A stretch of DNA of 64,000 nucleotides from Bacilli bacterium (GCA_050949315.1 JBMNFL010000001.1:896001-960000); one strand, 5' to 3'. Positions 1 to 64,000 are shown, counted from the stretch's first letter. The notes: generated by a model from the sequence alone, not told the origin. Made by a program: numbers and translations.

Positions 1-101
1 ATTGCAAAAAGACATTCATGTCGTATTCCAGCCGTAAAAACCGTTTTTGTAGCAGAGATTGCTTTTATAAATTTAGAGCAGAGAAGTTTGCATTAGCTTG
101 A
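1..101 (+). CDS. 3' fragment of a Cys-rich (zinc-finger-like) element protein, truncated by the window edge
   Basis: Frame from nt 3 reads CKKTFMSYSSRKNRFCSRDCFYKFRAEKFALA-stop(TGA). The C...FCSxxC pattern is typical of proteins upstream of LSR pairs. Confidence 0.6.
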   Translation, partial: CKKTFMSYSSRKNRFCSRDCFYKFRAEKFALA

Positions 102-188
102 AAAATAATAAAAATAATCCCGGGAAAGGAGCGAGCCCATGCAGATTTTCGTTGTGAATTTGTGTGTACTGTACGCATGGGCATTATC

Positions 189-359
189 ATGCTGAATAAA
201 AATGAATTAATGAATGAAGCCAACTACCTGGCATCGGTAAAGATTGCTAAAGTGCTCCTGAATGCCGGTTTTGTGACTGAAGGGGAGTACAGCATAATAT
301 GCACAAAATTAAGAGCCGAATACCGGCCAATAATCTACAGTTTATTATCCGGAGAATGA
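189..359 (+). CDS. Small SHOCT-like protein of the recombinase module (start uncertain)
   Basis: NEANYLASVKIAKVLLNAGFVTEGEY resembles the SHOCT pattern (LLxxGxITxxEY). Lies directly upstream of the LSRs. Confidence 0.65.
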   Translation: MLNKNELMNEANYLASVKIAKVLLNAGFVTEGEYSIICTKLRAEYRPIIYSLLSGE

Positions 360-360
360 C

Positions 361-390
361 TTGCTATTTACTACTTATTGAGTTATATAT
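361..390 (+). promoter_or_regulatory. Putative sigma-A promoter for the recombinase genes
   Basis: TTGCTA-17 nt-TATATA, followed by RBS GGAAGGAG at 411-418 and ATG at 425. Confidence 0.45.
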
Positions 391-424
391 AGGACGACCC
401 ATAATATATAGGAAGGAGTTCTCC

Positions 425-1702
425 ATGAACATTGAGACCATTGAAGCTAAAACGGTGATACAGCCCAGGTGGAAACGAGTAGTTGCCTATGCGAGAGTTT
501 CAGTTGAAGACGAGCGATTGACACGTTCCCTGAAAGCCCAGATACAGCACTATAGCGACGTGATACCTGCCACCAAGGGCTGGAAGTTTGCCGGGGTTTA
601 TTCGGACGAATATATAACCGGAACAAAGAGTGAACGACCCGGTTTCCAGAAAATGATGGCTGACTGTGAAGCCGGCTCAATAGATATTATCCTTGTGAAA
701 TCCATATCACGACTTTCTAGAAATACGGTTGACCTGCTTGATACATGCAGGCGTTTGAAGAACCTGGGAATTGAGGTTCGATTTGAAAAAGAGAATATAA
801 GTACATTTACCTCAGATGGGGAGCTGATGTTAAGCCTGCTTGCATCCTTTGCCCAAGAGGAAAGCCGCTCAATATCCGAAAATGTGAAATGGGGCATCCA
901 TAAGGGCTTTGAGAAAGGCCACAGCACCCATTACAACGTTTACGGTTATCAATATAACGGAAAGGAATACAAGATTGTACCAGAGCAGGCTGAGGTGATA
1001 AAGCAAATCTACGCCGGTTTCCTTGCCGGAGGAACTGCTGAGCAGTTGGTTAAGCAGTTCAACACAAAAGGCATTCCCGGACCAAAAGGGGGGAGCTTTA
1101 ATGCCGGAGCGGTCCGTAGAATTCTCACCAACCTATGCTATACAGGCGATAGCCTTCTACAGCGGGAATACATTGAAAACCACATTACCCATAAACGAAA
1201 AAAGAACACCGGGGAGCTTGCCATGTATCTGGTCGAGGGCACTCACCCGGTGATTATTTCAAAAGAGACCTATGAGGCGGTACAGGCGGAGTTGGAGCGT
1301 CGAAAGGTCCTGGGTCGGGACTCGGAGTTCTACCAGCGTAACTGGTATACTCGAAAAATTTACTGTGGAGAGTGTGGCGCTACTATGCGGCACATGGACA
1401 AGGCTGCATTTAATGGCGGCCGACGTGCCGGAAGTTTTGTATGCCGGATAAAAGACCGGAAGGGAAGTGCATCCTGCTGTTCTGAGCGAATTTCAGAGAG
1501 GACATTCAAAACAATCACAGCTGAGGTTCTTGATATAGATGAGTTTACACCGGTAGACTTTACCGAAAAAGTAACTCGGGTGACGATTTACAAAGACCAC
1601 AGGATGGTTTATGAGCTTCCGGGCGGAGAACAGATTACTAAAACGTGGATTAAGGAGGGAAGACAGAGTGAAAAACGTAACAATAATACAGCCGAAGATT
1701 AA
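425..1702 (+). CDS. Large serine recombinase 1 (resolvase, recombinase and zinc-ribbon domains; short C-terminus)
   Basis: YARVS catalytic motif, SISRLSRN, AQEESRSISEN, CGECG...C zinc ribbon. RBS supports a start at 425 rather than 299. Confidence 0.92.
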   Translation: MNIETIEAKTVIQPRWKRVVAYARVSVEDERLTRSLKAQIQHYSDVIPATKGWKFAGVYSDEYITGTKSERPGFQKMMADCEAGSIDIILVKSISRLSRNTVDLLDTCRRLKNLGIEVRFEKENISTFTSDGELMLSLLASFAQEESRSISENVKWGIHKGFEKGHSTHYNVYGYQYNGKEYKIVPEQAEVIKQIYAGFLAGGTAEQLVKQFNTKGIPGPKGGSFNAGAVRRILTNLCYTGDSLLQREYIENHITHKRKKNTGELAMYLVEGTHPVIISKETYEAVQAELERRKVLGRDSEFYQRNWYTRKIYCGECGATMRHMDKAAFNGGRRAGSFVCRIKDRKGSASCCSERISERTFKTITAEVLDIDEFTPVDFTEKVTRVTIYKDHRMVYELPGGEQITKTWIKEGRQSEKRNNNTAED

Positions 1703-3218
1703 CCAATTAACAAAAGCAGTGGCAGAGCAGAAACAACTCAGACGGGTTGCCGGATATGCACGCGTATCAACCGACCGGGATGAGCAGTTCACAAGCTACG
1801 AGGCCCAGGTTGATTATTATACCAGATACATTAATGAGCATGAAGGCTGGACCTTTGTAAAGGTTTATACTGACGAAGGTTTGACCGGTACCAGCACCAA
1901 GCGACGCGTCGGCTTCAACGAGATGGTTCGGGACGCACTGGACGGAAAGATTGATTTGATAGTCACTAAGTCAGTCAGCCGGTTTGCAAGAAACACGGTA
2001 GACAGCTTGGTTACCATCCGCAAGCTTAAAGAAGTTGGCTGCGAGTGTTATTTTGAGAAAGAAAATATTTATACATTTGACGGAAAAGGTGAATTACTGC
2101 TGACTATCATGAGTTCCCTGGCACAAGAGGAAAGCCGGTCGATTTCTCAGAACGTCTCTTGGGGTATGAGAGAGAGCATGCGCCAGGGTAAGGCTTATGT
2201 TCCATACAGCATTTTCCTTGGTTATGACAGGGGAGAGAATGGCGAGATGGTCATAAACACTGAGCAGGCAGTGATTGTCCGCCGTATTTACGGAATGTAC
2301 CTGCAGGGCCTTAGCCCTAACCGTATTTGCAAGATACTGACCGATGAGAAGATTCCATCTCCGGGCGGCAAAGATAAATGGTTCATTACTACGTTGAACA
2401 GCATTCTCACAAACGAAAAGTACAAGGGCGATGCGCTTCGTCAGAAGACCTACACAAAGGATTTTCTTTCCAAACAGAAAATCAAGAACGACGGAGACAT
2501 GCAGCAGTATTATATCACTGACCACCATGAGGCTATTATCCCGCCGGAGATTTTTGACCGTGTAAAGCGCGAGATGAAACGCCGTGGTACTTTGGGAGAG
2601 AGGCGTTCCGGTGGTCAGCTGTTTTCACAGAAAATAAAATGTGCTGACTGCGGTTCCTGTTTTGGACCTAAGACTTGGCACCCCCACACTAATTACACCA
2701 AAATCATCTGGATATGCAATGACAAGTACAAGAAAACAAAGAAGAAGTGCTCCACACCTCATTTCTACGAGGATGAGTTAAAGGCCATCTTCGTTTCCGC
2801 GCTGAACCAGCTTATAACCGACAAGAAGAGGATTATATCGGTTTTCGATGCTATCAAGGATACGGTTTTCGGAGTTCAAGGTTTTAAAGCTGAAGCAAGC
2901 AGCCTAAACAGCGAAATTAAGGTAGTTGCCGGCTTGGTCGCGGAAGCTCAGGATGCCGGGAACGAAGGAACGATAGACGGACTGCTTAAAAGGTATAAAA
3001 TTGCGCAGACCAGGCTGGAAGAGGTCCAGAAGGAAATGGAGGACCGTCTCCTTAGGAAGTCTGAGGTAGACGGCTTTATCCGGAAGCTGCATGCCCAGGA
3101 GTCATTCATCACAGAGTTTGACGAGGACCTCTGGTACACCTTGGTAGATTATATGACTGTCTACGCAAAGAACGACGTTCGGGTGACCTTTAAGGACGGA
3201 ACAGAGATAAAGGCGTAA
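1668..3218 (+). CDS. Large serine recombinase 2 (with zinc ribbon and coiled coil)
   Basis: GYARVSTD, SVSRFARN, CADCG...C...C zinc ribbon, C-terminal coiled coil. GTG at 1668 follows RBS AAGGAGG; overlaps LSR1. Confidence 0.93.
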   Translation: MKNVTIIQPKINQLTKAVAEQKQLRRVAGYARVSTDRDEQFTSYEAQVDYYTRYINEHEGWTFVKVYTDEGLTGTSTKRRVGFNEMVRDALDGKIDLIVTKSVSRFARNTVDSLVTIRKLKEVGCECYFEKENIYTFDGKGELLLTIMSSLAQEESRSISQNVSWGMRESMRQGKAYVPYSIFLGYDRGENGEMVINTEQAVIVRRIYGMYLQGLSPNRICKILTDEKIPSPGGKDKWFITTLNSILTNEKYKGDALRQKTYTKDFLSKQKIKNDGDMQQYYITDHHEAIIPPEIFDRVKREMKRRGTLGERRSGGQLFSQKIKCADCGSCFGPKTWHPHTNYTKIIWICNDKYKKTKKKCSTPHFYEDELKAIFVSALNQLITDKKRIISVFDAIKDTVFGVQGFKAEASSLNSEIKVVAGLVAEAQDAGNEGTIDGLLKRYKIAQTRLEEVQKEMEDRLLRKSEVDGFIRKLHAQESFITEFDEDLWYTLVDYMTVYAKNDVRVTFKDGTEIKA

Positions 3219-3490
3219 TTCGTATGCTGCTTTATAGATGCTTTTAGAAGCAGAACTGTACACACCCGCACAAGCAGCGGTAGGTGTGGAACTGCGACAA
3301 GATAACCACTTGCCACTGCATAGTTATGTGGATTTTACCGCTAAACCTCCGTAAAATTGGCAAGGTTTTTTGCATCCTTTTTGAATTTATGCTGTTTTTT
3401 ATCCCTGCAAAACTTGTAGAAATATATTTTGAAAAAATTGCCTTTGTTCAATAGGCATTATTTAAGCGTAGAAAATAATGCTTTTAAACA

Positions 3491-3534
3491 AAAAAAGAAT
3501 GTAGCATACTTATAAAAATGCTATATTCTTTTTT
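3491..3534. terminator. 17-bp inverted repeat; probable bidirectional terminator near the element end
   Basis: AAAAAAGAATGTAGCAT-10 nt-ATGCTATATTCTTTTTT, with one G-U pair. Confidence 0.65.
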
Positions 3535-3562
3535 AACATGGTGTTGAAAGGATGGAAGATAA

Positions 3563-3638
3563 TACACCCTGTCAATAAACTAAATCGACACCCTGTTTTG
3601 AAAAGTGACACCTACTTAAAAAATAGACACCGACACCA
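3563..3638 (+). repeat. Five short (G/T)ACACC direct repeats just inside the inferred right att site
   Basis: ACACC at 3564, 3588, 3608, 3627 and 3633; the first two extend to ACACCCTGT. Confidence 0.55.
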
Positions 3639-3686
3639 ACGTTTTTATAAAAATCGTTTTCAAGCATCAAAATCGATAGTACCTTT

Positions 3687-4361
3687 TTCTCAATGAACTC
3701 AACTGTCACAGCCACCAATATGAAAGTTAAAGTAAAAACCACACATCACTTACAGATTAAAGAAGCTCTCGAGGGTACATACGGTGAAGAAGTTGATTTT
3801 GATGATACCGCAACAGCATATGTCCCAACCTCCTGCGATAACACTAACGAAACCTTAAAATGGTATAAGGTTAAGAATTATACTGGTATCAGTTATACAG
3901 AAGGAACTTATCACGTAGATAACACAAGATTTGAAGAAGCTAGCGCTGGCGATTATTACAAAAAATCAGTAAAAATTAAATCGGTTTCTGCTGATGCTGG
4001 TAATTTAGTAGCACTTTTTAATGTTACAGGGGATGACGAACATGCTGTTTCACCATCTTTGAGAGTTATGTTAGTATATGGAGCTAGCGTAAAATATATT
4101 TATACCCCTACTGGTGTTAGAGATTCATATAAGGCTATTAAAAATCTTAAAGAAGTAGATAAAGCAGAAGAGGGTGAAACCATAGTTGTTAGCGGTGATA
4201 CAAGCGTCTTAATTAGCGAATTAACTGCTGATCAAGAGTATACAATTGATATTTATATCTGGTATGAAGGTCAAGATACTGCTGCCTGTCAATCAGAAAA
4301 TATGGAAGCTGGCGCAACTACTGGGTTAACTGTTGGTATTTCATTCGTTGTTGATGACTAA
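3687..4361 (+). pseudogene. 5'-truncated SipW-class (TasA/camelysin-like) secreted protein; signal peptide missing (ORF 3693-4361)
   Basis: FSMNSTVTATNMKVKV is identical to the region after TYAW in the downstream paralogue. In-frame TAA at 3648, with no hydrophobic leader or RBS. Shares PTSCD, WYKVKNxTGI and YIWxEGQD motifs with the paralogue. Confidence 0.75.
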
Positions 4362-5136
4362 TGATAAAAAAGTTAAAAAATTATTTGCCGCTGTTGCAAC
4401 ATTAGGTTTAGCGCTTGCCGCTACGGTCGGATCAACCTATGCCTGGTTTTCTATGAACTCAACTGTAACGGCAACTAATATGAAAGTTAAAGTGGAAGCT
4501 CAGAAAAACTTATTAATTACCACGACATCTGGGAGTTATGTTGGCGGTCCAACAACCGTTGATCTTTCAATAGATAAAGATACTTTAGTCCCCACGTCTT
4601 GTGATGCCACTCAACCAAGCTTGAACTGGTATAAGGTTAAAAATTCTACTGGTATTAATTTTTCATCAGGAGCAAAGGGTGATGATACTACTTTTCAAAC
4701 GGCCTCAGCGACTGAAGGAGACTATGTAAAAACAACATTCTATATCAAATCAGTTGGCGAAGGTGCTGAAAGTTTAAGGGCTGCTGTTTCAGTAATGGCA
4801 GGAGGGGGAGGAACCCATATAGTTGATAGAGCTTATCGCGTTTTAGTTGTTGTCGATGCTGAAGGTGCTAGTAGAAAAGTTTATGCTCCAATTGCAGGTC
4901 ATTCAACAGGGTATTACACTATTAAAGGTGTTGATGTCAATGATAAGCCACAAATGAGTACGGGAACAGTTACTCCCGATGTAGCGGATAATGTTATTTT
5001 GGCAGAATTAGAGGCTGACACCGAATATACAGTGGATGTTTATATTTGGTGTGAGGGTCAAGATGACGCTTGTACATCTCTAAACGCTGTAAGTCTAACA
5101 CCAACAACCTTCCAAATTGCCTTAACTGTTGAATAA
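4354..5136 (+). CDS. SipW-dependent signal-peptide protein (TasA/camelysin-like putative fibre subunit)
   Basis: KKVKK + hydrophobic core + GSTYAWF is a SipW-class signal peptide. Beta-rich mature part. ATG at 4354 overlaps the end of the upstream paralogue. Confidence 0.82.
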   Translation: MTNDKKVKKLFAAVATLGLALAATVGSTYAWFSMNSTVTATNMKVKVEAQKNLLITTTSGSYVGGPTTVDLSIDKDTLVPTSCDATQPSLNWYKVKNSTGINFSSGAKGDDTTFQTASATEGDYVKTTFYIKSVGEGAESLRAAVSVMAGGGGTHIVDRAYRVLVVVDAEGASRKVYAPIAGHSTGYYTIKGVDVNDKPQMSTGTVTPDVADNVILAELEADTEYTVDVYIWCEGQDDACTSLNAVSLTPTTFQIALTVE

Positions 5137-5152
5137 GAAGAACAAAATTTAT

Positions 5153-5186
5153 AAGGGGTTTTACGGAGCCGCAAAGCCCCTTTTTC
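5153..5186 (+). terminator. Intrinsic terminator after the fibre-subunit genes
   Basis: AAGGGGTTTT...AAAGCCCCTT stem followed by a T-tract. Confidence 0.7.
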
Positions 5187-5199
5187 TTAAAAGTTTATT

Positions 5200-5270
5200 A
5201 ATTTAGCAAAACCATGGAAACATGGTGACGCAAAGCTATAGGGTCTAAATAGACAGCCAGTTGCAAATTT
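5200..5270 (+). ncRNA. c-di-GMP-I (GEMM) riboswitch aptamer
   Basis: AGCAAA-ACCATG-GAAA-CATGGT-GACGCAAAGCTATAGGGTCTAAA...CAGCCAGTTGC matches the class I consensus: GCAAA, GAAA tetraloop, GACGCAAAGC, CTAA receptor. Confidence 0.92.
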
Positions 5271-5297
5271 CTTTGTCGCTGGCTGTTTCTGTCTTTT
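5253..5297 (+). terminator. Riboswitch expression platform; terminator overlapping the aptamer 3' strand
   Basis: ACAGCCAG (5253-5260) pairs with CTGGCTGT (5279-5286), followed by TTCTGTCTTTT. Confidence 0.7.
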
Positions 5298-5375
5298 AGG
5301 AAGGTAAAAGCCCAAATGATACCGTATTTTCTAGTCAAAAGTTCATTTATAAACGCGTTTGACTAATAAAAATTA

Positions 5376-5405
5376 TAGACAAGGGCGTTTTAACTATACT
5401 ATAAT
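5376..5405 (+). promoter_or_regulatory. Putative sigma-A promoter upstream of the first sipW
   Basis: TAGACA-18 nt-TATAAT. Confidence 0.5.
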
Positions 5406-5458
5406 AAGTTTTAGCGAAAGAATTAATAAGTAGCAACTTATTAAAATGAGGTATCAAA

Positions 5459-6223
5459 ATGGAAAAGAAAGCAACAGGAAAAAAAGTTGGGCGTATAATT
5501 GGCAATATCGTTTTTGTTTTATTTCTAGTTTTAATTCTCTTTATTGCCATCACAAACTTGAAAGCCAAATCCAATCATGGAATTCCCAATATCTTTGGTA
5601 AAGGCTTTTTAGAAGTTGCGTCTGACTCAATGAATGGCGATAAGCCCGATTCATTTAAAAAAGGCGACTTAGTAGTCGTTGACGTCGTAGATCTAAACGA
5701 TTCTCGGGTGAAAGAATTAAAAGTTGATGACATCATAACTTATTATGACACTGGTGAAGCTAAAATAATTTCACACCGAATTATTGAAGTAAAAGGTACA
5801 GCGAACATACCAGTATATGTTGTCAAGGGTGACTCGCCCGATGCTGTTAAGACCACAGAGGTTAACTACACTAGCGTTATGGCAATTTATAACCATAAAG
5901 TTGCCGGCTTAGGAACTGTCGTTGGTTGGTTTTCCACGCCGACTGGTTTCTTTATCATCGTCGTCTTACCCTGTGTGGCCTTCTTAGTTTATGAAATTTA
6001 TCATTTTGTCAAGACTTTGACTGCTTATAATAAAGAGAAAAATAAAGGGGCCAGTAAGGAAGTTGAAACTGAACAACTGGTGGCCCTTAGAAAAGAGGCG
6101 CTGGAGGATCTAGTTAAATCTGGAGTCTTGAGTACTGAAGAGGCTGAAACAAAATTGAAGGAATATCAAGATAGTTTAAGTCAGACTGAAGTTGAAGAAG
6201 TCAAAGAAGAAAATAAAGAATAA
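5459..6223 (+). CDS. sipW: Signal peptidase I, SipW/archaeal-ER type (S26B)
   Basis: N-terminal TM, VASDSM (catalytic Ser), GDLVVV, ISHRII (His), KGD, second TM and a charged tail. Confidence 0.87.
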   Translation: MEKKATGKKVGRIIGNIVFVLFLVLILFIAITNLKAKSNHGIPNIFGKGFLEVASDSMNGDKPDSFKKGDLVVVDVVDLNDSRVKELKVDDIITYYDTGEAKIISHRIIEVKGTANIPVYVVKGDSPDAVKTTEVNYTSVMAIYNHKVAGLGTVVGWFSTPTGFFIIVVLPCVAFLVYEIYHFVKTLTAYNKEKNKGASKEVETEQLVALRKEALEDLVKSGVLSTEEAETKLKEYQDSLSQTEVEEVKEENKE

Positions 6224-6270
6224 CAAGAAAGGGTAAGCAATTGCCCTTTCTAAATGAAGGGGTTGGTCTA

Positions 6271-7890
6271 ATGGACGGTATTAATAGATTCGCACAATAT
6301 TTCATGGATTTTTGTTCTAATGTTTGGGAACAAATTAAGAGTTTTTTTGTTGCCTTTTATAATATTGTAGCGGATGTCTTAGTTCGCAATCACATTTCTA
6401 ATTTTCGTATAATCGGGGAATATGCTGATAAGTTCACCGTTTTATCTTGGATTTTATTTGTGTTTATTGAAGCGCTTATTTGCGCCTTTTTAGTTTTATT
6501 AGTTTGGAAGATTGTCCAATTATTGAGTCGTTGGCTCAAGTTTAGACGCAAAGAAGTTGACAAAGAAGATCTTCTAATTGAAATCGCCAAATTAAAAACG
6601 CAAGTAGTCAAAGTTACTAGAGAAAAGGATCGCATTCTTTCTTTACAACTCGGCAGTGGGGGAGGACTTGTCGATACTGAGAGTTTAAATCTTGGTCCTA
6701 GTTTAGTTCCCTCAACAGCCCTAGACACGATTCCGGATACTACAGAAATTGTTAGCACCACTGAAAGCAAGGATGAATTAGCGCAGGTTGTTAGCGATTC
6801 GCGCTTCTCAAAACTAATTTTAGTTGATGAAAAATATAAAAATGGTAATTATGTTGTGACCATGACGGCGGAGGATATGGTTGGTTTACCAGAACTGGTT
6901 GCCCGCTTTGTCAACTATTCAGCCTCACAACACAAGTTATTCTATACCCCTAAGACCATTTCTAAATATGTGGCGGGGTTAGCTACTTCTAAGATTATTA
7001 TTCTTGAAGGTATCTCGGGTACAGGTAAAACCTCTTTACCCTATGCCTTCTCCCGTTTCCTTAAGAATCAAGCGGTTATTGTTTCTGTTCAGCCTTCTTG
7101 GCGTGATCGGACTGAGATTTTAGGTTATCTTAACGAATTCACTAAGAAATTTAATGAGACCGATTTCTTAAAAGCCGTTTATGAGGTTTCTTATCGTGAG
7201 GATGTTAACACTATCGTGCTTGATGAATTGAATTTAGCCCGTATTGAGTATTATTTCGCTGAGTTCCTTTCGGTGATGGAAATGCCGGATATCTCTGAGT
7301 GGAAGCTAGATTTAGTACCCACTCAACTACCTGGAGATCCCAAGCACTTAAATGGTGGCAAACTTTTAATTCCCCAAAATGTTTGGTATGTAGGAACGGC
7401 TAACCGTGATGACTCCACCTTTACGATTACCGATAAGGTCTATGATAGAGCCATCACCATCTATCTTAATGAGAGAGCGAAATACTTTGATGCGCCCTAT
7501 ACTGAGCCGGTTAATATCTCCTATGATTATTTAGAAAAGCTCTTTAGTATGGCGGCTGAGAAACATCCGATTTCTTTAAAGGCTCTTCAAAATCTTGATA
7601 AGATTGATGTCTTTATTCAGGATAATTTCAAGATTGCTTTTGGTAACCGTATTCTCAAACAGATTAGAATCTTTGTTCCTGTCTATGTTGCCTGTGGCAA
7701 TACCGAGACTGAGGGACTTGACTTTATGATCTGTACCAAAATCCTTAAAAAGTTTGAGGCCTTAAACCTTCCGTTCTTACGCAAAGAGTTAGAAGAGTTA
7801 ATTTCCTTAATTCAAAAATTATTTGGCAAAGACGCCTTCACCGAATCAATTGCCTATCTGCGCGATTTATTGAAGATGGCGGGCGCTTAG
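6271..7890 (+). CDS. Membrane-anchored McrB-family AAA+ NTPase
   Basis: N-terminal hydrophobic helix then coiled coil. Walker A GISGTGKT, VQPSW, Walker B VLDELNLAR, GTANRDD (McrB NxxD signature), YDRA. RBS supports ATG at 6271. Confidence 0.85.
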   Translation: MDGINRFAQYFMDFCSNVWEQIKSFFVAFYNIVADVLVRNHISNFRIIGEYADKFTVLSWILFVFIEALICAFLVLLVWKIVQLLSRWLKFRRKEVDKEDLLIEIAKLKTQVVKVTREKDRILSLQLGSGGGLVDTESLNLGPSLVPSTALDTIPDTTEIVSTTESKDELAQVVSDSRFSKLILVDEKYKNGNYVVTMTAEDMVGLPELVARFVNYSASQHKLFYTPKTISKYVAGLATSKIIILEGISGTGKTSLPYAFSRFLKNQAVIVSVQPSWRDRTEILGYLNEFTKKFNETDFLKAVYEVSYREDVNTIVLDELNLARIEYYFAEFLSVMEMPDISEWKLDLVPTQLPGDPKHLNGGKLLIPQNVWYVGTANRDDSTFTITDKVYDRAITIYLNERAKYFDAPYTEPVNISYDYLEKLFSMAAEKHPISLKALQNLDKIDVFIQDNFKIAFGNRILKQIRIFVPVYVACGNTETEGLDFMICTKILKKFEALNLPFLRKELEELISLIQKLFGKDAFTESIAYLRDLLKMAGA

Positions 7891-7905
7891 TTGGGGTGCG
7901 TTTAA

Positions 7906-9600
7906 ATGGCAAAGGCAAAGACCAATTATGAGAAACGCTTTTATCAACGCATCTTAAAAGCTATCAATAGAGAAGACGCCAAAGGTTTTTATAAAGAATT
8001 TAATAATGCGATTAAAAGTGGCAAAATGACCATTAGCCAGATGCGGACCAAGAGTCAGCTTTCTTTTGATGCGACTTGGATCAATGTTATTACCAGTTAC
8101 TTACCATATCTAGAGAAGATTGTTCGCAATCCTAGGATCTATATGGAAGCCATCGAGATGGTAACACCAATTCAATCAGCCAAGAAAATCACCGCTCGTT
8201 CCGTTCAGCATCTTTCAGCCAATGTGCAAAATGTTCAAGAGATTCGTAGTGATGGAACCATCGTTCCTTCTAAGGTGTTATCCACCATCTACGAAGACAC
8301 GATGAATATCTATGAAAACCGCTTTATTATGACACTTATTTCTAAACTGGCGGCTTTTGTGGAAGTGCGTTATGAGCAAATTGCTGAAAAAACGGAGTCC
8401 TATCAAACCGATTATTTAAGAGTTCAAGATGTCTTTAAGTGGCGAAACTATGATATTGAAGCCAATATTGATTTAAAGGTTAAAGAACAGGTTGAGGATG
8501 AAGAAAGTCAAAAGAATTTAGAACTCGTCGAGGATATCAGAACCATCCGTAGTTATGTACGGGGTTTTATGCAGTCGGCTTTCTATCAAACCATGAAGGA
8601 AAGTCGGGCGCGAGCCGTTAATCCGCCGATTCTAAGGACCAATATCATTGTTAAGTCAGTTGAATATAATAGTTGTTTAAAATTATGGCAGTTCTTAGAT
8701 TCCTATCGCCAACTTGGGGTCAGTGTTGGTGTCTTTGATAAGGAACTGGATTTTGATGAAGACTTTGTCAATAAGGTCAGCGATATGTTAATGCTGAATT
8801 ATTCTTTAATCACCGAGAATCAAGCTGATCGTGAAGACACTTATAATCTTTTGCCCTATAAAAAGCGTAGAGAAAAAGAAATACGCTTTAGTAAGACCGA
8901 ATTAGTTGTTGAGGAAATGCTGGATGAGGATGCCGATATTAAAGCCGTTCCCCCTACTATTTCCGAATACTACTATCAAAGGATGAAGCAGATTTCAAAG
9001 ACCAACTTCACTAGACAAGTGAATTCCGGTATTTCTTATAATCGTTCCTTTTTAAATATTTATAAGAAAATGTTAAAAATTGAAAATGGTGTGCAAAAAG
9101 AAATTCTACAAGGTCTTGAAAAAAGATTACGTAAAAGATATCCAACTAAGATAAAATCCGCCGCCAAGGTCACTTTTTTGAAAAGAGTTCGCTCAATTTA
9201 TAAATCGGTGATTTTAATTAAGAAAGCCGACTTAGAAAGCGCGGAGGCGAAGTTAAGAAAAGCCGAAGCCGATCTTGAGAAAAACATGGCTTTAATTAAA
9301 CCTGAAACCAAAGCTTTCCGCAAGAAAGAGCGGGAAAAAGCGGCGCGCCGGGCTAGAAAGAAAGCTCGGGCCAAGGGCTTACCAGTACCGAAGATGAAAG
9401 ATTTAATTAAAGAGGAAGAAGAAGAGCCAATCATTGATCTTCCCGAAGTTGACGATGAAGATCTTTCTGAAAGCGAATTATTAGCTAGTGAGGATGAAGT
9501 CGTTAAAAAGCCCGTAAAAAAGGCGGTAAAGAAAGGCGAACCGGAGCCGATTGATGTCGTCATTGTTAAAGCTAATGAGGATGAAGAGGATGAAGAGTAA
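7906..9600 (+). CDS. DUF2357 (McrC-like N-terminal domain) protein with coiled-coil and basic/acidic tail; no evident nuclease domain
   Basis: KKITARSVQHL, PSKVL...NIYENRF and RTNII...YNSCLKLW motifs. Follows the McrB-like gene. C-terminus is low-complexity K/R-rich then E/D-rich. Confidence 0.75.
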   Translation: MAKAKTNYEKRFYQRILKAINREDAKGFYKEFNNAIKSGKMTISQMRTKSQLSFDATWINVITSYLPYLEKIVRNPRIYMEAIEMVTPIQSAKKITARSVQHLSANVQNVQEIRSDGTIVPSKVLSTIYEDTMNIYENRFIMTLISKLAAFVEVRYEQIAEKTESYQTDYLRVQDVFKWRNYDIEANIDLKVKEQVEDEESQKNLELVEDIRTIRSYVRGFMQSAFYQTMKESRARAVNPPILRTNIIVKSVEYNSCLKLWQFLDSYRQLGVSVGVFDKELDFDEDFVNKVSDMLMLNYSLITENQADREDTYNLLPYKKRREKEIRFSKTELVVEEMLDEDADIKAVPPTISEYYYQRMKQISKTNFTRQVNSGISYNRSFLNIYKKMLKIENGVQKEILQGLEKRLRKRYPTKIKSAAKVTFLKRVRSIYKSVILIKKADLESAEAKLRKAEADLEKNMALIKPETKAFRKKEREKAARRARKKARAKGLPVPKMKDLIKEEEEEPIIDLPEVDDEDLSESELLASEDEVVKKPVKKAVKKGEPEPIDVVIVKANEDEEDEE

Positions 9601-10201
9601 GAAGGGCAAGTATCTCAAAAGAATCGCTTTAGTTCTTCTTGAATTACTCATCCTTTATATTGTTATTAAAGTCGTTATTGGGGTGGCGACAAATAGTCCA
9701 GTAAATGTCTTTAATCACTATGTCTTCGTTGTTAAGACGGAGTCGATGCAAGACTTTATTAACCCGGGGGATATCGTTTTTATCCAAAAGTGTCAGATTG
9801 ATAAGGCGCAAATAGGCGATGTCATCTCCTTTACTTGTATTAACCCCACTCAAACTATTTATGGTAGTAACATCATCCATCGCGTAGTTGATAGAGAAGT
9901 TGTTGATGGCCTTATAAGACTAACAACTAAAGGCGATGCCAATGTTATTATTGATGAATACCAAGTTACTGGGGCCAACTTTGTCGGCCGAGTTACCCTA
10001 GTATCCCCCTTCCTAGGCCGCGTCTTTAATCTATTTGTCAGTACTTACCTTTCTTTATATCTAATTGTTCTTGTTCTACTTTTATTTGTTATTGTCAGTG
10101 TGATTAAACGTATGATCAAGTTAGTAAAAGAAGAGCATAGACAAAAGGAAAAAGAGAAAATCAAAGAAGAAATTCTAGCCGAAAAAAGAAGAGGAGAATA
10201 G
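9590..10201 (+). CDS. sipW: Second SipW-type signal peptidase I
   Basis: VKTESM (Ser), GDIVF, GDVISF, IIHRVV (His), TKGDAN, two TMs. Overlaps the DUF2357 stop. Confidence 0.87.
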   Translation: MKSKKGKYLKRIALVLLELLILYIVIKVVIGVATNSPVNVFNHYVFVVKTESMQDFINPGDIVFIQKCQIDKAQIGDVISFTCINPTQTIYGSNIIHRVVDREVVDGLIRLTTKGDANVIIDEYQVTGANFVGRVTLVSPFLGRVFNLFVSTYLSLYLIVLVLLLFVIVSVIKRMIKLVKEEHRQKEKEKIKEEILAEKRRGE

Positions 10202-10204
10202 AGC

Positions 10205-12748
10205 ATGAAAAAAAGGAGCATCTTTATCTTTCTAGCAGTTTCCATTATTCTTTCCTTATTCATCAGCATAATTTATATCGTTAAAGCCTCTTCAATTGTT
10301 GAAGCTAAAGCCCACAGCAACGTGCATAGTGTGGCTACAGAAACCGCGGCTTACTTAGATAACAATGTGCAGAATACTCATGATGATATTGCTTTTTATA
10401 TTGAAAATTCTACGAAAGAAAAAGGTGAACTGGTCAGTGAGCTCTATTCTAAATATAGTAGTCGTTTTATCGGCTTTGGTTATTGTGAGGGCATAAGCGG
10501 CGAAGATCCTAAACTCGTTTCTTATGCGGGCAAGGATGATTATGAGTTATTTGCTTTTAACTTTTCCCATTCGGAGCGCTTTTTCGCCCAGCAATGTGCC
10601 ATAACTAATTTATCAAGATTCTTTGATAATCTAACGGATGAGCAAAATGAAGTGGTCATCTTCTATCATTTTGACGATTATTTTGCCTTTCAGCCCTTTT
10701 CGGCTTATGAGACGATGTTGAGCAGTGCTTATCCTGAGGGCACTAGATATCTTGTTAGCACAGGGGATGGCTTAATCTTAGCCAATTCTTTCAGTGACGA
10801 TATGTCGATGAGCAGCATTTTTAGAATGTCAGTTGATCCCTTCCCTGGTTTTGTTGAGGATATCTTAGCAGGTGAGGGTCAATCTAAAATAATGAAACTC
10901 AATAAAGGCTTATCACATTTAGTTACTGTTTCCACTTGTTTAGAAGATTTTAATGATGATGGTGTTTATATCTTTGTCATCGTCGATAATATTTATATCA
11001 CTAATTTCTTGAATTCACTGCTTATCATCACCGCGATTTACAATGCCTTCTTTATTGTGATCAATGTTGGGATGGCGCTAACCATGTATTTTACTAAGCG
11101 CAGCAGTCGGGACTTAATTATTCCCTTTTCCTATGAAGATCATTATGTTTTACTGGTCGGTGAAGATGGTAAGATTATAAGTAAAAACAAGCGTTTTAGC
11201 AAATCAAAGTATAATTGTGGCAATCTACTAAGAACAGGGGTTGTTGAACTTAAGGAGCAAACAACTGAAGAATTAAAGAACTTATTAGAAACAGCTTCTT
11301 CTTTGACTTTGCGTTATGTCTTTGATGATAAGATTGAAGATATCAATTTCTTGATTTTAAATTCAAAGATCGGCTATCAATTAATTGCCGAAGCCTATGA
11401 TGATGCTTATATAGCTCGTGATAGGAAGGGTAGCAGAAGAGGGGTTAGTATTGATTATGCTTATCAAGATGATTTTTACGATATTTTAAATAGAAAAGCG
11501 CTATTAGAACGTTTGAAGGATACAATTGCCAACAAGAAGAAATATTTAAATGTTTATCTTGTTTGTTGCTCCTTGAAAAATCACGATGAAATTACGCGTT
11601 TATATGGTCAGCATATTCACGAGATGATTAATACAGAAGTTATTAATCGCTTGAAGAAGTCTTTAGATGGTAATGAGATCTACTCTATCAATGACAATTT
11701 CTGTGCTTTCTTTGTTCATTTAAAGGATAACTTCAATGATTTAAGAAGACAGATGGAAGTTATTAATAAAGAGCAAAGACATCCTATCAGTATCTATTCC
11801 AGTGATTCAATAGTTGAGCCCTATTTCGGTATTTATCCTCTTTCTTTAATTGAGGCCAATGAAGATCCAACGCCAAGAGGTATTATCAATAAGGCGATAA
11901 TTGCCTATAACCGGGCTAAACAGAGTAAGGATCAAAACTATTATTTATACGATATCAGTTCCGAGTCTTTGCTCGAACGTGAGCAAATAGTAGCGGATGA
12001 TATTAAAAAAGGTATTGAAAACAATGAGTTTGAGACCCACTTCCAACCAGTTTACAATTTAAAAGAAGATCGGGTATCGGGCTTTGAATGTCTGTTAAGA
12101 TGGAATAATGACAAATACCGTTTTGAGTCGCCGTATGAATATATCAAAGTTGCCGAGCATGCGGGCTATATCCACGATATTGGTATTTTTACTTTCCGCA
12201 AGGCCTTGGAGTTACTTAAAGAGTTAAATAGAGATGATATTCGAGTATCGGTTAACGTTTCGCTTGCTCAATTTATGCAGGCTGGCTTTACCACGGATGT
12301 TATTAATCTTTTTAAGGAATATGATGTTCCTTATTCCAGTGTGGCGATGGAAATCACTGAGACTTTCTTTGCCGAGTCTATTCAAGAAATTACTGATAAA
12401 TTAGAATATATTCGTTCCTTTGGCATTAAAATTTATCTAGATGACTTTGGGACGGGCTACTCATCTTTGCTTTATTTAGCAGAGTTCCCAGTGGATGTTA
12501 TTAAGATTGATAAAGAATTTACCAATCAAATTAAAGCTAATGAAAGTGTAAGAACAATTATGTCTTATTTAATTGGTATGGCTAATGCCATAGGTTTAGA
12601 TGTGGTGGCTGAGGGTGTAGAAACCGACTATCAGCTCAAGTTCTATGAACGCCAGAAATGCAATTATATACAAGGCTTTTATTTCTCTAAACCGCTACCA
12701 GTGTCTGAGGTCCAAAAGGCCTTAGAAATCAAAAGGAGTGATGTCTAA
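10205..12748 (+). CDS. Membrane sensor GGDEF(degenerate)-EAL protein; probable c-di-GMP phosphodiesterase
   Basis: Two TMs around an extracellular domain. ILNRKAL, but the GGDEF site reads SINDNF. EAL motifs are intact: FQP, ECLLRW, EITE, DDFGTGYSS, KID, EGVE, QG. Confidence 0.88.
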   Translation: MKKRSIFIFLAVSIILSLFISIIYIVKASSIVEAKAHSNVHSVATETAAYLDNNVQNTHDDIAFYIENSTKEKGELVSELYSKYSSRFIGFGYCEGISGEDPKLVSYAGKDDYELFAFNFSHSERFFAQQCAITNLSRFFDNLTDEQNEVVIFYHFDDYFAFQPFSAYETMLSSAYPEGTRYLVSTGDGLILANSFSDDMSMSSIFRMSVDPFPGFVEDILAGEGQSKIMKLNKGLSHLVTVSTCLEDFNDDGVYIFVIVDNIYITNFLNSLLIITAIYNAFFIVINVGMALTMYFTKRSSRDLIIPFSYEDHYVLLVGEDGKIISKNKRFSKSKYNCGNLLRTGVVELKEQTTEELKNLLETASSLTLRYVFDDKIEDINFLILNSKIGYQLIAEAYDDAYIARDRKGSRRGVSIDYAYQDDFYDILNRKALLERLKDTIANKKKYLNVYLVCCSLKNHDEITRLYGQHIHEMINTEVINRLKKSLDGNEIYSINDNFCAFFVHLKDNFNDLRRQMEVINKEQRHPISIYSSDSIVEPYFGIYPLSLIEANEDPTPRGIINKAIIAYNRAKQSKDQNYYLYDISSESLLEREQIVADDIKKGIENNEFETHFQPVYNLKEDRVSGFECLLRWNNDKYRFESPYEYIKVAEHAGYIHDIGIFTFRKALELLKELNRDDIRVSVNVSLAQFMQAGFTTDVINLFKEYDVPYSSVAMEITETFFAESIQEITDKLEYIRSFGIKIYLDDFGTGYSSLLYLAEFPVDVIKIDKEFTNQIKANESVRTIMSYLIGMANAIGLDVVAEGVETDYQLKFYERQKCNYIQGFYFSKPLPVSEVQKALEIKRSDV

Positions 12749-14211
12749 TGATATTAGCAAGAACAGCAAGTACTAGTGATCCAGTCTTTACGGGTTTGAT
12801 CATTATTGTGATAATTGGCCTAAGTGTTTTACTACTTTGGTCCATTATCCGCGAAATGAAAAAAAGAAAAAAAGAACGGGAACAACCAAAAAAGACCCCA
12901 GGTTTAATGTCCTTATCCCATTTGACGGAGTCTTTAAACGAATTTGTTCGGGTTTATCACCTTTCTAAGAAGGCGACAATTTTTGTCTTTTCCTTTGCTA
13001 ATGCCAATGAACTAGCCGAGTCGTTTGGTCGTCGAACCGAGATGATTTTAAAAGATAAGGTTCTCCAGAATGTGATAAAAATTCTCCCTAGAAACGCGGT
13101 TTTAGCTGAATACAGGAACGAAAGCGATAGTTACGCTTTACTATTAAGAGGCGATTTTCCTGAAGACAAACTCTTAAGTTTTGCTAACTACCTAGTCAGC
13201 GTTATTGAAACTCCTGTTGCGGTTCCTAACCTTGAGATTGAAATTTCCTATTCAGCTTATTTAGGTATTGTCTATTATCCAACTCATGCCATTTCGGTTA
13301 CTGATTTGTTAAACAAGGCCGATGTCGCTCTTTATATGAACCAGAAGAGCCCTAACACCAAATACACGGTTTATTCTTCCTCTTTCGCGGTTACCGAAGA
13401 AGAGAATCTTGTTTACTATAACCAAATCAAAGCCGCCATTAAAAACAAAGAATTTGAACTTTATTATCAACCAATTTGTGAATGTAAAACCCAAAACATT
13501 GTTGGTTTTGAAGCCTTGATTCGCTGGAAACATCCAGAATTAGGCATATTAAATCCAGCCAAATTCCTTTCTGTTTTAGAGAATTCTGGGGATATAAACT
13601 GGATTGGCAAATGGAGCATGCATGTTATCTGTGCTTACTATAATGAACAGCGCGCTCTTTTCAAAGAACATAATGTTTTCTTCTCAGTAAACCTTTCAGT
13701 TAAGCAATTGCTCAATGAGAACTTGGTCAATGATTTTGCCGCTATTCTCAATCAATATCATGTGCCTACTGACGCAATTTGTTTTGAAATTGAAGAATAT
13801 GCCCTTTATGAACGTTATCCTGTCATTCAAACAACGATTCGAGAATTAGGAGAGAAAGGTTTCAAACTCGCTATTGATCACTTTGGTTTAGATTCTAATA
13901 ACATCAAGAAATTAGAATCACAAGAACCCTATATGATTAAACTTGTAGCAAAAGACACCTTGGAAGCCCAAGACTCCTTTGTTGGGTCGCGTGTTTTCGA
14001 GATTTTAATTGATACCTGTAAAAAGCGAAATATTAAAATTTCCTCTTTAATGGTTGAAAATCAAGATGATATCAAAAAACTTGAAGAAAGCGGTTTTGAT
14101 TATCAGCAAGGCTATTTTATTGCTGAGCCGATGAGTGCTAAAGACAATGCTGAATTCTTTTCCGCCAGCTTTCGCCTAAAAGAAGATGAAAGCAAGAAAA
14201 AGGAAGAATAA
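12748..14211 (+). CDS. Single-TM GGDEF(degenerate)-EAL(degenerate) protein; probable c-di-GMP receptor
   Basis: YQP and EALIRW are present, but DDFGTGYSS reads DHFGLDSNN, KID reads KLV and EGVE reads LMVE. The GGDEF site reads NESDSY. Confidence 0.8.
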   Translation: MILARTASTSDPVFTGLIIIVIIGLSVLLLWSIIREMKKRKKEREQPKKTPGLMSLSHLTESLNEFVRVYHLSKKATIFVFSFANANELAESFGRRTEMILKDKVLQNVIKILPRNAVLAEYRNESDSYALLLRGDFPEDKLLSFANYLVSVIETPVAVPNLEIEISYSAYLGIVYYPTHAISVTDLLNKADVALYMNQKSPNTKYTVYSSSFAVTEEENLVYYNQIKAAIKNKEFELYYQPICECKTQNIVGFEALIRWKHPELGILNPAKFLSVLENSGDINWIGKWSMHVICAYYNEQRALFKEHNVFFSVNLSVKQLLNENLVNDFAAILNQYHVPTDAICFEIEEYALYERYPVIQTTIRELGEKGFKLAIDHFGLDSNNIKKLESQEPYMIKLVAKDTLEAQDSFVGSRVFEILIDTCKKRNIKISSLMVENQDDIKKLEESGFDYQQGYFIAEPMSAKDNAEFFSASFRLKEDESKKKEE

Positions 14212-14254
14212 AAAGAAAAAAGGCAAAAAATGCTGACTTTTTCCAAAAATTAAG

Positions 14255-14283
14255 TTGCAACCAAGAAATATTCGTTCTATAAT
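14255..14283 (+). promoter_or_regulatory. Sigma-A promoter of the cold-shock gene
   Basis: TTGCAA-17 nt-TATAAT. Confidence 0.65.
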
Positions 14284-14337
14284 AACTTTGCATTTAGAAA
14301 TAGATGCATAGTCTAAAAATGACGGAAGGAAGTAAAA

Positions 14338-14535
14338 ATGAAGGGCGCAATTAAGATGTTTAGTAAAGAAAAGGGCTTCGGCTTTATTCGCACCGAAGAG
14401 GGCAAGGATGTCTTTTTCCACTACTCCGAACTACAAATGGAAGGCTTTAAGACCGCTGAAGTTGGCGAAGAGGTTGAATTTGATGTTCAAGAATCGGACA
14501 GAGGTCCTAGAGCTGCTAATATTCGCAAGTTATAG
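14338..14535 (+). CDS. csp: Cold-shock protein
   Basis: KGFGFI (RNP1), DVFFHYS (RNP2), GPRAAN. Confidence 0.95.
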   Translation: MKGAIKMFSKEKGFGFIRTEEGKDVFFHYSELQMEGFKTAEVGEEVEFDVQESDRGPRAANIRKL

Positions 14536-14545
14536 TAGCTAGTGA

Positions 14546-14569
14546 GAAAACCACGAAAGTGGTTTTTTT
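14546..14569 (+). terminator. Intrinsic terminator
   Basis: AAAACCAC-GAAA-GTGGTTTT followed by T-tract. Confidence 0.8.
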
Positions 14570-14615
14570 GTTTCTCATAAAGTAGTATAATACCTAAGAG
14601 GTTAGGAGGGGTTCT

Positions 14616-15719
14616 ATGCCATTAACAGCGGGAATAGTTGGTTTGCCAAATGTTGGAAAATCCACCCTTTTTAATGCCATTACTTCTTCAAGTGTTATCG
14701 CTGAAAACTATCCTTTTGCTACTATTACGCCTAATACGGGGATCGTTGAAGTTAAAGATTATCGTCTAAACTTTTTGACTAAACTTTTTAAATCGGCGAA
14801 GACGATAGCCGCCACTTTTGAATTTCGGGATATTGCTGGCTTAGTAAAAGGGGCTTCTAAGGGTGAGGGGTTAGGCAATCAGTTTTTAGCTAATATTCGC
14901 GAGACTGATGCCATTTGTCATGTGGTTCGTTGTTTTGAAAATGCGGCCATTATTCATGTTGATGGCAGCATTGATCCTCTTAGAGATGTAGAGACAATTG
15001 ATATTGAGTTAATTATGGCGGATTTAGAAAGTGTTGAGAAACGTTTGAGTCGGATTGAAACTAAGGCCCGCCTTCAAAAAGAGGGAGAGGCGCTTATTGA
15101 ATATAACCTTTTAAGTAAGATAAAAGAGAAACTATTAAAAATGCAACCAGCTCGCAGTCTACCTTTTAGCGAAGCGGAGGCAAGTCTGATGCGCTCCTTT
15201 CAACTCTTAACCGCAAAACCTGTTATTTTGATTGCTAACCTAGGGGAAGAAGATATTGTTAATCCTAAGGCCAATAAATATTATCAAGTTTTAGAAAGTG
15301 TCGCTCAGAAAGAAGGGGCTGAATTAGTAGCTATCTGTGCCCAAGTAGAAGCGGATATAGTTTCTCTTAGTCCAGAAGATAAGGATACGTTTTTAAAAGA
15401 ACTTGGCTTGCAAGAGAGCGGCCTTGATAAACTCACGCATGCTGCTTATAGTCTATTGGGTTTAAAGACTTTCTTTACCGTTGGGTCAAAAGAGAGTAGG
15501 GCCTGGACTTTTAAAAGTGGAAGTAAGGCTCCTGTTTGCGCAGGCATTGTCCATTCAGATTTTGAACGTGGTTTTATTAAAGCCGAGATTTATAGTTTTG
15601 AAGATTTAGTAAAATACGGCAGTGAGCAAGCCGTTAAAGATAAAGGACGATTAAGAATAGAAGGGAAGGATTATATCGTTCAAGATGGCGATATTGTCCA
15701 TTTTAGGTTTAATGTGTAA
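14616..15719 (+). CDS. ychF: Ribosome-binding ATPase YchF
   Basis: GIVGLPNVGKSTLFNA, DIAGLVKGASKGEGLGNQFL, C-terminal FRFNV. Confidence 0.97.
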   Translation: MPLTAGIVGLPNVGKSTLFNAITSSSVIAENYPFATITPNTGIVEVKDYRLNFLTKLFKSAKTIAATFEFRDIAGLVKGASKGEGLGNQFLANIRETDAICHVVRCFENAAIIHVDGSIDPLRDVETIDIELIMADLESVEKRLSRIETKARLQKEGEALIEYNLLSKIKEKLLKMQPARSLPFSEAEASLMRSFQLLTAKPVILIANLGEEDIVNPKANKYYQVLESVAQKEGAELVAICAQVEADIVSLSPEDKDTFLKELGLQESGLDKLTHAAYSLLGLKTFFTVGSKESRAWTFKSGSKAPVCAGIVHSDFERGFIKAEIYSFEDLVKYGSEQAVKDKGRLRIEGKDYIVQDGDIVHFRFNV

Positions 15720-16609
15720 TGAAAAGAAAAGTAGGTTTAGTTTTAGGTGGAGGCGGCGCTAAAGGCGCCTATCAAGTCGGCGTTTATAAGGCTTTACGCG
15801 ATCATGGGCTTATCGATGAAATAAAGGCTATTTCTGGCACTTCAATCGGTGCGCTAAACTTAGCCCTTTTAGCCTTGCAAGAAGTTGATCAAGCTGCGGA
15901 GATTTGGCTCAGCCTTACCAAGAGAAAAGTTTTGACTCTTAAGCATTGGAAAGAGTATTTAGATTTCAAGAATTTTAGTGTTCTTTCGCGTAAGGGAATG
16001 CTAGAAATTTTTAGTAGTGAAATTGATTTTAAACGCGTCAGTGATTGTAAGATTCCACTTTATGTCTGTGCCACTAATCTTAGAGATAATGTTGGTGAAA
16101 CCTTTAAATTAAATGGGCTCAGTGAAGAAGAGATTATTGATCGTCTTTCCGCTTCTAGCGCTATCCCCACCGTTTTCCCCAACGTTGAGATCAATGGCAT
16201 CCGTTATATGGATGGCTATCTGTATGATAATGTGCCGATTAATAGTCTAGTGGTAAATGAAGGTTGCAATTTTTTATATGTTGTTCCCTTAAGCGCCTTT
16301 CATTTTCCTAAGCCTGAAGATTACCCTAATCAAACTCTAATTGTCTTTGATGAACCGGCTTTTGATGACTTAAAACTCTGGGATGGGACTTTGAGTTTTG
16401 GCCATGCTGTTGCTAAGTACCGCTTAGAATTAGGTTATGACAATGCGATGCGTCTTATTAATTATTTAAGACAAAAAGGGCTTATTTATAAGACTAGAAA
16501 AGAGAAGGTTAGACGCCTATTTTCTGTCCTTACCAGGCGAACAAAAAAGCTTAAAAAATATTATTCTGTCAGTGGTTTAGATCCCGTGATTAAAGAGGAA
16601 AAAGAATAG
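15719..16609 (+). CDS. Patatin-like phospholipase
   Basis: GGGGAKG, GTSIG (GxSxG), DGY (DGx). Confidence 0.9.
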   Translation: MKRKVGLVLGGGGAKGAYQVGVYKALRDHGLIDEIKAISGTSIGALNLALLALQEVDQAAEIWLSLTKRKVLTLKHWKEYLDFKNFSVLSRKGMLEIFSSEIDFKRVSDCKIPLYVCATNLRDNVGETFKLNGLSEEEIIDRLSASSAIPTVFPNVEINGIRYMDGYLYDNVPINSLVVNEGCNFLYVVPLSAFHFPKPEDYPNQTLIVFDEPAFDDLKLWDGTLSFGHAVAKYRLELGYDNAMRLINYLRQKGLIYKTRKEKVRRLFSVLTRRTKKLKKYYSVSGLDPVIKEEKE

Positions 16610-17416
16610 ATGGATTGGATAGAATTTTTAAAATACATCCTATTAGGAATTGTACAAGGAGCCTGTGAAATTTTACCGATTTCTTCTAGTGGGCATTTGG
16701 TTTTAGCATATGCCCTTTTGGGCTTTGAAGAAGTTAATTTAGCCTTCTCAGTTTTCTTACATTTTGCTTCTTTAATTGCGGCTTTAATCTTTTTAAGAAA
16801 ACAAGTTTGGCGTATTTTAAAAGGCAGCGCACTTTACCTTTTTAAAAAGGATCAAGAACAGAAAAACAATTTTCACTATCTTTTACTTTTAATTATAAGT
16901 ACAGCTGTCACGGCTGTTATCGGCCTTATATTTAAAGATCAAATGGCCAAACTTAGTTCAGTTGCTTTTGTTGGTATAGCCTTGATAATAAACGGATTTT
17001 GGATTTTAATTTTCGATCATTTAAAGGGGGAAAGAAGAATAGATGATCTTCCCTTGTGGAAAGCTTTAATAATTGGCCTTGGGCAGGGGGTAGGCGTTTT
17101 ACCAGGCATCTCTCGCAGTGGAGCAACTATAGGCACATCTATCTGTGTTGGACTCAAAAAAGAAGATGCCGCCGAATACGCTTTCTTACTATTTCTTCCT
17201 ATAACTTTAGGAGCCACTATTTTAGAGGTTCAAGATTTATTGACCGTTGATAAAAATTTAATTCCGGCGTATATTGCAGGTTTTGTTTTAGCTTTCTTAA
17301 CCACCTATTTGGCCTTGGTTTTCTTCTTAAAAATTATTCGTAAACGCCGTTTATTACCTTTCGCTATTTATTGTTTTATTGTGGGCTTAACGGCGACTCT
17401 GGTGGCTTTTTTATAA
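16610..17416 (+). CDS. uppP: Undecaprenyl-diphosphate phosphatase
   Basis: QGACEILPISSSGH, PGISRSGAT, multiple TMs. Confidence 0.95.
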   Translation: MDWIEFLKYILLGIVQGACEILPISSSGHLVLAYALLGFEEVNLAFSVFLHFASLIAALIFLRKQVWRILKGSALYLFKKDQEQKNNFHYLLLLIISTAVTAVIGLIFKDQMAKLSSVAFVGIALIINGFWILIFDHLKGERRIDDLPLWKALIIGLGQGVGVLPGISRSGATIGTSICVGLKKEDAAEYAFLLFLPITLGATILEVQDLLTVDKNLIPAYIAGFVLAFLTTYLALVFFLKIIRKRRLLPFAIYCFIVGLTATLVAFL

Positions 17417-17927
17417 TTTTATATAAGCGCGGGTAACTTATATAGATTACAAGACAATAAACACAGGCAAAAGCTAGTGAAAACGCAAAGCGAAGGGCGA
17501 TAGTCCCCACGGTTAAAGACAAAGGATAATCAAAAATCAAAGAATCTAGATAAAGGGCACAAGAATTAATGGCCGTAACACAAAGAGAAGTTGTAAAGGT
17601 AATAAGTATTACCTTTTTTAAATTGAAATTATCCTTTATTAGATATTTAGACATTAGACCGCTAAGAAAGCCCCAAAAAATGGGAGCAATCATCCAAAGA
17701 GCGGTAGTATAACTAAGACCATAAAAGAGCATTTGACTGATAAAACCAACAACCGCTCCCGCTAAAGCGCCCACCCAAGGGCCAAATAAAAAGCCCGCTA
17801 AAAGTAAGGGTAACCCATAGATAGTAAATTTAGAAATATTAGAGCGGACACTAATAACATCTAAAATCAGTGACAGGGCCGCCATACTAGCCGCCACCGC
17901 CATTTTATAAGTTTTTGAACTTTTCAT
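17376..17927 (-). CDS. folT: Folate ECF transporter S component
   Basis: ECF S-component pattern (AxxAALS, GFLFGPWVG) with an upstream THF riboswitch. Confidence 0.82.
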   Translation of the reverse strand: MKSSKTYKMAVAASMAALSLILDVISVRSNISKFTIYGLPLLLAGFLFGPWVGALAGAVVGFISQMLFYGLSYTTALWMIAPIFWGFLSGLMSKYLIKDNFNLKKVILITFTTSLCVTAINSCALYLDSLIFDYPLSLTVGTIALRFAFSLAFACVYCLVIYISYPRLYKIIKKPPESPLSPQ

Positions 17928-17958
17928 TGAAAAAGACCTCCTTTTAAGAGGTCCGCAT

Positions 17959-18049
17959 AACAGCGGACGCGTTAGAAAACCGCCACTTAGTGTTCGCGCT
18001 AACGCAACTTCCCATCATTAGCTACTTTACGCTTTCTAACTACTCTGTT
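17959..18049 (-). ncRNA. THF riboswitch
   Basis: Minus strand reads AGAGTAG...GCGTAAAGT...GATGGGAAGTTG...GCGAA...GCGG...CGCGTCCGCTGT, matching the THF consensus. A downstream GACCTC/GAGGTC hairpin sequesters the RBS. Confidence 0.88.
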
Positions 18050-18131
18050 TTCTCTAATTATAAGGGAAGTTAGTTAAAAGTGTTACAAAAAAATAAAAAT
18101 AATTTATAATAGGCACAAGGGAGAAGTAAAA

Positions 18132-18791
18132 ATGGTAACAAATGAATGGCAAGCGATTATTGATAAGGAAATCGCCCAACCTTATTTTCAAAAGTTAAAA
18201 AGTTTTATTAAAGAAGAATATGCGACCAAACGCATTTATCCTCGCGGGAAAAATATTTTTCGGGCCTTTGAGTTAACCGATTTTTCGGAAGTTAAAGTGG
18301 TGATTATCGGTCAAGATCCTTATCACAACGAAGGACAAGCTCACGGCCTTTGTTTTTCAGTGCCCGACAAGCAAGCCATTCCTCCAAGTTTGAAAAACAT
18401 CTATCAAGAATTAAAGGATGACGTAGGTTGTTCAATTCCTTCTAGTGGTAATCTTGAAAAGTGGGCTAAGCAAGGAGTTTTATTGTTAAATGCGGTTTTA
18501 ACTGTCGTTGCCCATCGTCCCTTATCTCATAGTAATAAGGGCTGGGAAATTTTTACCGAGAATATTATCAGAGTTTTAAACGATGATGATAGACCGAAAG
18601 TCTTTCTTTTATGGGGCGCCTATGCGAAAAAGAAGAAACTTCTACTCACAAATCCTAGGCATTTAGTTTTAGAAGCTAATCATCCCTCCCCCTTATCGGC
18701 TTACCGAGGCTTTTTTGGTTGCAAGCACTTTTCTAAGACTAATGCTTTTTTGATAGCAAATAAACGCCAGCCAATTGATTGGCAACTTTAA
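18132..18791 (+). CDS. ung: Uracil-DNA glycosylase
   Basis: GQDPYH, GVLLLN, HPSPLS. Confidence 0.97.
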   Translation: MVTNEWQAIIDKEIAQPYFQKLKSFIKEEYATKRIYPRGKNIFRAFELTDFSEVKVVIIGQDPYHNEGQAHGLCFSVPDKQAIPPSLKNIYQELKDDVGCSIPSSGNLEKWAKQGVLLLNAVLTVVAHRPLSHSNKGWEIFTENIIRVLNDDDRPKVFLLWGAYAKKKKLLLTNPRHLVLEANHPSPLSAYRGFFGCKHFSKTNAFLIANKRQPIDWQL

Positions 18792-18804
18792 ACGTGTTAG
18801 AATA

Positions 18805-18890
18805 AGCGCGGGAGCTCACGATATGGGCTGAGAGTATCGTATTTGCGATAGACCGATATACCTGATCTAGATAATGCTAGCGGAGGAAAG
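18805..18890 (+). ncRNA. TPP riboswitch
   Basis: GGGAG...GCTGAGA...GACC...ACCTGATCTAGATAATGCTAGCGGAGG. The RBS lies at the aptamer 3' end. Confidence 0.92.
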
Positions 18891-18893
18891 AAT

Positions 18894-19478
18894 ATGAACA
18901 TCAGAATCAGACAGATGACTGAAACCGCTATTTTGATTGCTTTAGCGGTTTTATTAGATTTATTATTCAAAGCAATACCAATTTTAAAGATGCCTACCGG
19001 TGGGAGTTTTTCACTAACAATGCTACCACTTATAATTAACGGTTATCGCAACGGCCTTAAATGGGGCATAATTAGTGGTCTTGCCTATGCTGTTATCAAT
19101 TTTGCTCTTGATGGCTATTATTGGCATTGGGGTTCAATTGTTTTTGATTATCTCTTGGCCTTTGGTTTACTGGGCTTAACAGGGTTATTTAAAAATCTTG
19201 GGCGAAGAAAACCCATCTATATTTTTGGGATTATTTTTGTTTGTTTTTTACGTTATCTTTGCCATAGTTTGAGCGGAGTTATCTTTTTTAGTTCTTATGC
19301 TGAAGATTGGTTTACTGAAAACCCAACCTCCTTTGCCTACGGCTCAGTTTTCCTTTATTCCTTTGTTATTTACAACGGTCCTTATATGTTAGCCAACACT
19401 ATTGGCTGTTTAATTGCATCTTTAGCGCTTTATCGCTTTATTTATCCAGTCAAGAAGGTGTATAATGGCAACAAGTAG
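18894..19478 (+). CDS. thiT: Thiamine ECF transporter S component
   Basis: MPTGGSFSL, DYLLAF, HSLSGVIFF, YNGPY; downstream of a TPP riboswitch. Confidence 0.9.
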   Translation: MNIRIRQMTETAILIALAVLLDLLFKAIPILKMPTGGSFSLTMLPLIINGYRNGLKWGIISGLAYAVINFALDGYYWHWGSIVFDYLLAFGLLGLTGLFKNLGRRKPIYIFGIIFVCFLRYLCHSLSGVIFFSSYAEDWFTENPTSFAYGSVFLYSFVIYNGPYMLANTIGCLIASLALYRFIYPVKKVYNGNK

Positions 19479-20641
19479 GTGGTGTATTTAGAAAAGTCGA
19501 GCGAAAAGGCTCATCTTCGGTCAAATGGGACTATCATGTCCAAGGAGATCAAGTGCCTTTTACTATAGCTGATAGTGATTATGCTTCGCCCAAGTGCATC
19601 TTAAATGCTTTAACAAAAAGAGTTAAGGCCGGGCACTTTGGCTATAGTAAAAATGGTGATGATTATTTAGAGGCGATTAAAAATTGGTATCATAAAAAGC
19701 ACGCTTGTGAAATTCAAAGCAAATGGGTTCTACCCACCAGTAACGTTTTAACAGCATGTAAAATTGCTCTTGAAAGCATTGGTTACCGAGGAGACCGAGT
19801 TATTATCATGCCTCCAGTTTATAGTTCTTTTTATAATTTACTAGAAAATCTTGAACGGAAAATAGTCTGTTGTGATTTAATAAATGATAATGAAAAATAC
19901 CGAATTGATTTTGTTAAACTTGAAGAACTATTTAAGCGGGGGAATCATATCTTGCTTTTATGCAGTCCGCACAACCCAGTTGGCCGTGTCTGGCGTAGAG
20001 ATGAACTTGAAAAACTATCCGAATTATGCGCTAAATATTCGGTGACAATTATAAGTGATGAGATTCATTCAGATTTCATTTTAGGTTCTAATAAATTCAT
20101 ATCTATGCTTGAATTTAATGAGGTACACCGCCAACTTTATGTTTTATCAGCTCCAACCAAAACCTTTAGTCTTGCCGGTTTACTCTCAGCATATCTAATT
20201 GTTCCTGATGAGAATAATCGTAACTCTTGTCAAAAGACTTTGACGCGCAATTGTTGCTCAGTTGTAAATATCCTAGCCGCAACAGCAACTAAGGAAGCTT
20301 ATACCAATCCTGAAGCCTTTGAATGGGTTCAAAAACAAAACGAGCATATCTTAAAAAATTATCAAACGGTTAAAGAATATCTAGCTAAATACTTACCTGA
20401 GGCAAAACTACCAGAGCAAGAAGGAACCTATGTTCTTTGGCTTAACTTAAAGTGTTTAGATAAATCTTCAGCAGAAATTGTTGATCTTTTAGCTAAGGGT
20501 GGGGTTTTAGTCAATTCAGGAAAAAGTTATGGGGCCGATTATGATGGTTATATTCGTTGGTGCGTTGCTTGTTCGCAAAAGCAATTAAAAGAGGGTTTAA
20601 AAAGATTTGTTCGGGTTTTAGGAGCAGGTAAAAAAAGGTAA
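19465..20641 (+). CDS. patB: PatB/MalY-family PLP C-S lyase; main ORF 19553-20641, with an apparent frameshift just after ATG 19465
   Basis: CSPHNPVGRVW, SDEIHSD, APTKTF. Conserved RKGSSSVKWD lies in frame upstream of 19553, but the only nearby RBS-linked ATG (19465) is out of frame. Confidence 0.8.
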
Positions 20642-20701
20642 AGGGTTGAAAAACCCTTTATAATTTTGTAGAATATAAACGCCTATGAAAGGAAGGATAT
20701 T

Positions 20702-21424
20702 ATGGGACGAGCGCATGAAGTTAGAAAAGCCGCGATGGCTAAAACCGCTGCTGCTAAGACCAAAGTTTATTCAAAATTTGGCAAAGAAATTTTAATAGCA
20801 GCTAAAGGCGGCGTTCCTGATCCTGAAATGAACCTCATCTTAAGAAGGGTGATTGAAAGAGCAAAGAAAGCTCAAGTACCAGCCGATATCATCAAAAGAG
20901 CAATTGATCGTGCTAAATCGGGGACGAGTGAGGACTATAGTGCCCAAACTTATGAAGCCTTTGGTCCAGGGGCCGCCACTTTGATTATTGAGTGTTTGAC
21001 TGATAATGTTAATCGAACGGTTAGTGATGTTCGTTCAGCGCTAACGAAGAACCAATGCAAGATGGGAGTGACCGGTAGTGTCTCACATGGTTATGACTAT
21101 GTTTCCATTGTTTCTTGTAAGGGTGTGAGCGAAGATCAGGTATTAGAAGTATTATTGATGGCGGATCTAAACATAAAGTCGGTTGAAAGCGTTGATGATG
21201 AGGTTGAAATCTATGGAGAGGCGACAGATTTATATAATATCAAGACGGCTTTAGAAGAGGCGTATCCTGATATTCAGATCGGAACCGAAGAATTGAGTTA
21301 TGTTCCTATTAATGAAGAGTACACTAGTCTTGAAGGTGATGATAGAATGTATTTTGAAAGATTATTGACGATGTTAGAGGAATTAGATGACGTGCAAGAG
21401 GTTTATCATAACGTCGAACTGTAG
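20702..21424 (+). CDS. yebC: YebC/PmpR family protein
   Basis: MGRAHEVRK, YEAFGPG, TDNVNRT, DDVQEVYHN. Confidence 0.93.
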   Translation: MGRAHEVRKAAMAKTAAAKTKVYSKFGKEILIAAKGGVPDPEMNLILRRVIERAKKAQVPADIIKRAIDRAKSGTSEDYSAQTYEAFGPGAATLIIECLTDNVNRTVSDVRSALTKNQCKMGVTGSVSHGYDYVSIVSCKGVSEDQVLEVLLMADLNIKSVESVDDEVEIYGEATDLYNIKTALEEAYPDIQIGTEELSYVPINEEYTSLEGDDRMYFERLLTMLEELDDVQEVYHNVEL

Positions 21425-21507
21425 CAAAGCCCAAGTTAAAGAAAGGACAATTATTTGTCCAATTTTCGGTTGAACTTAGGCTAGAGGGATTTAAAATCGA
21501 AAGTTAT

Positions 21508-21535
21508 AAATAGGTGGGCTAGCCTTCCTATTTTT
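21508..21535 (+). terminator. Probable intrinsic terminator before whiA
   Basis: AAATAGG...CCTATTT stem with a T-tract. Confidence 0.5.
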
Positions 21536-21558
21536 ATTTCATAAAGGAGGGATCTTCG

Positions 21559-22533
21559 TTGAAGAAAGTCGTCTCATTTACCAAAGTCGTTAAAGAAGAA
21601 GTCTCTCTTTACGAGGGTTGGGAAGTTGCTGATTATCGAGCTTTGTTATCAAGTTTTATTAAGATAAACGGTCATTTATTGCTGCGCAACAATGAATGGT
21701 TGATTTTTATTCGCAGTGAAAACATTAAAGTTGCTAAACTAATTATTAAGTTATTAAAAAAACTTTATCCCGAAAGTCAACAACGCATCATTATCAGCGA
21801 GAAAAAGAAACTTCGGGTAAATAGTGATAACAAGGTTGTTAATATTGAGGTGCAAAATGGAGTCAAAGAAATTCTAAAAGAATTAGCGATTTATAGTGAA
21901 GAAAAGGGTTTTACCCTTTTACCAGCCATGTCTTATTTTAAAAACATGGAGATGCGGAAAGCTTATTTAGCAGGAGCCTTTCTTGCTAGTGGGAGTGTAA
22001 ATTCTCCGCAAACCAAAAATTATCATTTAGAAATCGCGGTTGAGACTAAGACGTTAGCGACTTACCTTCAAAGGTTATTGAAAAAGTTCTATCTGGAAGC
22101 CAAACTCATCAAAAGACGCAAACAAATTGTGGTCTATCTTAAGAAGAGTGATCAAATAGCTGATTTTTTGAAGATGATTGGCGCTTGGAATAGTTTGCTT
22201 CATTACGAAGGAATAAGGATCCAACGCGATCAGTATAACTCGCTTAATCGCCTTTATAACTGTGAGATTGCTAATGAAAGGCGGGCTTTAGAAAAAGGCA
22301 ATGAGCAGGCCGCTTTGATTGACTGGTATGCCAGCAAAATTGGTTTAGAAAAATTAGATCCCCCTTTAAGAATAGTAGCGGAAGCTAGACTTAGTAATCC
22401 TGATGCCACCTATTTAGAGTTAACCGATTACATTCGGAAAAATAAAGGTGTTAGCTTATCAAAATCCGGCTTGTCTTACCGTTTAACTAAATTAATCAAT
22501 GAATTAGAGACACTGAAAGGAATAAGAAAATGA
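21559..22533 (+). CDS. whiA: DNA-binding protein WhiA
   Basis: SFTKVVKEE, YLAGAFLASGSVNSP, YHLEI, NRLYNCEIAN, SKSG. Confidence 0.93.
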   Translation: MKKVVSFTKVVKEEVSLYEGWEVADYRALLSSFIKINGHLLLRNNEWLIFIRSENIKVAKLIIKLLKKLYPESQQRIIISEKKKLRVNSDNKVVNIEVQNGVKEILKELAIYSEEKGFTLLPAMSYFKNMEMRKAYLAGAFLASGSVNSPQTKNYHLEIAVETKTLATYLQRLLKKFYLEAKLIKRRKQIVVYLKKSDQIADFLKMIGAWNSLLHYEGIRIQRDQYNSLNRLYNCEIANERRALEKGNEQAALIDWYASKIGLEKLDPPLRIVAEARLSNPDATYLELTDYIRKNKGVSLSKSGLSYRLTKLINELETLKGIRK

Positions 22534-22742
22534 AAAAAACAGTTGAACAAATCTTTGGAGAAAGAGTTAGAAGTTTAAGAATGATTGCTAAAATTTCACA
22601 AGAAGAATTAGCCTTTCGGGCGGATTTGAATCGCAACTATATCTCTGATATAGAATGTGGTCGTCGCAATGTTTCTTTAAAGTCCATTGAGAAAATCGCT
22701 AAAGGGCTAAACGTCAGTATTGACGCTTTGTTTATTGAGTAA
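22530..22742 (+). CDS. XRE-family HTH regulator (controller-protein-like)
   Basis: SQEELA...RNYISDIECGRRNVSL. Confidence 0.88.
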   Translation: MKKTVEQIFGERVRSLRMIAKISQEELAFRADLNRNYISDIECGRRNVSLKSIEKIAKGLNVSIDALFIE

Positions 22743-22757
22743 AAGGAGTTGATATTG

Positions 22758-23837
22758 ATGGATGAAAAGATGATTGAAAGATTGGAAACAATTCTCAAAC
22801 GGTCAATATATTTAGAAAAAATGATGCAACTACCAAGTGTGGCTGAAGATTTTCAGCGTTATAAACTCTACGCTAAAGAACACACTAATCTTGAAGAAAT
22901 TGCTAGTGCTTATAAGAAATATAAAGAGGCCTGTCAAGCTAGAGAGGATGCTTTAATATTAGAAAAGGATAACGATCCTGCCATTTCTAAACTAGCGAAA
23001 GAAGAACTGGAAAAAGCGGAAGAAAAAGTAGCTAAATTAACCGAAGAACTTCAATTTTTACTGCTTCCTAAAGACCCCAATGATGAGAAGAATATCATTA
23101 TGGAAATTCGTGGGGCAGCTGGCGGGGATGAAGGTAATATTTTCGCAGGCGATCTATTAAGGATGTATGGCAAGTATTGTGATGCCAAAGGCTGGCATTA
23201 TGAGATGGTTGATTATAATGAAAGTGCCGCTGGGGGTTTTGCTTTCGTTTCGATAATGATTAAAGGTAAGCGCGTTTATTCTGAGTTAAAGTATGAATCC
23301 GGGGCCCATCGAGTTCAAAGGGTACCAAAGACCGAGGCTTCTGGTCGTATCCATACTTCAACAGCGACGGTGATCGTCATGCCTGAAGCCGATGAAGTCG
23401 ATGTTCAAATTAATCCAGCGGAATTACAAATTGACACTTATCGTGCTAGTGGAGCGGGTGGGCAACATATCAATAAAACTGATTCAGCTGTTCGTATAAC
23501 CCACATTCCTAGTGGAATAGTCGTAACTTGTCAAGATGGCCGCTCCCAAATTGAAAACCGTGAGAAGGCCATGGCTGTTTTAAGGACACGCCTTTACGAT
23601 AAGATGAAAGAAGAGGATGAATTAGCTAGGGGAGCTGAGCGACGTTCCAAGATTGGAACAGGCGATCGCAGTGAAAAGATTAGAACATATAATTATCCTC
23701 AAAATCGGGTAACCGATCATCGAATTGGTTTAAGTTTGCAACAATTGGATCGCATAATGGAAGGGGATCTTTCTACTCTATTAAGTGCTCTAATTAATGA
23801 GGACCAAAGACGCAAACTTCTGGGGCAAAGTTTATAA
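22758..23837 (+). CDS. prfA: Peptide chain release factor 1
   Basis: [10 protein letters not shown] (PxT), [10 protein letters not shown]. Confidence 0.97.
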
Positions 23838-24658
23838 TGGCAAATTATCGTGCTTTTAAAGAACACTTTATTGAGAAAGCTAAGTTATGCAAAAAAGATG
23901 CCAATGTTTGGAAACTTCTGCTAGCAGATACTTTAGGTTGTCCTTATGACAAGGTCATTTTAAAACTTGATCAGCAGATATCAGAGTGGCAACTAGAGTG
24001 GTTAGAAATCCTTAGTGAGCGCTACTTTCAAGGCGAAGCCATTCAATACCTTTTAGGTTATTGTTATTTTTATGGTTTAAAATTCCATGTTAATCCCAAG
24101 GTTTTGATTCCTCGTTTTGTTACTGAAGAATTGGTGGCTTGGGTTTTAGAAGATAATAAAGAAGATAGGCTCAGTTTGGTTGATGTGGGGACAGGTAGTG
24201 GGAATATCGCTCTGGCTTTGAAATCCCAACGTCCAAACTGGGAGATTAAAGGCACGGATGTTTATTCAGAGGCTTTAGAAGTTGCTAAACTCAATGCCCG
24301 CTTTTTAAGTTTAGATGTCACTTTTTTAGAAAGTGATTTTTTAAGTGCGATTGCAAAAATGGATATTGTTGTTTCTAATCCTCCTTACATTGCCCCCAAT
24401 GATCCTGAGGTTGATTTAGAGGTTTTAAACAACGAACCTAGACAGGCTTTATTTACAGAAGATGAAAAAGGTCTTGCTTCTTATGAGAGAATTTTTCAGC
24501 AATTAAAAAGTAGACCATTTAAATTGGCCTACTTTGAATTCGGTTATCGTCAAAAAGCGGATTTAGAACAACTATTAGCCACGTTTTCTTATAAACACTA
24601 TGAATTTAGAAAAGATATTACAGGTAAAGATCGCTTTCTAAAAATTTATAACACCTAG
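23837..24658 (+). CDS. prmC: Release factor glutamine methyltransferase
   Basis: VLIPR, DVGTGSG, SNPPY; coupled to prfA. Confidence 0.93.
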   Translation: MANYRAFKEHFIEKAKLCKKDANVWKLLLADTLGCPYDKVILKLDQQISEWQLEWLEILSERYFQGEAIQYLLGYCYFYGLKFHVNPKVLIPRFVTEELVAWVLEDNKEDRLSLVDVGTGSGNIALALKSQRPNWEIKGTDVYSEALEVAKLNARFLSLDVTFLESDFLSAIAKMDIVVSNPPYIAPNDPEVDLEVLNNEPRQALFTEDEKGLASYERIFQQLKSRPFKLAYFEFGYRQKADLEQLLATFSYKHYEFRKDITGKDRFLKIYNT

Positions 24659-26295
24659 ACATTATGGAAACAACTACCACCGATAAACTCTCTTAATAAA
24701 GAGTTACAGGGCACAAGTTCATCCTCAATATCGCCAAATAACTTGAGATACTTAATTAAGGCGTTGGCATCAATATAATATTCGCTATCCTTACTTATGC
24801 TTTGAAGTAGAGGTAAGGCGTGTTTTTTGAGTACGCACAATTCGTAGACGAGATCGGAGTTAAAGACAAAGTCAACACCTTCTTGGTTGTCGTAAATCCA
24901 GCGGAACTCCCCTCTACGCACCGAGTTCCAGATAGCGATTGTTCTTTCGGCTGTAAAACCGCGGAAGCTATGATCGCGAACTAAACGTCTTAACTGTCTT
25001 AGTTGAGTGCTGCTGATGGGGGAGTGATTATCGATATTCAATTGAGAGTGCGGAGCGATATAGATTTTAAATTTTTGCATCCGGGGGATAGAAACAGTTA
25101 AAGCATCGTTTAAGGCGTGGATGCCTTCAATGATAATAGGTTGACCTTCGGAGATTTTCATCTTTTTGCCGATTTCTCTTTTCCCTGTTACAAAATTAAA
25201 ACTTGGAGTCTCAACTTCTTCACCGTTGATTAAAGCTACGAGATGTTGGTTAAAAAGATCAACATCAATGGTGTTGATATGTTCATAGTCAAAACTACCA
25301 TCTTCATCTGGGACGAGTGAAGCGCGATCGACATAATAATCATCAATTGATAGTTTTACCGGTTTAATACCTTTGATCATCAACTGAATGCGCAAGCGGT
25401 TGGAAAAAGTGGTTTTGCCACTAGAAGAAGGGCCGGCGATAGCAATGATTTTAATCCGATCAATATTGCGCGAGATACGATCGGCTAGAATAGACAAACT
25501 GGTGTTGTGTAAAGCCTCGCACATATTGACGAAATCAATCTTTTCGCTGTTATTGAGATTGGAATTAATTTCAGCAATGTTTTCGGCATGACATCTGAAA
25601 GCCCATTTGCTGGCTCTTTTTAAAGTTTCGCCATAAGTGGGTTCATCGACAAAGGGCGGTATTTCTCCATTTAGTTCAGCACGGGGATACTGCAAGACTA
25701 TCCCTGGAGAATAAAGCCTTAATTTATAGTTACCTAGATAACCAGTAGAGGGAACCATGTAACTATAAAGATAATTGATATATGAGGCACATTGATAGAG
25801 GTGCACGGTTTTCTCGGGTCGATATTGCAAGATATCGATTTTGTCATACATTTTATTTTTCTCATAGATTATTCTAGCTTCTTCATTGCTTACTACCTTG
25901 CGAGTAATGGGGAGATCTAAAGAGACTAAACGTTGCATCTCTAAATCGATTTCTCTTAACATGGAAGAATTGAAACGGGTATCAGTTTCAAGAATGCGGC
26001 AAAAAATAGAACGTGAAATATGATAAGAAAATTTAATATGTAAATCAGGATAGAGATAATTGGCCGCCATGGCAAAAAGATAGCGCAGGGAACTTTCATA
26101 AATGCGCATGGCATCATCATCATTCATACGGACAAATTCGATGGTGGCATCATAATAGACTTCAAAAGTTAACTCCCGCATCCGATTGTTAACTTTGCAG
26201 GCGATAATACTATAATCGCGGGGTTGTATTAAATCTAAAACTCGGACTTTCTTTTCAAAAGTTTTTTCTTCTCCATTGAGCTTAATTGTAAACAT
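24655..26295 (-). CDS. Uridine-kinase-family nucleoside kinase with ThrRS-like N-terminal domains
   Basis: IAGPSSSGKTT, IIEGIHALN, RRLVRD, SVRRGE; TGS-like N-terminus. Confidence 0.88.
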   Translation of the reverse strand: MFTIKLNGEEKTFEKKVRVLDLIQPRDYSIIACKVNNRMRELTFEVYYDATIEFVRMNDDDAMRIYESSLRYLFAMAANYLYPDLHIKFSYHISRSIFCRILETDTRFNSSMLREIDLEMQRLVSLDLPITRKVVSNEEARIIYEKNKMYDKIDILQYRPEKTVHLYQCASYINYLYSYMVPSTGYLGNYKLRLYSPGIVLQYPRAELNGEIPPFVDEPTYGETLKRASKWAFRCHAENIAEINSNLNNSEKIDFVNMCEALHNTSLSILADRISRNIDRIKIIAIAGPSSSGKTTFSNRLRIQLMIKGIKPVKLSIDDYYVDRASLVPDEDGSFDYEHINTIDVDLFNQHLVALINGEEVETPSFNFVTGKREIGKKMKISEGQPIIIEGIHALNDALTVSIPRMQKFKIYIAPHSQLNIDNHSPISSTQLRQLRRLVRDHSFRGFTAERTIAIWNSVRRGEFRWIYDNQEGVDFVFNSDLVYELCVLKKHALPLLQSISKDSEYYIDANALIKYLKLFGDIEDELVPCNSLLREFIGGSCFHNV

Positions 26296-26413
26296 TTTAT
26301 CATTCCTTTTCATTCGGCATTTATTTTATAATAGATGGAATAAAAAGGCAACATTTTAAAATTGTTTTCAAGCTTCCACAATTTCTAGTATAATCTAGAC
26401 CAGGAGTGATCAA

Positions 26414-27055
26414 ATGAACTACGATTACATTTTATGGGATTGGAATGGCACAATTATCGATGATCGCCAGTTGTGTTTAGATATTCTTAACTACATGCTT
26501 GTAGAACATGGTGTAAAGCCGGTGACCATGGCTCAGTATCAAAACTTTTTTGGTTTCCCAGTCATTGATTACTACCGTAAAGCCGGTTTTGATTTTAGCC
26601 GTTATAGTTATGACAGTCTAGCCCAGGAGTTTATTGAGCTCTACCAAAAGCGCAGTTTGAAAGTTGGACTGGTAAAAGACAGTTTAGAAACGATAAAAGA
26701 ACTTCATAAGCGAGGCTATAAGCAAATTGTTTTCTCAGCTTCCGAAATCAACAATCTCAATGAACAAATTGATAGTTATCAATTACGGGGTTATTTTAAA
26801 GAGGCTCTTGGTATTTCCAATATTCATGCTAAAAGTAAATTAGACTTGGGTCTTAATTGGTTAGATGGCCTTAAAAATAAAAAACCTCGTTTATTAATGA
26901 TTGGGGATTCCATTCATGATTACGAGGTTGCACAGGCCCTAGGGGCTGATTGTGTTTTGATTAGTATGGGCTCGCATCAAAGCACTAAGCGCCTAGAAGA
27001 AACAGGAGCTCAAGTTTTTACTTCTGCTAAGCAAGTATTGACTTTTTTAATTTAA
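26414..27055 (+). CDS. HAD-family hydrolase
   Basis: WDWNGT motif I, IGDSIHD motif IV. Confidence 0.9.
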   Translation: MNYDYILWDWNGTIIDDRQLCLDILNYMLVEHGVKPVTMAQYQNFFGFPVIDYYRKAGFDFSRYSYDSLAQEFIELYQKRSLKVGLVKDSLETIKELHKRGYKQIVFSASEINNLNEQIDSYQLRGYFKEALGISNIHAKSKLDLGLNWLDGLKNKKPRLLMIGDSIHDYEVAQALGADCVLISMGSHQSTKRLEETGAQVFTSAKQVLTFLI

Positions 27056-28077
27056 AATTTTAAAAATTCAATCGTTCCCTTACCATCCCGATAACAAATG
27101 CGGGAATAGCTACCATTGACTAGGGTAATACTGGGTGGAACGTGACCGACATCAACATCATAGAGAACGGGAACGCCCAAATCTTTTAATTGTCGAGTCA
27201 AAGCCTCTTCATATGAAAAGTCATAAAGAGCCTCTCTTTGCAAGGGGCGACCTATAACAAGACCTTTACAGTATTTAAACCAGCCGGCATTTTTAAGTTG
27301 CCATAAAGCGCGACAGGTATCAAGTACTGAAAGATCATAAGTTTCAAGGAACCAGATAATGCCTTCATCTTTGTAACGTTCAACAAAATCAGCGACTTTG
27401 TCATATTTAGTGCCAATTAGAGTTAATAAAACATCAAGACAGCCGCCGATTAAGCGCCCTTCAAGGCTAATGGAGCGTTTTTTATCTAAGCTTTTCCATT
27501 CACTTTTTTGATCCGCGTTGATGGAGTCAAGAAAATGTCCGCTTTGTTGGCGTAAATCCTCGCTTTGATAATAGTCAAAACTATGTTGTAAGCGAATCTT
27601 GCCAGTAATAAAATCATAGGTTTGCTTAACAAAGTCATCCCATTTAAGGCAACCAAATTCTGGGAAGTGTGGGCCATAAAAAGCCGGAATGTCGGCGAGT
27701 ACTGGTAGTAGAAAAGAAAGGTTGGTATTATCGGAGTAGCCTAAAAGGAATTTAGGATGAGGCGCTTTTTTGATAACTTCAAAGTCCAAGTAATCGAGAA
27801 TTTCATTCATGAGTTCGCCACCAGATACTGAAAAAATAAAATCAATGTCTTCGTCCAGCCAAGCCCGCATAAAATCATCGGCTCGTTCTTTAGGTGGTGC
27901 ACTTTCTACGCGCATTGAACGAAAGGCTAGTGGTGAAACTTGGATGTTATAGCCAAGTTGTTCAAAGTGTTTAATCGCCTGTTCTAGACGACTTTTGTAA
28001 GGCTCGTCTTGACAGCCAAAAGATGGAGCAATAAGGGCAATTTTAGATTTTGGTTTTAAAAAAGAAAGTTTACGCAT
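27052..28077 (-). CDS. S66 peptidase (LD-carboxypeptidase/MccF family)
   Basis: IAPS, GYSDNT, GGCLD, FLE, DVGHVPP. Confidence 0.9.
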   Translation of the reverse strand: MRKLSFLKPKSKIALIAPSFGCQDEPYKSRLEQAIKHFEQLGYNIQVSPLAFRSMRVESAPPKERADDFMRAWLDEDIDFIFSVSGGELMNEILDYLDFEVIKKAPHPKFLLGYSDNTNLSFLLPVLADIPAFYGPHFPEFGCLKWDDFVKQTYDFITGKIRLQHSFDYYQSEDLRQQSGHFLDSINADQKSEWKSLDKKRSISLEGRLIGGCLDVLLTLIGTKYDKVADFVERYKDEGIIWFLETYDLSVLDTCRALWQLKNAGWFKYCKGLVIGRPLQREALYDFSYEEALTRQLKDLGVPVLYDVDVGHVPPSITLVNGSYSRICYRDGKGTIEFLKF

Positions 28078-28147
28078 AATATCACCTCATTATAATCATA
28101 ACAAAAAAGGCCAAAGAAAAACACCGGAGAGCGGTGTTATTTGTTTC

Positions 28148-28223
28148 TGGTGGGAGCTAAGGGGATCGAACCCATGACCTTCTGTACGTCAAACAGATGC
28201 TCTCCCAGCTGAGCTAAACTCCC
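28148..28223 (-). tRNA. tRNA-Val(GAC)
   Basis: GGGAGTTTAGCTCAG...TCTGT-TTGACGT-ACAGA...GGTTCGATCC...CTCCCACCA. Confidence 0.95.
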
Positions 28224-28231
28224 AGAAAAAG

Positions 28232-28307
28232 TGGAGCCGGCTACCGGATTCGAACCAGCGACCCACTGATTACGATTCAGTAGCTCTACCAACTGAGCTA
28301 AGCCGGC
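28232..28307 (-). tRNA. tRNA-Thr(CGT)
   Basis: GCCGGCTTAGCTCAG...ACTGA-ATCGTAA-TCAGT...GGTTCGAATCC...GCCGGCTCCA. Confidence 0.93.
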
Positions 28308-28482
28308 CTGTAAAAGCATAGTCATTCTATCTAATTTTTTGACAAAATGCAAGTGCTTTTTAGGATTGCCAAAACCAGAAATTGAAAAAGTATAGGTATT
28401 TTTGCTAAAAACTGCTTTTTCATATTCACAATTGCCACGATTTTTGCTAAGATATAAATAGCACGAGAGCGGGGGTAAAAGA

Positions 28483-29235
28483 ATGCTTCTTAGTTGGTTT
28501 TCCGAAGCTATTGAGAGAATAAACTATCCAGATTTAATAGTTTCTTTTGTCATGATTTTAATCCTAAGTTTCTTCTGTTTTAAGAATACAAACAACAGAA
28601 AAGTTTTTGCTTTGTTGCTGGTTATTTATGTATTAATGGTCATAGTTGCCATCTTAGATTATGGTATATCTTACACGGTTTTGGAGGTCGCTTTAATCAT
28701 CGCGGCGGCCAGTTATGTTTCCTTGTCTTTCTCAGATCTTGGCCCTTTCTTCAGTCGCAAACCTAGGCGTAAAAAAGTTGAACCTCTTCCGGAGGAGACA
28801 ATAGAGCAACTTATTGAAATTATCAATGAAACTGTCATGCTCTTATCAGAAACGAAAACAGGAGCAATTATTACCTTTGAAAAAAATGAAGACCTTAGTG
28901 AATATATAAACATGGGTGACGCAGTTGATGCCCCAGTAACCTCAGAATTACTAAGAACCATCTTTTATGAAGGGACTCCACTTCATGATGGAGCGGTTAT
29001 CATAAGGGATGGTAAGATAGCGGCGGCCTCAGTTTATTATACGCCAACAACTAGACCACTAAACGGGAAGTATGGTGCTCGGCATCGAGCCGCCATCGGC
29101 TTTAGTGAAGTTCATCGTTCAATCACAGTGGTTGTCAGCGAGGAAACGGGGCGAATTTCCTTTGCTGTAGAAGGCGAATTGATTTCTGTCTCACGGGACA
29201 GTTTTAAAAGACGGCTGATTGAGTACTTAAGCTAA
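28483..29235 (+). CDS. cdaA: Diadenylate cyclase, CdaA/DacA type
   Basis: Three N-terminal TMs, LHDGA, GARHRAA, VVSEETG. Confidence 0.92.
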   Translation: MLLSWFSEAIERINYPDLIVSFVMILILSFFCFKNTNNRKVFALLLVIYVLMVIVAILDYGISYTVLEVALIIAAASYVSLSFSDLGPFFSRKPRRKKVEPLPEETIEQLIEIINETVMLLSETKTGAIITFEKNEDLSEYINMGDAVDAPVTSELLRTIFYEGTPLHDGAVIIRDGKIAAASVYYTPTTRPLNGKYGARHRAAIGFSEVHRSITVVVSEETGRISFAVEGELISVSRDSFKRRLIEYLS

Positions 29236-29258
29236 GAAGGGAGCACGCCCTTCTTTTT
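29234..29258 (+). terminator. Intrinsic terminator after cdaA
   Basis: AAGAAGGG-AGCACG-CCCTTCTT followed by T-tract. Confidence 0.7.
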
Positions 29259-29308
29259 GATATTTTGAAGATTTGCTAAGATTATGAAAAATAAAAGGAG
29301 GTAATAAA

Positions 29309-30814
29309 ATGGCAAAATACACTGAAAAAACATCACACACTTTTAATGAGTATCTTCTTATTCCAGGTTATTCTTCTGAAGAATGTATACCCGCGAATGT
29401 TTCTTTAAGAACACCTCTGGTGCGTTTTAAAAAAGGAAAAGAACCAGCATTACACTTGAATGTTCCTTTAGTCTCAGCCATTATGCAGGCGGTTTCTGAT
29501 GATCGTTTAGCCGCAGCTTTAGCTAAAGAGGGTGGCATATCTTTTATTTATGCTTCCCAGTCAATAGAGGATGAGGCTGCTATGATTAGACGTGTTAAAA
29601 AACATAAGGCTGGTTTTGTTCGCAGCGACTCAAATATCCGTCCTGACCAAAGTTTAAAGGATGTTCTCGCTTTAAAAGCTAGAACGGGTCATTCCACTAT
29701 TGCTGTTACGGATGATGGTAGTCCAGACGGTGTTTTGCTCGGTTTAATTACTGATCGTGATTATCGTTTAACTCGTACTAGTCCCGAAGCTAAAGTTTCA
29801 AGTTTTATGACGCCTTTTGAGCGCTTGATTTGTGGTCGTGAAGGCATTTCTCTAAGTGCAGCGATAGACCTTATTTGGGAGAAAAAGTTAAATACTTTAC
29901 CAATTGTTGATGAGAATAATCGTCTTTGTAATATGGTCTTCCGTAAAGATTATGAAGCTCATAAAGCTCACCCCAATGAGCTTTTAGATAGCAACAAGCG
30001 TTTTCTAGTTGGCGCGGGTATTAATACTCGGGATTATGAGGAGCGTGTTCCAGCCTTGCTTGAGGCGGGGGCTGACATACTTTGTATCGATTCTTCTGAT
30101 GGTTTTTCCTTTTGGCAGGAAAAGACAATTAAATGGATTAGAAAAAAATATGGCAATAAAGTTAAGGTTGGCGCCGGCAATATTATCGATAGAAAAGGCT
30201 TCCGTTTTCTAGCCGATTGCGGTGCTGATTTTGTCAAGGTTGGTATCGGCGGCGGCTCAATTTGTATAACTAGAGAAACTAAAGGAATTGGTCGGGGGCA
30301 AGCTACGGCATTGATAGATGTTTGTGCCGAAAGAGATCTTTATTTCCAAGAGACGGGTATTTATATTCCTGTTTGTTCAGATGGCGGCATTGTTCACGAT
30401 CATCACATTACTCTAGCATTAGCCATGGGGGCCGACTTTGTTATGCTCGGTCGTTATTTTGCCCGTTTTGATGAGTCACCATCGCGGAAGATCAGTATGG
30501 GTGGTCGTTATTATAAGGAGTATTGGGGCGAGGGTTCAGCAAGGGCGAGAAACTGGCAACGCTACGATTTAGGTGGCGATCAAAAACTCTCTTTTGAAGA
30601 GGGTGTCGATTCTTATGTTCCCTATGCTGGAAGTCTTAAATACAACGTGGGATTAACTCTTGCTAAGGTTAAATCTACGATGTGCAACTGTGGCGCTTTA
30701 AGTATTCCTGAATTACAAGAAAAAGCAGTTCTCACTCTTGTTTCCGCTACTAGTATTGTGGAGGGTGGGGCCCATGATGTTGTGTGTAAAGAAGATATTA
30801 GCAAAACAGAATAA
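29309..30814 (+). CDS. guaB: IMP dehydrogenase
   Basis: [13 protein letters not shown] catalytic motif, SDGGI, CBS pair. Confidence 0.95.
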
Positions 30815-30826
30815 GGGGTTTAGAGA

Positions 30827-31804
30827 ATGTATAGCAAACGTCCTTTGGACTTAGTAAGAATTGTTAATGAAGAACAGGCGCAGGCTTTCCTAACTACGCA
30901 AAGCGAGATTTTAAAAAAGCAGATAGGCGAACAAAAAGTTTTACTAGCCTTATCGGGTGGTGTTGATTCGGCGGTAGTGGCGGTATGGCTTTCAAAAATT
31001 ATTAAACAAAATCTGATTTGCATTCATGTTAATAATGGCCTTCTACGGCAAGGCGAGAGCGAAGGTGTAGTAGAACTTTTTAAGGACGAATTAAAAATAA
31101 ATTTGCTGTCTGTTGATGCTAGCCAGCGTTTCTTAAAGTTATTAGAAGGAGTTTCTGATCCCGAAGAGAAACGTAAAATTATTGGGGAGACTTTTATTAA
31201 AGTTTTTCAGGAAGAAAGTAGTAAATTAAAAAACATTAACTTCTTAGCTCAAGGGACAATTTATCCCGATATTTTAGAAAGCGCGAACGTTAAGGCTCAT
31301 CACAATGTTGGCGGCTTACCAGAAGAGCTTGGTTTTCAACTGATTGAACCTTTAAAGTTTTTGTATAAAGATGAGGTTCGTCTGTTAGGCAAGGTTTTAG
31401 GCTTGCCAGACTCTTTGATTCATCGGCAACCCTTTCCTGGACCTGGTCTTGCAGTTCGCTGCTTAGGCGAGATTACACCTGAACGTTTAGAGATTGTTAG
31501 GAAATCCGATGCTATTTTGCGAGAAGAAATCGCTAACTATAAAATAGATACCAAAATTTGGCAATACTTTACAGTTGTTCCTAATTTCAAATCAACGGGT
31601 GTTGTTGATGGTCAAAGAAGTTATGCCTATCCTGTAATCATTCGAGCGGTCAATAGTGTTGATGCTATGAGTGCGGAAGTCTACGAGTTACCTTATGAAC
31701 TCCTTCATAAATTGACCGAACGGATTACTAAGGAAGTAAAAAACGTCAACCGCGTTCTTTATGACTTAACTCCTAAACCTGTAGGAACGATTGAATGGGA
31801 GTAG
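30827..31804 (+). CDS. guaA: GMP synthase, ATP-pyrophosphatase and dimerisation domains only (no glutaminase domain)
   Basis: ALSGGVDS, QGTIYPD, HHNVGGL, QPFPGPGL, TIEWE; only 325 aa. Confidence 0.9.
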   Translation: MYSKRPLDLVRIVNEEQAQAFLTTQSEILKKQIGEQKVLLALSGGVDSAVVAVWLSKIIKQNLICIHVNNGLLRQGESEGVVELFKDELKINLLSVDASQRFLKLLEGVSDPEEKRKIIGETFIKVFQEESSKLKNINFLAQGTIYPDILESANVKAHHNVGGLPEELGFQLIEPLKFLYKDEVRLLGKVLGLPDSLIHRQPFPGPGLAVRCLGEITPERLEIVRKSDAILREEIANYKIDTKIWQYFTVVPNFKSTGVVDGQRSYAYPVIIRAVNSVDAMSAEVYELPYELLHKLTERITKEVKNVNRVLYDLTPKPVGTIEWE

Positions 31805-31896
31805 TAATAACACGAGGAATATAAAAATAGAAGAATATTTCAAACTCCATTACATGTGATATAGGGATTTGGCTTAACATTCAATAAATTAAAACA

Positions 31897-31928
31897 AAAA
31901 AGGTGGTCGAAAGTTTGACCACCTTTTA
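31897..31928. terminator. Bidirectional terminator between guaA and mscS
   Basis: AAAAGGTGGTCGA...TTGACCACCTTTT. Confidence 0.75.
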
Positions 31929-31947
31929 AACTTTAACAAGCTGGAGT

Positions 31948-32985
31948 TTATTTATCGTCATCCATAATATGTTTAGACAATTCTTTTTGTTCATCAACGA
32001 AAACATTAGTTGAACCTTTTCTAACGCCTTTCGCCTCAAAGGTTTGGGGCTCATTGACAATGATTTGCGGCAGGGCGATATAGATTTTGTTTTCATCGAA
32101 GATAAGTTTTATCTCACGATTTAAATCACGGACCAGTTGGTAACGATCGTTTTCATCACAACGGGCGATTAAACGAATAAAAACACCTTTATCGGCTAAT
32201 TTGCTAACACCTTTATAGAAAGGTCCTTCAACGATAGAAGGCAGCCGATTTTTAATGCGTTCTAAATTTTCCGAAATGACTTTTTCGACCCGTTCTAAAG
32301 ACTCACCATATTCAATGGCCACATCGCAGATAGCAAGTGACAAATCACTGGTCATGTTGATCATTCTGCGAATGTCAGAGTTGTTGATTACTTGGATATC
32401 ACCACCAACATCAATAATTTTGGTGGTTCTAACCCCGATTTCTTGAACCGTGCCTCTAAAACCATCGATAACCACAACATCACCGACATCAAAGTTTTGT
32501 TCAAAGACGATGAAAAGTCCGCTGATGACATCTTCAATTAAGGGTTGGGCCCCAAGACCAATGATGAGTCCGAGAATACCAACACTAGCAATCAGCGCTG
32601 CCGTATCAACGCCCCAGAGTTTAAGAATCCAAATAATTAAAACAATAACCGCCAAATATTTAATAAGACTTTTAACAAGATCCAAAACTGATTTTCGTCT
32701 GGTTAGTCGTTTCTCTAAAAGACTGAGTAAGAAACGCAGTATTTTAGAAAGTCCCAAGATGACAATAATAAGAAGTAGTGTTGTTATAAGGGTGGGGAAG
32801 CGGTTTTTAAAGAATAGGCCAATTGAATTTAAGGCGTCTAAACTTGCCCCTAGATAAGATGTTTCGCCAAAAATTAACGGGGCCAACAAAACAAACAAAA
32901 CAAAGAGCCCACAGATGGCAAAGAAGATAGCTTTAGAGATAAAGCGTTTATCTTTGCAGCGACATGATTTTTTTTCTTTTTCCAT
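31948..32985 (-). CDS. mscS: Small-conductance mechanosensitive channel
   Basis: IGLGAQPLIEDVISG, FDVGDVV, GTVQEIGVRTT. Confidence 0.9.
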   Translation of the reverse strand: MEKEKKSCRCKDKRFISKAIFFAICGLFVLFVLLAPLIFGETSYLGASLDALNSIGLFFKNRFPTLITTLLLIIVILGLSKILRFLLSLLEKRLTRRKSVLDLVKSLIKYLAVIVLIIWILKLWGVDTAALIASVGILGLIIGLGAQPLIEDVISGLFIVFEQNFDVGDVVVIDGFRGTVQEIGVRTTKIIDVGGDIQVINNSDIRRMINMTSDLSLAICDVAIEYGESLERVEKVISENLERIKNRLPSIVEGPFYKGVSKLADKGVFIRLIARCDENDRYQLVRDLNREIKLIFDENKIYIALPQIIVNEPQTFEAKGVRKGSTNVFVDEQKELSKHIMDDDK

Positions 32986-33002
32986 TTTTCTAACCTCCAA
33001 TG

Positions 33003-36000
33003 TTAAAGTTCAATACTTTCTTCAAAAAGAACAGTTTCGCTGTCATCATTTTTGATACCAATAAAGCGGAATTGGTAAATATAAGGAGCGGGTGTAGGTG
33101 GGGCCGATAACACCTGCTCATCGGTTAAGATGTTGCCAACAATATTTTGGACAATAGGATTTTCAGGATCTCTAGAATCCACTAATAAAACCTTGTAACT
33201 AACATATTGTTCTTGATAGTCACTATGACTATCAACTTTATAATATTTATTAGGATCTTGAGGTTTTTCATAGATAGAGACTATAGTTATTTTTTCAGTG
33301 TGATGTTCGTTATAGTAAACAAGGCGACCATCTTTCTGAATTTCAAAACGATAGAGGCTATCTTCATTTAAAATATTGTAGTTAACTATAATTTGTACTA
33401 ACTCGCCAGATCCATCTAACATATAGGCGATATTGGCATAATCATCAGAAATTTCATTGGGGTCGCTAGTTACCGCTTCAATTGTTAGTTCACTTAAAGG
33501 TGTTGTCTCGCCAGCCGGGATTAAAAGCAGGGTGATGGGCGAGAAATTACTGGCTTCCGTTTCAATAGTGAAGTGTATTTCTTGATCACTCATTGAAATC
33601 TCGCTTTGTTGATAACTAAAGAGACTGATAGAATCTTCGTATAAGATTGCTTGTGAATTATCGTGTTTAATTCCAATTAATTCGAAAATATAGGAATCGG
33701 GGCTGTAGTCGTTGGGATTTAAGACTTTTTCGCCACTCCAGTTTTCACCTAGTTGAATTAAGGGTTCAGAAGAAGGACTGTGTTCTCCTGTTAGTCTAAC
33801 AGCATAACTCTTATACTGATCCTGATAATCGCTATGTTCAATTTGATAATAGACATTACTATCATCTTTCTTGGTTGAGAAACTGACATTGGTCACTTTT
33901 TCAGTATGGGAGTCAAAACTGATTAAGACTTCATCGTTCTCTGCCTTACTTAGTTGGAAAGATAAAGGTGTATTGGGCGGTAAGGGGTAGTAAAAGCTCA
34001 GCTGCAAGAGATTATCATCGACATTAGGAACAACGGTTACGTTACAATCACCATTTACGATAGTGTTAGACTCTGAACTATCAATATTCATTACAATCTC
34101 AGTAGCCGAAATTGTTAGAATTGATTTTAAAGGAACAAAGTCATAATAAGAGAGGTTGATAGTAAAACTAACACCATTATTGCCAACATTTAAATCATCA
34201 AGGCGATAACTATCAATATATATTGTTTCTTCATATAAAGGTATTTCAAAGCTATCTTCTCTACTGATGCCATAAAGCTTATAAACATATTGCCAAGCAG
34301 GGAAACTATCAAGTTGAATTACCTGCTCATCGCTGATCGAACCTTCTATGGATAAGGGATAGGTTTGGGGAGTAGCTCCGGCTTCATTGACTATGCTAGT
34401 CAAAGTAGCAGTGTAGCCTTGATAAGAATTATTATAATCACTGGTACTGATTTGATAATAGAAGTTTTCATTATCGCCGGTTTTACGGTAAAAAGTTGCC
34501 GTGGTGTCTTTTTCGGTTCTAAAACTCAATTCATAGAGTATAGTTGAACCTCTTTGTAAGATAAAGTTATATTCGCTATCTGCCTGTAAGTAATACTGGA
34601 ATTCTAGGGTAACAAGATCATCTTGAATATTAGGTGAGATACTCAGACGGTTATCCTCATTAAAAAGGGTATTATCTTCAGGACTATCAATGTTAAAGAC
34701 ACTTTCAAATCCTTCCCCAGTTAATCTTGCCACCATTGGTTCGAAATCTTGATAGGGCGGCACATCGATGATGAGATAAGCATCGCTTGAAGTGATACTT
34801 AGCATCTTGGCCCTTATTGGCATAAATAAAACTTGTTCAAGTAGTAGCAGTTCATCTTGTAGGTTGTCTCTTAGGCGCCCAAAGAGTTTAAAGTTGTATT
34901 GAGGGGCGTTAAAGGTTGTTAGACTCAAAGCTTGTTCAGTATGGACGTTAGAACTAGTAAGTGTGAAATTTTCAATGTAAGGTGTACCAGTTGTAACTTC
35001 GCTTATTTGTACGCGATAATCAAGAAATCTTTGCTGATAATCACTGGATTCAATTTGATAATAGAAGTTATCGTTATTGCTTGTTTTACGGTAGAATTCC
35101 ACAGAAGTTTCTTTTTCGCTTCTAAAATTCTTTTGATATAAAAGCTCGTTACCGCGTTTTAAGCGGAAAGTATAATTAGTGTCGGCAGTTAAACCAAAGA
35201 AACTGACATTTACAGTCAGAAGATTGTTTTCGCCAGGCGGATTTAGACTTATTGAAGCAAAGCTATTCGAAACTTGAGGCTGGTTAAGATTGTTAAGGGC
35301 AATCGTTTTTTCTTCGCTTCCTTTAAGCAAACTAAAAATAAGCGGGGCAAAGTTTTCCCTAGACAAATCTAGAGTTGTAGATAAGGAGAAATCATTATAA
35401 GTGAAATCTTGAGCAATTACCTTATCAATATTTACCGTTTCTCTTAGTAGTTCAAATTCATCGCCACTATCACGCAGAGTAGCATGGAGACTGATTTCAT
35501 ATTGCCAAGCATTATAGATAGTAAGGTCAATTTTTTGTTCATCAGTAATTGAACCGCTAACATCTAAATAATGTTCAGTTTGACTACTGGCAGTTTCTGT
35601 TAGTTTAACTTTATATCCCGCATATCTTTCTTGATAGTCGCTAAGGTCAAATTGATAATAGAAATAGTTATTATCACCACTTTTATGATAAAGGTTAACA
35701 CTTGTTGTTTTTTCAGTTCTGATATCCCGTTCTAGAATCACACGATTTTGTTTAGTTAATTTAAAGTGGTAGAGTGCATCAGGTGTTAAATTCTCACAAC
35801 TAAATTGGATTAAAATCTTATTTTCTTGAGTATTGACATGCAGGAAAACCCAAGAATTTTGGGTACTATATTCAGTTACATTAAGATTTTCAATGTCAAA
35901 GTGTTCATTTAAATTCTCACCACTTAAGTCAAGGCTTAAAGTTGCGAAAGTATCACAGGGAAGTTCAAAAGAAAGTTGCAAGTCTTGATCATTTATTTCT

Positions 36001-37280
36001 AAATAGACGAGTCGACCTTGATCAAAGGTTAATAGTTCTTCATAAAGGCTAATCTCACGTTCGTAAGTTTGACCAAAGCCATGCACATAACTAAGTCCAA
36101 TTAAGACAAAACGATATTGACTCTCGTCATAGTCAGCAAGCGTAATCTTTTGCTCGCTAAAGATATCGCCAACAAGAGGAAGTTCATAATCTTGTTCGTC
36201 AACCAAACTGACAAGTTTTACCTTGTAAGCATGGAAACGTTTACGATAATCACTCATTGAAATTTGGTAATATAGATCAGGGTCATTATCCTTATAATGG
36301 AACTCAACCTTTAATTGTTTTTCGGTATGGAAGGTTTCCTGATAGAATTTGCGTTTGTTTCTCTGAACTTGGAATTTATAGACGGAATCTTCTTGTAAAT
36401 TGTTATAGTAAAGATTTAAAAGCAAACGATTTTCGCTAGCTAAAGGGCAGACTTCTAGAGAACTGTTTTCTTGTGAGAAACTCTGTTCTTCATTGCTTTC
36501 AACTTGGAAAGTACTAAAGATATTACCGGCTTGATCAATTAAATCAAGACTTAAAGTTTTGAAATTTGAATTAGCAAGTTCAAAGGTGAAACTTAAATCT
36601 TTATCGGTAATTTCTAGATTACTGACGTGATAATTACCTGTTTGCACTTGCTCCTCATAGATGGTTGTGCCACCCAAATTCCCTTTGTCAATGACTTTAA
36701 AAGTATAAAGGTTGTTAGCTTCCAGCCCAGTATAAAAACAATAAAAATTAACGGTTTCTAAATCGGTTTCTGTACGCACATTATCTAAAAGAGTGTAAAA
36801 AGAATCACTGCTTTCAAAAGAAGTGATGGCCGTTTCTTTTTTGTGATAATCATTACCAAAAGAAATAAGCAAATTAGGATTCTCATAGTAATCCATTTCT
36901 AGATTAATTTGATATTCGTTAAGTGAGAGTTCACTAAAAACTTTTTTAATTTGAGGCGAGTTTAAAGCGGTAACAGCAGCTGTGGATACGACAACCGAAG
37001 CCACAGCAGCGTAGGAAACTAATTTACTGATGCCACTTGCTCCGGCTTCGTGAGCCTTGGCACCTCTTATGCCACCGCCTCTTCTATGGGTTTTCTTACT
37101 AAAAAGTTCGCTGTTTTCTTCATCTGTTTCTTTGCGATTTCGTTCATGTGAAGAACGATATTCTCTTTTCGAACGAAAATTATTTTCATCACTATAATTA
37201 TGTTCATGGTAAGGTCTATTTTCATAACCAAAGCGGCGATGGTCGGCTTCTTTTCGCTGGTAATTATTATTGTTTTCCAC
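33003..37280 (-). CDS. 1425-aa single-TM protein with six tandem repeats of about 200 aa
   Basis: Charged N-terminal ~80 aa, one hydrophobic helix, then a recurring (T/S)EK...YYQ...SDYQ..Y..Y.V.L motif. GTG start with RBS GGAGG. Confidence 0.8.
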   Translation of the reverse strand: MENNNNYQRKEADHRRFGYENRPYHEHNYSDENNFRSKREYRSSHERNRKETDEENSELFSKKTHRRGGGIRGAKAHEAGASGISKLVSYAAVASVVVSTAAVTALNSPQIKKVFSELSLNEYQINLEMDYYENPNLLISFGNDYHKKETAITSFESSDSFYTLLDNVRTETDLETVNFYCFYTGLEANNLYTFKVIDKGNLGGTTIYEEQVQTGNYHVSNLEITDKDLSFTFELANSNFKTLSLDLIDQAGNIFSTFQVESNEEQSFSQENSSLEVCPLASENRLLLNLYYNNLQEDSVYKFQVQRNKRKFYQETFHTEKQLKVEFHYKDNDPDLYYQISMSDYRKRFHAYKVKLVSLVDEQDYELPLVGDIFSEQKITLADYDESQYRFVLIGLSYVHGFGQTYEREISLYEELLTFDQGRLVYLEINDQDLQLSFELPCDTFATLSLDLSGENLNEHFDIENLNVTEYSTQNSWVFLHVNTQENKILIQFSCENLTPDALYHFKLTKQNRVILERDIRTEKTTSVNLYHKSGDNNYFYYQFDLSDYQERYAGYKVKLTETASSQTEHYLDVSGSITDEQKIDLTIYNAWQYEISLHATLRDSGDEFELLRETVNIDKVIAQDFTYNDFSLSTTLDLSRENFAPLIFSLLKGSEEKTIALNNLNQPQVSNSFASISLNPPGENNLLTVNVSFFGLTADTNYTFRLKRGNELLYQKNFRSEKETSVEFYRKTSNNDNFYYQIESSDYQQRFLDYRVQISEVTTGTPYIENFTLTSSNVHTEQALSLTTFNAPQYNFKLFGRLRDNLQDELLLLEQVLFMPIRAKMLSITSSDAYLIIDVPPYQDFEPMVARLTGEGFESVFNIDSPEDNTLFNEDNRLSISPNIQDDLVTLEFQYYLQADSEYNFILQRGSTILYELSFRTEKDTTATFYRKTGDNENFYYQISTSDYNNSYQGYTATLTSIVNEAGATPQTYPLSIEGSISDEQVIQLDSFPAWQYVYKLYGISREDSFEIPLYEETIYIDSYRLDDLNVGNNGVSFTINLSYYDFVPLKSILTISATEIVMNIDSSESNTIVNGDCNVTVVPNVDDNLLQLSFYYPLPPNTPLSFQLSKAENDEVLISFDSHTEKVTNVSFSTKKDDSNVYYQIEHSDYQDQYKSYAVRLTGEHSPSSEPLIQLGENWSGEKVLNPNDYSPDSYIFELIGIKHDNSQAILYEDSISLFSYQQSEISMSDQEIHFTIETEASNFSPITLLLIPAGETTPLSELTIEAVTSDPNEISDDYANIAYMLDGSGELVQIIVNYNILNEDSLYRFEIQKDGRLVYYNEHHTEKITIVSIYEKPQDPNKYYKVDSHSDYQEQYVSYKVLLVDSRDPENPIVQNIVGNILTDEQVLSAPPTPAPYIYQFRFIGIKNDDSETVLFEESIEL

Positions 37281-37372
37281 AACGCCACCTCCAATTATTG
37301 AATAGTGAAATTATTATAGCATTTAAAAAATAAACAAAGCAATTGCTTTGATACTACTTGTTAATATAAAAA

Positions 37373-37408
37373 TAAAAAAGGACCCAAGTCCTTGTAAGAC
37401 CTGGGTCA
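37373..37408 (-). terminator. Intrinsic terminator after the SPFH gene
   Basis: GACCCAGGTC...GACTTGGGTC with T-tract on the minus strand. Confidence 0.7.
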
Positions 37409-37418
37409 ATAATTAAGA

Positions 37419-38357
37419 TTATTTCTTCTTTTCTTCTTGAGTTTTGGGCTCTTTAATAATCTCAGTAATGGAAGCAATAGTTCCGGCTAAATCTTGTAAA
37501 TTAGAGGGGATAATAAGTTTGGTTGATTTACCATCCGCAACTTTTTCTAAAGCCTTGAAGCCCTCTAGAGTCATATACTCTTTAGAAGGTTTAGCTTCAT
37601 TGATATAACGAATAGCATCAGCCTGAGCATGGAAGAGTTGTCTTAAGGCTTCTGCACGTCCTTCAGCCTCCGTGATGGTAGATTGTCTTGCGGCTTCGGC
37701 TTTAAGAATCATAGACTCTTTCTGACCTTGAGCAGTTAGAATAGCCGCGGTTTTTTCACCCTCGGCTCTAAGAATAGATTCTCTTCTTTCCCGTTCAGCC
37801 CGCATTTGTTTTTCCATGGCCTCTTGAATGTCTCTTGGTGGAAGAATGTTTTTCACCTCTACACGGTGAACCTTGATGCCCCAAGGATCGGTGGCAATAT
37901 CAAGAATAGAACGCATCTTGGAGTTAATGGTGTCCCTAGAAGTTAGGGTCTCATCAAGTTCCAATTCACCAATAATGTTTCTCAAAGTTGTGGCTGTAAG
38001 ATTTTCAATGGCGTTCATCGGCCTTTCGACCCCGTAGCAATAGAGTTTGGGATCAGTGACAGCAAAATAAACGACCGTATCAATCTGCATGGTAACGTTA
38101 TCTTTAGTGATAACAGGTTGTGGCGGGAAATCAGCGACTCTTTCTTTCAAAGAGATTTTAGCGACCACCCGGTCAAAGAAGGGCACAATAATATTGAGTC
38201 CGCTTCCACAAACCTTAAGGAATTTTCCTAATCTTTCAACAACGATGGCTTCGCTTTGGCGAACCACGCGAATGGAAAAAAGACTTAGGGCAACGACAAT
38301 AAATAGGATTACTAAAACAATAACTAAAACCGTGACATTAACTTCTGCTAAAAACAT
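37419..38357 (-). CDS. SPFH/band-7 (QmcA/stomatin-like) protein
   Basis: VERLGKF, VITKDNV, AMEKQMRAERERR. Confidence 0.93.
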   Translation of the reverse strand: MFLAEVNVTVLVIVLVILFIVVALSLFSIRVVRQSEAIVVERLGKFLKVCGSGLNIIVPFFDRVVAKISLKERVADFPPQPVITKDNVTMQIDTVVYFAVTDPKLYCYGVERPMNAIENLTATTLRNIIGELELDETLTSRDTINSKMRSILDIATDPWGIKVHRVEVKNILPPRDIQEAMEKQMRAERERRESILRAEGEKTAAILTAQGQKESMILKAEAARQSTITEAEGRAEALRQLFHAQADAIRYINEAKPSKEYMTLEGFKALEKVADGKSTKLIIPSNLQDLAGTIASITEIIKEPKTQEEKKK

Positions 38358-38815
38358 TAGATTTCCTCCTTTTTAACAACATAGAATTTATTACCACTAA
38401 TTTCGGTGATAATAGCAATATCACCCACATCAACTCTTTGACCCTCGCGGCAAATCAGAGTATAGATTAAGCCAGCGTATTTCCCTTCGCCATAGTTGAG
38501 ATGATCGGCGGCTTTGATGACGACGACTTCCTGACCAATGGCGGCTTCAATATTGGTAGCAATACCGCGATTGCGAAGGACCTTGTTGGCCCAGCGTCCA
38601 ATGGTAAATAACAAAATACAGGAAACAACAAGAAAAACCACGACTTGGATAACAATAGATTCCACCCCTACTAAAGAAAGAATAAGGGCGACGAAGGCAC
38701 CAGCACTAAACCAAATACAATCTAGTTCTTGGGTGGAGAGTTCAATAACAATTGTTCCCACAATCAAAAGAATCCAAAGAATATTAATGGCTGGTAGAAT
38801 GGTTGTAAGAATCAT
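38357..38815 (-). CDS. NfeD-family membrane protein
   Basis: TM helices plus C-terminal OB-like domain; coupled to SPFH. Confidence 0.82.
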   Translation of the reverse strand: MILTTILPAINILWILLIVGTIVIELSTQELDCIWFSAGAFVALILSLVGVESIVIQVVVFLVVSCILLFTIGRWANKVLRNRGIATNIEAAIGQEVVVIKAADHLNYGEGKYAGLIYTLICREGQRVDVGDIAIITEISGNKFYVVKKEEI

Positions 38816-38955
38816 ACTCATCACCTCAACTTAATTATAACAAGTCATAAAAGTGAGTTCAACAATCATTTAGAAGTTTATCTAAATGTTTTTTAAAAGT
38901 TATTCAAGTGTGAAGTTGGCCTTTTATGTTATACTAAAAAAAGGAGATGATTGCG

Positions 38956-39555
38956 ATGGATGAAATCTATAAATTCATAACCAAGGTTCAAAGTATTGCC
39001 AAGATTGGCAAAGTCTTTTCTAAAGATCCCTATGCCTTAGAAAATTATGAAGAACTAGAAAAAATAAGCCGAGAAGCTTTGGAAAATTACAGTGGTGAAA
39101 AGTTGTTGCGAGATAATATTTTTGTTCGCGATATTTATCCAACACCTAGTATTTCTTGTCGGGCGCTTATTTTGAATAGTAAGCAGGAGATTTTGCTCGT
39201 CAAGGAAGCCAAGACAAAGAACTGGTCTTTGCCAGGAGGTTGGTGCGATTTATATGAAAGTCCAAGTCAAGCCATCATCAAAGAATGCCGGCAAGAAGCC
39301 GGGGTTGATATTGAAATTTCCCGCTTATTATGTTTTACGGATCGCCGTGATTATTTGGAGCCAAATGCGGTTTCTGAGTATACTGTTTGCTTCCTTTGTC
39401 AAGTTGTTAAGGATTATCATGAGCATTGTCATGAAACCACAGATGTTAAATATTTCGCCCTAGATGCTTTGCCAGAACTTTCGCATAAGTATCGTTTAGA
39501 AGAACTTAAAAAGGCCTTAAAGGCCTATAAAACAGGGAAGGTTTATTTTAATTAA
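38956..39555 (+). CDS. NUDIX hydrolase
   Basis: WSLPGGW...AIIKECRQEAG Nudix box. Confidence 0.9.
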   Translation: MDEIYKFITKVQSIAKIGKVFSKDPYALENYEELEKISREALENYSGEKLLRDNIFVRDIYPTPSISCRALILNSKQEILLVKEAKTKNWSLPGGWCDLYESPSQAIIKECRQEAGVDIEISRLLCFTDRRDYLEPNAVSEYTVCFLCQVVKDYHEHCHETTDVKYFALDALPELSHKYRLEELKKALKAYKTGKVYFN

Positions 39556-41102
39556 TTAGTCTTTTTATTAAATCTTAGGTATTTGAATAAAGGTCGCATA
39601 TGTTTATACATTGGTCTATAAACATTTTTAAATAATTTATCATAGAGGCGCGCATTATCAGGATTTGGTTCAAAGCGCTTGGTATAATGAATCATGTTTT
39701 GACAAGCTTCTTCATAACTTGCATATTCTTTCATGGCGACAAAGCCTACGATGGATGAACCCAAACCACAAGCTTCACTGGTTTGGATTTTTTTAATAGG
39801 GAGATTGAAAATATCACAGAGGATTTGACAGATCTCATCGCTGTTACTGCCACCCCCAGAAACCACCAACTCCTTAATTGTTTGTTTTCTAGCGATTTGA
39901 TTTAGGCCAGCCCTTAAGCCATAACCAATACCTTCAATCATGGCTCGATAAAGGTGATATTTGTTATGTGAAGAATTAAAACCGATAACACTGCCACGGG
40001 CTTCGGGAATTTTTAAGGCTGGCGCCCAGAAAGGTTGTAAAACTAAACCATTAGCGCCGGGTAAGGTGTCTTTAAGATGTTCATTAAGAATTTGTTCGGT
40101 GGGACAGCCGCGTTTCAAAGCTTCCTGTGTTTCTTCATGGGCGAACTCTTTTACAAACCATGAGAGCATCCAAAAGCCCCGGAATAGTTGGACTTCTGGG
40201 GTCCAATGATTGGGAATGCTGGCTCGATAACAAGGCAAGAAAAGTTCGGGTTCAAGATAATAATCGGTGATGATTTGAACTGAAGCTGCCGTTCCACAGG
40301 AAATAGAAGCTAAACTCTTATCTAGACCTATGGTTCCTAAAGTTTCACAGGATTTATCGGCCCCAGTAGCAATTATGGGTAGACCTTCTTTTAAACCAGT
40401 TGCTTTGGCACAGTCTTTAGAGATGTAACCCAAAACTTCGCCAGGATCTTTTAAATTATGACAGCATTGGGATTCTTTAATACCAAAAATCCCGTATTTT
40501 AAAGCTCCCGGTTTGTCCCAACGATTATTCTTATAATCATAGGAAATATGGCCGACCTGAGCCGAACTTGAATCGGTCAGTTGACCACAGAGTTTATAGA
40601 TAAGATAAGTTGAAAGTAGGACATATTTTTCAGTTTTCGCCCAAATTTCTGGTTCGTTTTCAATTAGCCAGTGTGATTTACTTTGCTTGAGTAACTCTAC
40701 GGTACAATCTTTCATACCAACAATAGAAAAAAGAAAATTTTGTTTGGCAGTTAAGGGTAGGGTTTCTAATTTAGCCGTGCGTAAATCTGACCACATAATA
40801 CAGGGTCGTAAAGGCTTATTATTGACATCAAGGTTAACCATAGAATCATGAAAACAAGTGAGAGTGACCGCGATAATATTTTCGAATAAATCCGGGTATT
40901 TTTCACTTAAATAGCGGCAAGCAGTAAACATATTATCAACAAACAAATCAGGATCTTGTTCAAACCACTCATCGTGAAGCGAGATATAGGGCGGAAGTTT
41001 TATTTGTTTAATAGCAACAATTGTACCCTTTTTATCACAAAGAAGCGCTCTTGTACTTTGGGTTCCAAGATCAAAAGTAAGAATTAAGGGGTCTTTTTTC
41101 AT
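39552..41102 (-). CDS. FGGY-family carbohydrate kinase
   Basis: DLGTQSTRA, WSDLR, GADK, VSGGGS. Confidence 0.9.
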   Translation of the reverse strand: MKKDPLILTFDLGTQSTRALLCDKKGTIVAIKQIKLPPYISLHDEWFEQDPDLFVDNMFTACRYLSEKYPDLFENIIAVTLTCFHDSMVNLDVNNKPLRPCIMWSDLRTAKLETLPLTAKQNFLFSIVGMKDCTVELLKQSKSHWLIENEPEIWAKTEKYVLLSTYLIYKLCGQLTDSSSAQVGHISYDYKNNRWDKPGALKYGIFGIKESQCCHNLKDPGEVLGYISKDCAKATGLKEGLPIIATGADKSCETLGTIGLDKSLASISCGTAASVQIITDYYLEPELFLPCYRASIPNHWTPEVQLFRGFWMLSWFVKEFAHEETQEALKRGCPTEQILNEHLKDTLPGANGLVLQPFWAPALKIPEARGSVIGFNSSHNKYHLYRAMIEGIGYGLRAGLNQIARKQTIKELVVSGGGSNSDEICQILCDIFNLPIKKIQTSEACGLGSSIVGFVAMKEYASYEEACQNMIHYTKRFEPNPDNARLYDKLFKNVYRPMYKHMRPLFKYLRFNKKTN

Positions 41103-41224
41103 TGCACAGGCCTCCTGCTTTTCTAAATGATAACATAAATGATTTTAAAATTGAGAGAAAAATTGACAGGAACTTGGTTAGCCCATAAAATAATAGAGTA
41201 AATAAGCGCTTGAGAGGGAAGAAA

Positions 41225-42118
41225 ATGCAATTATATGGCTGGAACTTTGAATTAGAAATATTGCGGTCTTTGGAAAATGTACGCAGTGATTTTTTTAATG
41301 GCCTTTTTGAAATGATAACAATGATAGGCGAGGAGACCATTTTTATTATAGTTGCTGCTCTCTTCTATTTTGTGATAGATAAGAAGTTTGGAGAAAAACT
41401 TCTTTACACTCTCTGTTTTGTCAATGCCTCAACGATGGTTATTAAGAATTTGACTAAAATCCCAAGACCCTTTGTTGCCGATAGTAGTTTACAACCAATA
41501 AGAGTAGAAACAGCAACAGGTTATTCTTTTCCTAGTGGCCACACAGCGATGGCCAGTGGCTGGCTATGTACAGTTGCTCGTTATTTTAAGAAAAAATATC
41601 TTCTTTCAATCGCTGTCATTATAAGTTTTCTTGTTGGGTTTTCTAGAGTCTATCTAGGAGTGCATTATCCGAGTGATGTTATTGCTGGTCTTATTATTGG
41701 TTTAGTTGGTGGTTTAGGTCTAGCATATCTTTTTGATGAAGCCAAAAACAAAGGACTTGTGGCCTTAGCTTCTACTTTGGTTTTTCTGCCTTTTATTCTG
41801 CATTTTAGTTTTAATCCTGATCCCCAATACGCGGATTTTTTTAAGACCTATGGTGTCATTCTTAGTTTTGGAACCGCCTTTTATTTTGAAGAACATTTTG
41901 TCAATTTTGATAACAAAGGGCCTTTGTTTAAGCGTTTGTTGCGATTGATTATTGGTATAGCTTTTGCCTTAGGTATAAAAATTGGGCTCAAGGCTTTATT
42001 TGACTTAATATCCGGTTCTTTGTTGGTAAACCAGTTTTTAGATCTTTTACGTTACTTCATTTTAGGTTTTGCCACCTTAGGGCTTTATCCCTGGTTTTTT
42101 AAAAAACTTGGCTTCTAG
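41225..42118 (+). CDS. PAP2-family membrane phosphatase
   Basis: KNLTKIPRP, SFPSGH, SRVYLGVHYPSD. Confidence 0.92.
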   Translation: MQLYGWNFELEILRSLENVRSDFFNGLFEMITMIGEETIFIIVAALFYFVIDKKFGEKLLYTLCFVNASTMVIKNLTKIPRPFVADSSLQPIRVETATGYSFPSGHTAMASGWLCTVARYFKKKYLLSIAVIISFLVGFSRVYLGVHYPSDVIAGLIIGLVGGLGLAYLFDEAKNKGLVALASTLVFLPFILHFSFNPDPQYADFFKTYGVILSFGTAFYFEEHFVNFDNKGPLFKRLLRLIIGIAFALGIKIGLKALFDLISGSLLVNQFLDLLRYFILGFATLGLYPWFFKKLGF

Positions 42119-42161
42119 ACTTGCCTAGCCAACTATAAGTTGGTAAAATCAAGTAAATCCT

Positions 42162-42342
42162 AAGTGAGAAAGAAAGGCTGATTTTATTTTAGAGAAGACT
42201 CGGTTGGTGTAAGAGTTGATAAAGAGGCCAAAGATGCACTCACTAGAGCCGCTAATAACGGACGTGGGGAGGCGTTAACTCTCAATGCCCAACTTTAGAG
42301 TGGAAACGTGCTAGTATAGACGCCTCTAGTGGCGCCTTTTTA
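42162..42342 (+). ncRNA. T-box leader with Cys specifier
   Basis: AGAGA and GGTGTAAGAG stem-I boxes, specifier TGC at 42235, T-box AGAGTGGAAACGTG, terminator GGCGCC followed by T-tract; directly upstream of cysS. Confidence 0.85.
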
Positions 42343-42357
42343 TATGGAGGAAGAACA

Positions 42358-43695
42358 ATGGAACTAAAATTATTCAACAGTCTAAGTAACAAGTTAGAAG
42401 TTTTTAAACCCCTAGAAGAGGGGAAGGTTTCAATGTATGTCTGTGGACCGACTGTTTATAGTTATGCCCATATTGGCAATTTACGGCCGGTAGTTACTTT
42501 TGATATTCTTCGTCGTCTTTTAGAAGCCTTGGGTTATGAGGTTACTTACATTTCTAATATTACTGATATTGATGACAAAATTATCAATGCCGCTTTAGAA
42601 GAAAACGTTAGTGAAACGGTGATTAGTCAAAGATATGAAGAAAATTTCTTTGATTGCTGTGAGAAAATTCATGCTCGCAGGCCCACCCATGTACCGCATG
42701 CCACTTTAACGATACCTAGGATGATTGAATTCATTCAAAAACTCTTAGATAAAGGTTATGCCTATCAAGCTGATGGTGATGTTTATTTCCGAGTTAATAT
42801 GATTAAAGATTATGGAAAACTAAGCCATTTTCAGGTAGAAAATTTAAAAAGCGGGGCAAGGATTGAAGAAAATGTTAAAAAAGAAAACGCCCTTGATTTT
42901 GCCTTGTGGAAAAAGACTGAAACAGGAATTAAATTCCCCGCCCCCTTTGGTGAAGGTCGCCCTGGTTGGCATACCGAGTGTGTTGTGATGATCCAAGAGT
43001 ATTATCCCAATGGTCGCATTGATATTCATGGCGGGGGCTTTGATTTAAAATTCCCCCATCATGAGAACGAAATTGCCCAAGCCGAAGCTTGCTTTTCTCA
43101 TTCTATCGCGACTTATTGGTTACATAACGGCTTTATTAATGTTGACGATGTGAAAATGTCTAAATCTTTAGGTAATGTTTTACTTGCTAAGGACTTATTG
43201 GCAAATTATGGTGGCAACACCTTAAGAATGGCCATGATTTCCTCGCATTATCGTTCACCATTAAATATTAGTGAAGAGGTGCTAATAAGCGCCGCCACCG
43301 AAGTTAACAATATTTTAAATCCCTTAAAACAAGTGGATATTCAACTACAATTAAATAAAATCAAGGTGGATAATACGCTAAATGATGAAAATATAAAAAC
43401 GAATTTTCTATCGGCTTTATGCGATGATTTAAACACCGCCAATGGCTTAAGCGTTTTATTCCAAACAATTAAAGAACTCAATCAAATTTTGCGGCGACAG
43501 GATTATAATCGAGCCCTTGTTTTACGTAATAACATTTTAGAAATGTTAGATATTTTGGGTTTAGAATATAAGGCACCAATATTAAGTGCGAGTGATATTG
43601 AACTCTTTAAGCAGTGGAAGGCTTATCGTAAGGCCAAGGATTTTACCAAGGCTGATGAGCTTAGAACTGAACTTATCAAAAGAGGTCTTATGTAA
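42358..43695 (+). CDS. cysS: Cysteine-tRNA ligase
   Basis: CGPTVY, HIGN, GRPGWHTEC, KMSKS. Confidence 0.97.
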   Translation: MELKLFNSLSNKLEVFKPLEEGKVSMYVCGPTVYSYAHIGNLRPVVTFDILRRLLEALGYEVTYISNITDIDDKIINAALEENVSETVISQRYEENFFDCCEKIHARRPTHVPHATLTIPRMIEFIQKLLDKGYAYQADGDVYFRVNMIKDYGKLSHFQVENLKSGARIEENVKKENALDFALWKKTETGIKFPAPFGEGRPGWHTECVVMIQEYYPNGRIDIHGGGFDLKFPHHENEIAQAEACFSHSIATYWLHNGFINVDDVKMSKSLGNVLLAKDLLANYGGNTLRMAMISSHYRSPLNISEEVLISAATEVNNILNPLKQVDIQLQLNKIKVDNTLNDENIKTNFLSALCDDLNTANGLSVLFQTIKELNQILRRQDYNRALVLRNNILEMLDILGLEYKAPILSASDIELFKQWKAYRKAKDFTKADELRTELIKRGLM

Positions 43696-44418
43696 ATGAC
43701 GCAGTATATTTACGGAAAAAATGCCGTTTTAGCCCGAATTGAAAAACAGGAAGCTATTGAAGAACTTTATGTTTATGAAGGCATGAAGGATCAGCGCTTT
43801 TTAGCACGGCTTTCTGCTCTGAAATTTAAGAAAGTATCGCGCCAACAACTAGAGCAACTCTGTGGCAATCCTAATCATCAGGGCGTGGTGGCTAAAATTC
43901 AGGAGTATAAGTATGCTCCTTTAGAAGAAGTCATCGCTTTAGCTAACACTCAAGAATACCCCTTACTAGTTATGCTAGATGGCATTGAGGATCCGCATAA
44001 TCTAGGAGCGATTTTAAGAACTTGTGAGGCCATTGGGGTTAAGGGAGTTATTGTGCATAAATACCACAGCGCCCCATTATCCTCAACGGTAGCTAAAGTC
44101 TCAACTGGGGCCATTGAATATGTAAAAGTTGCTCAGGTGGCTAATTTGACCACCACGTTAAAGCGTTTAAAAAAAGAAGGCTATTGGGTGGTTGGGGCCG
44201 AAGCTAGTGGCCCATTAGATTATCGAGCCGTTGATTACAAAACCAAAATTGTTTTAGTTATCGGCAGTGAAGGTTATGGTATTGCGCCTTTAGTCTTTAA
44301 ACAATGTGATTTTAAAGTTCATTTACCAATGGAAGGAAAGATTAACTCTCTTAACGCTTCTAATGCGACGGCAATTTTACTTTATGCCATCCATTCAAAT
44401 CGTTATCCCATCAAATAA
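43696..44418 (+). CDS. rlmB: 23S rRNA G2251 2'-O-methyltransferase
   Basis: HQGVVA, DPHNLGAILRT, GSEG, SLNAS. Confidence 0.93.
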   Translation: MTQYIYGKNAVLARIEKQEAIEELYVYEGMKDQRFLARLSALKFKKVSRQQLEQLCGNPNHQGVVAKIQEYKYAPLEEVIALANTQEYPLLVMLDGIEDPHNLGAILRTCEAIGVKGVIVHKYHSAPLSSTVAKVSTGAIEYVKVAQVANLTTTLKRLKKEGYWVVGAEASGPLDYRAVDYKTKIVLVIGSEGYGIAPLVFKQCDFKVHLPMEGKINSLNASNATAILLYAIHSNRYPIK

Positions 44419-44429
44419 ATAAAAAGGGG

Positions 44430-45011
44430 GTGAAACCTTTGACGATGTTAGTTCCTGATGATGAACTCATCGAACAAATAAGGTTTAAAAATGATTTGGC
44501 ATTGGATTTGTTGTTGACTAGGTATGAAGGTTTTATAAATAGTTGGGTTGAAAAAATTTTTCTTAAGAAGAAAGATCATTTAGAACGTGAAGATATGTTA
44601 CAGATTGCGCGCATCACACTTTGGGATTGTCTTAATTGTTATCAGGCAAATAAAGGCAATTTTTACGCCTATTCAAAACGCTGCGTTCGCAATGCTTTAG
44701 TAGCCCATTATCAAAATTATTTACAACAGACATCTTTTATTTCTTTGGATGATGACAAGACCCGTTTTTTAGCGGAAACTAGCCTAAAATTTACTTTAGA
44801 TAATCAGCCAAAAAATCAAGAAACTAAAGAGTTGCTCGCTAAATTATTAACAAACAAAAAAATGGGGTCAATAGAAAGAGAAATATTGAAATATCGCCTG
44901 TTGGGTTATAGTTATAAAGATATCGCACAAATTTTGGGAATAACTGTTAAAAAAGTTGATAATCTTTTGGTAAAGATTAAGAAATTGGCGCGTTATCCTA
45001 AAGTAAAATAA
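44430..45011 (+). CDS. sigH: SigH-like alternative sigma-70 factor
   Basis: EDMLQ region 2, GYSYKDIA...KKVDN region 4; conserved position after cysS-rlmB. Confidence 0.7.
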   Translation: MKPLTMLVPDDELIEQIRFKNDLALDLLLTRYEGFINSWVEKIFLKKKDHLEREDMLQIARITLWDCLNCYQANKGNFYAYSKRCVRNALVAHYQNYLQQTSFISLDDDKTRFLAETSLKFTLDNQPKNQETKELLAKLLTNKKMGSIEREILKYRLLGYSYKDIAQILGITVKKVDNLLVKIKKLARYPKVK

Positions 45012-45075
45012 GTTGTCTTGTCTTATATTTATAAAAGTGTTAAATTATATTTAACTTAAAGATGGAGGACTTTTT

Positions 45076-46266
45076 ATGGATATATTTGCTAAATGCCGTG
45101 TTCCAGAAGCCGTTCACGATACTAAGAAAGCGGGAATTTATCCTTATTTTCACTATTTGAGTTCTAAGCAAGACACTGAAGTCATTATGGAAGGTAGAAA
45201 AACCATAATGATTGGTTCTAATAATTATCTGGGTTTGACTTCCGATCCTCGCGTTATTGAAGCGGGCATGAAGGCTTTAGAAAAATATGGCACTGGTTGT
45301 TCGGGAAGTCGTTTTCTGAACGGCACTTTAGATATTCATTTAGACTTAGAACAAGCCTTAGCTAAATTCCTTCGTAAGGAAGATGTGGTAACTTTTTCAA
45401 CGGGCTTCCAATCAAATTTAGGTATTATCAGTGCGGTAGTCGGTTTTAATGATTACATTGTTTGTGATAAAGAAAATCATGCGAGTATTTATGATGGTGC
45501 GAAGTTAAGTTACGGTAGGCTTGTTCGTTATGAACATGGCGATATGGAAGATTTAGAAGCCAAGTTGGCAGGTTTAGACTTAGAAAGATTTGGGGCGATA
45601 ATTATCACGGATGGCGTTTTTAGCATGAGTGGTGATATCGCTAAGTTGCCTGATATTTGTCGCTTAGCTAAAAAATATGGCGCCCGAGTTATGGTTGATG
45701 ATGCCCATGGTCTTGGGGTGTTAGGAAAAGGAGGCCGGGGCACGGCTGAACATTTTGGCCTTGAAGAAGAAGTCGATATTATTATGGGGACTTTTTCTAA
45801 ATCGCTCGCTAGTCTTGGTGGCTATATGGCGGCTAGCAAAGAACTCTGTGATTATGTCCGTCACACCTCTCGTCCTTTTATCTTTAGTGCTAGTATAACT
45901 CCGGTTTCTGTAGCTTGTGCTCGTGAGGCCTTAAGAATTATTGAGGCTGAGCCAGAAAGAGTAAAGAGACTTTTAGATCTCAGCCAATATATGCGCGATG
46001 GTTTACGTAAAGTTGGTGTTCCTATTATTGAGGCGGAAACACCGATTGTCCCTATTTATGTTTACGATGATTTAAAGGCTTTTGAGGCTTGTAAATTGCT
46101 TTTAGAGCGTGGGGTTTATGTCAACCCTGTCGTTTCGCCAGCTACACCAGTAGGTATGGCCTTACTAAGGACCAGTTATACAGCGACTCATACCTATGAG
46201 CAATTAGACTATGCCATTAAACAAATTAAAGAAGTTCTCGTTATTTTAGGTGTTATTAATGACTAA
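45076..46266 (+). CDS. Alpha-oxoamine synthase; probable serine palmitoyltransferase
   Basis: YPYF, GSNNYLGL, GTGCSGSRFLNGT, NHAS, DDAHG, GTFSKSL (PLP Lys), FIFSAS. Resembles Bacteroidota SPT from memory. Confidence 0.75.
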   Translation: MDIFAKCRVPEAVHDTKKAGIYPYFHYLSSKQDTEVIMEGRKTIMIGSNNYLGLTSDPRVIEAGMKALEKYGTGCSGSRFLNGTLDIHLDLEQALAKFLRKEDVVTFSTGFQSNLGIISAVVGFNDYIVCDKENHASIYDGAKLSYGRLVRYEHGDMEDLEAKLAGLDLERFGAIIITDGVFSMSGDIAKLPDICRLAKKYGARVMVDDAHGLGVLGKGGRGTAEHFGLEEEVDIIMGTFSKSLASLGGYMAASKELCDYVRHTSRPFIFSASITPVSVACAREALRIIEAEPERVKRLLDLSQYMRDGLRKVGVPIIEAETPIVPIYVYDDLKAFEACKLLLERGVYVNPVVSPATPVGMALLRTSYTATHTYEQLDYAIKQIKEVLVILGVIND

Positions 46267-47044
46267 AGTAGTCGTAATCACAGGGGCCACCTCAGGTATT
46301 GGTGAGGCCACGGCCCTTTTCTTAAAAGATAAAGGTTACTGCGTCTATTCTTTGGCTAGACGAGTTAAAGATATCGAGGGTATCAACTATTTAAGCTGCG
46401 ATGTTACTGATAAAGAAGCCATCGCTAAGGCATTAGCAACCATTTATCAAAAAGAGGGCTCTATTTTTGCCTTGATTAATAATGCCGGTATTGGTATTGG
46501 TGGTGCTTTTGAAACGACCGATGAAGAAGAGGTTAGAAAAATTCTAGCCGTCAATCTTGAGGGGCCTTTAAATGCCAGTCAACTAGTTATCCCCTATCTT
46601 AAAAAAAGTCAGGGAAGAATTATCAATATTGGGAGTATCGCTGGTGAAATTCCCATTCCTTTTCAAACACATTACTCCTTAACAAAAGCTGGGCTTGCAA
46701 TGTTTAGTCAAACGCTAGCCTTGGAATTAAAACCATTAGGCATTAAAGTTTCCTGTGTTTTACCAGGCGATACCAAAACCTCTTTTACTAACAATCGGGT
46801 CAAACAGATGGCTAGCGAAGATTATGGGGAAAGAATAAGTCGATCTTTAAAACGGATGGAGAAAGATGAAAAAAATGGAGTCGAGCCAATAAAGGTAAGT
46901 AAAGTAATTTATAAATGTCTAACGAAGAAAAATCCTCCAGTTAAGGTGGCCGTGGGCTTTGGTTATAAATGTATTTGTCTATTAAATCGCTTATTGCCTA
47001 CTAGATTTGTTAATTGGGTTGTATATCGTTTATATGCTAAATAA
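46259..47044 (+). CDS. Short-chain dehydrogenase/reductase; candidate 3-ketodihydrosphingosine reductase
   Basis: TGATSGIG, NNAG, YSLTK (YxxxK), PGD; overlaps the upstream gene by 8 nt. Confidence 0.8.
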   Translation: MTKVVVITGATSGIGEATALFLKDKGYCVYSLARRVKDIEGINYLSCDVTDKEAIAKALATIYQKEGSIFALINNAGIGIGGAFETTDEEEVRKILAVNLEGPLNASQLVIPYLKKSQGRIINIGSIAGEIPIPFQTHYSLTKAGLAMFSQTLALELKPLGIKVSCVLPGDTKTSFTNNRVKQMASEDYGERISRSLKRMEKDEKNGVEPIKVSKVIYKCLTKKNPPVKVAVGFGYKCICLLNRLLPTRFVNWVVYRLYAK

Positions 47045-47097
47045 GAAGCTATGCTTCTTTGCTAAATTTTAATATCTAGTTAAGCGTGCTAGATATA

Positions 47098-47127
47098 TTG
47101 ACAAAAAGCTCAATTTCATGGTAATAT
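47098..47127 (+). promoter_or_regulatory. Promoter of rpmG-secE-nusG
   Basis: TTGACA-18 nt-TAATAT, with TG just upstream of the -10. Confidence 0.55.
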
Positions 47128-47149
47128 TAATCAGCGAGGTGGTCTTGTC

Positions 47150-47299
47150 ATGCGCGAAAAAGTGATTTTGGTTTGTAGTCAATGTCTCTCGCGGAATTAT
47201 CGGGCGACACGCCAAAAATATGACAAGCAAAACCGTCTAGAAGTTATGAAGTTTTGTAAAAAGTGTAATGCTCACACTTTGCATAAAGAAAGCAAATAG
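47150..47299 (+). CDS. rpmG: 50S ribosomal protein L33 (Zn-binding type); absent from the ORF track
   Basis: [17 protein letters not shown]...[21 protein letters not shown], 49 aa, RBS GAGGT. Confidence 0.95.
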
Positions 47300-47310
47300 G
47301 AGAAAGAAAG

Positions 47311-47496
47311 ATGCGCAGATTTAAAAAGTATTTAATTGGTGTTTGGGATGAGGGGCATCGGGTGCGTTGGGCCAAAGGCGCTGAGTTTAAGGCCGACATT
47401 GCCACCGTTTTTGGCTACTCTATTTTCTTTTCTCTTTTCCTTTTATTAGCGGATGCTTTGGTTATTAGACTTTTACAAATCTTAAAGTTTAAATAA
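47311..47496 (+). CDS. secE: Preprotein translocase subunit SecE
   Basis: EGHRVRW motif plus one TM; lies between rpmG and nusG. Confidence 0.85.
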   Translation: MRRFKKYLIGVWDEGHRVRWAKGAEFKADIATVFGYSIFFSLFLLLADALVIRLLQILKFK

Positions 47497-47504
47497 GGAG
47501 TTCG

Positions 47505-48062
47505 ATGATGGAAGAACTATACAGTGAAAAACAATGGTATGTAGTTAACAGTTATTCCGGTCACGAGAATAAGGTAAAAAACAATTTGGAAAGACGTATT
47601 GAAAGCATGAATATGCAAGAGTATATCTTTCAAGTCTTGGTGGCTGAAGAAGAGGTACCTGTGATGCGGGAAGGTATGCCGACAGGTAAGATGAGAATTA
47701 AGAATATCTATCCAGGCTATGTCTTTGTCGAGATGATTATGACTGATCAAGCTTGGTTTGTTGTACGGAATACCCCTGGGGTTACGGGCTTTGTGGGCAG
47801 TAGTGGTGGGGGAACTAAACCCATACCAGTCCCCAAAGAACAGATTGATACAGTTCTGAAGAAAGTAGGAATTGTCAATAAAGATATGTATGCTGATTAC
47901 CTAGTTGGTACGGAAGTTCGGGTATTAAGAGGACCTTTAGCTGGTAGCACGGGCGTTATTGTCAGTGTCGATGCTGAAAAAGACCTGGTGTCAGTAAACG
48001 CAACCATGTTCGGTCGAGTTACCAATGTTGAATTGGACTTTGCTGATATTGAAAAAATCTAG
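47505..48062 (+). CDS. nusG: Transcription factor NusG
   Basis: WYVVNSYSGHENKV, PGYVFV, VRNTPGVTGF, KOW domain. Confidence 0.97.
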   Translation: MMEELYSEKQWYVVNSYSGHENKVKNNLERRIESMNMQEYIFQVLVAEEEVPVMREGMPTGKMRIKNIYPGYVFVEMIMTDQAWFVVRNTPGVTGFVGSSGGGTKPIPVPKEQIDTVLKKVGIVNKDMYADYLVGTEVRVLRGPLAGSTGVIVSVDAEKDLVSVNATMFGRVTNVELDFADIEKI

Positions 48063-48083
48063 TCCAGCCTAGATATTTGGATC

Positions 48084-48117
48084 GACATTCATAGTGCACG
48101 TGCTATGGATGTCTTTT
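48084..48117 (+). terminator. Intrinsic terminator after nusG
   Basis: GACATTCATAG...CTATGGATGTC followed by T-tract. Confidence 0.7.
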
Positions 48118-48194
48118 CTTTTGTTTTTACGCGCATAAAAGACTTTAAATTTTAAAATCCACATGTATAATAGAATAAGGAAGGGAGTTGTCAG

Positions 48195-49127
48195 ATGTTT
48201 TTAGATATTAGTTCTTATATTCAAAATGAAACTGCGATGTGGGTTTTGATTGGCGTATTGGCTTTGGTTTTATTGATCTGTGTCATTAAGTGTACGGCTG
48301 ATGGCATAGTCAAATGTCTTTTCAATCTGGCTTATTTTGCCCTTTTTATTGTCATGATTGCCTTTTTAGGGCCACTGGTGGCTTCTTGGTTAAAGCCTAT
48401 TGGTTTTTGGGAGAATCTTTTATCAATCAATGCAAGTCTAGAATCGGCTCTGAGTTTTATTGATGCCGACCTAGCTTATTTTATTTGTGCTATTTTAATT
48501 ATTTTAGTGGCCTTCATGATAATCGTCTTTATTTTAAATCGTGTTTTCCGGAAGGTTAAAAATATTAAAAACAAACAAAGTCGTTTTGTCGGCTTCATCT
48601 ATGGCTTTTTCATTTTCTTTATTTTATCGGCGGCTTTTTTGGAACTTTTCACTTCGCCTTTTTTGGTAAAAGGTGGCAAACAGTTAGTTGATAAAGCCTC
48701 ATATCTTAAACTTTATCATAATCATGTAACTGAACCGGTTTTTGAAATTTTTGATAAAGAAGGTGTTCCTTTTAGCGTTGATGGGGCCTTTGTTGCTGGT
48801 TATAGCGGAGCCAAGGACAATAAGAAAGTATATTTAGAGGCATTTAAGCAATATGAAACTTATATGCTGAATTCTAACGAATATGTAAAGACCTTAAAAG
48901 ATGGTAGTAATTATAATGAAGAAAAAGTTAATAACGCGGCCTTAAATTATTGCCGAGTTGTTGATGTTGCCACTTGTTCCACTTCTTTTGGTTATGCTAA
49001 ACTGAAGGACACCCTAAAAAATTCGGCCAATGATTGGTATGCTAAAATACCTAAGGAATTATTAAGTGGCGAAACTAAAACCCAATTAGAACAAGCTTTT
49101 AATCGTTTAGGGGTTTCTTTAGAGTAA
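48195..49127 (+). CDS. Membrane protein with 4 TMs (CvpA-like N-terminus) and a soluble C-terminus
   Basis: Four hydrophobic segments; ADG and RFVGFIYG resemble the CvpA family. Confidence 0.55.
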   Translation: MFLDISSYIQNETAMWVLIGVLALVLLICVIKCTADGIVKCLFNLAYFALFIVMIAFLGPLVASWLKPIGFWENLLSINASLESALSFIDADLAYFICAILIILVAFMIIVFILNRVFRKVKNIKNKQSRFVGFIYGFFIFFILSAAFLELFTSPFLVKGGKQLVDKASYLKLYHNHVTEPVFEIFDKEGVPFSVDGAFVAGYSGAKDNKKVYLEAFKQYETYMLNSNEYVKTLKDGSNYNEEKVNNAALNYCRVVDVATCSTSFGYAKLKDTLKNSANDWYAKIPKELLSGETKTQLEQAFNRLGVSLE

Positions 49128-49216
49128 GAAATAAGTAGACAAATTCGGGAAAAGGACTTGCAATATTAGTCTAATATAGTATAATTCCATATGCGTCGCT
49201 AGAGGCACGCACCTGC

Positions 49217-49245
49217 GTGGGAGGGTTTGATTCGCCCGTTACCAC
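49217..49245 (+). promoter_or_regulatory. L1-binding autoregulatory leader of rplK-rplA
   Basis: GTGGGAGG...ACCAC hairpin upstream of rplK; promoter TTGCAA-16 nt-TATAAT at 49158-49185. Confidence 0.6.
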
Positions 49246-49277
49246 TGCACGGACAAACAAGTTAGGAGGTATGTTCC

Positions 49278-49691
49278 GTGAGTAAAAGAGTCGCAAAAGT
49301 TGTTAAACTGGAGATCTTGGGAGGACAGGCTAAGCCGGGTTCGGCTTTGGCATCCGCTGGGATTAATATGCCAAAATTTTGCTCGGCATTTAATGACCAA
49401 ACCAAAGATCGAATGGGGGAGGTTGTCCCTGTTATCATCACAGCTTATGAAGATAAGTCCTGTGATTTTGTAATTAAAACAACCCCAGCTGCCGTTTTAT
49501 TGAAAAAAGCGGCCGGTATTAAAACGGCTTCTGGCCAGCCCAATACTGTCAAGGTTGGCAGTGTCACCAAAGAACAAGTTAGAAAAATCGCCGAGTACAA
49601 AATGCCTGATTTAAATGCCAATGATATTGAGTCTGCTATCAAAATCATCGAAGGCACTGCCCGCAACATGGGAATTGAGGTCAAAGAATAG
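49278..49691 (+). CDS. rplK: 50S ribosomal protein L11
   Basis: [23 protein letters not shown]. Confidence 0.97.
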
Positions 49692-49693
49692 TT

Positions 49694-50380
49694 ATGGCTA
49701 AGCAAGGAAAGAAATATCGCGAGGCTTTAGCGAAGATTGATCCTAAGAAAGTTTATACTATCAGTGAAGCAGTGGCAGCAGTTAAAGAGGCAAAATACAG
49801 TAAATTTGATGAAACCATTTGTGTTTCCTTCCGTTTAGGTCTTGACCCTAAGCAAGCGGATCAGCAAATTAGAGGAGCCATGGTTTTACCTAATGGAACA
49901 GGCAAAGATAAGATAGTTCTAGCTATTACCCAAAATGAAGCCGTGGCTAAAGAAGCCGGTGCTGATTTTGTTGGTGGCAAAGAGTTGTTAGCCAAAATCA
50001 AAAATGAAAACTGGTTTGGCTTTGATGTTATCGTGGCAACCCCAGATATGATGGGTGAGCTTGGTAAAATGGGTAAAATTTTAGGCCCTAAGGGTCTAAT
50101 GCCCAACCCTAAAACTGGAACAGTTTCCACAGATATCGCTAAGGCGATTAGCGAGCAAAAAGCGGGTAAGGTCAATTATCGTTTAGATCGGGAAGCCAAT
50201 ATGCATGTAATTTGTGGACGGACGGGTTTTGAAGATCAAAAATTAGCCGAAAACATTAAAGCAGTTTGTCAACAGATCATACGTGTTAAACCAGCAGCCT
50301 GCAAAGGCACTTATATTAAGACCTGCGTCTTATCATCAACAATGGGGCCAGCCGTAAGGATGAACCCAGAATCAGAGTAA
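49694..50380 (+). CDS. rplA: 50S ribosomal protein L1
   Basis: KFDET, GPKGLMPNPKTGTV, STMGP. Confidence 0.97.
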   Translation: MAKQGKKYREALAKIDPKKVYTISEAVAAVKEAKYSKFDETICVSFRLGLDPKQADQQIRGAMVLPNGTGKDKIVLAITQNEAVAKEAGADFVGGKELLAKIKNENWFGFDVIVATPDMMGELGKMGKILGPKGLMPNPKTGTVSTDIAKAISEQKAGKVNYRLDREANMHVICGRTGFEDQKLAENIKAVCQQIIRVKPAACKGTYIKTCVLSSTMGPAVRMNPESE

Positions 50381-50427
50381 ACTTGAATCTTTAAGTTGAC
50401 TCTGCTAGAATTAGTTAGTCATCAATA

Positions 50428-50531
50428 TACCAAAGACAGTAACGGCCGTTTAGGCTTAATCAGGTTACCGAGGTGTGCAAGATGCGTATTTCATTTATGC
50501 GCTTAAACCCACACATCTCATGTGGGTTTTT
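50428..50531 (+). ncRNA. L10 leader (ribosomal-protein attenuator)
   Basis: CCAAAGACAGTA...TAAT...TACCGAGG core plus terminator AAACCCACA/TGTGGGTTTTT upstream of rplJ. Confidence 0.8.
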
Positions 50532-50587
50532 AATTAAAAGGTATATTGTTGCCTATAGATTATTGCAACAAGGAGGTGCAAAAAAGA

Positions 50588-51088
50588 ATGAACAAAGCGA
50601 TTGTTGCCGAAAAGGAAGCGACGATTCAAGAGATTGTTGAAGCCATAAAGGCTGCTAAGTCAGTCTCGATTGTCGAATATCGTGGCTTGACAGTAAACAA
50701 ACTCGAGGGATTGCGTCGCGATTTGCGCAAGGAGGAATGTGAACTAAAAGTTTACAAAAACACCCTTGTTCATAAAGCGGCCGATCAATTGGGTTATGAA
50801 GCTCTTAAAATTCACCTTGTCGGACCTAACGCCTTTGTCTTCTCTAGGAAAGACGAAGTCAGCGCGCCCAAAATTCTAGCCAAATTTGCTAGGCGCAATG
50901 AGAAATTAGTTTTAAAAGGTGGCATCATTGATGGCAAAGTTATTGATGCCAATGAATTAAAAGTCGTCTCAACCTTACCAAACAAGGAAGGAATGTTATC
51001 CATGTTGCTCAGTTGCTTAACCGCCCCAATTCGCGGTTTTGCCTGTGCTGTTAAAGCCATTGCTGACAAAATGGAAACCCAAAATTAA
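50588..51088 (+). CDS. rplJ: 50S ribosomal protein L10
   Basis: EYRGLTV, VYKNTL, LVGPNA; RBS AGGAGG supports ATG at 50588. Confidence 0.96.
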   Translation: MNKAIVAEKEATIQEIVEAIKAAKSVSIVEYRGLTVNKLEGLRRDLRKEECELKVYKNTLVHKAADQLGYEALKIHLVGPNAFVFSRKDEVSAPKILAKFARRNEKLVLKGGIIDGKVIDANELKVVSTLPNKEGMLSMLLSCLTAPIRGFACAVKAIADKMETQN

Positions 51089-51109
51089 TTAAAGAGGAGG
51101 AAAATTATT

Positions 51110-51487
51110 ATGGCAAAAATTGCAAATGCTGACATCATTGCCAGCCTAAAAGAAATGTCAATCTTAGAATTAAATGAATTAGTTAAAGCTATTGAAGAAG
51201 AATTCGGTGTTACAGCGGCAGCTCCCGTGGCGGTCGCAGCAGCAGCGCCTGCTGAGGAAGCCGTGGCTACTGGTCCTAGTGAGGTTGCTGTTTGGTTAAA
51301 CAATGTTGGGCAAACCAAAGTTGCCGTTATCAAGGTTGTTCAATCAGTTACCGGTTTAGGTTTATTGGATGCTAAGAAATTAGTTGACAAAGCTCCCTGC
51401 GCTATTAAAGAAAAAATTGCGCCAACCGAGGCTGATGAAATCAAGGCCAAACTTATTGATGCCGGCGCTGAAGTTGAGATTAAGTAA
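51110..51487 (+). CDS. rplL: 50S ribosomal protein L7/L12
   Basis: [21 protein letters not shown]. Confidence 0.97.
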
Positions 51488-51498
51488 TTAAAAAAGTA

Positions 51499-51531
51499 GA
51501 AACCCGCGCCTTTTAATCAAGCGGGTTTTTT
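51499..51531 (+). terminator. Intrinsic terminator after rplL
   Basis: AAACCCGC...GCGGGTTT followed by T-tract. Confidence 0.7.
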
Positions 51532-51551
51532 ACTGATTTTAGGAGCAGGTT

Positions 51552-52151
51552 ATGGGGCAGTATTTTGATAATGATCCAAATTTAAAAAGCGAAAAATTTA
51601 ACATAAAATACTATGTTAATAATCAAGAATTGCTTTTTAAAAGCGATAGAGGTGTCTTTTCAAAAAGAACCGTAGATTTCGGTACAAAAACGATGTTGGA
51701 ATACCTGTTAAAACAGCCGCTTTCAGGTCGAGGTGTAGACCTTGGTTGTGGCTTAGGAATAATCGGTATTACGCTGTCTTTATTTAAGGATGTTACTATC
51801 GATATGGTCGACATTAATAAACGCGCGGTTTTGTTAGCGAAAGAAAATGCCAAACAATACAACATTGACAAAAGTTTGATTTTAGAGAGCGATGGTTTAA
51901 AGGCCTTAACTCAAAAAAACTATGACTTTATTTTGACCAATCCGCCGATTCGTGCCGGAAAAGCCACAGTCTATTCCTTTTTCACAGAAGCCTATGAATA
52001 CTTAAAAACTGGCGGTTTTTTACTAGTGGTCATTCAAAAGAAACAAGGAGCCCCAAGTGCCAAAAACAAAATTCTTGAACTTTTTGGCAATTGTCAAATA
52101 GTAGACCGGAAAAAAGGATATCATCTTTTAAAAGCATTTAAAGAAGTTTAA
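51552..52151 (+). CDS. RsmC/YbxB-like SAM-dependent methyltransferase
   Basis: GVFS, DLGCGLG, NPPIRAGK; conserved position between rplL and rpoB. Confidence 0.9.
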   Translation: MGQYFDNDPNLKSEKFNIKYYVNNQELLFKSDRGVFSKRTVDFGTKTMLEYLLKQPLSGRGVDLGCGLGIIGITLSLFKDVTIDMVDINKRAVLLAKENAKQYNIDKSLILESDGLKALTQKNYDFILTNPPIRAGKATVYSFFTEAYEYLKTGGFLLVVIQKKQGAPSAKNKILELFGNCQIVDRKKGYHLLKAFKEV

Positions 52152-52198
52152 AAAAGCCAGACTTTCACATCAATTATTGGAAAAGTGTAAAAAAAGAC

Positions 52199-52227
52199 TT
52201 GCAAAGCAATTGTTAAATTGCTATAAT
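52199..52227 (+). promoter_or_regulatory. rpoBC promoter
   Basis: TTGCAA-17 nt-TATAAT, with extended -10 TG. Confidence 0.65.
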
Positions 52228-52312
52228 GCACAATTGCCTTTATATGCACTTTTTTCATTTAAAAAAAGATTTGCTAAAGCAAAAGAAGTCAAATTCGAAG
52301 GAGTGAAAGCTA

Positions 52313-55300
52313 GTGGTTAAAAAAAATCAGCCTATACCTAGTGAAACAAAGAGAATAGATTTCTCAAAGATTAGCGGCACTTTAGAGTTACCATATTTGG
52401 TGAGAATTCAAACTGATTCTTTCAGAAATTTTGTTGAAGAGGGAATTGTTGAGGTGTTCAACGATATTTATCCCATAGTTGCACCTAGTGGAAACATTGA
52501 ATTAAATTACTTAGACTCGCATTTTGAGGAACCAAAATATTCAATTGAAGAATGTAAAGATCGTGATATGACCTATGCCAAACCCTTAAAGGTTCGCTTA
52601 GGTCTGTTTGATAATTCTGAACACGGAGAGATTAAAGTCAGTGAAGTTTTTATGGGAGATTTTCCCTGGATGACCGATAGTGGCACTTTCATTATCAATG
52701 GTGCTGAAAGAGTCATCGTTTCACAATTAGTTAGATCACCCGGTGTTTATTTTAGCAAAGAAAGAGACAAATCTGGTAAATTCGTTTTTGGTGGCGATAT
52801 TATTCCAGGGCGTGGGACTTGGTTACAATTTGAGACCGACGCTAAAGGTTTAATCAATGTAAGAATTGATCGAAATCGTAAGGTTTCAGCAACTACTTTG
52901 TTAAGAGCTTTGGGGTTGACTGGTGATGTCAAAGATTTGTTTGGTGATTGTGAACAATTAAGACAGACGATTGAAAAAGATAATACGATGAGCGAAATGC
53001 TTGATCGTGAAGATATTATTCGGGCAGCGATGATTGAAATCTACAACCGCTTGCGCCCAGGCGAGCCCGCAACTGAGGAAGGAGCAAGAACTCTCCTTTT
53101 CCAGAAGTTTTTTGATGCTCGTCGCTATGATTTAGCTAAGGCTGGGCGCTTTAAATTCAAAAAGAAACTAGGTCTTTACAACCGTTTACTTGATCGTGTT
53201 TTGGCTGAAGACTTATGTGATGAAAATGGTGAACCTATTTATCGGGCAGGCACCCATATTGGTAAAGAAGAGTTGGCTGATTTAAGAGAGCGAAAAGTCT
53301 TCGAAAAAGGCGCACATAATCTAGAGTTACAGACTAATACAGCAATTGAAGATGGTGATACCAGTTGTCGGACCATTGTTCAAAAAATTCTAGTTTATAG
53401 CGATGAATCTCGTGAAAAAGTTCTTCCAATCATTGGAACTGATTTGACGATTGAAAAACGCTGTTTAACTATAGCAGATATCATCGCGGCTTTTTCCTAT
53501 TACGTCAACATCATTGAGGGTATTGGTGATACAGATGACATTGATCATCTTGGGAATAGACGCGTTAAGACCGTTGGTGAACTATTGCAAAATCAATTTA
53601 GAATTGGCCTTTCTCGGATGGAAAGAAGCGTTAAAGAAAGAATGACAATTGCGGAAAGTGATAAAATTACCGCTCAAAATTTAACCAACATTCGCCCTTT
53701 AACTTCCTCTATTAAGGAGTTTTTCTCTAGTTCTCAATTATCACAATTTATGGATCAGACTAATCCTTTAGCTGAACTTACTAATAAACGTCGGCTTTCG
53801 GCTCTAGGGCCTGGGGGCTTATCGCGTGAGCGCGCAGGGATGGAAGTTCGTGACGTTCACTCCAGTCACTATGGGCGGATTTGTCCAATTGAAACGCCCG
53901 ATGGTCCCAACATTGGTTTAATTAACAATCTTGCGACTTATGCTCGAGTAAATGAATATGGTTTTCTTGAAACCCCCTATCGTAAGGTCGTAAAACAAGA
54001 TGACAAATATGTGGTATTAGAAGAAGAAATAAGATATCTTTCGGCTGACGATGAATATGATAAGTATATCGCTCAAGCCAATGTGCGTTTAGATGCTGAT
54101 CATTCCATTGCTGATGAGGTAGTAGTTGTTCGTCATAAAGGCGAAAACATGATGGCGCCTAGAGAGATCGTTGATTTTGTTGACGTTTCTCCTAAGCAAA
54201 TTGTTTCTGTAGCCGCCGCTTGTATTCCCTTCTTAGAAAACGATGATGCCAAACGTGCCCTTATGGGGGCAAACATGCAGCGGCAAGCCGTTCCTTTACT
54301 GAAGCCTGAAGCGCCTTTTGTTGGTACGGGTATTGAAGCCAAGATAGCCCATGACTCGGGTTTAGCGGTGATCGCCAAAGATGATGGCTTGGTCACTTAT
54401 GTTGATTCAAAGAAAATTATCGTTCAAGAAAGTGGGGGCACACGCGAGTATCGTCTTAGCAAGTTTGCCCGCAGCAATCAAGGCACAGCCATCAACCAGA
54501 CGCCTATTGTTAAAAGAGGCCAGAAAATACGGGCTCGGGAAGTTATTGCTGATGGTCCTGCTATGGAAAATGGCGAACTAGCGCTCGGTCAAAACGTCAC
54601 CATCGCTTTTATGACTTGGGATGGTTATAACTATGAAGATGCGGTCATCATGTCTGAACGCATGGTTAAGGATGATATTTATACTTCCATCCATATTGAA
54701 GAATATGATGTCGAATGTCGTGATACTAAACTGGGACCTGAAGAAATAACTAGGGATATTCCCAATATTTCGGAAGATTCAATGACCCAACTTGATGAAC
54801 GCGGCATTGTTATTCCGGGGGCGGAAGTTAAAGAAGGCGACATTTTAGTCGGTAAGATTACCCCTAAAGGTCAAAGTGAACCGACCCCTGAAGAAAAACT
54901 TTTGATGGCTATCTTTGGTGACAAAACTAAAGATGGCAAAGATAACTCTTTGAGAGTTCCTCATGGCGGGGCGGGAATTATTTTGGATGTTAAGGTTTTC
55001 TCGCGCTCTAAAGGTGATGAGTTACCACCAGGGGTTAACGAAGTTGTTAGAGTTTTCATTGTTCAGAAAAGAAAGATTTCTGAAGGCGATAAAATGGCTG
55101 GTCGTCATGGTAACAAAGGTGTTATCAGTCGGATTTTGCCAGTTGAAGATATGCCATATCTAGCGGATGGTACGCCAATTGACATCATGCTCAATCCTTT
55201 AGGTGTCCCCAGCCGGATGAATATTGGTCAAGTTCTTGAAGTGCACTTGGGTGTTGCTGCCAAAAAACTAGGTCTAAAAGTAGCATCTTCTGTCTTTGAT

Positions 55301-55903
55301 GGTTGCACTAATGAAGAACTACTTGATTTTATGGAAAAAGCCCAACTAGAAAAAGATGGTAAAGTTGTTCTTTATGATGGACGTACAGGGGAACCTTTTG
55401 ATGAAAGGATTACCGTTGGAATCATGTATATGATTAAGCTTGCCCACATGGTTGATGATAAATTGCATGCCCGGGCTGTTGGTCCTTATTCTTTGGTAAC
55501 TCAGCAACCATTAGGAGGTAAGGCGCAAAATGGTGGTCAACGTTTTGGCGAAATGGAAGTTTGGGCCTTGGAAGCCTATGGTGCCGCCCATACATTACAA
55601 GAAATTTTAACGGTCAAATCGGATGATATGATCGGTCGTGGTAAGACCTATGAAGCGATTACTAAGGGAAACATTATTCCAGATCCTGGTATTCCCGAAT
55701 CCTTTAGAGTCTTACAAAAAGAATTACAAGCTTTAGCAATTGATGTGAAGATTTTAGATAAAGACGGTCAAGAAATTGACATGAAAGAAATGGTCAAACA
55801 TCGCGACCGCGAAGAAAGGCGCATCAGCGATTATGCGCGTGAGGTTGTCAGTGATTTCCGCTACGAGAGTAGTGAACAAGTCAATGATGACTTGGTAGAA
55901 TAG
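52313..55903 (+). CDS. rpoB: RNA polymerase beta subunit
   Basis: [35 protein letters not shown]. Confidence 0.99.
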
Positions 55904-55916
55904 GGGGTGTAGGGTA

Positions 55917-58900
55917 ATGTTTGATGTTAATCGTTTCGCCGCCATTCAGGTTGGCTTAGCATCGCCAGAAAAAATCCGTGAGTGGTCCCATGGGGAAGTA
56001 ACTAAACCCGAAACCATCAATTATCGCAGCCAAAAACCCGAAAGAGATGGGTTATTCTGTGAGAGAATTTTTGGACCTAGTCGCGACTATGAATGTTACT
56101 GTGGTAAGTATAAGAAAATGTACTATCGGGGTTTTATTTGTGAAAAGTGTGGTGTGGAAATAACCACCAAGTCTGTAAGACGGGAAAGAATGGGGCATAT
56201 TGATTTAGCGGCACCAGTCGCTCATATTTGGTATTTAAAGGGCATCCCTTCTAGAATGGCTCAAGTCCTCAATGTTTCACCTAAAGATTTAGAGGAGGTC
56301 ATTTACTTTATTTCCCGCATTTGTTTAAATCCTGGAACCACCAAGTACTTATCATACCGCGAGATTTTAGATGAGCGTAAAGCTCGTGAGAGTTTTTGTA
56401 TGATTGTTGAAGAAATTCAAAACACTCTTGCCGAAGACGACCCTGATTATGCTCGTTGCAGCGAGATGATTTTAAAGATGAAAAATCTTAAAGAAACCTT
56501 TGATTTTTATAGTGTTTCCAATTTTATTAATAAATATACTGGGGCAGAATTTGGCGTTGGAGCTGAAGCGGTCCAAAGACTTTTAAGAGAAGTTGATATT
56601 GAAAAAGAATTCCAACAGGCCCAAGAAGAGTATCGAGAAACCCAAGGAACCAAGAATCCCAAAAGAGCGAAATTAATCAAAAGGCTTGAGGTTCTTGATG
56701 CTTTTAGACAGTCAGAAAACAAACCTGAATGGATGGTTCTCGATGTCTTGCCAGTTTTACCACCGGAGTTAAGACCGATGCTACCTTTGGATGGTGGACG
56801 CTTTGCTGCCTCCGATATGAATGATCTCTATCGGCGGGTAATTTCGCGTAATCTTCGTTTGAAGAAACTTTTAGAAATCAAAGCACCATCAGTCATTTTG
56901 ATGAATGAAAAGCGAATGTTACAAGAAGCCGTTGATGCCTTAATTGATAATGGGCGTAGGGCGAAGGCTGTAACTGGACCCAGTGGCCGGCAATTAAAAT
57001 CCTTGTCGCATAGTCTCAAGGGAAAACAAGGACGCTTCCGTCAAAATTTACTCGGCAAACGGGTGGATTATTCAGGACGTTCTGTCATCGTCGTTGGTCC
57101 AGATCTTAAGATGGATCAATGCGGGATTCCTCGTGAGATGGCGATTCAACTATTTAAACCTTTTATCGTCTGTAAGATGATTAAGCAGGGTTTAGCTTTG
57201 AGTAGTAAGAATGCTGATAGATTGATTGAAAGATATGATGACCGCATCTGGGGTGTTTTAGATGAGGTTATCATTGATCATCCCGTTTTACTAAACCGGG
57301 CACCAACTCTACACCGCTTAGGTATTCAAGCTTTTGAACCCAAACTAGTGGATGGTCGAGCCATTCGTTTACACCCCTTAGTCTGTGCGGCTTTCAACGC
57401 TGACTTTGATGGTGACCAGATGGCCGTCCACGTTCCCTTAAGCAACGAGGCGATTTGGGAAGCGCGTAATTTAATGCTTGGTGCTAACAATATTTTGGGT
57501 CCTAAGGATGGTAAGCCCATCGTTACCCCTTCGCAAGATATGGTTTTAGGTAACTATTACCTTACTAGTGAAGAAACCGCTGAGGGTTTTCAAAAGCAGG
57601 CGGAACAAGCGCGCAAATGGCATAATGTTAAGAAAGCCGAGAGATATGAACTTTATGCCCAATGTGAAGGCAAGGTTTTTGGTTCCCCAGAAGAAGCAAT
57701 AATGGCCTGTCAAACTAAACAAATTCATATTCAAAACCGCATTGCTATCCGTGCAAGCGCGATGCATAAAACAACTTTTAGTGAAGAGCAGAAAAAATGT
57801 TATCTTGTCACTACGGTTGGCAAGTTGATTTTTAATCAAATTTTCCCTGAAGATTTCCCTTACATCAATTGTACCGATACTGCTAATATCCAGGCGACTC
57901 CTGATTATTTCTTCCTAAGACCGGGAGAAAACATCAAGGATTGTATTGCTAAAATGCCGCTTAATAGTCCTTTCAAGAAAAAGGAACTTGGCAAGGTTAT
58001 CAATGCTTTCTTTGGTCGTTATGGAACGCAGGCAACTTCTAAGATGTTAGATATGCTTAAAGATCAAGGCTTCAAATATGCCACTTTTGCAGCAGTCACG
58101 GTTTCTTTGTCGGATATTGTTGTCATGGAAAAGAAGGAAATCTTTGATGCGGCAGAAAAAGAAATCGCTGAATACACCGAATATTACAATGATGGTTTAT
58201 TGACCGATGATGAACGCCATAATCAGGTAATTAAAATTTGGTCTCGGGTTAAAGATAATCTTACAGAAGAACTTTACGATAAGTTTGCTGAAAATAAACG
58301 CAACCCCATCTTCATGATGGCTGATTCGGGAGCGCGTGGTGACAAATCCAACTTCGCTCAATTAGCAGGTATGCGTGGCCTTATGAACAACCCGACAGGA
58401 GAAATTATTGAATTACCAATCAAATCTTCTTTCCGGGAAGGTCTTAATGTTTCAGAATACTTTATTTCAACTCACGGTGCCCGTAAGGGTGGAGCGGATA
58501 CCGCTCTTAAAACCGCGGAGTCTGGTTACTTAACTAGGCGTTTAGTCGACGTCGCTCATGATGTCATTGTCCGCGAAGAGGATTGTCATACTGATCATGG
58601 AACAATGGTTTCTAAGATTGTTGATTCCTTTGATGGTTCCATTATTGAAGAATTCCGCGATCGTTTGATTGGCCGTTATGCCATGCATGATATTATCAGT
58701 CCCAAAACCAAAGAAGTGTTGGTGGCGGCGAATGAGATGATTAACGAAGCTGAAGCCGATGCCATTATTGATTCAGGCTTAGAAAGCGTGGAGATTAGGA
58801 CGCTCTTTTCCTGCAAAACTAAAGAAGGCGTTTGTAAGATGTGTTATGGTCGCAATTTGGCGACCGGTCGTCCCGTTGAAATTGGTGAAGCGGTTGGCGT

Positions 58901-59777
58901 TATGGCGGCCCAGTCCATCGGTGAACCAGGAACTCAATTAACCTTAAGAACTTTCCACACCGGTGGTGTGGCGGGTGGTAGTGATATCACACGTGGTCTA
59001 CCAAGAGTTCAAGAACTTTTTGAAGCAAGAAATCCCAAAGGCGAAGCTTTAATCACCGAAATTAGTGGTGAAGTTGCTTCAATTGAGGAAAAAGAGCCAG
59101 GTCGCTCCGAAGTGACAATTAAGAATGATTTTGAGGAAAAGAAATATTTGACACCTTTTAATGCTAAACTGAAGGTCGCTCAAAAAGATAAGGTTCAAAG
59201 TGGTCAAATGTTGACCGAAGGAGCAATCAATCCCAAACAGTTACTGGATGTTACTGATGTTACGACCGTTGAGAATTACCTTCTCAAAGAAGTTCAAAAA
59301 GTTTATCGTCCTGTTCAGGGTATTGAAATTGCCGATAAGCATATTGAAGTTATTATTCGTCAGATGTTTAGAAAAGTTTCCATCATCGATGGAGGCGATA
59401 CCAATCTTTTGCCAGGACGTAGAGTTAGCTTAAGGAAATTTACGGAAGCGAATAGAAAGATTTTACTAGAAGGTAAAAGACCAGCAGTGGCTCGTCCCAT
59501 CATTCTTGGCATTACCAAGGCCTCATTAGAAACAGATTCCTTCCTTTCAGCGGCTTCTTTCCAAGAAACCACCAGAGTCTTAGCTGATGCTACCACGAAA
59601 GGTAAAACTGATTATCTGCATGGTCTTAAGGAAAACGTTATTATTGGTAAGTTAATTCCGGCTGGCACTGGCTTATGTCGCAACCGGCGTTTTGCCACTG
59701 AAGGCTTTGATGAAGACGGGAATCCTATCCCTGTTGTCAAAGAAAAAGTTGAGGACGAAGAAATAGAAACTGAATAG
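55917..59777 (+). CDS. rpoC: RNA polymerase beta' subunit
   Basis: NADFDGDQM, zinc-binding Cys motifs, SFQET. Confidence 0.99.
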
Positions 59778-59878
59778 TTAATAGGGCTCACAAAAAGTGA
59801 ACCCTTTATCTTGAAATATCCTTTGATTATGGCATAAAATAAAATAAAGCATTACTATAAAAGGGGAGAAAATCAAAG

Positions 59879-61060
59879 ATGCCCAAAAAACTCAGAGTCT
59901 TAGAAGGCATGGATGTCTATTTACCAGACACTGATGGGGTAATCAACGCCTTACATAATTATAGTTTGAACCTCTATAAAAGAGTTGATTTAACTGTCAT
60001 GGCCCCTAAGCATCGCGGTCATATTGATAATCAAGCGTACAGAATTATTCGCTGTCGTTCTTTGCGTGTGCCTATTATCGATAATTATTATGGTTTACCA
60101 AGTAGAGATAGCAAGTTTAAACAAAGGCTTTTGCGAGAAGATTACGATATCATTCATATTCATTCACCTTTTGCCATGTTGCGTTTTGGACTTAAACTTG
60201 CTAGGAAAAAGGGCATTCCTATCGTCGCTACTTTTCATAGTGATATGCGCACAATTTTTAAAAGCATGTTCTTCTTTAATTGGATTGTTAATGCTTTGGT
60301 CAATAGGATAGGCAAACTTTATAATCAAGTAGATGAAGTCTTCTGTATTTCCTCTTTAGTTGAAGAGCAATTGCGCTCTTATGGCTATACAGGCAAGGTT
60401 ACTTATTTACCTTATGGTACTGATTTTGCGCGTTCAAATAAAGTAGAAGAACTTTGGGAAGAAGGCAATCAAAAATTCGATCTTGAGAATGAAGAAACGC
60501 TCTTTATTTTTGTTGGTAGAATCATGAAATTAAAAAGGATTGATTTCATCCTTGAAAGTTTAAAAATTGTCAAGGAAAATGGCTACAAATTTAAATTCAA
60601 AATTGTAGGAAAAGGCCCTGAAACTCGTATTTTAAAAAGAAAAGTTAAAGAGTTAAAATTAGAGAATGAAGTTTGCTTCCTTGGTTTCATTCCGCGTGAA
60701 GATTTTCCAGCCCTTTATGCACGCGGCGATCTACTTTTATTTCCCTCTTTATATGACAATTTCGGTCTTGTTAAAGTGGAAGCTGCCGCCTTTGCTACCG
60801 CGGGTTTATTTATTGAAAATTCCTGTGCTGGCGATGGGATAATTGATGGAGTTAATGGCTACTTAGCCGCTAACAATCCTGAGGCTTTTGCTAGTAAAAT
60901 TATAGAAGCAATTAAGGATAAAGAAAAACTTCGACAGGTGGGTTTAAAAGCCTGGGAAGATGTTTATATTTCTTGGGATGAATGTTCGCAACAATTATTA
61001 AAGCGACTTGAGGCCATTGTTTTAGATAAGAAAGCTCAAAAGGAAAAGGTGTCCGCGTGA
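59879..61060 (+). CDS. GT4-family glycosyltransferase
   Basis: HIHSPF, FVGRI, NFGLVKVEA. Confidence 0.88.
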   Translation: MPKKLRVLEGMDVYLPDTDGVINALHNYSLNLYKRVDLTVMAPKHRGHIDNQAYRIIRCRSLRVPIIDNYYGLPSRDSKFKQRLLREDYDIIHIHSPFAMLRFGLKLARKKGIPIVATFHSDMRTIFKSMFFFNWIVNALVNRIGKLYNQVDEVFCISSLVEEQLRSYGYTGKVTYLPYGTDFARSNKVEELWEEGNQKFDLENEETLFIFVGRIMKLKRIDFILESLKIVKENGYKFKFKIVGKGPETRILKRKVKELKLENEVCFLGFIPREDFPALYARGDLLLFPSLYDNFGLVKVEAAAFATAGLFIENSCAGDGIIDGVNGYLAANNPEAFASKIIEAIKDKEKLRQVGLKAWEDVYISWDECSQQLLKRLEAIVLDKKAQKEKVSA

Positions 61061-61068
61061 CACCTTTC

Positions 61069-61299
61069 TTATTTAACAACTTCGACTCCGCAAACGCCAG
61101 GGACTTCATCCATGAGAATCATTTCGATGCCGCCATAGACGGTACTATCTTGTAGGGGGCAATCAACACAGGCACCTTTCATTCGAATTTTAACGATGCC
61201 ATCCTGATAACTGACAAATTCACAATCGCCACCTTCCCTTTGGATAAAGGGCCGGATTTTATCTAAAACTTCCTTAATTTGTTCTTCAATATTTTCCAT
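61069..61299 (-). CDS. NifU/Nfu-type Fe-S carrier protein
   Basis: IRPFIQREGGD, GACVDCP. Confidence 0.9.
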   Translation of the reverse strand: MENIEEQIKEVLDKIRPFIQREGGDCEFVSYQDGIVKIRMKGACVDCPLQDSTVYGGIEMILMDEVPGVCGVEVVK

Positions 61300-61390
61300 A
61301 ATACACCTCTATTAGTTTGTGTAGTCAGTATAGCATCTTGCACTAATTTCGTAAAGAAATTATAATCAAGAAAACACGATGGGGGATTCA

Positions 61391-63028
61391 ATGGCCAGAA
61401 TTTATCGAACAGGAGAAATCATTTACGGGATAGTTACCGGTTTTCAGCCTTATGGGGCTTTTGTCGAATTAAAGGATGGTGGCACGGGTTTAGTACACAT
61501 CTCTGAGATCTCGGCGGACTATGTTCGTAATATTGAGGATTATCTTAAATTAGGCGAGGAGACACTTTTTTATGTCATTGATTATGATGAAGAACGCGCC
61601 CACGCCCGTTTAAGCTTAAAGCGTTTAAGAAAAGAGGGAAGAAATAAAAGAAAGGCCGCCTTGTTTAAACGCAATAAGAAAGAACTAGATAAAAACAAGG
61701 ATCTTTTCCCCTTTATTTCCGAAATAGTAGATGAAATTTTAAAGAAAGAACAGGCTCAAAAAATGTTAAGTATTGATAAAAATTATTGTTTAAGAGATTT
61801 CGATTATCAAAATTATCAAAGTGAAATTGATAGGGTCGATGAATTAATTCGTAAGCGAACAGGACTTGGTGGGGATTTTTTAGGTTTCTTAGATTATGCC
61901 CATACTTTTGATGATAAAGAACTTTTAAGAATCCTGCGTTTAGCAGAAGAAATTCGTGGCAAATACGACACCTTTGTTGTCTGTGGTATCGGGGGTTCTT
62001 ATCTAGGGGCAAAAGCAGGCATTGAAATGCTTAAAACACCTAATTTTACTAATGATATAGAACTATTATTTTTAGGCAACACCTTTTCTTCTGACTATAC
62101 GAAAAACCTTTTAGAATATTTAGAGAGCCGTGATTTTGCTATCAATGTTATCTCTAAGAGTGGCTCAACCTTAGAAACCGCCATCGGCTTTCGTTTCCTA
62201 AGGGAGTTGCTAATCAAAAAATATGGCAAAGAAGAGAGTAGAAGACGCATTTTTATCACTACTGATAGTGAAAAAGGCGAGTTGCGAACTTTAAGCAACA
62301 GGGAAGGTTACACTTCTTTTGTAATACCCGATAATATTCAAGGTCGTTACTCGGTTTTCACTCCCGTCGGTCTTTTTCCTTTAGCAATAGCAGGTGTAGA
62401 TATCGCTAGTTTGTTACAGGGAGTAAGAAAAGCGATGCTTGATCTTGAAAGTAAAAGTGTCCAAGAAAATGCTGCTTATCAGTACGCTCTTTTAAGAAGA
62501 GAGTTAGCAAAAGAAAAAACGGTTGAACTTTTCGTCAGTTATGAACCCACTTTACTTTATTTTGCTGAATGGTGGAAACAACTATTTGGAGAGTCAGAAG
62601 GTAAAGAAGGAAAGGGTCTTTTCCCAGCCAGTGCTATCTATTCAACTGACTTACATTCTCTAGGACAATTTGTTCAAGATGGTAAAAAAACATTATTTGA
62701 AACCATGCTTTTATTTGATGAAAGCGCAGAGTTAGCTATTCCCGAACTGTCTGATGGTCAAAGTGTATTAGATAGACTTGAAGGAAGGGACTTAAGTTTT
62801 CTTAATAAAATTGTCAGCAAGGCGACTATTAAGGCCCATAATTTAGGGGGAGTTCCTATTATTTTACTGCGTTATCCCAAACGTGATGCCTTCGGCTTTG
62901 GTTACCTTTGTTATTTCTTTATGTTTAGTATTGTAGCTTCCGCTTATCTAATTGGGGTCAATCCCTGTGATCAGGAAGCGGTTGAGGTCTATAAAAAAGA
63001 AATAAAGAAGTTATTAAGTGAAGATTAA
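61391..63028 (+). CDS. pgi: S1 RNA-binding domain fused to glucose-6-phosphate isomerase
   Basis: S1 part: VTGFQPYGAFV, GLVHISEI. Pgi part from about Met 61763: GIGGSYLG, SKSGSTLE, GRYSV, QLFGESEGK, DLHSLGQ. One continuous frame. Confidence 0.85.
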   Translation: MARIYRTGEIIYGIVTGFQPYGAFVELKDGGTGLVHISEISADYVRNIEDYLKLGEETLFYVIDYDEERAHARLSLKRLRKEGRNKRKAALFKRNKKELDKNKDLFPFISEIVDEILKKEQAQKMLSIDKNYCLRDFDYQNYQSEIDRVDELIRKRTGLGGDFLGFLDYAHTFDDKELLRILRLAEEIRGKYDTFVVCGIGGSYLGAKAGIEMLKTPNFTNDIELLFLGNTFSSDYTKNLLEYLESRDFAINVISKSGSTLETAIGFRFLRELLIKKYGKEESRRRIFITTDSEKGELRTLSNREGYTSFVIPDNIQGRYSVFTPVGLFPLAIAGVDIASLLQGVRKAMLDLESKSVQENAAYQYALLRRELAKEKTVELFVSYEPTLLYFAEWWKQLFGESEGKEGKGLFPASAIYSTDLHSLGQFVQDGKKTLFETMLLFDESAELAIPELSDGQSVLDRLEGRDLSFLNKIVSKATIKAHNLGGVPIILLRYPKRDAFGFGYLCYFFMFSIVASAYLIGVNPCDQEAVEVYKKEIKKLLSED

Positions 63029-63051
63029 AATAAAAAAAATTCCTGACTGAT

Positions 63052-63777
63052 TTAGGAATTTTTTATTTTGTCTTGAAGTTTTTTATAAGTTTTTTCATCA
63101 AACCACGAAGCTTTTAAAGGACAGATTGAGATATAACCATTGGCAAAAGCATAGACATCACTATCTTCGGGGGCATCTTTAAAATCTTCATGGCGATCGG
63201 TATAGTATTTACCATCTTTTTCCCAATAATAGAAACCATCGGCTTTTCTAAATTCTTTACAAAGCCTTAAGCCCTTAGATTTATTGAATTTTTTCAAGGG
63301 GAAATTAATATTTAGACACCAAGAAGTACTTAAAAGTTGATGTTTAAAAACATACTCTATTACGGTTTTAACTTCTTTTTTAACGATATCAAAATGCTCA
63401 TAATCGGTAGAGATAGCCATACTTGGCAGAGAGTGATTTAAACCTTCAATGGCGGCGGCGACCGTACCAGAATAAAGACTATCATAAGAAATATTAGGAC
63501 CATTATTACAACCACTGACTAGCAAGTCAAATTTCACATCAAAGATTTGGGTTGCTAATAAGATGACATCAACTGGTGTCCCATCAATAGAGTAAGTATA
63601 ATCATCGTGTTTAGTTACTGTAAAGCCCCGATTTAAAGAAAAATGGGTACCAACACCACTTTGTTGCGAAAAGGGGGCAATTAAATAGACAGTGCCAAAA
63701 TCCTTGAGTATTTCCTGTAAAATTTTAATTCCTGTGGCGTTATAACCATCATCATTTGTTAATAAGATATTCATCAT
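63052..63777 (-). CDS. surE: 5'/3'-nucleotidase SurE
   Basis: ILLTNDDG, GTPVD, SGCNNG, YSGTVAAA. Confidence 0.95.
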   Translation of the reverse strand: MMNILLTNDDGYNATGIKILQEILKDFGTVYLIAPFSQQSGVGTHFSLNRGFTVTKHDDYTYSIDGTPVDVILLATQIFDVKFDLLVSGCNNGPNISYDSLYSGTVAAAIEGLNHSLPSMAISTDYEHFDIVKKEVKTVIEYVFKHQLLSTSWCLNINFPLKKFNKSKGLRLCKEFRKADGFYYWEKDGKYYTDRHEDFKDAPEDSDVYAFANGYISICPLKASWFDEKTYKKLQDKIKNS

Positions 63778-63797
63778 TTACTCCGTTTTTTAAAAAA

Positions 63798-63873
63798 TGG
63801 CTGGGGCACCTGGATTCGAACCGGGGAAATGGTAGAGTCAGAGTCTACTGCCTTACCGCTTGGCTATGCCCCA
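63798..63873 (-). tRNA. tRNA-Gln(CTG)
   Basis: TGGGGCATAGCCAAGCGGTAAGGC...GTAGA-CTCTGAC-TCTAC...GGTTCGAATCC...GCCCCAGCCA. Confidence 0.92.
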
Positions 63874-64000
63874 AAACAACAACATTATGGTAGCATAAAT
63901 AAAAGTGTTTGGAAAGATAAAACAATCTCGCTATCGAAATAACGATCTTAATTGTCAAGACATATGTTACACTTTGAGAAATATTCTGTTACAACTTGAT

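Follow-up and report, generated by a model that had tools for sequence, protein, structure and literature searches.

A prophage with two large serine recombinases probably exchanged the body of a fibre-subunit gene behind a host signal peptide

We analysed a window of 64,000 nucleotides of DNA (positions 896,001-960,000) from the genome of a Bacilli bacterium, which consists of a single 1,011,443-bp contig with a GC content of 37.7%. A block of 46,413 bp between equivalent junction positions (genome 853,286-899,692) is inserted in a fibre-subunit gene, with its right 3.7 kb at window 1..3692 and its left 42.7 kb upstream of the window. At the right end of the block the subunit gene has lost its start and signal peptide, while at the left end these host parts are joined in frame to a different, complete subunit body. 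Our favoured explanation, which we consider probable, is that a tailed temperate phage with two tandem large serine recombinases integrated at the F-S-M-N codons of the host gene, here called B, and thereby swapped the subunit body.

Results

The displaced subunit gene and its intact paralogue

The displaced host body, B', occupies window 3693-4361 on the plus strand as 222 intact codons, with its ATG at 3693, its stop codon at 4359-4361 and no internal stops, and it is without a ribosome binding site (RBS), start context or signal peptide. Its first residue is the M of the F-S-M-N motif. Window 3675-3698 (GAT AGT ACC TTT TTC TCA ATG AAC) encodes D-S-T-F-F-S-M-N, and an in-frame TAA lies at 3648-3650, 5' of the B' reading frame. 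A sequence-only reading of this DNA had described a beheaded paralogue beginning S-T-F-F-S-M-N, with a stop at 3648 and 222 codons intact, and we found each of these details again on re-reading the sequence. The intact paralogue, C, follows on the same strand (window 4354-5136), its start overlapping the B' stop codon, and has a hydrophobic leader of its own, 30 residues long and ending in GSTYAW, after which the protein continues as FSMNSTVTATNMKV. The codons across this boundary are GGA TCA ACC TAT GCC TGG TTT TCT ATG AAC (G-S-T-Y-A-W-F-S-M-N).

B' and C share 45% identity over 203 to 214 residues. Four full-length, leader-bearing proteins of 252 aa (P0001 and P0007-P0009) differ from B' at only 1 to 4 of 222 residues, and the likeness of B' to fibre subunits is therefore not due to chance. 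A search of 41 species genomes with B' matched two, namely its own genome and one weak match, and the search of metagenome loci gave no near relative (best match 42%).

Fibre operon and relation to known fibre proteins

Two signal peptidases I of the SipW/archaeal type are encoded on the plus strand downstream of C in the same operon. The first (window 5459-6223) scored 57.7 bits with TIGR02228 against a cut-off of 51.85, and 86.7 with the Bacillus SipW model, below the cut-off of 190; the second (window 9551-10201) scored 68.1 bits with TIGR02228 against the same cut-off of 51.85. A promoter-like site with 11 of 12 consensus matches lies 5' of the first peptidase (window 5376-5405), such sites being no more frequent in the region than expected by chance and no commoner in our promoter scans than in shuffled sequence. 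Between the two peptidases (window 6241-9600) lie genes for an AAA protein (weak AAA_5 and AAA_22 matches) and a DUF2357 protein, a pair kept at this place in three distant organisms (also L071 11833-14851 and L179 5657-7999). We know of no proposed role for the AAA/DUF2357 pair in fibre assembly.

A, B and C (A being the chimeric protein described below) matched no Pfam or NCBIfam family, including the TasA/camelysin sequence family, and a profile search of PDB sequences returned no relevant match. The AlphaFold model of A (pLDDT 86.5) has a beta-rich body, with residues 21-40 of low confidence and no secondary structure. The TasA fibre structure (8aur_A) ranked among the best structural matches of this model; the comparison gave a Foldseek E of 1.6e-3 and a Z of 6.3, under the noise mark of 8, with an rmsd of 3.7 over 149 residues, and tied with unrelated beta-sandwiches. 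In TasA, subunits are linked by a donor strand made of the first residues that follow the SipW cleavage site (PMC9674648). By analogy, the conserved WFSMNxxVTAT would be the donor strand of the present proteins.

A chimeric gene at the left end of the block

The 5' part missing from B' was expected by the sequence-only reading at the far end of the element, as the other half of the gene. A host leader with RBS, start codon and signal peptide was indeed located at genome 853,190-853,273, 42.8 kb before the window begins, but instead of a half-gene we found it fused in frame to a complete other body. Leader and 231-residue body together make a complete chimeric open reading frame of 259 aa, A (L001 7190-7969), which is followed by a strong terminator with a 13-bp stem. 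The leader of A is identical at 32 of 32 residues to that of the B proteins from relatives without the element. Similarity of A to B' reaches only 46% over 28 residues (E 0.17), and A and C are ~30% identical.

The fusion of the host leader to a complete and different body indicates that the element replaces the subunit and does not only silence it, and the intact 259-aa gene with its own terminator contradicts the earlier proposal that the element merely switches the subunit off. That proposal amounted to a simple interruption that brings no new body and leaves just the leader half of the gene at the far end, a model that would account for a beheaded B' beside recombinase genes. Six-frame regular-expression scans and tblastn, however, recovered only two leader-type sequences in the genome, those of C and A, both belonging to complete genes and the far one standing on the 231-residue body with its 13-bp-stem terminator. 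The same scans detected no leader half-gene elsewhere in the genome (one weak match at 5754-5891, E 0.02), and simple interruption is thus highly improbable.

Upstream of the subunit genes is a 255-aa protein with one N-terminal hydrophobic helix (L001 6400-7167, genome 852,400-853,167). It is also observed 5' of subunit genes in four other loci (L013, L116, L120 and L179), has no family match and may be an accessory or anchoring subunit.

We identified 518 homologues of A in the protein collection and compared the leaders of the best 120. Among these, 118 had other leaders, mostly of the MKKLIPA... type, one was leaderless, and A alone had the host-type leader. The few homologues with names came from Clostridia metagenome-assembled genomes. 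A profile of the A family, built from 43 of 132 proteins hand-picked to span the identity range, matched 21 of 300 genomes of the host's class, with a full-length match in this genome only. A relative of the host (L013, an 877-kb contig whose upstream gene is 66% identical) has three subunit genes with host-type leaders, and their likeness to A stops after the leader and first mature residues. Since the B body carries the host leader in element-free relatives, and A's nearest listed homologues have no host-type leader, the A body was more probably brought by the insert than resident before it. The GC3 of the A body (0.26) is close to that of B' and C (0.23-0.25) and far from that of the phage core (0.52), a composition more in keeping with long residence of the gene in a low-GC lineage than with an origin in this phage. 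One contig from sequencing run X18 has the host leader on a variant A-like body, and in a second contig a diverged body end leads into the same downstream element sequence.

Content of the inserted block

A high-GC island (42-57% GC) extends over genome ~854.1-899.6 kb. The left part of the block holds, in order, the A body with its terminator, an IS256 element, a truncated ODP gene, and genes for a 1,509-aa response regulator, a DUF2326 protein and an ABC-3C CTD11 protein. The right part continues with an HNH endonuclease, an SNF2 helicase, PolA, a primase-polymerase/methylase, TerL, portal, a ClpP-type protease, HK97 capsid, tail genes and the two recombinases. The set of phage genes is complete, with structural and replication genes both present inside the block, as in an integrative prophage.

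Both recombinases are encoded on the plus strand at the right end, and in each the catalytic resolvase, recombinase and zinc ribbon domains scored above the Pfam cut-offs. Recombinase 1 (425 aa, window 425-1702) matched Resolvase at 1.5e-34, Recombinase at 2.2e-23 and Zn_ribbon_recom at 7.6e-6; it contains the YARVS motif, and its nearest NCBIfam models, CcrB and XisF, were far below their cut-offs. Recombinase 2 (516 aa, window 1668-3218), with values of 7.4e-32, 7e-23 and 3e-11 for the same three domains, shares 35 nt with the recombinase 1 gene and is the nearest gene to the right junction, 474 bp off. These matches agree with the earlier identification of the genes upstream of B' as serine recombinases. 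Besides the IS256 transposase, no other recombinase was found in the block. The IS256-family element (Transposase_mut 3e-115; L001 8157-9489, genome 854,157-855,489) has an 8-bp target duplication, CACCAACG, and is missing from an X18 contig (alignment entry "skips 1345, both 8"), and we therefore regard it as a secondary insertion. A 44-nt imperfect palindrome (window 3491-3534; 86% opposite-strand self-match over 44 nt) lies between recombinase 2 and the motif array described below.

Other cargo was observed in the left part of the block. The 1,509-aa protein (L001 11170-15702, minus strand) combines receiver, PAS, EAL, HAMP, GGDEF and HD-GYP domains. An EAL protein is likewise carried by an unrelated recombinase element (L122 3216-5327), both elements pairing c-di-GMP enzymes with a fibre-gene target of biofilm type. 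The DUF2326 protein lies beside the ABC-3C CTD11 protein (L001 16699-19725, minus strand), by appearance a defence-type pair.

In viral collections, relatives of recombinase 2 (47-63% identical) were found at 27 loci, none of which contained a gene of the subunit family. The A body had no match among 50,697 phage records and matched one irrelevant locus in the viral collections, and an A-family homologue (P0097) had no match among plasmid records.

Relatives without the element

Eight proteins, four of 252 aa (98-99.5% identical to B') and four of 253 aa (73%), have the B body immediately behind the leader MKLSKKLFAAAATLGLAVAATVGSTYAW, and all eight begin MKLSKKLFAAAATLGLAVAATVGSTYAWFSMNSTV. 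A total of 24 sequencing runs were listed for window 1-9000, four of which were aligned to L001 4000-10000. Nine runs (X1-X9) contain 0.95-1.00 of the words of window 1-9000, while another nine from five studies (X12-X20) contain 0.53-0.58, which equals the host part alone. Contigs from X12 (22,277 bp) and X14 (10,075 bp) each cover L001 5035-7293 with 3 mismatches, followed by 667 other letters and then by a 93-nt match to L001 7201-7293 with 17 mismatches. The first of these numbers is the exact length of window 3707-4373, which covers what remains of B' and reaches the corresponding position in the C leader, and the second is the exact count of differences between the A and C leaders, from which we read the order upstream gene, leader, B and C with nothing between. 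Judged from these alignment lengths and mismatches, the empty-site contigs are without everything from L001 7294 to window 3706. Depth in X12 and X14 was zero over L001 7417-8019, an observation that counts only jointly with the bridging contig.

Element-free relatives (the eight proteins, X12 and X14) thus have an intact leader and B gene and do not share the truncation, one of the two points on which the sequence-only reading had staked its model. Together with the two recombinase genes, the empty sites bear out its central claim of a serine-recombinase element inside a subunit gene, at the boundary of leader and mature protein. As these relatives have the gene intact, excision would be expected to return an intact B gene.

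An assembly artefact, in which the phage was misjoined to the fibre locus at the conserved motif, has to be weighed for a single-contig metagenome assembly in which the motif occurs three times. However, all sampled words of window 1-9000 (100%), those of the junction among them, were present in seven runs, and a 1,110-bp contig from an independent assembly (X11) spans the left junction with 0 mismatches. Within the protein collection, the chimeric A protein was found on 8 contigs and B' on 7. An artefact is hardly credible in view of these observations.

The junction core

The right junction core (attR; window 3687-3706, plus strand) is TTCTCAATGAACTCAACTGT and the left junction core (genome 853,274-853,293) is TTCTCTATGAACACAACTGT. 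The left junction reads ...GCTTGG TTC TCT ATG AAC ACA ACT GTT ACT... and the right junction ...ACCTTT TTC TCA ATG AAC TCA ACT GTC ACA..., with 18 of 20 bases identical in the core, no similarity leftward and only weak body homology rightward. Precise insertion relative to the empty site, with a short core common to both junctions, again matches an integrative prophage. Two details of the sequence-only reading had to be revised. It placed attB in the T(Y/F)AWF-coding motif, while the junction falls in the F-S-M-N codons and not in T(Y/F)AW; it also took the S-T-F before B' as the counterpart of S-T-Y-A-W, but AGT ACC TTT differs from the true leader's TCG ACT TAT and there is no homology left of TTC TCA.

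The 12-nt core in the F-S-M-N codons (TTC TCW ATG AAC) is the most conserved DNA of the fibre family, with no more than 2 mismatches in 78 of 79 distinct family genes. Crossover is resolved to within 20 nt and no finer. The X12 and X14 contigs seem identical to the left junction to L001 7293, with the base A at 7286, which would place crossover in CAACTGT; the database proteins with leader and B body encode Ser at the variable codon, which would place it in ATGAAC. Dyad symmetry of the modelled junction sites was at chance level (best 10-13 of 24).

The same breakpoint in other DNA

Unrelated sequence meets subunit bodies at the same boundary elsewhere. In P0006, found on one 3.3-kb contig, a body identical to B' follows unrelated upstream sequence, joined at ...S|FSMN; the 58 residues upstream had no relative in this genome, the examined loci or the protein collection. 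In L122, an IMG/VR provirus, a different recombinase (35-39% identical) and the EAL cargo are followed by a leaderless body joined at ...RYAW|FSMN. Relatives of recombinase 2 occur at 55 species-genome loci, and the sole one in a fibre locus, L179, is also by far the closest. This locus, from a Clostridiales metagenome-assembled genome of another species (its operon AAA gene is only 68% identical to the host's), contains a 186-bp fragment of the recombinase 2 gene (L179 2801-2986) with 99.5% DNA identity, between a complete and a beheaded subunit gene. The fragment begins right after the subunit stop codon and runs into the final two thirds of a second subunit body, and from its sequence may be either a decayed relative of the present element or a chimeric join. 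A further candidate, L071, was set aside: its recombinase lies 9.6 kb from a subunit gene, but that gene stands behind a normal host operon.

Constant leaders on variable bodies were observed in metagenome loci. One identical 27-residue leader occurs in 20 loci (L019, L025-L027, L029, L032, L034-L036, L042, L049-L051 and others) on 19 different bodies, with a median identity of 35% over the first 60 mature residues, bodies that may be paralogues or strain variants. A second leader occurs in eight loci on 8 different bodies.

These leaders bear on another origin of the junctions, namely Campbell-type homologous recombination in which a subunit fragment carried by the phage exchanged strands with the host gene, with the recombinases serving another site or none. 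Identical leaders on many bodies in other species suggest frequent recombination at the boundary, and the two junctions are 18/20 alike with weak homology into the bodies. Against this, P0006 and L122 reach the same boundary with unrelated flanks, and the recombinase genes adjoin the junction, as integrase genes usually do. A stretch of 20 nt with two mismatches is also very short for recombination of the RecA type. We therefore hold homologous recombination to be quite improbable.

Repeats and motif arrays flanking the phage genes

A 19-nt exact repeat is present at genome 854,139 and window 3626. When IS256 is removed, the repeat extends to a 36-bp unit composed of 19 identical, 7 variable and 10 identical bases. 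One copy, ~170 bp after the A stop codon, is split by IS256 (L001 8139-8156 + 9490-9570 region), and the other (window 3626-3661) lies 26 bp before the right junction. Both copies are inside the insert and have direct orientation, flanking the phage proper. Each is surrounded by arrays in which the recombinase side has GACACC-type motifs and the opposite side AATCGTTTTC motifs; the array at window 3562-3680 (plus strand), which includes the 36-bp unit, has ACACC-type and then AATCG-type motifs at ~20 bp spacing. AATCGTTTTC occurs 7 times in the genome, 4 of these in the insert against 0.3 expected. The 19-nt repeat had 0 matches in the viral collections, and GACACC or AATCGTTTTC motifs were absent downstream of the 62-64% identical recombinase 2 relatives in L133, L166 and L169. 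The arrays could be operators, iterons or a second recombination site.

The repeats allow a history in two steps, in which a module of the A body, its terminator and ~150 bp was already resident, either left behind by an earlier element or as a cassette of the host, and the phage integrated later at a 36-bp unit. The phage would then end at genome 854,139 and 899,661, and its recombinases would today have no action at F-S-M-N. The direct orientation of the units around the phage proper fits such a history, as do their equal spacing once IS256 is removed, the host-like GC and GC3 of the A body and spacers, and the failure to find an attP form with the A body in the protein collection, viral collections and phage records. 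However, both copies are alike in the arms and differ in the centre, the opposite of a hybrid att pair, so that the pattern is more like binding sites in pairs, or like a duplication on either side of the A module, than like hybrid att sites. Both motif types also belong to ~20-bp arrays enriched in the insert, and the supposed host site would thus itself be phage-like. Entry of the A module at F-S-M-N would still be precise and loss-free, and would again need an element of this kind. In addition, the A module without phage appeared in no run or protein, and the runs with junction words all seem to have the recombinase part. We regard a two-step history as unlikely, and continue below with integration of the phage at the F-S-M-N codons.

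Discussion

Mechanism of the exchange

In the mechanism that we propose, a circular phage would carry the promoterless, leaderless body A with its own terminator just behind the attachment site. Its recombinases would catalyse integration at the F-S-M-N codons that follow the SipW-type signal peptide, adding a block of 46.4 kb with its cargo, IS256 having entered later. On the left side, body A would come to stand in frame behind the host promoter, RBS and signal peptide, giving the 259-aa gene, and A would be made from the host promoter and exported. At the right junction, B' would be left with no start or leader and be cut off from the promoter together with the translationally coupled C, so that both are presumably silent. 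The first peptidase would keep its own promoter-like site at 5376-5405, which is a consensus match only. Because integration fuses the host leader to A and beheads B', lysogeny would exchange one fibre-subunit type for another, with a return to B on excision. No circular or attP form and no leaderless A were seen (A's protein cluster, which has one member; phage records; viral collections), nor did the gene content reveal a directionality factor. The exchange may serve to replace a receptor or antigen, or only to keep the operon working.

Possible consequences

If this mechanism is correct, a lysogen would display another fibre. The phage might in this way abolish the receptor that it uses itself, or alter the antigenicity or biofilm properties of its host, aided by the c-di-GMP cargo. 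The 36-bp repeats and second recombinase might then let the phage leave while the new body stays, a hit-and-run conversion, and the one leader on 19 bodies in another species might be the population-level trace of such swaps. It would represent lysogenic conversion by re-splicing of a structural surface gene at the DNA level, and a concrete mechanism for the pattern of constant leaders and variable bodies in the little-known SipW-linked fibres of anaerobes. The junctions would also provide candidate natural attachment sites for serine recombinases, in frame at a signal-peptide boundary. We raise more tentatively, as a doubtful generalisation, that a class of phages or islands uses the codons of the F-S-M-N donor strand as a universal attachment site, each with its own promoterless body, and so re-splices host fibre genes.

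Comparison with known systems

Disruption of genes by prophages, their restoration when the prophage leaves and the patching of a few codons are all known, while the patch in the present case is a whole divergent mature protein. The closest likeness for the patch is element e14 in icd of E. coli, which supplies a substitute gene end, with the displaced icdC kept at the other junction and recombined on excision (PMC13626634). Both here and in icd, an intact junction reading frame consists of a host part and an element part, and the displaced fragment is kept at the other junction. The e14 substitute, however, is the last ~50 codons, near-identical and with function preserved, whereas here all of the mature protein is substituted (231 of 259 residues), and by a divergent body, A being no near-copy of B'. 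The junction also differs in position, lying here at the 5' end behind the signal peptide. Phage 21 integrates in icd of E. coli in the same way as e14, and e14 uses a tyrosine integrase, in contrast to the large serine recombinases found here.

Interruption of a gene by an element with a large serine recombinase is known from SPbeta, which splits spsM, the gene being restored on excision. The prophage-like element skin likewise splits sigK with restoration on excision (PMC5025042). Here too a prophage-like element with large serine recombinases interrupts a gene of which an intact allele exists without the element. Skin and SPbeta leave two dead halves and no replacement, and their excision is tied to sporulation, whereas the element described here provides a replacement body.

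Surface proteins with a constant 5' part, comprising promoter and signal sequence, and alternative promoterless bodies are found in vsa of Mycoplasma pulmonis and pilE/pilS of Neisseria. Their cassettes are resident and shuffled by inversion or gene conversion, unlike the body proposed here, which would be phage-borne, with the old one parked at the other end. Serotype-converting phages such as Shigella SfI resemble our case in that lysogeny alters a host surface structure; the phages of this type encode modifying enzymes, whereas here the structural gene itself is re-spliced in the DNA. Our literature search, whose coverage lay outside subscription journals, returned no report of a prophage fusing its own protein body to a host signal peptide. 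The arrangement is a combination of two known kinds, gene completion like that of e14 in icd and gene interruption like that of skin and SPbeta.
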